Source: an uncultured virus (IMG/VR IMGVR_UViG_3300037440_000410)
Lineage: Duplodnaviria; Heunggongvirae; Uroviricota; Caudoviricetes
Strand: one strand, 5' to 3'
Length of the DNA stretch: 20,000 bases
IMG/VR virus record: IMGVR_UViG_3300037440_000410
Below are positions 1 to 20,000 of this stretch, piece by piece. The notes below the pieces were generated by a model, which searched no databases, was not told where the DNA came from, and was given only the letters and a program-made list of their open reading frames with translations. A program made the translations under genes and the position numbers. Within the stretch, counting starts at the first letter, position 1. Each line of letters opens with the position of its first letter.

Positions 1-207
1 TGAACTCATCCGTAGATCATCCGCCGTACACACCTCCAGCACGTCCGGGCAGCCATCGGCAATCAGTCCGATCACTCGGACCGCGTCTGCCTCGCTGATC
101 TGCGCCGGGTCGTACGACGCGTACAGGCCGCAGTCGCCGGGGTGAAGCGCGACAGCTGTGCCGGGCGTATGTTCGCGCGCCTCAAGGCTGAGTGTCAGCG
201 CGCCCAT
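1..207 (-). CDS. Hypothetical protein, truncated at window edge (MGALTLSLEAREHTPGTAVALHPGDCGLYASYDPAQISEADAVRVIGLIADG...)
   Basis: Translated by hand. ATG at 207 with purine-rich AAGGGGGA just upstream; frame open to position 1; downstream of the repressor on the same strand. Absent from the ORF track. Confidence 0.6.
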   Translation of the reverse strand, partial: MGALTLSLEAREHTPGTAVALHPGDCGLYASYDPAQISEADAVRVIGLIADGCPDVLEVCTADDLRMSS

Positions 208-369
208 TTGTCCCCCTTGTCTCGTGTGTGCTGGCCGCACAACGTCCGAAAGGACCGCACGCACGTCCGTCGTCGAGCCAGAAACTGTACGCCGCACCGT
301 CCGCAACAGAACCCGCAATGCATAAATGCATGCCCTTTCAACACGTATCGGCTGTATGTAAACAAACGG

Positions 370-738
370 TCAGCGCGAGTCGCCCTCCCCATCATCCCGC
401 GCGCGCTCGGCCTGCCGCTGCACCGCATCCTCGTCCGGAGCACTGGTCCCGGGCGCCGTGAGCGCGATCCCTTCGCCGGTCTGGGTGACGACCAGGCCGA
501 GGAACTGGTAAGCCGCCGCGGCCTGTACCGGGGCGACAGGGAGGCGTAGGCCGGCGGCGATGGCCCGGATGAGGGGCGGGTCGATGTGTACGGTCTTGCC
601 GTTGGCGATCTTCCATAGGACTCCTCTGCTGGGCCGGTATCCGGTGCGTTCGTCGATGGCCTGCTCTTCGAACTTGGCGTAGGTGAGTGGCCTGCCTGCG
701 CCGACGCGTTCGGCGACGAGGTCGGTGAGGGTCTGCAT
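370..738 (-). CDS. Phage immunity repressor, XRE/CI-like HTH
   Basis: MQTLTDLVAERV...LTYAKFEEQAIDERTGYRPSRGVLWKIANGKTVHIDPPLIRAIAAGLRLP resembles Streptomyces prophage XRE repressors. GAGGA RBS before ATG 738; divergent from a Cro-like gene. Confidence 0.75.
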   Translation of the reverse strand: MQTLTDLVAERVGAGRPLTYAKFEEQAIDERTGYRPSRGVLWKIANGKTVHIDPPLIRAIAAGLRLPVAPVQAAAAYQFLGLVVTQTGEGIALTAPGTSAPDEDAVQRQAERARDDGEGDSR

Positions 739-789
739 GGTGGTGTCCTCGCTTGTGGGGGGTTGGCGGGTTGATCGGCATAGGGGGCG

Positions 790-819
790 AACCTGCGCCC
801 GAGTCAGCGTCATTGTCCA
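790..819 (-). promoter_or_regulatory. Putative repressor promoter (TGGACA-N18-CAGGTT)
   Basis: Minus-strand -35-like TGGACA (819-814), 18-nt spacer, weak -10 CAGGTT (795-790). Overlaps operator copy 1. Confidence 0.35.
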
Positions 820-832
820 CGTTCAAGAACAC
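815..832. promoter_or_regulatory. Putative operator 1 (GTCCACGTTCAAGAACAC)
   Basis: Dyad GTTC-nn-GAAC core. Near-identical inverted copy at 941-963 and direct copy at 1222-1245. Confidence 0.6.
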
Positions 833-911
833 TCACGCGCCCTGGGCCTCGAATGTTCAAGCCGAACGTTACGGAAAACGGGGACAGCATCGGGTGATTC
901 CCGCACAGCAC

Positions 912-941
912 TGGACAGCAGAGCAACGCCATGCTTAGCTT
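912..941 (+). promoter_or_regulatory. Putative early lytic promoter (TGGACA-N18-TAGCTT)
   Basis: -35 TGGACA 912-917 and -10 TAGCTT 936-941 match a principal-sigma (HrdB-like) consensus, upstream of the Cro-like gene. Confidence 0.55.
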
Positions 942-963
942 GTTCATGTTCACGAACGTGGAC
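941..963. promoter_or_regulatory. Putative operator 2 (reverse complement GTCCACGTTCGTGAACATGAACA)
   Basis: Inverted copy of operator 1, lying over the predicted transcription start of the rightward promoter. Confidence 0.6.
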
Positions 964-979
964 GCCACGGGAGGAACTG

Positions 980-1261
980 GTGCCCGACACCGAACCCATC
1001 TACCGCCTCACAAACGCCCCACTCCTGAAACGGCTCATGCGAGGCCCGACCGAAAACGGCCGCCGCCACACAGCGCGCAGCCTCGCCGACGCCACCGGCA
1101 TCAGCAAAAGCAAAATCTGGCACATGATCCACGGACGACAGCCCAAGCTCCCCCGGAGCAAAATGCACGCCGTCCTCAACGAAGTCGACGCCGAACAGGG
1201 CTGGCTTTTCACACCCATCACATACACGTTCAAGAACGCGAACACGGAGGACGAGAGATGA
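980..1261 (+). CDS. Cro-like HTH transcriptional regulator
   Basis: GGAGG RBS then GTG 980. HTARSLADATGISKSKIWHMIHG is an XRE-type HTH; first gene of the rightward operon. Confidence 0.8.
   Translation: MPDTEPIYRLTNAPLLKRLMRGPTENGRRHTARSLADATGISKSKIWHMIHGRQPKLPRSKMHAVLNEVDAEQGWLFTPITYTFKNANTEDER
1222..1245. promoter_or_regulatory. Putative operator 3 inside the 3' end of cro (ATACACGTTCAAGAACGCGAACAC)
   Basis: Shares CACGTTCAAGAAC with site 1 and the GAAC-nn-GAACA tail with site 2. Confidence 0.5.
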
Positions 1262-1515
1262 ACGCCGAGGAACGCCGGCTCCGCGCCCAGCTCGGCGCGG
1301 AGATGAGCTGGGCGAAAACCCCCGACCGCACCGCCCGCACCGCACCCGGCAGCCGCGCCGCCGAAGCCCGCTTCGAGACGCAGGCCCGCGAGATGCACCC
1401 GGACGCCGGCGACGAGTTCATTGCGAAGGTCGCCGAGAACCTGCGGCGGGCGCACTTCAGGCGCATGGGGCTGGAGTCGGCGCGTAAGCGCCGGGAGCGC
1501 ATGTCGGCCGCCTGA
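1258..1515 (+). CDS. Conserved actinophage hypothetical protein (SWAKTPDRTARTAP motif)
   Basis: GGAGG RBS; ATGA overlap with the cro stop; motif resembles small proteins I recall from actinophage early regions. Confidence 0.75.
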   Translation: MNAEERRLRAQLGAEMSWAKTPDRTARTAPGSRAAEARFETQAREMHPDAGDEFIAKVAENLRRAHFRRMGLESARKRRERMSAA

Positions 1516-1595
1516 CCAAAAGAAGCGGGGCCGCCCCGGACACGACCCGGATGCGACCCCAGACCCACTGAAGCACGAAGCAAGGAGTGGACCTC

Positions 1596-1997
1596 ATGAA
1601 CAAGCCTACCGGCCTTCCCGGCACCAGCGTCCCTGTGATGACGCTGCCGAAGGCCCCCCTCCCGGACGCGGCGATGGCCCGCGCTCTGGCCAAGCAGAAG
1701 AACGCCCGCACAGTCGACTACCTGATCGACGGCGCGAACCTTCCGGCGCCGGTGCGGATTCCGCGGCCGGAGTCGGTGCACGTGATGGTCGCGGACGTCG
1801 ACGACCTCGGCGAGTGGCTGCGGGAGCTGGGCGGCGAAATCCATGTCAGTCCGGAGTTTGAGGGTGTGGAGTTGTGGACGCTGCATGCGTCGACGGAGCC
1901 GCGTGAGGACGGCAGCAGCACCGCGGTGTTGGTGTCGGTGCCGGTCCCGTCGGGCGAGCTGGTCATGGAGTGGATCCGCGCGGCGGTGGCCCGATGA
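1596..1997 (+). CDS. Hypothetical protein
   Basis: AAGGAG RBS before ATG 1596; high GC3; ATGA-coupled to the next gene. Confidence 0.75.
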   Translation: MNKPTGLPGTSVPVMTLPKAPLPDAAMARALAKQKNARTVDYLIDGANLPAPVRIPRPESVHVMVADVDDLGEWLRELGGEIHVSPEFEGVELWTLHASTEPREDGSSTAVLVSVPVPSGELVMEWIRAAVAR

Positions 1998-2806
1998 GCG
2001 CCCCGAAGCTGGTGGAGCCCTACGGCTGCGGTCGCTGCGGGATTCCGCTGCCGCACGGTCAGCAGACTGGTCCGGGTGGCCTGCACGGCTGGGAGCGGCC
2101 GTCGGATGTGCAGATCTTGGCGCGGATGAAGGCGCGTCGTTTGGCGCGGGTGGTAGCCCGGCAGGGTGCGCTGCCGGTGCCGGTGGCGTCCGTGCCTGGG
2201 CTCCTGCCCGAGGACCTGGCCACGATCGCCGCCTTGATCGGCGGCGCGAAGCCGGCTGTTCCGGGGCTGCTGGTTCAGCTCGGCGAGTCGGTGCGCGATG
2301 TCCGGGCGCACGACCATTCCACGCAGTGCGAGGACTGGTACTGCCTGAACTTGACGTCGTTCATGGGTGAGCGGATGGGGCCGGTGCTGCGCCGTCTGGT
2401 GGACGCGGAGGCCCGTGTCGCTGAGTTGGAGGCGCAGCGTGAGCGGCGTCGGGTCCGGCTGGTGGCGCTTCAGAACGACGCGTTGAGCATGCGGGGTTCG
2501 CTGTCACCGATGGGCGAGGACCGTAAGGTGCCGTTCCCTCTCGGGGAGACGCTCACTCCGGCTGTCGACTGGCTGATCGCTCGGGTCGCCGAGTTGGAGG
2601 CCGAGCGGCACGAGACGAACGAGTCGCTGTCGCTGGCGGCGGAGTCGTTGCGGGAGAACCGGGACCGGATCGCCGAGTTGGAGGCGTTGGAGCCTGCCGC
2701 GATCCAGATTTGCCGGAAGTGCGGTGCGGGTTACACGTACAGAGAGCCGTGCTCGGTGTGCACCTTCAAGGCACGGATGGCCGCCGAGTTGGGCGGTCAA
2801 CGGTGA
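1994..2806 (+). CDS. Mosaic coiled-coil/zinc-finger protein, Ead/Ea22-like
   Basis: N-terminal CGRC...H, three R(V/I)AELEA segments, C-terminal CRKC...CSVC. Overlap-coupled at both ends. Confidence 0.7.
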   Translation: MSAPKLVEPYGCGRCGIPLPHGQQTGPGGLHGWERPSDVQILARMKARRLARVVARQGALPVPVASVPGLLPEDLATIAALIGGAKPAVPGLLVQLGESVRDVRAHDHSTQCEDWYCLNLTSFMGERMGPVLRRLVDAEARVAELEAQRERRRVRLVALQNDALSMRGSLSPMGEDRKVPFPLGETLTPAVDWLIARVAELEAERHETNESLSLAAESLRENRDRIAELEALEPAAIQICRKCGAGYTYREPCSVCTFKARMAAELGGQR

Positions 2807-3114
2807 GCGCCGTGTCGCCGTTCGAGTGGGTGGCTGCCGGGTCTGTCGGCCTGTCGGCGATCAGCCTGATCGGTCTGGCGCTCGCGTTCGTTGACGCGGA
2901 TCTCGCGGACTTCGACCTGCGGCCGGCTGTGCGCCGGGCGGTGGAGTCGGGGCGTCTGGACTGGCTGCTGATCGGGATCGCCGCCGCCCGGTTTGACGCC
3001 CGCGAGTTGGCCGCTGACGCCCGCGCCTTCGCCCGCCTGTCCTTGCGTGAGGCCGCCCTGACGGTGGCCGCGCTGTACGCCCTTCTCACGATCACTCCGG
3101 GAGACGCCCGATGA
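2803..3114 (+). CDS. Putative membrane protein
   Basis: GTGA overlap; hydrophobic stretches WVAAGSVGLSAISLIGLALAFV and AALTVAALYALLTI. Confidence 0.65.
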   Translation: MSAVSPFEWVAAGSVGLSAISLIGLALAFVDADLADFDLRPAVRRAVESGRLDWLLIGIAAARFDARELAADARAFARLSLREAALTVAALYALLTITPGDAR

Positions 3115-3374
3115 AGACCGTCTACGTCGCCATGATCGGCGACCGCCCGACCGCCGTCGCGCCGAGCCTCGAACTCGCGCAGGCCCACGCGCTCACCGCC
3201 CAGACCGAGTACCAGACGGCTGGCGAGTGGGAGCACCGCTGGGACGAGCACTCCTACGACGGACTACGGCTGATGCAGCGCCGCCGGGGCCCGGCTGGCT
3301 CGGGGCGCCGGTTCTCGTGGACGCAGCGTTCGGTGCGCCCCGTCGACTACATCACCGAGGAGAACGCCCGATGA
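3111..3374 (+). CDS. Hypothetical protein
   Basis: GGAGA RBS, ATGA coupling at both ends, high GC3. Confidence 0.7.
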   Translation: MKTVYVAMIGDRPTAVAPSLELAQAHALTAQTEYQTAGEWEHRWDEHSYDGLRLMQRRRGPAGSGRRFSWTQRSVRPVDYITEENAR

Positions 3375-3739
3375 CGTACCGCGTTGAGGGCCCGTTCCCT
3401 CTGACTGTCCGCCCGACCGAGTCGGGTGCCGACCTCGACGTGTCCCGCTTCCTGGTCCGTGCCGTGTTGGTGCAGCTGTTCGCGGACGCGGCGGAGGACC
3501 CGGACGGGTTCGGTGAGGAGTTCGCCGACCTGCACTTCCTGTCGCAGTCGGCGCAGATCCAGGGCCGCGACTCGCATGCCCGGCATGAGTTCGACGAGCG
3601 GGTCGACAAGATGCTTGGCGGATTCGGTGACGGCCGTATCGACCTGTACACGACGGGGCTCCGGCAGTTGCGGGATGCGTTGGACGAGGTGCTGAAGCCC
3701 CGCGAGATCCCCGCGCAGCAGGACCGGAGGGCGGCATGA
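3371..3739 (+). CDS. Hypothetical protein (MTYRVEGPFPL...)
   Basis: GAGGAG RBS, ATG 3371, coupled at both ends. Confidence 0.7.
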   Translation: MTYRVEGPFPLTVRPTESGADLDVSRFLVRAVLVQLFADAAEDPDGFGEEFADLHFLSQSAQIQGRDSHARHEFDERVDKMLGGFGDGRIDLYTTGLRQLRDALDEVLKPREIPAQQDRRAA

Positions 3740-4323
3740 GCTTCGCGACCATCACCGCAGTGTCCCTGCCGCCGCAGGTGTACTCCCACACCGCCGAGCA
3801 CGACGTCACGCTCACCGCTGACCCGGCCCGCTTCCGCCCGGTCGTCAGCAACAAGGCTCCCGGCTGGGTCAAGCCCACGCCCGGTACCGGACTGTGGACT
3901 GCTCCGGTCACCGCCCGCACCGACGACGGCCAGCCCACGGACAGTGCGTGGCTGGAGTGGTGCCGAGCCGAGATGGACGCGGACACCAGCGGGCTGTTCC
4001 TCACCGAGATCACCCCGAGCCGGGATGCCCGTCTGCTGCTGATCGACAGTCAGGAGCACCTCGCCGCGATCGTGGACGCCTACCCCGCCGATCTGGGCCC
4101 GTTGGACTACCTGAAGCGCCACTACCCGGATTGGGGTGCGCTCGCTGCCGCCGGGTGGGATGGCGTGTATCTGACGGATCGGGGGCAGTGGGCGACGCGT
4201 CTGCCTCGGTCGGGTCCGGATCTGTACTCGTGGGATCTGGAGTCGATGCTGTGGCTCCGGCACGCGTACACGGTGGGACGGACGGTGCGCTCTGCGGTGC
4301 GCACCGAAGCAGGTGCGACGTGA
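3736..4323 (+). CDS. Conserved phage protein, possible ADP-ribosyltransferase-like fold
   Basis: GGAGG RBS; motifs YSHT, KP..GTGLWTAP, WLEWC, GWDGVYL, YSWDLES. The ORF is well supported; the fold is inferred. Confidence 0.7.
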   Translation: MSFATITAVSLPPQVYSHTAEHDVTLTADPARFRPVVSNKAPGWVKPTPGTGLWTAPVTARTDDGQPTDSAWLEWCRAEMDADTSGLFLTEITPSRDARLLLIDSQEHLAAIVDAYPADLGPLDYLKRHYPDWGALAAAGWDGVYLTDRGQWATRLPRSGPDLYSWDLESMLWLRHAYTVGRTVRSAVRTEAGAT

Positions 4324-4628
4324 ACGCCCGTGCCCGTATCCACGCCATGTTTCCGCTGACGGAGTTGGCTGAGCGCGAGTTGGACGCCCGGCTGGACGAC
4401 CTCGTCCGGCAAGCGTTCGCGGCGGGCCGTGAATCGGCTGGCGCGGACGGGTTCCACCTCGATGACTTCCGGGCGGTGTGGACGCGGAGCGACGGCAGCG
4501 ACACGCCCGTCTCCGAACTCCGCTGTACGTGCGGCGCCCTGCTCCAGTGTGTCGGCCCGACCTCGCTGCTCGACCTCCTGATCGCCGCCACCCTCCACAA
4601 CTGCCCGCCCACCGGTGCCGCCGCATGA
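4320..4628 (+). CDS. Hypothetical protein with C-terminal CxC...HxC motif
   Basis: GTGA overlap; LRCTCG...LHNC. Confidence 0.6.
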   Translation: MNARARIHAMFPLTELAERELDARLDDLVRQAFAAGRESAGADGFHLDDFRAVWTRSDGSDTPVSELRCTCGALLQCVGPTSLLDLLIAATLHNCPPTGAAA

Positions 4629-4972
4629 GCGCCGGTCAGCGGTCCGAGATCGACGTCCTGCGCAGCCTCGTCCACGACATCCGCACCGCCGCCCACCGGG
4701 GCGACGTTACTGAAGTCCGACGCCTCCTCGACGTCCACGCAACGAAGCCCACCGCACGACGTGGCGCCCTGCTGGCTGCAATCCGTCGCAGTCCGGCCGG
4801 GCGGTGGAAGTCGGGGCGCGCAGTGACCGTGCTGCGGCCGCTCGGCTTCCACCCCATCAGCCCCGGCACTGCCGGACACGACCTTGCGGCGCTCGCCATC
4901 CAAGGCCACCTCATCCGCCATGACGAGCCCGGCTGCACCTGGTACGAGCTGCACAGGGAGGCGACCCGATGA
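4625..4972 (+). CDS. Hypothetical protein, possible C-terminal winged helix
   Basis: ATGA overlap; TAGHDLAALAIQGHLIRHDEPGCTWYEL resembles a wHTH recognition helix plus wing. Confidence 0.6.
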   Translation: MSAGQRSEIDVLRSLVHDIRTAAHRGDVTEVRRLLDVHATKPTARRGALLAAIRRSPAGRWKSGRAVTVLRPLGFHPISPGTAGHDLAALAIQGHLIRHDEPGCTWYELHREATR

Positions 4973-5152
4973 CGTACCGCCTACATCACCGCGGTCCTGG
5001 CCATCGCGTGTGCGGCCGTCGCCGCCACCGCAGTCCTCCCGATCGCCAATCCGTACACCGCGCAGGGTCTGCGGATCGTCGCCGGCGTCATCGCCGGATG
5101 GGCCGCAAGCGAACTCCTGCCCTGCCCCTGGCACCGAAAGGAACAACCGTGA
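4969..5152 (+). pseudogene. Small two-TM membrane protein gene frameshifted just after its start
   Basis: Frame 4973-5152 reads RTAYITAVLAIACAAVAATAVLPIANPYTAQGLRIVAGVIAGWAASELLPCPWHRKEQP* with high GC3 and ends in a GTGA overlap with yqaJ. The RBS-supported ATG at 4969 is out of frame with it. Confidence 0.55.
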
Positions 5153-6072
5153 CGACGACCGTGCAGGCCGAGGCTCCGGCCTCGGCCGCCGGCCCGACCG
5201 TCCTCGGCTGGTTCGAGCCTGGCTCTGAGCCGTGGCATGCCGCCCGAGCGAACGGCATCGGCGGCTCAGAGATCGCAGCAGTCCTCGGCCTCTCCCCCTA
5301 CGAGTCCGCGTTCTCCCTCTGGCACCGCAAGAAGGGACTCGTAGCCCCGGTCGAGGAGAACGACGTCATGTACTGGGGCAAGATCCACGAACCCCAGATC
5401 TGTGCCGAGTTCGCCAAGCGACACCCCGACTTCGAACTCCGCCCCTCACCGACGTACGCCTCAGCCGGCCACCCGTCGGAGATCGCCAACCCTGACCGGC
5501 TGGTCCTCGACAGCGAATGGCGGACCGTCGCCATCGTCGAGGCCAAGACGTCCCGTAACGACGAGGGATGGGGCGAAGAAGGCACCGACCAAATCCCTGT
5601 CCACTACCGGGCGCAATGCCTCTGGTACCTGATGGTCCTCGGCGTCACCACCTGCCACGTCGCTGTTCTGATCGCAGGGTCGGAGTACCGCGAGTACGTC
5701 GTCGAGTACGACCCGGCCGACGCCACCCGCATGCGGGACGCCGCCGCCGAGTTCATGCGGACGCTGGCCGCCGACGAGCGCCCGCCGATCGACGGCCACT
5801 CCGCCACCTACCAGGCCATCCGGGAGATTCCCGAGGGCCTCGACGACGTCGACGTCGAAATCGAAACCGTCCTCCGTGACCGCTTCTACACCGCGCAAGA
5901 CGCCTTCTGGCTGGCCGAGGACGAGCTGACCGCCTGCAAGGGCGCACTCCTCGACGCGATCGACACCGGCTGGCGCGCGGTCTGCGAGCAGAAGCGGATC
6001 GCTACCCGCACCGTCCGCGAAGGCCGCACCTACCAACTTCTGCCCGCACGTACACGAAGGAACGCCCGATGA
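5149..6072 (+). CDS. YqaJ-family (lambda-exonuclease-like) recombination exonuclease
   Basis: WHAARANGIGGSEIAAVLGLSPYES, WGKIHEP, ANPDRL, VEAKT, YRAQCLWYL motifs. GAAAGGA RBS before GTG 5149. Confidence 0.92.
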   Translation: MTTTVQAEAPASAAGPTVLGWFEPGSEPWHAARANGIGGSEIAAVLGLSPYESAFSLWHRKKGLVAPVEENDVMYWGKIHEPQICAEFAKRHPDFELRPSPTYASAGHPSEIANPDRLVLDSEWRTVAIVEAKTSRNDEGWGEEGTDQIPVHYRAQCLWYLMVLGVTTCHVAVLIAGSEYREYVVEYDPADATRMRDAAAEFMRTLAADERPPIDGHSATYQAIREIPEGLDDVDVEIETVLRDRFYTAQDAFWLAEDELTACKGALLDAIDTGWRAVCEQKRIATRTVREGRTYQLLPARTRRNAR

Positions 6073-6458
6073 CCGACATGCAGCCGTACGAGCGGCTCGA
6101 CCTCGTCACCCCGGTGTTCGAGAAGAACGACGTCCAGATCGACGCGTACCTCTGGTTCGCCCTGTTCGAGTACTCCGACGGCCCTGCCCCGGACCCGAAC
6201 TCCATCGAGATCGTCACCGACCTGTGGGCCACGTCGCCCGAGGGCTACGGCTCGGTCGACATCGCACTGCTCGCCCGCCTGAACGACGGCCGCTGGGCCT
6301 CCTGCGTCGCTTGGGCAGACACGACCGGCTTCGGCTGCCAGCAGGGCGTCGACTGGCGCATCAACCCCACCCGCGAGGCGGCGATCAGCCAAGGCCTCGA
6401 CAAGGAATCCCGTACGCACCTCGGGCTGTCACTGCCCGGCGAGGAGAACACCCGATGA
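6069..6458 (+). CDS. Hypothetical acidic protein lying between exonuclease and RecT
   Basis: ATGA-coupled at both ends; high GC3; flanked by a 17-bp near-identical repeat. Confidence 0.75.
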   Translation: MTDMQPYERLDLVTPVFEKNDVQIDAYLWFALFEYSDGPAPDPNSIEIVTDLWATSPEGYGSVDIALLARLNDGRWASCVAWADTTGFGCQQGVDWRINPTREAAISQGLDKESRTHLGLSLPGEENTR

Positions 6459-7324
6459 CCGAGAACACCGTCACCAACGCCGTCGCTGTCCGCGACACCG
6501 GACCCGGCGCCATGGTCGAGGCCTACCGCGCCGACCTCGCCATGGTCATGCCGTCCCACGTCAAGCCCGACACATTCGTTCGCCTCGCCGTCGGCGTCCT
6601 GCGCCGCGACCGCAACCTCGCCCAAGCCGCACAGAACAACCCCGCCGCCCTCATGGGCGCCCTCATGGACGCCGCCCAACTCGGCCTCACCCCCGGCACC
6701 GAGCAGTTCTACCTCGTCCCCCGCAAGCAGAAGGGCCGCCTGGAAATCCAGGGCATCCGCGGCTACCAGGGCGAGATCGAACTCATCTACCGGGCGGGCG
6801 CCGTCTCCTCCGTGATCGTCGAGGTCGTCCGGCAGGCCGACACCTTCCGCTACAGCCCCGGCCGCGACGAACGCCCCGCCCACGACATCGACTGGGACGC
6901 CGAAGACCGCGGCGACCTCCGCCTCGTCTACGCCTACGCGGTCATGAAGGACGGCGCCACCAGCAAGGTCGTCGTCCTCAACCGGGCGCAAGTGATGAAG
7001 GCCAAGGCCATGAGCCAGGGATCCGACTCCGCCTACTCCCCGTGGCAGAAGCACGAGGAAGCGATGTGGATGAAGACGGCTGCGCACCGGCTGACGAAGT
7101 GGGTGCCGACGTCCGCCGAGTACATGCGGGAGCAGTTGCGGGCGCAGGCCGAGGTTGCTGCCGAGCAGCCGACGCCCGCTGTCCTGTCCGTGCCTCTGCC
7201 GCAGGCTCCCGCGCCCGGCATGGGCGAGGAGTCCGACGAGGGCCCGATCGAGGCTGAGTTCGTCGACGAGGAGTCCGGTCCGGCGCAGTGGCCGGCTGCG
7301 ACCCGACCCGGTTCCGGCGCGTAG
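6455..7324 (+). CDS. recT: RecT-family ssDNA annealing protein
   Basis: ALMDAAQLGLTPG..FYLVP, GYQGEIELIYRAG, SPWQKHEEAMWMKTAAHRLTKWVPTS; acidic tail; GAGGAG RBS. Confidence 0.92.
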   Translation: MTENTVTNAVAVRDTGPGAMVEAYRADLAMVMPSHVKPDTFVRLAVGVLRRDRNLAQAAQNNPAALMGALMDAAQLGLTPGTEQFYLVPRKQKGRLEIQGIRGYQGEIELIYRAGAVSSVIVEVVRQADTFRYSPGRDERPAHDIDWDAEDRGDLRLVYAYAVMKDGATSKVVVLNRAQVMKAKAMSQGSDSAYSPWQKHEEAMWMKTAAHRLTKWVPTSAEYMREQLRAQAEVAAEQPTPAVLSVPLPQAPAPGMGEESDEGPIEAEFVDEESGPAQWPAATRPGSGA

Positions 7325-7337
7325 CCCGCACGCAGGT

Positions 7338-7366
7338 GGCCGCCCCCGCGGGAATCGGGGGCGGCC
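7338..7366. terminator. GC-rich stem-loop after recT
   Basis: GGCCGCCCCCG / CGGGGGCGGCC, 11-bp perfect stem, 7-nt loop. Confidence 0.6.
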
Positions 7367-7408
7367 GGCACCCAGCACACCACACCACCATCGAACGGAG
7401 AACCCGCC

Positions 7409-7786
7409 ATGAAGCGGTCGTCCCTCTCCCGCCGTCAGCACGACGAGATCCTCGCCGCCCGCCAGCGCCAGCACGACGCCGTAGTCGCCAACCTCAAGGC
7501 CGACATCGTGCGGCTGCGGAACGAGCGGGACCAGTTCGCCAAGGACCGCGCTGCCATCGCCGCGACCGCCCGCCGTGACGCGGCCGACGCAGCGGCCACC
7601 ATCGCCCGCCTGAAGGAGGACCTGGCCGCCGCGTCCTCGGGCGGCGAGAGCACGGCGTCCCTCCGCCGCCGGATCAAAAGCCTGGAGAAGCAGTACGACG
7701 ACGCCGTCGGCATGGGTGCCGGCCGGATTCAGGACAGCAGCCGCTGGCAGCCGGGCTACAAGGCGTCGCAGGGGGTGGCGTCGTGA
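7409..7786 (+). CDS. Coiled-coil hypothetical protein
   Basis: GGAGA RBS; heptad-like helical composition. Confidence 0.75.
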   Translation: MKRSSLSRRQHDEILAARQRQHDAVVANLKADIVRLRNERDQFAKDRAAIAATARRDAADAAATIARLKEDLAAASSGGESTASLRRRIKSLEKQYDDAVGMGAGRIQDSSRWQPGYKASQGVAS

Positions 7787-8037
7787 TTCCGGAGGTCACT
7801 GTTGGTGCCGCGTCCCTGATGGGCGCCCTCATATTCGCCACCGCGGCTGTCCGGTACGCGGTCGCTCCGGTGCCAAAGCCCGGCCAGCACCGCGCCCGCC
7901 GCCCGCAGCGTGTCCGCCCGGTCGAGGAGTACGTGCCCGCCTACCTCCTCGTGCCCGCCCAGCAACTGACCGCGTCGTGCCCCGACTGCGGCAGCCACAT
8001 CACCATCACCACCACCACGGCAGGGGGCCAGCGATGA
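7783..8037 (+). CDS. Small membrane-anchored protein with CPDC motif
   Basis: GTGA overlap; N-terminal hydrophobic helix; CxxC near the C-terminus. Confidence 0.6.
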   Translation: MIPEVTVGAASLMGALIFATAAVRYAVAPVPKPGQHRARRPQRVRPVEEYVPAYLLVPAQQLTASCPDCGSHITITTTTAGGQR

Positions 8038-8414
8038 GCCGCTACGACTGGATGGCCCAAGCCCTGTGCGCCCAGGTCGACCCCGGCCTGTGGCACTCCG
8101 ACCAGGGCGCCAACTACACGACAGCCAAACGCATCTGCGGCGCATGCCCCGTCAAGGTCGCGTGCGCCAACCACACGGCCCGCCTCGACACCGACACCCA
8201 CAGCCGGCACGGCATGTGGGCCGGCCAGACCCGAAAGCAGCGCGAAGCGAAACGCGCTCACGCCGAACGGCAGGCACGCCGTACCGAGATCGTCCGGCTG
8301 CTCGAGCGGGGCGGCATGGACGCCGAACAGATCGCCGACCACGTCGGATGCAGTGAACGCACCGTCTGGCGCGTACAGAAAGCCCACCGCGCCCAGATGG
8401 GAGTGGCCGCATGA
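8034..8414 (+). CDS. WhiB-family Fe-S transcription factor with C-terminal HTH
   Basis: WMAQALC...AKRICGACPVKVAC...GMWAG (4 Cys + G-x-W-x-G), then MDAEQIADHVGCSERTVWRV HTH. Confidence 0.88.
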   Translation: MSRYDWMAQALCAQVDPGLWHSDQGANYTTAKRICGACPVKVACANHTARLDTDTHSRHGMWAGQTRKQREAKRAHAERQARRTEIVRLLERGGMDAEQIADHVGCSERTVWRVQKAHRAQMGVAA

Positions 8415-8896
8415 ACGCCCTGTTCACCCCCCCTGACGGCGACTCGTGGATGGCCCAGGCCGCCTGCCGCAGCGAAGGCATCAACCCCGAGTGGTTCTTC
8501 CCCGCGCAGGAGAACGGCCCGTCCCTGTCGACCGCCCGCGGTGTCTGCGCCGGCTGCAGGGTCAGGCAGTCCTGCTACGACGACGTGATGGCCGCGGAGG
8601 CCGGTAAGGGCGAAGGCTCCCGGCATGGCGTGTACGCCGGTCTGACGGGCAACCAGCGCGCCCACCTGTACAAGCGGGCCGCGAGCCGCGCCAGGCGGGA
8701 ACGGGCCGCCGTCGAAGCGCCTGCGGCGCCTGCCGAGCCGAGGCCGTCCAGGCCGAAACTCGCGCCGTGCGGCACCCGGTCCGCGTACCAGCGGCACATC
8801 AAGAAGGGCGAGCCCGTCGACGACGCGTGCCGGAAGGCGAACACGGACGCGGACAACCGGCTGCGTCGGACCGGCAGCACGAAGCGCGCGGCCTGA
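8411..8896 (+). CDS. WhiB-family transcription factor with C-terminal CGT...RH...C module
   Basis: WMAQAAC...WFFP...ARGVCAGCRVRQSC...GVYAGLT; C-terminal PCGTRSAYQRHIKKGEPVDDAC. Confidence 0.88.
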   Translation: MNALFTPPDGDSWMAQAACRSEGINPEWFFPAQENGPSLSTARGVCAGCRVRQSCYDDVMAAEAGKGEGSRHGVYAGLTGNQRAHLYKRAASRARRERAAVEAPAAPAEPRPSRPKLAPCGTRSAYQRHIKKGEPVDDACRKANTDADNRLRRTGSTKRAA

Positions 8897-9126
8897 TGAC
8901 CGGCTGGCTCGGTGGTCTGCAAGTGCGTGCAGGTCAGGTCCCGGTCGCGGACTGGCTGTGCGCCGCCTGCCTCCTGCACCGCCGGGCCACCGGCAAACGC
9001 CGCGTGATCGACCTCGTCACCTCCGACCCCACCACCATCCACCGGGACCAATGCCCGGCCCGCAAGACCACCTGGCAGCGGCCCGCCGCAACCTGCGGCG
9101 GGCCACCCACCCAAGGAGAACACCCC
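8896..9126 (+). CDS. Small Cys/His protein (MTGWLGGLQVR...CAAC...HRDQC) running in frame into the vWA gene
   Basis: TGATG overlap with the whiB stop. No stop before the vWA ATG; TGG at 9073 sits where a stop would be expected. Confidence 0.55.
9082..9122 (+). repeat. Hairpin+RBS leader repeat, copy 1
   Basis: CCCGCCGCAACCTGCGGCGGGCCACCCACCCAAGGAGAACA; second copy at 9828-9872. Confidence 0.8.
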
Positions 9127-9813
9127 ATGATCAGCATCACCAACGTCGAGCAGCAGGCCCCCGGCCTCGTCTCCCTCGCCAAGACCGCCGCCGTCAGCCT
9201 GGAGAAGAACGGCCTCGGCGGGCAGCGCGCCGCCGTCCAGCTCGTCCTCGACCACTCCGGCAGCATGGCTCCCTTCTACGCCAACGGGTCGGTGCAGCGC
9301 CTTGCCGAGCAAGCCCTCGGCCTCAGCGTGAACCTCGACGACGACGGCGCAGTGCCGGTCATCTTCTTCGGCTCCCGCGCCGAGCAGCATGACGACGCCC
9401 GCCTCGACAACTACGCCGGGATCATCGACCACACCCACCAGGGTGTGCGCTGGGGCTCGACGGACTACGTCGCCGGGATGGACGCGGCAATCGCCGAGTA
9501 CCGCAACTCCGGGGCCACGGACCCGGCGCTCGTCATCTTCCAGACGGATGGCGAGCCGGACGACCGCGGCGCCGCCGAACGCGCGCTGCGGGCCGCGTCG
9601 ACGCTGCCGATCTTCTGGGCGTTCGTCGGGTTCGGCGGGCGCGTCTCCTTCCTGGAGAAGCTCGACGACCTCAGCGGGCGGGCCGTCGACAACGCTTCCT
9701 TCTTCCACGCGGCGAACCCGCATGCCGTGACCGACGAGCAGCTCTACGACGGGATCACCAGCGAGTTCGCGGGCTGGCTCGCCGCCGCTCGCGCCGCCGG
9801 AGTTCTCCGCTAA
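9127..9813 (+). CDS. vWA domain protein of the TerF-C-terminal (vWA-TerF-like) type
   Basis: MIDAS motif LVLDHSGSM, GSTDY, VIFQTDG, plus PIFWAFVGFG, LEKLDD, VDNASFF, LYDGITSEF; AAGGAG RBS. Confidence 0.85.
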   Translation: MISITNVEQQAPGLVSLAKTAAVSLEKNGLGGQRAAVQLVLDHSGSMAPFYANGSVQRLAEQALGLSVNLDDDGAVPVIFFGSRAEQHDDARLDNYAGIIDHTHQGVRWGSTDYVAGMDAAIAEYRNSGATDPALVIFQTDGEPDDRGAAERALRAASTLPIFWAFVGFGGRVSFLEKLDDLSGRAVDNASFFHAANPHAVTDEQLYDGITSEFAGWLAAARAAGVLR

Positions 9814-9827
9814 CCACCTGACCACGC

Positions 9828-9872
9828 CCCGCCGCAACCGAACTGCGGCGGTCTACCCACCCAAGGAGAACA
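9828..9872 (+). repeat. Hairpin+RBS leader repeat, copy 2
   Basis: CCCGCCGCAACCGAACTGCGGCGGTCTACCCACCCAAGGAGAACA. Confidence 0.8.
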
Positions 9873-9874
9873 TG

Positions 9875-11035
9875 ATGAGTACGAGACTGACGGAACTGTC
9901 GCCAGACCAGGTGGCGGCTCTCGCCACTACCCGCGAAAGATGGCTCGCCCACGGTCTCGCGACCGGCCCCGCCGACCGTGCGGAGGCAGAGGCGGGGGTG
10001 CGTGATGCATATCGTGCTGCTGGTTTGGAGCCGCCGCAGGCTGTGATCTGGCTCGATTCGCCGATGGCTGGCGCGATTGCTGCCTGGATGCTCACGACTG
10101 CTCGGGCTCAGGTCGGGGCTCAGGTCGGGGATCAGGTCGGGGATCAGGTCTGGGCTCAGGTCGGGGCTCAGGTCCGGGCTCAGGTCGGGGCTCAGGTCCG
10201 GGCTCAGGTCGGGGCTCAGGTCTGGGATCAGGTCTGGGATCAGGTCGGGGCTCAGGTCCGGGCTCAGGTCCGGGCTCAGGTCGGGGCTCAGGTCGGGGCT
10301 CAGGTCCGGGATCAGGTCCGGGCTCAGGTCCGGGATCAGGTCGGGGCTCAGGTCCGGGATCAGGTCCGGGCTCAGGTCTACAAGGCCGTACCCGGACAAC
10401 ACGACGCCGGATGGCTCGCCTTCTACGACTACTTCCACACCCACTGCACCATCCAAGAAGCAGACCGCCTCACCAGCATGATGCGCGTCGCCAAAAGCGC
10501 AGGCTGGTGGTGGCCGTTCGCCAACGCCGTCATCCTCACCGAACGCCCCACCAGCCTCCACCGCGACAGCCAAGGCCGCCTCCACCACGAGACCGGCCCC
10601 GCACTCGCCTACCCCGACGGATTCGCCATCTGGGCATGGCACGGCACCCGCGTCCCCCGCGACCTCATCGAAACCGGCTGGGACCTCAAGCAGATCTTCG
10701 ATGAACCCAACGCGGAAATCCGTCGCTGCGCCATCGAACGCATCGGCTGGGACCAGTTCATCCAGGACTCCGGCCTGAAGAAAGTCGCCTCCGCCCCCGA
10801 CCCGGGCAACGCCCCCTACCACCTCGCACTGTATGACCTGCCCGACGAACTCTCCGACCTGTACGACGACGAGGCCCGCATCCTCCTGTGCGTCAACGGC
10901 ACCGAAGAACGCGACGGCACTCGCCACCGTTTCGGGCTCCCTGTCCCCGCGCACCACACAGACCCCGTCGAAGCCGCAGCCGACCTCTACGGCTGGCCCG
11001 TCGCCGCCTACCGGCAGATGGAGGTGCGCCGCTGA
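9875..11035 (+). CDS. DUF6745-like protein with tetrapeptide repeat
   Basis: N-terminal [33 protein letters not shown]-terminal GWWWP...[13 protein letters not shown]...[28 protein letters not shown]. Start could be ATG 9872 or 9875; 9875 has the better RBS spacing. Confidence 0.8.
10103..10378 (+). repeat. Coding tandem repeat, 23 x 12 bp (NGG GMT CAG GTC) = (R/G/W)(A/D)QV
   Basis: Counted directly from the sequence and the translation; 276 bp. Confidence 0.95.
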
Positions 11036-11089
11036 CCTCGCGGCGCACCCGGCACCCACACCACCCAACAGAAAGAGAAGGAAATCATC

Positions 11090-11491
11090 GTGGCAACTCT
11101 CGCTCAGATCGAGCAGCAGACCGGCGTCAGCGTCTTCGACTGGCTGGCCCGCGAAGCCGAAGTCCCCGTCGTAACCCGTGCGGCCTGCCAGGGCGACGTC
11201 AGCGTCCTCCGCGTCACCACCGCCCCCGCAACCCTGCCGCTGCCGCAGGCCGGTGTCGCCGTGGTCCGCGGCGAGGCAGGCGGCAACACCCACTCGCTTC
11301 ACGGCCCGGTCTTGTGGGACACGGCCGACGGCCGGGACGGACAGCTCGTCCTGGGCACGCTGACCGTCCCCGAGGGCGAGCAGGCGGTCCTCGCGCACCC
11401 GGAGCACGGATTCCTCGCCATCACGCCCGGCACGTACCGGGTCGGGCGTCAGCGGGAGTACGCGGGTGAGTGGCAGATGGTCGCCGACTAG
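11090..11491 (+). CDS. Small beta-rich partner of the DUF6745-like gene (QGDV...GEAGGNTH...HPEHG...PGTYRVGRQREY)
   Basis: AAGGA RBS before GTG 11090; the motif set matches small proteins I recall next to DUF6745 genes. Confidence 0.75.
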   Translation: MATLAQIEQQTGVSVFDWLAREAEVPVVTRAACQGDVSVLRVTTAPATLPLPQAGVAVVRGEAGGNTHSLHGPVLWDTADGRDGQLVLGTLTVPEGEQAVLAHPEHGFLAITPGTYRVGRQREYAGEWQMVAD

Positions 11492-11545
11492 TAGCACCCC
11501 GAGAAACCGGCGGCCGGCCGACTTCCCCCAACAAGCCGGCCGCCA

Positions 11546-11589
11546 CCCGGTCCCGTCCGACCTCACCCCCGGAGGCGGGCGGGACCGGG
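11546..11589. terminator. Long GC stem-loop after the DUF6745 pair
   Basis: CCCGGTCCCGTCCG-A-CCTC pairs with GAGG-CGGGCGGGACCGGG (one bulge, one G-U); a second hairpin lies at about 11510-11543. Confidence 0.55.
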
Positions 11590-11616
11590 CCCCAACCACC
11601 AGCAGAAAGGCACACC

Positions 11617-11829
11617 GTGACCAGCAGCCGCACCCTCTACGCCCGCCTCGTCGACCCCGAACGCGCCACCACCCGCAAGACGGCCGCCCGCCTCTACACC
11701 CAAGGCGCCACCATCCAATCCGTCGCACGCGAGATCGGCGGCTCGTACTGGCTGGCCCGCACGTTGCTCCTCGAAGCCGACGTGCAGCTGCGCGGACGCG
11801 GCGGCGGCGCACGGAAGGCAGGCGCCTGA
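11617..11829 (+). CDS. Small HTH protein (HTH_58-like) with RGRGG tail
   Basis: GAAAGG RBS; LYTQGATIQSVAREIGGSYWLARTLLLEADVQLRGRGG. Confidence 0.75.
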   Translation: MTSSRTLYARLVDPERATTRKTAARLYTQGATIQSVAREIGGSYWLARTLLLEADVQLRGRGGGARKAGA

Positions 11830-12170
11830 TGGACACCGACGAGACCCCGGCGAGCGCCGACGCGGTCACCCCCGAAGTCGCCGACGAACTCCGAGCCATG
11901 CACGCCATCGCCCGCACCGTGCGCGGCTCAACCCCGATCGATGACCCGAAGCGGAAGGTCGGCGAAGAGTTCACCGAGGCGCTCGCCGTCCTCGTCGAAC
12001 AGGGCGTCACCGTCTACCGGCTCGCCAAGGTCCTCGGGATAGGCCACCAGGCCGTGTACGCGCGGCTTGCCCGTCGCGGCTACCGGAAGGCCGCCCCGTC
12101 CCACGCCCACACCGCGTACCGCAACACCACGATCTGGGACGCCCGCCGCGCCAACCAGGCCGACCAGTAG
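11829..12170 (+). CDS. HTH DNA-binding protein
   Basis: TGATG overlap; GVTVYRLAKVLGIGHQAVYARLARRGY HTH. Confidence 0.75.
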   Translation: MDTDETPASADAVTPEVADELRAMHAIARTVRGSTPIDDPKRKVGEEFTEALAVLVEQGVTVYRLAKVLGIGHQAVYARLARRGYRKAAPSHAHTAYRNTTIWDARRANQADQ

Positions 12171-12179
12171 CAGCACGAA

Positions 12180-12203
12180 GCCCCGCACCACACGGTGCGG
12201 GGC
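12180..12203. terminator. Stem-loop upstream of the HNH-helicase gene
   Basis: GCCCCGCACC-ACAC-GGTGCGGGGC, 10-bp perfect stem. Confidence 0.55.
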
Positions 12204-12241
12204 GCGGGTCCACCCCTCCGACCGGACACGAAAGGCCGCCC

Positions 12242-14275
12242 ATGGCCAGGCGCTTCAACACCAGGCAACGAGTCGCCCTCTGTCTCGCCGCTGACGGGTG
12301 CTGCGAGATGTGCGGAACCGAACTCGAACGCGGCTGGCATGCCGATCACTCAACCCCTTGGTCCCGTGGCGGAGAGACCGACGTTATCAACGGCCAAGCC
12401 CTCTGCCCCACCTGCAACCTTAGGAAAGGCTCCAGAATGCCCCTGTCTCCCCGCGCCTGGCAGCGACGCTTCATCGCGAAGTACCACGCCCACACCGGCA
12501 CCGACTTCCTCTGCGTCGCGTGCCCCGGCGCCGGCAAGACGCACGGTGCTGCATACATCACGGCGGACCTCCTGCGCGACGGAGTCATCGACCGCGTTCT
12601 GATCGTTGTGCCGGGATCAACTCTGCGTGGGCAGTGGGCGAAGACGTTCAGCGAGCACGGTATCCGCATCGACGGCAGCACCATGAACGACAAGACCGAC
12701 CATCACCCCAGGTACTGGCGCGGCGAGATCGACGCGCAAGACGGCCACCCCGTCCAGGGGTGGGCGATCACGTACCACTCCCTGGACGCCAACCCGGAGT
12801 ACCACCGGGTCCTCAATAGCCGGAAGCGCACCCTCGTGATCCTCGACGAGGTCCACCACCTCGGTGACGAAGGGGCATGGGGCAAGAGCGCCGAGGAAGC
12901 GCTCAGCGTATGCACGCGCAGGCTCAGCCTGTCTGGGACGCCATTCCGCAGCGACAACGCGAAGATCCCGTTCGCCACTTACTACCCCCGCGGCCACGAG
13001 AAAGCCGGATGGGTGCGGTTCACCGACGACGATCACCTCGGTCCATTCGCCGCCGGCTTCGACTACTCGTACGGCGTCGCCCTATCCGAGAAGCCCGCAC
13101 CGGTGCGCCCCGCAGTCTTCGAGATGTACGACAGCGACGTCTCATGGTTCGACGCGAAGGCGTTCAAAGATCGCACCGTCCGCCTCTCCCAGGAAAACCT
13201 CACCAAGAACCTCCGGCGCAAGGCCAACCGAATGGTCCTTGACCCCGCGGGGCAGTGGCTTGAGGAAGCGCTTCGGGCGGCCGACGAACGACTCACCTCC
13301 GTACAGGTCGAGGGCGACGCCGACGCGAAGGGTCTCGTGGTGTGCCTCGATACGGAGCACGCGCACGACGTCGCGCAGGTCCTGGCTCGCGTGACCGGCG
13401 TCCGCACGGTGCCCGTCGCAGCGTCCAAGGGCGAGGACGGAACCGACAGCTCTAAGCAGGCAGGGGCCGCCATCGAGGCGTTCAAGAACAGCCGGGACCG
13501 CTGGATCGTGGCCGTGGCCATGGTCTCGGAAGGCGTCGACATCCCGAAGCTCCGCGTCGGCGTGTACGCCACCAACAAGCGGACCGAGTTGTTCTTCCGC
13601 CAGGTCCTCGGGCGCCTGGTGCGCGTGAGGGAGGACCTGCCCCGGGACGTCGACCAGACCGCTTACATGTTCGTCCCGAAGGAAGAGGGCATCGTCGCCC
13701 TCGCCGACGCGGTGACCCGCGAGATCGGCGACGGCGTGATGGCGTCACTGGACGTCGACGACGAGGACGACCAAACCCGCGACCGCGGGGAGGGCAGCAG
13801 TCAAGGGAGCCTGTTCGCCGACCAGTTCCAGGGAGCGACCGGTGAAGCGGCCGGCTTCCTGCTGCCGGGATCCGGCACGTTCGACCACGAACAGGTAAGC
13901 CGGATCGCCGCGGAGGCCGGTCACGCTCCGGGCATCGTCCTCGGCGTCCTCCAGGCGGCTCAGCGAACTGGCATCACGTTCGGCCCTGGGTTCGGTCATC
14001 CGTCTCCGACCGTTCCGCAGCAGCAGGCCCAGGCTGCCCCTGAGGAGCCGTGGGAGGTCAGGGCGAGGGCCCGCCGCGCGTCTCTGGACAAGGCGGTGAA
14101 GCAGATCGCCGGGAAGCGGATGCGCAATCAGGGTGGCGGCGACTTCGGCCCGATGATGCAGCACGTGTGGTCGGAGTTGAAGAAGCGCTCCGGCATCGCC
14201 GACCTGCGCCGCGCGGACATCCCGGAGCTAGACAAGGCGGTCGCGGTTGCCCGCGAGATGTGGGCGGCGCTGTGA
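12242..14275 (+). CDS. HNH endonuclease fused to SF2 (DExH) helicase/translocase
   Basis: N-terminal CEMC...HADHSTPWSRGG...NGQALCPTCNLRKG (HNH); helicase Q motif RAWQ, Walker A PGAGKT, ILDEVHH, LSGTPFR, MVSEGVDIP, QVLGRLVR. Confidence 0.9.
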   Translation: MARRFNTRQRVALCLAADGCCEMCGTELERGWHADHSTPWSRGGETDVINGQALCPTCNLRKGSRMPLSPRAWQRRFIAKYHAHTGTDFLCVACPGAGKTHGAAYITADLLRDGVIDRVLIVVPGSTLRGQWAKTFSEHGIRIDGSTMNDKTDHHPRYWRGEIDAQDGHPVQGWAITYHSLDANPEYHRVLNSRKRTLVILDEVHHLGDEGAWGKSAEEALSVCTRRLSLSGTPFRSDNAKIPFATYYPRGHEKAGWVRFTDDDHLGPFAAGFDYSYGVALSEKPAPVRPAVFEMYDSDVSWFDAKAFKDRTVRLSQENLTKNLRRKANRMVLDPAGQWLEEALRAADERLTSVQVEGDADAKGLVVCLDTEHAHDVAQVLARVTGVRTVPVAASKGEDGTDSSKQAGAAIEAFKNSRDRWIVAVAMVSEGVDIPKLRVGVYATNKRTELFFRQVLGRLVRVREDLPRDVDQTAYMFVPKEEGIVALADAVTREIGDGVMASLDVDDEDDQTRDRGEGSSQGSLFADQFQGATGEAAGFLLPGSGTFDHEQVSRIAAEAGHAPGIVLGVLQAAQRTGITFGPGFGHPSPTVPQQQAQAAPEEPWEVRARARRASLDKAVKQIAGKRMRNQGGGDFGPMMQHVWSELKKRSGIADLRRADIPELDKAVAVAREMWAAL

Positions 14276-14871
14276 ACACGCGGGGCCATTGGACGGTGGT
14301 CCGCGAGGTGATCTCGTCGACGAGGACCGGGGCGGATGTCATGTCCGCCCTGCCGGGCCTGGTGCGGCGGCTGCTGGACGAGGACGCATGGCAGGAGTTC
14401 GACGCGCCTCCGCCGAGCGGTCACACCGAGTACGCATCGTTCCGGGAATTCGTCGAGGCGCCGGCGCCTGCTGGTTTGGGCAGTCGCCTGGGGCATCTGC
14501 TGGCGCTGTGCGGAAGCGATGACGATCTGCGCGGGCGGGTGCAGCGCTTGTACGACGAGGAGATCCAGCCGCTCGCCAAGCATGGCGGCGATCGTAGGCC
14601 GGATGGAGGCCAAGGTAATCGGATTACCTTGACGATGCAGCGCGGTGATTCCCGCGACTACGTGATCGCTCGCCTCGAACGGGACGACCCGCAGCTTGCC
14701 CAACGGGTGAAGCGTGGCGAGATCACGGCAACGGCCGCATCCCGACTCAAGGGATGGAAGAAGCCCCAGATCACGGTGACGTCGCCCGAGTCCATTGCGC
14801 GCGCACTGCGCAAGCACCTCGGCCCCGACGACCTCGCCGCGCTCGCACGTCTCCTCGCCGACAACACCTGA
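14272..14871 (+). CDS. Hypothetical protein coupled to the helicase (HGGDRR linker, C-terminal helical/HTH-like region)
   Basis: GTGA overlap; motifs FREFVEAPAPAGLG, KHGGDRR, DYVIARLERDDPQLAQRVKRGEITATAA. Confidence 0.75.
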   Translation: MNTRGHWTVVREVISSTRTGADVMSALPGLVRRLLDEDAWQEFDAPPPSGHTEYASFREFVEAPAPAGLGSRLGHLLALCGSDDDLRGRVQRLYDEEIQPLAKHGGDRRPDGGQGNRITLTMQRGDSRDYVIARLERDDPQLAQRVKRGEITATAASRLKGWKKPQITVTSPESIARALRKHLGPDDLAALARLLADNT

Positions 14872-14878
14872 CCACCCC

Positions 14879-14905
14879 AGGGGCGGCCCACCACGGGCCG
14901 CCCCT
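14879..14905. terminator. Stem-loop
   Basis: AGGGGCGGCCC-ACCAC-GGGCCGCCCCT, 11-bp perfect stem. Confidence 0.55.
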
Positions 14906-14926
14906 CCAACCCGTGAACGGGACCCC

Positions 14927-15808
14927 ATGACCACCAGCCCCACCAAGCTCGGCCCCCTCGGCCCGCTCCCCATCCCGGTAGCGCCCGCCGTCATGCTCAT
15001 CACGCCCGAGACTGCGGCCGACTGGCTAGAGAACCGCAACATCGGCAACCGCGCCAAGAGCAACGTCGCAGCCCGCCGCTACGCCCGCCTCATCCAGGCG
15101 AAACGCTGGAAGTGCACCCACCAGGGCATCGCCTTCGACCGCGACGGCTGGCTCATCGACGGCCAGCACCGCCTCATGGCCATCGTCGCAACCGGCATCC
15201 CCGTGAAGCTTTTCATCATCCCGTTCATCGAAGGCATGGACGAGAAGACGTTCGACGTCCTCGACAGCGGCCACAAGCGCCAAGCCGCACAACTCCTCGA
15301 CGGAGTCGGCGCCAACGCGCGAGCCGCAGCAGCCCGCTACCTCGGAGTCGTCGACGACTCGTTCGGCCCCGAGCACCGCATCGTGCAGGGCATCACCGCC
15401 ACCTCCGTCGAGACGGCCGACGTCCTGGAAGTCGTCAAGGAATGGCCGGAACTCCTGGCATGGGCCAGCGTCATGGGGACGGCCAACAGGAACGCCCACG
15501 TCCCGCCGGGCCCGCACCTAGCAGTCCTCGCCCAGGCCGAGCGCTCGCCCCACCGAGACCGGATCGAACCGTGGCTCGACGGCATCAACTCGGGCATCGG
15601 CCTTGAGGCGAAGGATCCGCGGCTGCTGGTCAGGAACCGGTTCATCAGCGGCACCCGGCTCGCTCACGGGCATGCCGGCCAGTGCATGGCGTACCGGCTG
15701 CTGGTGAAGGCGTGGAATGCGCACGCGGTCGGCGGGTCGCTCGGAGTGCTACGGGCGAGTGACAGTGAGGCCCGACCGGAGGTCATCGGGTCTGGCGGTA
15801 CGTCGTGA
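14927..15808 (+). CDS. ParB/Srx-superfamily N-terminal domain protein (DGQHRL)
   Basis: ITPETAADWLENRNIGNR...W..THQGIAFDRDGWLIDGQHRLMAIV...DVLDSGHKR, typical of phage ParB-like proteins. Confidence 0.75.
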   Translation: MTTSPTKLGPLGPLPIPVAPAVMLITPETAADWLENRNIGNRAKSNVAARRYARLIQAKRWKCTHQGIAFDRDGWLIDGQHRLMAIVATGIPVKLFIIPFIEGMDEKTFDVLDSGHKRQAAQLLDGVGANARAAAARYLGVVDDSFGPEHRIVQGITATSVETADVLEVVKEWPELLAWASVMGTANRNAHVPPGPHLAVLAQAERSPHRDRIEPWLDGINSGIGLEAKDPRLLVRNRFISGTRLAHGHAGQCMAYRLLVKAWNAHAVGGSLGVLRASDSEARPEVIGSGGTS

Positions 15809-15829
15809 CCGCGGGCTCCGGGTGCCGTG

Positions 15830-15856
15830 GGGCGGCTGGCCTAGTGCCGGCCGCCC
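15830..15856. terminator. Probable bidirectional terminator between convergent genes
   Basis: GGGCGGCTGGC-CTAGT-GCCGGCCGCCC between the stops at 15808 (+) and 15868 (-). Confidence 0.55.
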
Positions 15857-15867
15857 GCGGCGGCGCG

Positions 15868-16059
15868 TCAGGACTCGGCGATGGTGCGGGCGGCGCCGGC
15901 GTCACGTTGACGCTTCTTCCACGCCGTGATCTGCCGGTGGATGTGACGCCGGAGGTCGTCGGCTCGCGTCGTCCCCAGGTCCTTGCACGCCTGCTCGTAG
16001 GCGGTCCACGTCTCGCTGTCGACGCGGATCACGCGACCGGGGGTTCCCTTCGTCGTCAT
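15868..16059 (-). CDS. Ribbon-helix-helix (CopG/Arc-like) protein, probably leaderless
   Basis: MTTKGTPGRVIRVDSETWTAYEQACKDLGTTRADDLRRHI fits the RHH pattern. No RBS; TACGCT lies 6 nt upstream of ATG 16059. Confidence 0.7.
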   Translation of the reverse strand: MTTKGTPGRVIRVDSETWTAYEQACKDLGTTRADDLRRHIHRQITAWKKRQRDAGAARTIAES

Positions 16060-16251
16060 GTCGACAGCGTAGCTGACCGGACACGCGATGGGCACCACGC
16101 CTCCGCTTTCAATCACTCGGTGCCCGTGCGGTGTAGGGGCACCCGGGGTAGTATGGGACAAGCCGGAAGGGCGATCACCGCCCCGACGAAGCCGCCATGA
16201 GCGCTGCCCAAAACCAGGCCATGACCAGCAACGACGGCGAGAGAAGAGCAC

Positions 16252-17190
16252 GTGAGTACAGAGGCCATGAAGTGGGCGGTGGAGTTCGCCCCACCCATGC
16301 CTGCCCAACTGGTCGCCACCCTGACCGGGCTGGCCTACCACGCGGACACCAAAGGGCGCGGCGCGTACCCGTCGCTGGCCCGTCTCGCCGCATACACCTG
16401 CAAGTCCGAGCGATCCGTACGCCGTGATCTGCGGGATCTCGAAGAGCTCAAGCTGATTCGCCAGGGCGACCAGGACAAGGCCGGCCACATCACGGCCGAC
16501 AAGCGCCCGACGGTCTACGACCTGGCGGTGGAGAACCGCGTTCCGAAGGGCCGCGCGGGCGACGACGAGGGGACGCGGACGTCCGCCCGGACGCTGGCGT
16601 CCGCCCGTGCGCGGGGCGCTGAGGCACGCAGGGCAAAGAAGGCCAGCTCAGAGCGCGAATCAGACTCGGAGCGGGAGGACGTGGACGTCCGGGGGGACGT
16701 CGGCGTCCGCCCGGACGTGGACGTCACAGCGGGGGGACGTCCACGTCACAGCGGGGGGACGTGGACGTCCGCCGAACCAAAAGATGAACCTCAAGACGAA
16801 CAACTACCTAAAGACTCTTCTTCGCCTGCGGCTCAGGCAGACGAGCCAATCGAGCAGCCGCACCTCGAAGCCTTCGGTGCCTTCTGGTCCAACTACCCGA
16901 AGAAGAAGGCCCGCGAAGAAGCCCGCAAGGCGTGGATCGCCGCCATCAAACGCGGAGCCGACCCCCAGCACATGGTCGAACGATCCCAGGCCTACGCCTA
17001 CGAGCGTCGCGGCCAGGACCCCAAGTACACGAAGTACCCGGCGACCTGGCTCAACAAGGGCTGCTACGACGACGAACCCGACCCCCAGCCGGCCCCCGGC
17101 AGCAGGCCCAAGCTGCGCGCCGTCGGCGACTGGGAGCCCTGGCGGAACCCCACCAACCAAGACGACTACGACCAGCCCTTCTTCGACTAG
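16252..17190 (+). CDS. Phage replication initiator (N-terminal wHTH, C-terminal FWSNYPKK...YPATWLN domain)
   Basis: LAYHAD...AYPSLARLAAYTCKSERSVRRDLRDLEELKLI; internal iterons; followed by a DnaC-like gene. Confidence 0.85.
   Translation: MSTEAMKWAVEFAPPMPAQLVATLTGLAYHADTKGRGAYPSLARLAAYTCKSERSVRRDLRDLEELKLIRQGDQDKAGHITADKRPTVYDLAVENRVPKGRAGDDEGTRTSARTLASARARGAEARRAKKASSERESDSEREDVDVRGDVGVRPDVDVTAGGRPRHSGGTWTSAEPKDEPQDEQLPKDSSSPAAQADEPIEQPHLEAFGAFWSNYPKKKAREEARKAWIAAIKRGADPQHMVERSQAYAYERRGQDPKYTKYPATWLNKGCYDDEPDPQPAPGSRPKLRAVGDWEPWRNPTNQDDYDQPFFD
16571..16823. repeat. Probable replication origin: seven GGACG-N4-CGTC iterons plus an A-rich tract
   Basis: Copies at 16571, 16589, 16677, 16695, 16713, 16735 and 16757; A-rich segment at about 16774-16823. 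Confidence 0.75.
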
Positions 17191-17198
17191 GACCCGCC

Positions 17199-17885
17199 AT
17201 GAACGAGAAGCCCATCGACCTCACCAACTGGCTGCCCATCCTCGAAGCCCACAACATCGACCCCGAACTCATCAACAGCGACCCCGCCACCTGGGTCGGT
17301 GAACCCGGCTTCCACACCCGCCGCGGCATCCTCACCGCCGAAGCCAGCGTCCCCTTCATCTACCGCACCGCACTCCCCACCCTCCCCGACGTCCGCGCAT
17401 GGGCAGACAGCTACCTGACCGCCAACCAGGACATGAACAGCAAGAGCACACCCCACCACCGCTCGCTGCTCCTCCTCGGCTCCACCGGCGTCGGCAAAAC
17501 CCACCAGGCCTACGGCGTCCTGCGCTACCTGTCCGCCGCAGACATCCACACCGCGTGGAAGACGACCAGCGCCGCAGACATGTACGCCTCCCTCCGGCCC
17601 CGGCACGGCGTCGACTCGGAAACCGAGTTCCGCAAGTACGCGCACACCCAACTGCTGATGATCGACGACCTTGGCGCAGCCAAACCGTCCGAATGGACCG
17701 AAGAGATCAACTTCCGGCTCGTCAACCACCGCTACGAAAACCGGCTCCCCACGATCATCACCTCGAACGTCCTCCCCAAGGAACTCACCGAACGCGTCGG
17801 CGAACGCGTCGCCTCCCGCCTCGTCGGCATGTCCGACCGCGTCGTCCTCCGCGGCACCGACCGCCGAAACGAGGAAGCCGCATGA
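17199..17885 (+). CDS. DnaC/IstB-like AAA+ ATPase, helicase loader
   Basis: Walker A GSTGVGKT, Walker B LLMIDDLGA, TIITSN, GERVASRL; directly after the initiator. Confidence 0.9.
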   Translation: MNEKPIDLTNWLPILEAHNIDPELINSDPATWVGEPGFHTRRGILTAEASVPFIYRTALPTLPDVRAWADSYLTANQDMNSKSTPHHRSLLLLGSTGVGKTHQAYGVLRYLSAADIHTAWKTTSAADMYASLRPRHGVDSETEFRKYAHTQLLMIDDLGAAKPSEWTEEINFRLVNHRYENRLPTIITSNVLPKELTERVGERVASRLVGMSDRVVLRGTDRRNEEAA

Positions 17886-18220
17886 ACCTCTCCGAAGCCG
17901 ACGTCCGCGACCTCCGCCAACAAGGCGACCTGATCACCCTCATCAAGCAAGCCCGCGCCGCCGGCGCAGCCGAGAACGCACGCCGCCGCGCCCTCGTCCT
18001 CAAACACCGCGACCTCGCCGCCCAACTCTGCGAACCACCCCTGCAACACACCCTCCCCGAGCACTGGACCGGCTACATCCCGCCCGCCCACGACGCACCC
18101 GGAGTCGGCGGCGACCTCCCCCTCAACACCAGCCCCGCCCGCGCCGCCCTCGTTGCGCTCCTCGCCGAAGCCGAACGACGAGCCGCCACCCCGTCCGCGC
18201 TCGAACAGCGCACCGCCTGA
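17882..18220 (+). CDS. Hypothetical protein
   Basis: GAGGA RBS, ATGA overlap. Confidence 0.7.
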   Translation: MNLSEADVRDLRQQGDLITLIKQARAAGAAENARRRALVLKHRDLAAQLCEPPLQHTLPEHWTGYIPPAHDAPGVGGDLPLNTSPARAALVALLAEAERRAATPSALEQRTA

Positions 18221-18320
18221 CCGCCGGCACCCGCTGCACCAGCCCCCGCGGCCGACGCCTCCACATCGACACCCACGACGCACGCACCACCGCATGGACC
18301 CACCGACCCCAGGAGACCAA

Positions 18321-18662
18321 ATGACCACCACGCCCGAGCCCGTCGTCCGCGCCACGCAGTACGCCGTCAACTGCCTCCCCGAAGACGGCATCGACAGCCA
18401 CGTCTTCGAGATCACCGTCGAATACCGAGGCAACGACCGGTGGGCCGTCAAACGCCACTCGCAGTGCCTCGACATCAACGGCGTCTGGGACTGGGAGATG
18501 CGCCCCTCCGAACGCGAAGACGACTGGCTCGATACCCACCGCTTCGACCTCGACACCGCGCTCAAGCTCGCCAAGGAACAGGCGCCGCTCGTCACCGTGA
18601 ACGGCTACACCGTCACCGACGCCCTCCGCATGGCGCAGCAGCGCAAGGAGACCGACCAGTGA
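18321..18662 (+). CDS. Hypothetical phage protein (ITVEYRGNDRWAV...WDWEMRPSEREDDWLDTHRFD)
   Basis: AGGAG RBS before ATG 18321; high GC3. Confidence 0.8.
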   Translation: MTTTPEPVVRATQYAVNCLPEDGIDSHVFEITVEYRGNDRWAVKRHSQCLDINGVWDWEMRPSEREDDWLDTHRFDLDTALKLAKEQAPLVTVNGYTVTDALRMAQQRKETDQ

Positions 18663-18865
18663 CCCCGCTGGACCGCCTCATGCAGGAAGCCATCCCGGTA
18701 CGCCCCCCGGCCAAACCCCCACACGAGCCCTGGACGCCCGAAGAACAAGCCCAACACCGCGCCGACCTCAACGCCGCCATAGCCGACTGGCACTGGCACG
18801 ACGACACCAGCGTCGGCCAACGACGCCGCCACCTCCGACTCATCCGCCAGCAAAACGCCGCCTGA
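18659..18865 (+). CDS. Hypothetical protein
   Basis: AAGGAG RBS, GTGA overlap. Confidence 0.65.
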   Translation: MTPLDRLMQEAIPVRPPAKPPHEPWTPEEQAQHRADLNAAIADWHWHDDTSVGQRRRHLRLIRQQNAA

Positions 18866-18889
18866 CCCCGCGACCCGAAAGGCCACACC

Positions 18890-19258
18890 GTGACCAGCCC
18901 CCGCCACCTCTGGGAAGTGGATCACCCCTACTACTGCCAGGAGGGCAACTACTTCAAAGCCGGGCAGCACACGCCGTTCTCCTCCTGGGCGAACTTCACC
19001 GAGAACACCGTCTTCGTCACAGCCGACCGCGATCAGAACTTCCTGATCCGCTGGGACTGGCGCAAGCCCGGCTTCCACGACTGGAACGGCGAGGAGTACC
19101 TGCTGCTGTTCTTCGTGCTCCAGCGCAAGGCGTGGCTCTGCTCCGTCGAAATGCCCGTCACCGAGGCCGACGAGCCCGCCATCCGCGCCTTCCTGGACGA
19201 CTGCGCCGCCACGATGCGTGCCACCTGGGAACCGCTCCTCGCCAACACCCCCGCCTGA
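18890..19258 (+). CDS. Aromatic-rich hypothetical phage protein (HLWEVDHPYYC...RWDW...QRKA)
   Basis: GAAAGG RBS; high GC3. Confidence 0.8.
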   Translation: MTSPRHLWEVDHPYYCQEGNYFKAGQHTPFSSWANFTENTVFVTADRDQNFLIRWDWRKPGFHDWNGEEYLLLFFVLQRKAWLCSVEMPVTEADEPAIRAFLDDCAATMRATWEPLLANTPA

Positions 19259-19288
19259 CCGCCGTCCACCCACCACACCGGAGACGCC

Positions 19289-19558
19289 ATGACCCAGCCC
19301 ACCGCCCAGCAGCTCGACGAAATCCAGGCCCGCGCCGCCCACCTCACCGAGTACGCCACCCTGACCGACCAGCCTCTCCAAGCCGACGCCGACCAACTGA
19401 CCGGAGAGGACGTGCCCGCCCTCGTCGCCGAAGTCCGCCGCCTCACCGACCGCGTCACCGAGCTGGAAAACGACTCGGCCATGCTCTCCGCCCTCTACGC
19501 CGCCGGAGTCGACAGCTGGGACGGCTACGACGAAGCCCGCGACCGGCTACACGCCTGA
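19289..19558 (+). CDS. Ead/Ea22-like coiled-coil hypothetical protein
   Basis: GGAG RBS; LDEIQARAA...DVPALVAEVRRL...ALYAAGVDSWDGY. Confidence 0.75.
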   Translation: MTQPTAQQLDEIQARAAHLTEYATLTDQPLQADADQLTGEDVPALVAEVRRLTDRVTELENDSAMLSALYAAGVDSWDGYDEARDRLHA

Positions 19559-19657
19559 CCCGCCCGTGATCACTACCGCGAACCCGCCGACACTCGGACG
19601 CCCATCACAACACGCACCGTCTCGTCAGGCGGACGCCACACACAGCTTGGAGACGAC

Positions 19658-19963
19658 ATGACCGACATCCAGAACCCCACCGCCTGGTCCGACTACGACT
19701 TCCTGGAGTTCGAAGCCTTCGTCTCCAAGGTCGAAAACGAGGGCTTCACCTACGCCGCCGAGGAGTACACCCCCGAGTTCGAGAGCCCGGAACTCCAGGC
19801 CATCGCCGACGACCTCGGGGCGCTGCGCAGGCTCTACCTGGAGCACGAGGCCAAGGTCGACGACTGGTACACGCAGGTCGGCGGTGAGCGCGCCTGCGAC
19901 CTCCACAACGCCCACGTTGACGAGGCCCGCCAGCGCCGCAGGGCCGCCCGCCTCGCGCCGTGA
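19658..19963 (+). CDS. Acidic hypothetical protein
   Basis: GGAG RBS; strongly D/E-rich N-terminal two-thirds. Confidence 0.75.
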   Translation: MTDIQNPTAWSDYDFLEFEAFVSKVENEGFTYAAEEYTPEFESPELQAIADDLGALRRLYLEHEAKVDDWYTQVGGERACDLHNAHVDEARQRRRAARLAP

Positions 19964-19971
19964 CCGCAGAA

Positions 19972-20000
19972 GGCCGCCCGGAGTCGAGTTCCGGGCGGCC
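19972..20000. terminator. Stem-loop
   Basis: GGCCGCCCGGA-GTCGAGT-TCCGGGCGGCC, 11-bp perfect stem. Confidence 0.6.

Follow-up and report, generated by a model that had tools for sequence, protein, structure and literature searches.

A two-gene phage module of a DUF6745 protein with a four-residue repeat spacer and a partner resembling the C-terminal half of AcrIIIB1

TALE-type repeats, contingency VNTR loci and DGRs all combine a fixed framework with a few variable residues, and all diversify within a single gene. A different kind of system is represented by AcrIIIB1, which is encoded by viruses and binds Cmr complexes (PMC10681719). SIRV2 gp48 is the protein designated AcrIIIB1/AcrIA4 (bioRxiv 10.1101/2024.04.02.587611; PMC11065993; PMC10681719). 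According to a preprint it also blocks type I-A (bioRxiv 10.1101/2024.04.02.587611), and the mechanism by which it blocks immunity is presented as still open in PMC10681719. Here we describe a phage locus with points of likeness to both groups. The literature searched contained no described function for DUF6745 and no description of the pairing of DUF6745 with the partner gene analysed below, or of its link to AcrIIIB1; the earlier statement that the pair has no assigned function therefore holds within that literature.

The window analysed is a 20,000-nucleotide stretch forming the final 20 kb of a 73,028-bp viral contig, with an estimated completeness of 78% and a GC content of approximately 69%. 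A domain scan identified a YqaJ exonuclease, RecT and two WhiB-family regulators (5146-7324 and 8046-8896), together with replication genes, indicating that the window is early-region sequence from an actinomycete phage.

Organisation of the locus and linkage of the two genes

The features of the module and its upstream neighbour are as follows.

9127-9813, + strand: vWA-TerF-like gene (PF10138, E 1.3e-59), a neighbour outside the module
9829-9851, + strand: 8-bp GC hairpin between the vWA stop codon and the DUF6745 RBS (folding)
9863-9868, + strand: Shine-Dalgarno sequence AAGGAG, 6 nt upstream of ATG 9875
9875-11035, + strand: DUF6745 protein, 386 aa (ORF and Pfam match)
10104-10378, + strand: 12-bp tandem array coding for (G/R/W)(A/D)QV (repeat search, codon comparison, AF2)
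11090-11491, + strand: QGD/HxEH partner, 133 aa, beta-rich, with a putative His3-Glu/Asp metal site (ORF, PHROG, alignment, AF2)
11509-11589, + strand: double GC hairpin ending the unit (z -4.99; no U-tract)

The start codon of the DUF6745 gene at 9875 is preceded by a tandem ATG at 9872, and the partner ORF starts with GTG. The 386-aa protein comprises a conserved N-domain (approximately aa 1-75), a tetrapeptide spacer and a conserved C-domain (aa 164-386), so that the initial annotation was correct in describing two non-repetitive domains split by a repeat. Its suggestion of a DUF6745 protein was likewise confirmed: PF20530, a model limited to the C-domain, matched aa 164-380 with a score of 148.9 bits against a Pfam gathering cut-off of 27 (E 1.5e-43). 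The corresponding PHROG family is phrog_31813. The AF2 model had a mean pLDDT of 85.7, with the flanking domains mostly above 90, and its top BFVD match was a Ma-LMM01 protein (E 2e-15).

The pair was expected to have its own hairpin-RBS leader and to end at a double hairpin, and both structures were recovered on folding. The upstream hairpin (-15.8 kcal/mol, z -3.45) leaves the RBS outside it and is a possible terminator or processing site. The double hairpin, which was equalled in stability by 0 of 200 shuffles, is a probable terminator, and a strong hairpin was present 3′ of the partner in all six relatives folded (without a shuffle control). The sequence upstream of the DUF6745 gene differs by eye in three other loci (L001, L002 and L004), and neither a U-tract terminator nor a sigma-70 promoter was found around the pair. 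Two small HTH genes lie after the double hairpin (11617-12170), in an aca-like position; HTH_58 was found again in only one of 47 related loci. Further downstream, 12242-14275 encodes a 677-aa HNH endonuclease fused to a ResIII/DEAD-type helicase, a fusion present in none of the 47 related loci.

Linkage of the two genes was surveyed from both sides. When the partner was used as the query, DUF6745 was adjacent in 44 of 47 loci; three loci in this set are listed twice, once from each of two collections, and L047, one of the three misses, is unconfirmed as a partner. In a further set of more distant loci, limited to the best 80 of 277, DUF6745 was adjacent in 75; in four of the five misses the sequence ends no more than 850 bp downstream. 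The converse survey matched DUF6745 in 11 of 301 sampled genomes; eight of the 10 new genomes had an adjacent partner, one match lay at a contig end and one was a weak fragment. The pair is also present in Ma-LMM01 (gp175, the partner homologue, and gp174, DUF6745), in prophiGD102-1 and in one spring-water phage, and P0253 is a natural DUF6745-partner fusion of 545 aa. Both gene orders were seen, DUF6745 being first in the window. These surveys and the fusion bear out the prediction that the two genes are consistently linked, and the widespread, undescribed two-gene module is real. The vWA gene, which had been proposed as a third component, was absent from all partner loci surveyed (0 of 47 and 0 of 80, together 0/127), and the closest relative, L002, keeps the upstream 77-aa gene without the vWA; a three-gene system including vWA was therefore rejected.

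Some loci depart from the simple arrangement. In L011/L037 and L039 a single partner follows a tandem row of three (or two) DUF6745 paralogues, whose spacers are non-repetitive. The pair is duplicated identically in L008, possibly as an assembly artefact, and in L041, whose genome lacks a PF20530 match, there are two partner copies (6001-6330 and 9629-9874).

The repeat spacer

A tandem-repeat search described the array as having a period of 12, 22.9 copies and a 91% match (score 417). Two positions are variable, encoded by GGG/CGG/TGG and GCT/GAT, and all six of the six possible diresidues occur. Comparison of 22 units gave 0 synonymous and 19 non-synonymous differences. The same pattern was found more widely: among 31 arrays with 12 or more units, 25 had no synonymous difference between units, and one or two codon positions varied non-synonymously. 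The alphabets G/R/W or G/D/H/R/Y, plus D/G/A/N/S, reappear with other fixed residues and codons.

Linker length could be measured in 118 of 121 DUF6745 proteins and ranged from 25 to 313 aa (107 aa in the window). Near-identical proteins differ by four-residue steps and in unit order; part of this length ladder could be assembly error in metagenomic records, and arrays are present in isolate records too (L054, P0310). Of nine arrays tested, eight had successive units that were independent of each other and four showed linkage between the adjacent variable residues, which together fit recombinational shuffling of whole units. In the AF2 model the spacer forms low-confidence helices between the high-confidence domains. 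The variable helical spacer first proposed is thus hypervariable, as judged from linker lengths and codon comparison, and predicted to be helical.

Of the 80 viral contigs in the more distant set (best 80 of 277), 21 (among L100-L168) stop no more than 1.2 kb from the partner, past the DUF6745 N-domain and mostly within the array. It therefore appears that the spacer breaks short-read assemblies, and it is probably undercounted. In L031 (3988-5942) the N- and C-domains are in different frames across the spacer, reflecting either sequencing error or phase variation.

The partner protein and its archaeal viral relatives

The partner contains the motifs QGDV (34-37), GEAGGNTH (61-68), HPEHG (103-107) and RQREY (120-124). 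No Pfam or NCBIfam model matched it, and at E<=0.01 the only PHROG HMM that did was phrog_27831 (E 1.7e-16), the AcrIIIB1 family phrog_6092 being unmatched. A profile search recovered 1,688 family clusters at 50% identity. Conservation was assessed in an alignment of 111 sequences of 120-160 aa, consisting of the window protein and 110 of 150 listed homologues. H68 (99%), H103 (98%), E105 (93%) and H106 (99%) are conserved, as are Q34, G35, D36, G114 and the terminal D133, all within 93-99%. A fourth histidine, H71, is conserved in only 22%, so that the original count of three His plus Glu is right. In P0127, P0134 and P0136 an HNH endonuclease-like stretch was seen by eye ahead of the partner domain, either as a fusion or as a gene-calling artefact.

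The structure model of the partner was confident (pLDDT 96.1, pTM 0.89), and no fold was matched among solved structures. The first-ranked Foldseek match in BFVD was an uncharacterised 122-aa phage protein (E 3.5e-5), the second a 224-aa ARV2 protein (prob 1.00, TMq 0.44, E 0.074) and the seventh a 111-aa SIFV2 protein, the last two being assigned to genes through their unique protein lengths. The sole 224-aa ARV2 CDS is homologous to SIRV2 gp48, and both belong to phrog_6092.

Sequence profiles were compared in both directions. Partner HMMs were built from bacterial and phage sequences alone, with no archaeal input, and used to rank 832 archaeal-virus ORFs. With an 11-sequence HMM, ranks 1-9 were taken by three AFV homologues of AcrIIIB1 and all six lipothrixviral proteins of the SIFV2 gp20 type; a separate 79-sequence HMM again placed the same nine proteins in ranks 1-9 (best E 0.0048), and a broad profile filled ranks 1-7 with the six gp20-type proteins plus a single AFV homologue. 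The remaining six AcrIIIB1 homologues were either placed at rank 17 or below or absent from the listing, SIRV2 gp48 itself being at ranks 84 and 168 with the 11- and 79-sequence HMMs, respectively. In the reverse search of 4,466 ORFs, an HMM of the AcrIIIB1 C-half placed 14 partners in the top 50 (0.67 expected), against one for the N-half control HMM, and the gp20 HMM placed 38, although these counts are not independent because the sequences are related. Local HHalign comparison of partner and AcrIIIB1 was better than all 25-30 column shuffles (probability 3-13%, E 0.002-0.015); for the gp20-type proteins the probability was 54-60% (E ~1e-4). A joint alignment retained, in the same order, QG, H68/H184, H106/H223, GxY and the terminal D (partner/AcrIIIB1); D36, H103 and RQRE of the partner are not retained.

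The AcrIIIB1 N-half motif C..Y.S.SG..GC is absent from the 133-aa partner, and DUF6745 profiles scored no better than shuffles against the AcrIIIB1 N-half. Membership of the partner in the AcrIIIB1 family was therefore rejected, given the missing N-half and the lack of a family HMM match. The scores for likeness to AcrIIIB1 are individually weak, yet they recur across methods and controls, and we consider the partner to be probably a distant homologue of the AcrIIIB1 C-terminal half, which may work as that domain does.

The gp20-type gene adjoins a conserved gene of approximately 340 aa in all six lipothrixviral genomes viewed. In SIFV2 (L078:10954-12301) these are gp20 and gp21; the two adjacent genes are conserved in lipothrixviruses whose genomes code for AcrIIIB1 homologues as well. 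By eye gp21 bears a likeness to the DUF6745 C-terminus; in tests it scored no better than shuffles.

Possible functions and comparison with known systems

The combination of a shuffled-repeat protein with an AcrIIIB1-like partner suggests that phages may use the pair as a variable means of countering host defences. Our preferred reading, held tentatively, is a two-protein counter-defence complex with a putative metal site in the partner and a diversifying helical surface on the DUF6745 protein. The partner would dock onto the conserved DUF6745 domains, and H68, H103 and H106, with E105, D36 or D133, would bind metal. Recombination among the 12-bp units could yield spacer variants without a reverse transcriptase; an amphipathic helix would be maintained by the fixed Q-V/L/A positions and its surface altered at the G/R/W and D/A/G positions, giving a variable contact to changing host targets. 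The pair would act on a defence complex of the host, which may be a class 1 CRISPR effector. An anti-defence role had been suggested at the outset, and the likeness of the partner to the AcrIIIB1 C-half lends it weak independent support. The early-region setting, with YqaJ/RecT, WhiB and replication genes nearby as well as a T7 gp5.9-like RecBCD inhibitor, also suggests counter-defence; against it, a shared fold is no proof of shared function, and some pairs lie on chromosomes or among replication genes. The RecBCD-inhibitor domain (PF25708, E 4.3e-12) is encoded by a small ORF at 19289-19558, itself a second counter-defence candidate of the window phage.

The chromosomal copies argue for a wider role of the pair. 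Five (L067-L071) are divergent from the STM4015-4014-4013-4012-4011 radical-SAM operon, which is uncharacterised in the literature searched; this holds in 5/5 of the Streptomyces-like loci retrieved, all five operon genes having been scanned in three and STM4015 alone in two. Together with the tandem DUF6745 paralogues that have different spacers and one common partner, they fit a defence or sensing module of temperate phages and chromosomes, in which the helix would sense incoming phage proteins and the partner would act as signal or effector. We regard this as rather unlikely, since most pair loci are viral, in early or replication regions, and the sole characterised relative found is an anti-defence protein.

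The module might instead have another role, the spacer being a near-neutral slippage product that needs only helicity and frame. Some members have a spacer that is nearly absent (25 aa) or non-repetitive, zero synonymous variation would likewise be expected if a few founder units had evolved in concert, and the alphabets are single-base neighbours (NGG, GNC/T). However, G/R/W and D/G/A recur with fixed QV, QL, SV, SL, AV, AT and NL and with different third-codon bases, and 59 of 80 distant loci (best 80 of 277) carry such an array, making a neutral spacer unlikely. A phage DNA replication or recombination accessory, in which the partner would be a metal-dependent nucleic-acid enzyme and the spacer would provide a flexible arm, would suit the pairs of Ma-LMM01 (gp175-gp174, between DNA polymerase and UDG/clamp loader genes), prophiGD102-1 (directly after a RepA-like gene) and the window (between RecT and the HNH-helicase gene), but is improbable because the pair is patchy, with the DUF6745 C-domain in 11 of 50,697 phage records, and because a core function would not predict a diversifying spacer.

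If the partner is an AcrIIIB1 C-domain, the conserved His/Asp set becomes testable in SIRV2 gp48, and the 1,688 clusters become candidate bacterial-phage relatives of an archaeal-virus anti-CRISPR. The spacer itself is a compact means of diversification and may carry a two-letter code. A wider version seems doubtful: AcrIIIB1-like metal domains of undescribed fold would span bacterial phages and archaeal viruses, and in phages would be coupled to an RT-free, shuffled four-residue helical code that retargets them, antibody-like, to host defence complexes.

Compared with known diversifying systems, the spacer unit is 4 aa, against approximately 34 in TALE-type repeats. As for a DGR, neither an RVT_1 match nor a second template copy was found in the 78%-complete genome of the window phage, and spacer variation at G/C/T positions does not point to adenine-specific mutagenesis. 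The Ma-LMM01 pair shares both DUF6745 and the phrog_27831 partner with the window, whose partner is the long actinobacterial form. AcrIIIB1 is a single protein of 220-260 aa from viruses of archaeal hosts, with no tetrapeptide spacer and an N-half unmatched to DUF6745; AcrIIIB1 has S in place of H103, H/N/K in place of D36 and an invariant HP replacing RQRE. Its C-terminal approximately 110 aa nevertheless resemble the partner in predicted fold, profile ranking and motif order. The uncharacterised SIFV2 gp20 family (SIFV0023, AFV2 ORF122, AFV3 ORF122, AFV8 ORF124 and AFV9 ORF117b) consists, like the partner, of stand-alone proteins, of 111-124 aa, with RQGDL, HxEHG and a terminal D.

Follow-up and report, generated by a model that had tools for sequence, protein, structure and literature searches.

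The window (the whole 20-kb stretch of DNA that we analysed, from a phage of the Streptomyces type) contains a gene for an HNH nuclease domain fused to an SF2 helicase core, followed by a coupled gene for a smaller protein that we call the partner; the pair is referred to below as the cassette. The features of this part of the window, with the basis of each assignment in parentheses, are as follows.

12180..12203, no strand: perfect GC-rich hairpin with a 10-bp stem and a 4-nt loop, 10 nt past the stop codon of the preceding ORF and 39 nt ahead of the ATG of the helicase gene
12242-14275, plus strand: HNH + SF2 helicase fusion ORF, ATG start, 677 aa
12242..12439, plus strand: HNH (H-N-N type) nuclease domain, fusion residues 1-66, with two CxxC zinc pairs (Pfam PF01844, PHROG, invariant residues)
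12443..13726, plus strand: SF2 DExH translocase/helicase core, residues 68-495, XPB/RadD-like (ResIII, PDB-sequence profile, Foldseek, R-S-D motif)
13727..14275, plus strand: C-terminal region of the fusion, residues 496-677, with an acidic linker, a small beta/alpha unit and a three-helix tail (AF2 model)
14272..14871, plus strand: partner gene, GTG start, 199 aa, with two domains (alpha/beta, 1-100; helical, 125-199)
14879..14905, no strand: perfect hairpin with an 11-bp stem and a 5-nt loop, 8 nt past the partner stop, marking the 3' end of the two-gene unit
14927..15808, plus strand: ParB/Srx-like (DGQHR-type) gene, ATG start, 293 aa, a neighbour outside the cassette
16252..17190, plus strand: replication initiator, HTH_36, phrog_270, context (Pfam, PHROG)
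16932..17885, plus strand: DnaC/IstB-like helicase loader, context, with the ATPase at residues 174-315 of the listed ORF, whose true start is uncertain (Pfam, PHROG)

The preliminary description had proposed that an intact zinc-binding HNH domain is fused to a DExH helicase, and this architecture was borne out by Pfam matches and invariant residues. Residues 21-65 matched PF01844 (E 4.6e-11, 43.1 bits, above the gathering cut-off of 21.4 bits), the N terminus matched HNH and endonuclease VII families in PHROG, and ResIII was matched at residues 69-236 (E 2.5e-14); the second RecA-like lobe scored 22.9 bits against Helicase_C, slightly below the cut-off of 23.5. In an 18-sequence alignment, residues C21, C24, D35, H36, N50, C55, C58, and N59 of the HNH domain were invariant. 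From general knowledge of the fold, we take the histidine of the D-H pair to be catalytic, the asparagines to be structural and metal-binding, and the CxxC pairs to bind zinc. A public gene call (P0005) starts the helicase at M66, giving a protein of 612 aa from which the HNH domain is missing; we favour the longer start (677 aa) because homologues of 677-680 aa carry PF01844. The cassette is a common one: the helicase has more than 7,500 relatives at E ≤0.001, and the HNH domain was present in 115 of the best 120.

The motif strings quoted earlier for the helicase (RAWQRR, GTPFRSD, DExHH, VSEGVDxP, and others) were all found in the translation, and the Walker A box (G96-K99), D202/E203/H205/H206, S231-P234, and Q454/G457/R458/R461 were invariant in the 18-sequence alignment. 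By sequence and fold comparison, the core is XPB/RadD-like. When its profile was compared with PDB sequences, the matches included XPBII (3e-21, aligned over positions 68-435, spanning both lobes), AfXPB (1.7e-15), and RadD (1.2e-10), and Foldseek returned RadD (1.7e-15) and XPB-Bax1 (3e-13). The R-S-D of the fusion family ("TPfRsD") aligns with the RED/RDD motif of XPB ("TPERDD" in StXPBII, "FEREDG" in AfXPB); the middle residue varies, and R236 is kept in at least 90% of the sequences in the fusion family alignment. XPB has an N-terminal damage-recognition domain (DRD). No XPB-type DRD was found in the fusion protein, whose N terminus is the HNH domain and whose alignments with XPB start only at residue 68. 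A profile of the C-terminal region matched 75 of 82 HNH-less helicases and 37 of 60 cassette helicases, which indicates that this region is common to the HNH-less paralogues. Chromosomal paralogues of this HNH-less kind occur in mycobacteria, Nocardia, Rhodococcus, and others. The preliminary description had likened the motifs to an actinobacterial Rv2917-type family without the HNH domain, and actinobacterial paralogues that lack HNH were indeed seen (82 loci).

The GTG start of the partner at 14272 overlaps the TGA stop of the helicase gene (14273-14275) by 4 nt, in agreement with the GTGA coupling described previously. The public gene call for the partner (P0288) begins at M24 (176 aa), and the longer start is favoured because the N-terminal helix is conserved. 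The public calls for this record drop both the HNH domain and the first helix of the partner, so automated annotation conceals the architecture of the cassette. The partner family comprises 6,251 clusters at 50% identity in a profile search, and the partner matched no Pfam, PHROG, PADLOC, or NCBIfam family. A PDB profile search gave nothing better than E 0.33, and fold searches recognised no known fold, the best VIA Z-score (6.0) being to an unrelated protein. Neither a Pfam or PHROG family nor a solved structure was found for the partner family or for the helicase-partner pairing, and a literature search found no paper on either. The HGGDRR motif to which attention had been drawn is present in only part of 35 aligned homologues, and it sits in a low-confidence linker of the model (pLDDT <50 at residues 102-106 and 113-122). 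The C-terminal helices of the partner look HTH-like by eye.

The fusion and its partner form a real, recurrent unit, as had been suggested from this single sequence. Among 151 loci with the helicase core, the partner adjoins 60 of 65 HNH-fused helicases, compared with 4 of 86 HNH-less ones. The five HNH-fused loci without an adjoining partner comprise one interrupted gene, two loci cut by contig ends, and two distant relatives. The partner is missing at the remaining 82 HNH-less loci, and in three of the four that have it, the HNH domain is encoded by a separate upstream ORF. The HNH domain and helicase core are split in L144, L151, and L153, and the helicase gene is interrupted in L110. The partner is thus present essentially only with the HNH domain, and the strictness of this linkage leads to the testable hypothesis that the partner controls the nuclease. 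In a reciprocal test in reference genomes, an HNH-helicase lay directly upstream of 19 of 35 partner-like loci. In 30 of 48 tblastn-positive loci the start of the partner gene overlaps the helicase stop by 4 nt, and in 13 more the two genes overlap by 1-29 nt; these counts are biased towards overlap by the choice of the partner start nearest to the helicase stop. Prediction of the complex lends weak support to binding: the median score for helicase plus partner was 0.45 (runs 0.45, 0.00, and 0.65) and that of the best control 0.00. In calibration, 116 of 157 solved complexes and 2 of 215 mismatched pairs came up to the mark, but only 18 of the 157 did so with a score of ≤0.60, as did both of the mismatches that passed. 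The pLDDT of the partner was at least 68, and contact agreement between runs was at least 0%.

In the preliminary description, the ParB-like gene was counted with the pair as a candidate module of three genes, its product and the partner being the possible halves of a split ParB-like clamp that would act together with the nuclease-helicase. The ParB-like protein contains LIDGQHRL, within a conserved GxLIDGQHRL box, and matches phrog_5931 (a function-unknown family) at E 1.1e-43. It matched no Pfam family (PF02195 included) at E ≤0.01 and no PADLOC model, and it scored 18 bits against TIGR03187 (DGQHR; cut-off 58.85). Leads from the Atlas are ParB_N in 20% of one nearby cluster and structural neighbours named DGQHR at TM 0.75-0.76. 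The gene is adjacent to the cassette in four places that we saw (this window; L327, in the same order; and PIS 136 and L143, with the ParB-like gene upstream), and the HTH-like appearance of the partner's C-terminal helices would suit a DNA clamp. Against this, only 2 of 162 first-round loci and 1 of 35 partner loci have a ParB-like gene next to the cassette, and the partner is present in 0 of 80 ParB-like loci; the preliminary description had itself named a failure of the genes to co-occur as grounds for rejection, and that is what we found for the third gene. Relatives of the ParB-like protein are encoded by 573 of 599 candidate stretches in viral contigs, and DNA-metabolism genes flank the gene in 13 of 25 annotated loci. 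For the partner itself, no relationship to ParB was detected by profile search (best E 0.33 against the PDB) or by fold search (the best Foldseek rows for ParB, to its DNA-binding domain, have probability 0.04). Because the ParB-like gene so rarely adjoins the cassette and none of the 80 ParB-like loci carries the partner, the module and the clamp are unsupported, and we regard them as barely credible. The ParB-like gene is a separate, widespread phage early gene, independent of the cassette.

The window also encodes YqaJ and RecT. The earlier statement that the fusion is not the replicative helicase stands: an initiator and a DnaC-like loader are present in the window, and DnaB is encoded near the cassette in L085, L113, and L134. 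In 18 annotated cassette loci (chosen for diversity rather than at random, with crude gene calls), seven have replication or recombination genes no more than four called genes away, and eight lack a replication neighbour. The initiator is directly downstream of the cassette in L084, L087, L125, and L136, and L084 also has an exonuclease and RecT. Over a larger set of 82 cassette loci, the ORF after the partner is initiator-like in 9 when an automatic rule is applied and in 11 when coordinates are inspected. L343 has a full-length partner homologue without a helicase, right after DnaB and a Rep-O-like gene. In isolate genomes, the DNA around the copies resembles a prophage and encodes integrase, Ant, holin, an initiator, and SSB. 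Prophages and Streptomyces plasmids are enriched for the cassette, and it was found in only 1 of 50,697 cultured phage records. The surroundings of the closest relative (L083, 76% identity) are markedly different and include endolysin, PIN, and NUDIX genes. In two non-actinobacterial MAGs, the cassette is an isolated chromosomal insert of two genes among housekeeping genes, between an ABC transporter and IS110/GroEL in L005 and between PBP and AadA/SufE in L007, where its GC3 is 0.34 compared with about 0.4-0.7 in the flanks; GC3 also departs from that of the flanks in L120 and L134. The cassette adjoins pPIWI_RE in L003 and has a toxin-antitoxin type neighbour in L087. The pair thus occurs widely in phages, prophages, and plasmids, and its contexts are mostly early, replication, or recombination regions of temperate phages.

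The reading that we prefer, to which we give slightly less than an even chance, is that positions 12242-14871 are a mobile cassette of two genes, carried by temperate phages, prophages, and plasmids of actinobacteria, that acts as an accessory machine for the processing of branched DNA, working like XPB-Bax1 or ZRANB3. The fusion protein would be an ATP-driven double-strand DNA translocase of the XPB/RadD type in which the zinc-bound HNH domain replaces the damage-recognition domain of XPB. By homology to XPB and RadD, the motor would load on branched or bubble DNA, and the HNH domain would nick or cut one arm, on the model of XPB-Bax1 and ZRANB3. The partner, to judge from gene coupling and co-occurrence, may bind the fusion protein at about 1:1 and aim or restrain the nuclease. 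Candidate substrates of the complex are stalled forks, D-loops, or recombination intermediates of early phage replication and RecT/exonuclease recombination, and the enzyme would be an accessory one, distinct from the replicative helicase. The replication and recombination neighbours, the partner homologue near DnaB/Rep-O, and the copies in prophage-like DNA favour such a role. It is weakened by the single occurrence among cultured phage records, which would be surprising if it were a replication accessory of general use, and by the differing neighbourhood of L083, the isolated inserts of L005 and L007, the position of L003 beside pPIWI_RE, and the 8 of 18 loci that have no replication neighbour.

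Three known systems bear on this proposal. XPB-Bax1 is described as a helicase-nuclease machine with a dsDNA-opening motor, a nuclease, and a protein partner (PMC7293015). The cassette resembles this archaeal system in its helicase core, for which XPBII is the best sequence match of solved structure, in the alignment of R-S-D with RED/RDD, and in the pairing of a motor with a nuclease and a protein partner. It differs in that the nuclease is an HNH domain fused N-terminally in place of the DRD, rather than the separate Bax1 protein, in that the partner is unrelated to Bax1 by the searches made, and in that the carriers are phages and plasmids. E. coli RadD (YejH), the top Foldseek match (TM by target 0.46, 434 aligned columns), is reported to act in strand exchange and on recombination and branched intermediates, which fits the RecT/exonuclease context of the window; in contrast to the fusion, RadD has neither a nuclease domain nor a coupled partner gene, and identity is 17-19%. 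ZRANB3 is presented as an ATP-dependent, structure-specific HNH endonuclease that acts at forks and is regulated by PCNA (PMC5481773). Like the fusion, it joins an SF2 dsDNA translocase to an HNH nuclease in one polypeptide, with PCNA as its regulatory partner, but its HNH domain is C-terminal, its motor is of the SNF2 type, and it is eukaryotic. If the cassette does process replication or recombination intermediates, it would be a bacterial-virus counterpart of XPB-Bax1 and ZRANB3.

Nuclease-helicase fusions are also a recurrent defence architecture, and a doubtful but appreciable possibility is that the cassette is a weapon of temperate elements, serving superinfection exclusion, anti-plasmid or anti-phage defence, or host DNA degradation. 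The motor would translocate on target DNA and the HNH domain would cut it, with the partner as a sensor, specificity subunit, or immunity-like restraint. Such a role would suit the observation that the partner tracks the HNH domain and not the helicase core, as an immunity or regulator protein would, and the patchy, mobile distribution of the cassette, with close relatives in different neighbourhoods, the L005 and L007 inserts, the pPIWI_RE and toxin-antitoxin type neighbours, enrichment in prophages and Streptomyces plasmids, and near absence from cultured phage records. The ResIII-type motor and nuclease logic is shared with PbeA (Dnd/Pbe), type ISP restriction enzymes, and ZorD, and Foldseek returned type ISP enzymes, SauUSI, and ZorD. 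In PADLOC, the best matches of the fusion were PbeA models (5.1e-22), covering residues 67-237 only, and neither the partner nor the ParB-like protein matched a model. Unlike the defence nuclease-helicases, the fusion missed the curated PADLOC and NCBIfam cut-offs by far (dnd_restrict_1, 50.8 bits against 600; DpdE, 30 against 500), and their companion genes are missing. In addition, phage cassettes tend to sit inside an early replication/recombination operon, often directly before the initiator, and one homologue of the partner belongs to a DnaB/Rep-O module that lacks the nuclease. We think it unlikely, though far from negligible, that the HNH-XPB-like translocase and its partner are a two-component conflict system of temperate actinobacterial elements in which the partner licenses or restrains a nuclease that destroys competing phage or plasmid (or host) DNA. 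Were the cassette a weapon, it would represent a new defence or exclusion family, missed by current defence catalogues.

Among the homing endonucleases of phages, the HNH fold is the most frequent, and the cassette could in principle be a selfish element whose HNH domain cuts cassette-free alleles and which spreads by repair, the helicase and partner assisting invasion or target choice. Its shifts between unrelated contexts, the departures of GC3 from the flanks, the interrupted helicase gene of L110, and the split genes of L144, L151, and L153 are consistent with this. Known homing endonuclease genes nevertheless do not resemble a unit of 2.6 kb in which the motor is fully conserved and a second gene is conserved too, the invariance of all catalytic helicase motifs argues for selection on motor function, and no empty/filled allele pair was seen; we consider homing very improbable.

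The excess of A/T-ending codons ascribed to the pair was not upheld, as the GC3 of the helicase (0.85) and of the partner (0.80) lies within the range of the other 22 called genes (0.68-0.94). The two hairpins said to bracket the pair both exist and are perfect, but they are not special to it, since six sites in the window have perfect stems of at least 10 bp. The upstream hairpin (12180-12203), which has no T tract, is probably a terminator or an RNA-stability element. Of 60 related loci, 6 have a perfect hairpin of at least 9 bp beyond the end of the partner gene, compared with 1.1% of random windows.

The proposed fusion of an HNH nuclease with an SF2 helicase is confirmed by the translation of 12242-14275, a 677-aa ORF in which an HNH domain (PF01844, E 4.6e-11) precedes a ResIII/DEAD motor (E 2.5e-14), and every helicase motif string quoted in the preliminary description is found there. 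The GTGA overlap is also real: the partner gene (14272-14871) begins with a GTG at 14272 that overlaps the helicase stop. The zinc cysteines, D35-H36, N50, and N59 do not vary among 18 aligned relatives (35-77% identity), nor do the Walker A, DEVHH, SGTP, and QxxGRxxR motifs. The public call of the helicase (P0005, 612 aa) starts at M66 and omits 12242-12439, which is the HNH domain, so the fusion is hidden in the annotation. The public call of the partner (P0288, 176 aa) starts at M24 and lacks the first 23 residues (14272-14340). The longer readings are supported by homologs of 677-680 aa that contain PF01844 and by conservation of the first helix of the partner.

With a G+C content of 69% and almost every gene on the + strand, the window looks like the early part of the genome of a Streptomyces-type temperate phage. 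Its proteins are assigned to a 73,028-bp contig in the protein collection. Pfam and PHROG annotation gave the following gene order.

4969-6072, YqaJ-type exonuclease (Pfam/PHROG)
6224-7324, RecT (Pfam/PHROG)
7716-8414 and 8411-8896, + strand, two WhiB-like regulators (Pfam/PHROG)
within 8767-9813, + strand, vWA-TerF-like protein (E 4.5e-59)
9872-11035, + strand, DUF6745 protein (E 1.5e-43)
between the DUF6745 gene and 12242, two ORFs with no assigned function
12242-15808, the HNH-helicase, partner, and ParB-like genes
15805-16200, ORF with no assigned function
16252-17190, HTH_36 replication initiator (Pfam/PHROG)
16932-17885, ORF for a DnaC/IstB-like loader (Pfam/PHROG)
19289-19558, + strand, T7 gp5.9-like protein of 89 aa (Pfam Phage_T7_Gp5_9, E 4.3e-12, residues 54-85)

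Two features that had been taken to set the helicase and partner genes apart from their neighbors fared less well. The hairpins at 12180-12203 and 14879-14905 are both perfect, with stems of 10 bp and 11 bp, but the window contains six elements of this kind. We rejected these two as cassette boundaries or att-like sites, as four similar hairpins lie elsewhere in the stretch and related loci had one downstream in only 6/60 cases and upstream in only 2/60. The supposed excess of A/T-ending codons disappears on comparison: GC3 is 0.85 for the helicase and 0.80 for the partner, within the range of the other 22 called genes (0.68-0.94).

The fusion belongs to a large family. E values of 0.001 or below were obtained for 7,528 of 8,000 scored candidates, PF01844 occurred together with ResIII in 115 of the 120 best-listed candidates, and the sources include genomes of Streptomyces, Kitasatospora, Micromonospora, and Actinocatenispora. 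The best solved sequence relatives of the helicase profile are Sulfolobus XPBII (3e-21, both lobes), Archaeoglobus XPB (1.7e-15), and E. coli RadD (1.2e-10), and the RED motif of XPB aligns with R-S-D of the helicase family. An AF2 model of the helicase (pLDDT 74.5, pTM 0.63) is nearest to RadD (Foldseek 1.7e-15) and XPB-Bax1 (3e-13), followed by type ISP restriction enzymes, Snf2 remodelers, SauUSI, and ZorD.

Because single-protein locus queries matched almost nothing, alignment queries were used instead. With the helicase alignment, we fetched 80 reference-genome loci and 80 IMG/VR loci, classified them with a profile of 35 partner homologs and with separate HNH, core, and C-terminal domain (CTD) profiles, and counted the 151 loci that contained a helicase core. 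The partner lay directly downstream in 60 of 65 loci with an HNH-fused helicase (not adjacent in 5), compared with 4 of 86 loci with an HNH-less helicase (not adjacent in 82). The exceptions are largely technical. Among the HNH-fused loci, an interruption of about 1.3 kb breaks the helicase gene of L110 (4338-6855) ahead of the partner; L127 and L148 reach the contig edge, and L145 and L147 are distant relatives in which the partner is not adjacent. In three viral contigs (L144, L151, and L153, at about 7900-8200), the HNH domain is a separate ORF just upstream of the motor, which leaves L131 as the only other HNH-less helicase with a partner. Insertion, frameshift, or assembly error could account for the interruption and the splits. 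A single metagenome scan with overly general patterns returned mostly HNH-less paralogs, and about 4/80 loci matched from the HNH region.

The reciprocal query of reference genomes, with a 13-row partner sub-alignment, found an HNH-helicase immediately upstream in 19 of 35 partner-like loci. Of the other 16, 12 are partial-domain matches, and 4 are full-length partners that lack a helicase (L339, L341, L343, and L342, the last with upstream sequence too short to judge); in L343, DnaB and a Rep-O-like gene precede the partner homolog. The two counts and the reciprocal test together indicate that the partner follows the nuclease domain and not the motor, and we conclude that helicase and partner form a conserved cassette. 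Of 48 tblastn-positive loci, 30 had a start/stop overlap of 4 nt and a further 13 one of 1-29 nt; the partner start was picked as the one nearest to the helicase stop, a choice that biases towards overlap. The partner is probably stoichiometric with the fusion protein. Complex prediction lends weak support to helicase-partner binding (median 0.45, best control 0.00; the individual runs of 0.45, 0.00, and 0.65 disagree). The CTD was rejected as a partner-specific docking site, because its profile also matches 75 of 82 HNH-less, partner-less paralogs. No partner-helicase fusion of the Rosetta-stone kind was present among the best 150 of 6,251 partner-profile matches, whose lengths were 143-374 aa.

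The partner profile matched 6,251 clusters at 50% identity, 3,373 of them at E ≤ 1e-10, among 1.84 billion representatives. The protein belonged to no family in four libraries, and Pfam found no family common to more than one of 35 members. Its best match was at E 0.33 in a PDB sequence-profile search and at E 1.6 in a Foldseek comparison with the PDB, and a VIA-wide fold comparison gave a best Z of 6.0, inside the stated noise range. BFVD yielded three matches at E ≤ 0.001, two uncharacterized and one without a name; Atlas neighbors were unnamed viral clusters only, with DUF3102 (0.81) a chance-level lead. The protein is modeled with confidence (pLDDT 85.3) as an alpha/beta N-domain connected through a disordered linker to a helical C-domain; the HGGDRR string once singled out as a motif sits in that linker and is not conserved. 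In a variant of the cassette (L003, L004, L344, L347, L348, and plasmid SAP1, L325), the gene after the HNH-helicase encodes 450-480 aa (452 aa in SAP1) and matches the 200-aa partner over no more than its first ~90 residues. The variant in L347 adjoins a 1,187-aa phrog_16694 helicase and methyltransferase-like genes.

The third gene does encode LIDGQHRL, with ATG 14927 as its likeliest start, and it had been counted as part of a three-gene module. It adjoins the cassette in the window and, in the same order, in L327, and it lies upstream of the helicase in Saccharomonospora phage PIS 136 and L143; the counts are 2/162 first-round loci and 1/35 partner loci. Of 599 candidate stretches of viral contigs returned by the ParB-like query, 573 encode a relative. 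Among the 80 best ParB-like loci, none had the partner and 5 had weak helicase-profile matches only (E 7e-10 to 5.5e-6). DNA-metabolism genes flank the gene in 13/25 annotated loci, including exonuclease VIII-type genes, DnaB, canonical ParB-like proteins, initiators, SSB, primase, RusA, and other phrog_16 helicases. The protein matches phrog_5931 (function unknown) at 1.1e-43 and falls below the ParB_N and DGQHR models, which appear among its Atlas neighbors as leads only. The ParB-like gene is thus outside the cassette. Short contigs, whose lengths (7,840, 6,650, 5,448, and 5,313 bp) recur across the protein searches, seem to carry close relatives of all three genes, a hint that the trio is kept in the closest lineage of the window. 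In L285, L291, and L292, a phrog_5931-type gene adjoins phrog_16 SF2 helicases without HNH or partner and a second, canonical ParB-like gene; there may be a looser ParB-like/helicase association in phage early regions.

Megablast of 12000-16000 against cultured phages gave zero matches, and the cassette itself occurs in 1 of 50,697 cultured-phage records, that of PIS 136. It is frequent in IMG/VR contigs, and it is carried by Streptomyces plasmids, including SAP1, and by prophage-like regions of Streptomyces and relatives, together with integrase, Ant, holin, initiator, and SSB genes. Neighbors were annotated from crude gene calls in 18 loci that had been selected to be diverse; L138 and L142 are not among them because the GC3-based gene caller missed the helicase. 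Replication or recombination genes lay within four genes in 7/18 loci, the initiator often coming straight after the partner. Three of the 18 (L003, L005, and L007) are non-phage chromosomal settings, and the remaining 8 were uninformative or showed other phage functions. The variant cassette of L003 adjoins a pPIWI_RE module. L007 (7986-10476) and L005 (8001-10600), from Anaerolineaceae and Pyrinomonadaceae MAGs, are isolated two-gene inserts among housekeeping genes, with GC3 of 0.34 (very deviant) and 0.54/0.46, respectively, against ~0.4-0.7 in flanking genes, which suggests recent transfer far outside Actinomycetota.

The unit is a nuclease-motor fusion with an obligatory partner, found on temperate elements and often inside a replication/recombination operon, where it coexists with DnaB or DnaC-type machinery. 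Our tentatively preferred reading is that it serves as an accessory machine for processing branched DNA. An XPB/RadD-type motor would engage forks, bubbles, or D-loops, the HNH domain would incise one arm, and the partner would aim or gate the nuclease; we infer these steps from homology and from the precedents in the abstracts on XPB-Bax1 (PMC7293015) and ZRANB3 (PMC5481773). A role in conflict or defense, the main rival, is a real though lesser prospect, to which the mobility of the cassette, its isolated insertion in L005 and L007, the pPIWI_RE neighbor in L003, its virtual absence from cultured phages, and the immunity-like way in which the partner is linked to the nuclease all point. The best PADLOC match of the helicase is PbeA, over residues 67-237 only, and the helicase falls short of curated NCBIfam defense cut-offs by an order of magnitude. 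That the cassette is a homing-type selfish element is very unlikely, and the three-gene ParB model, given the rarity of that gene beside the cassette, is the least credible reading. A literature search, with coverage that excluded most subscription journals, returned no description of an HNH-helicase plus partner unit.

Several other features of the window were seen. The first WhiB-like gene (7716-8414, start uncertain) encodes a WhiB domain and then HTH_23, and for this phage it has a low GC3 (0.73). L087 likewise has a vWA-TerF-like gene upstream of its cassette. An antisense ORF spanning the partner gene (14128-15063, - strand, 311 aa, GC3 0.78) was set aside, since its translation is of low complexity and rich in Arg, Gly, and Pro and looks like a high-GC artifact. 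The C terminus of the 19289-19558 product resembles a RecBCD inhibitor, and this is possibly an anti-RecBCD/AdnAB-type counter-defense gene in an actinophage.
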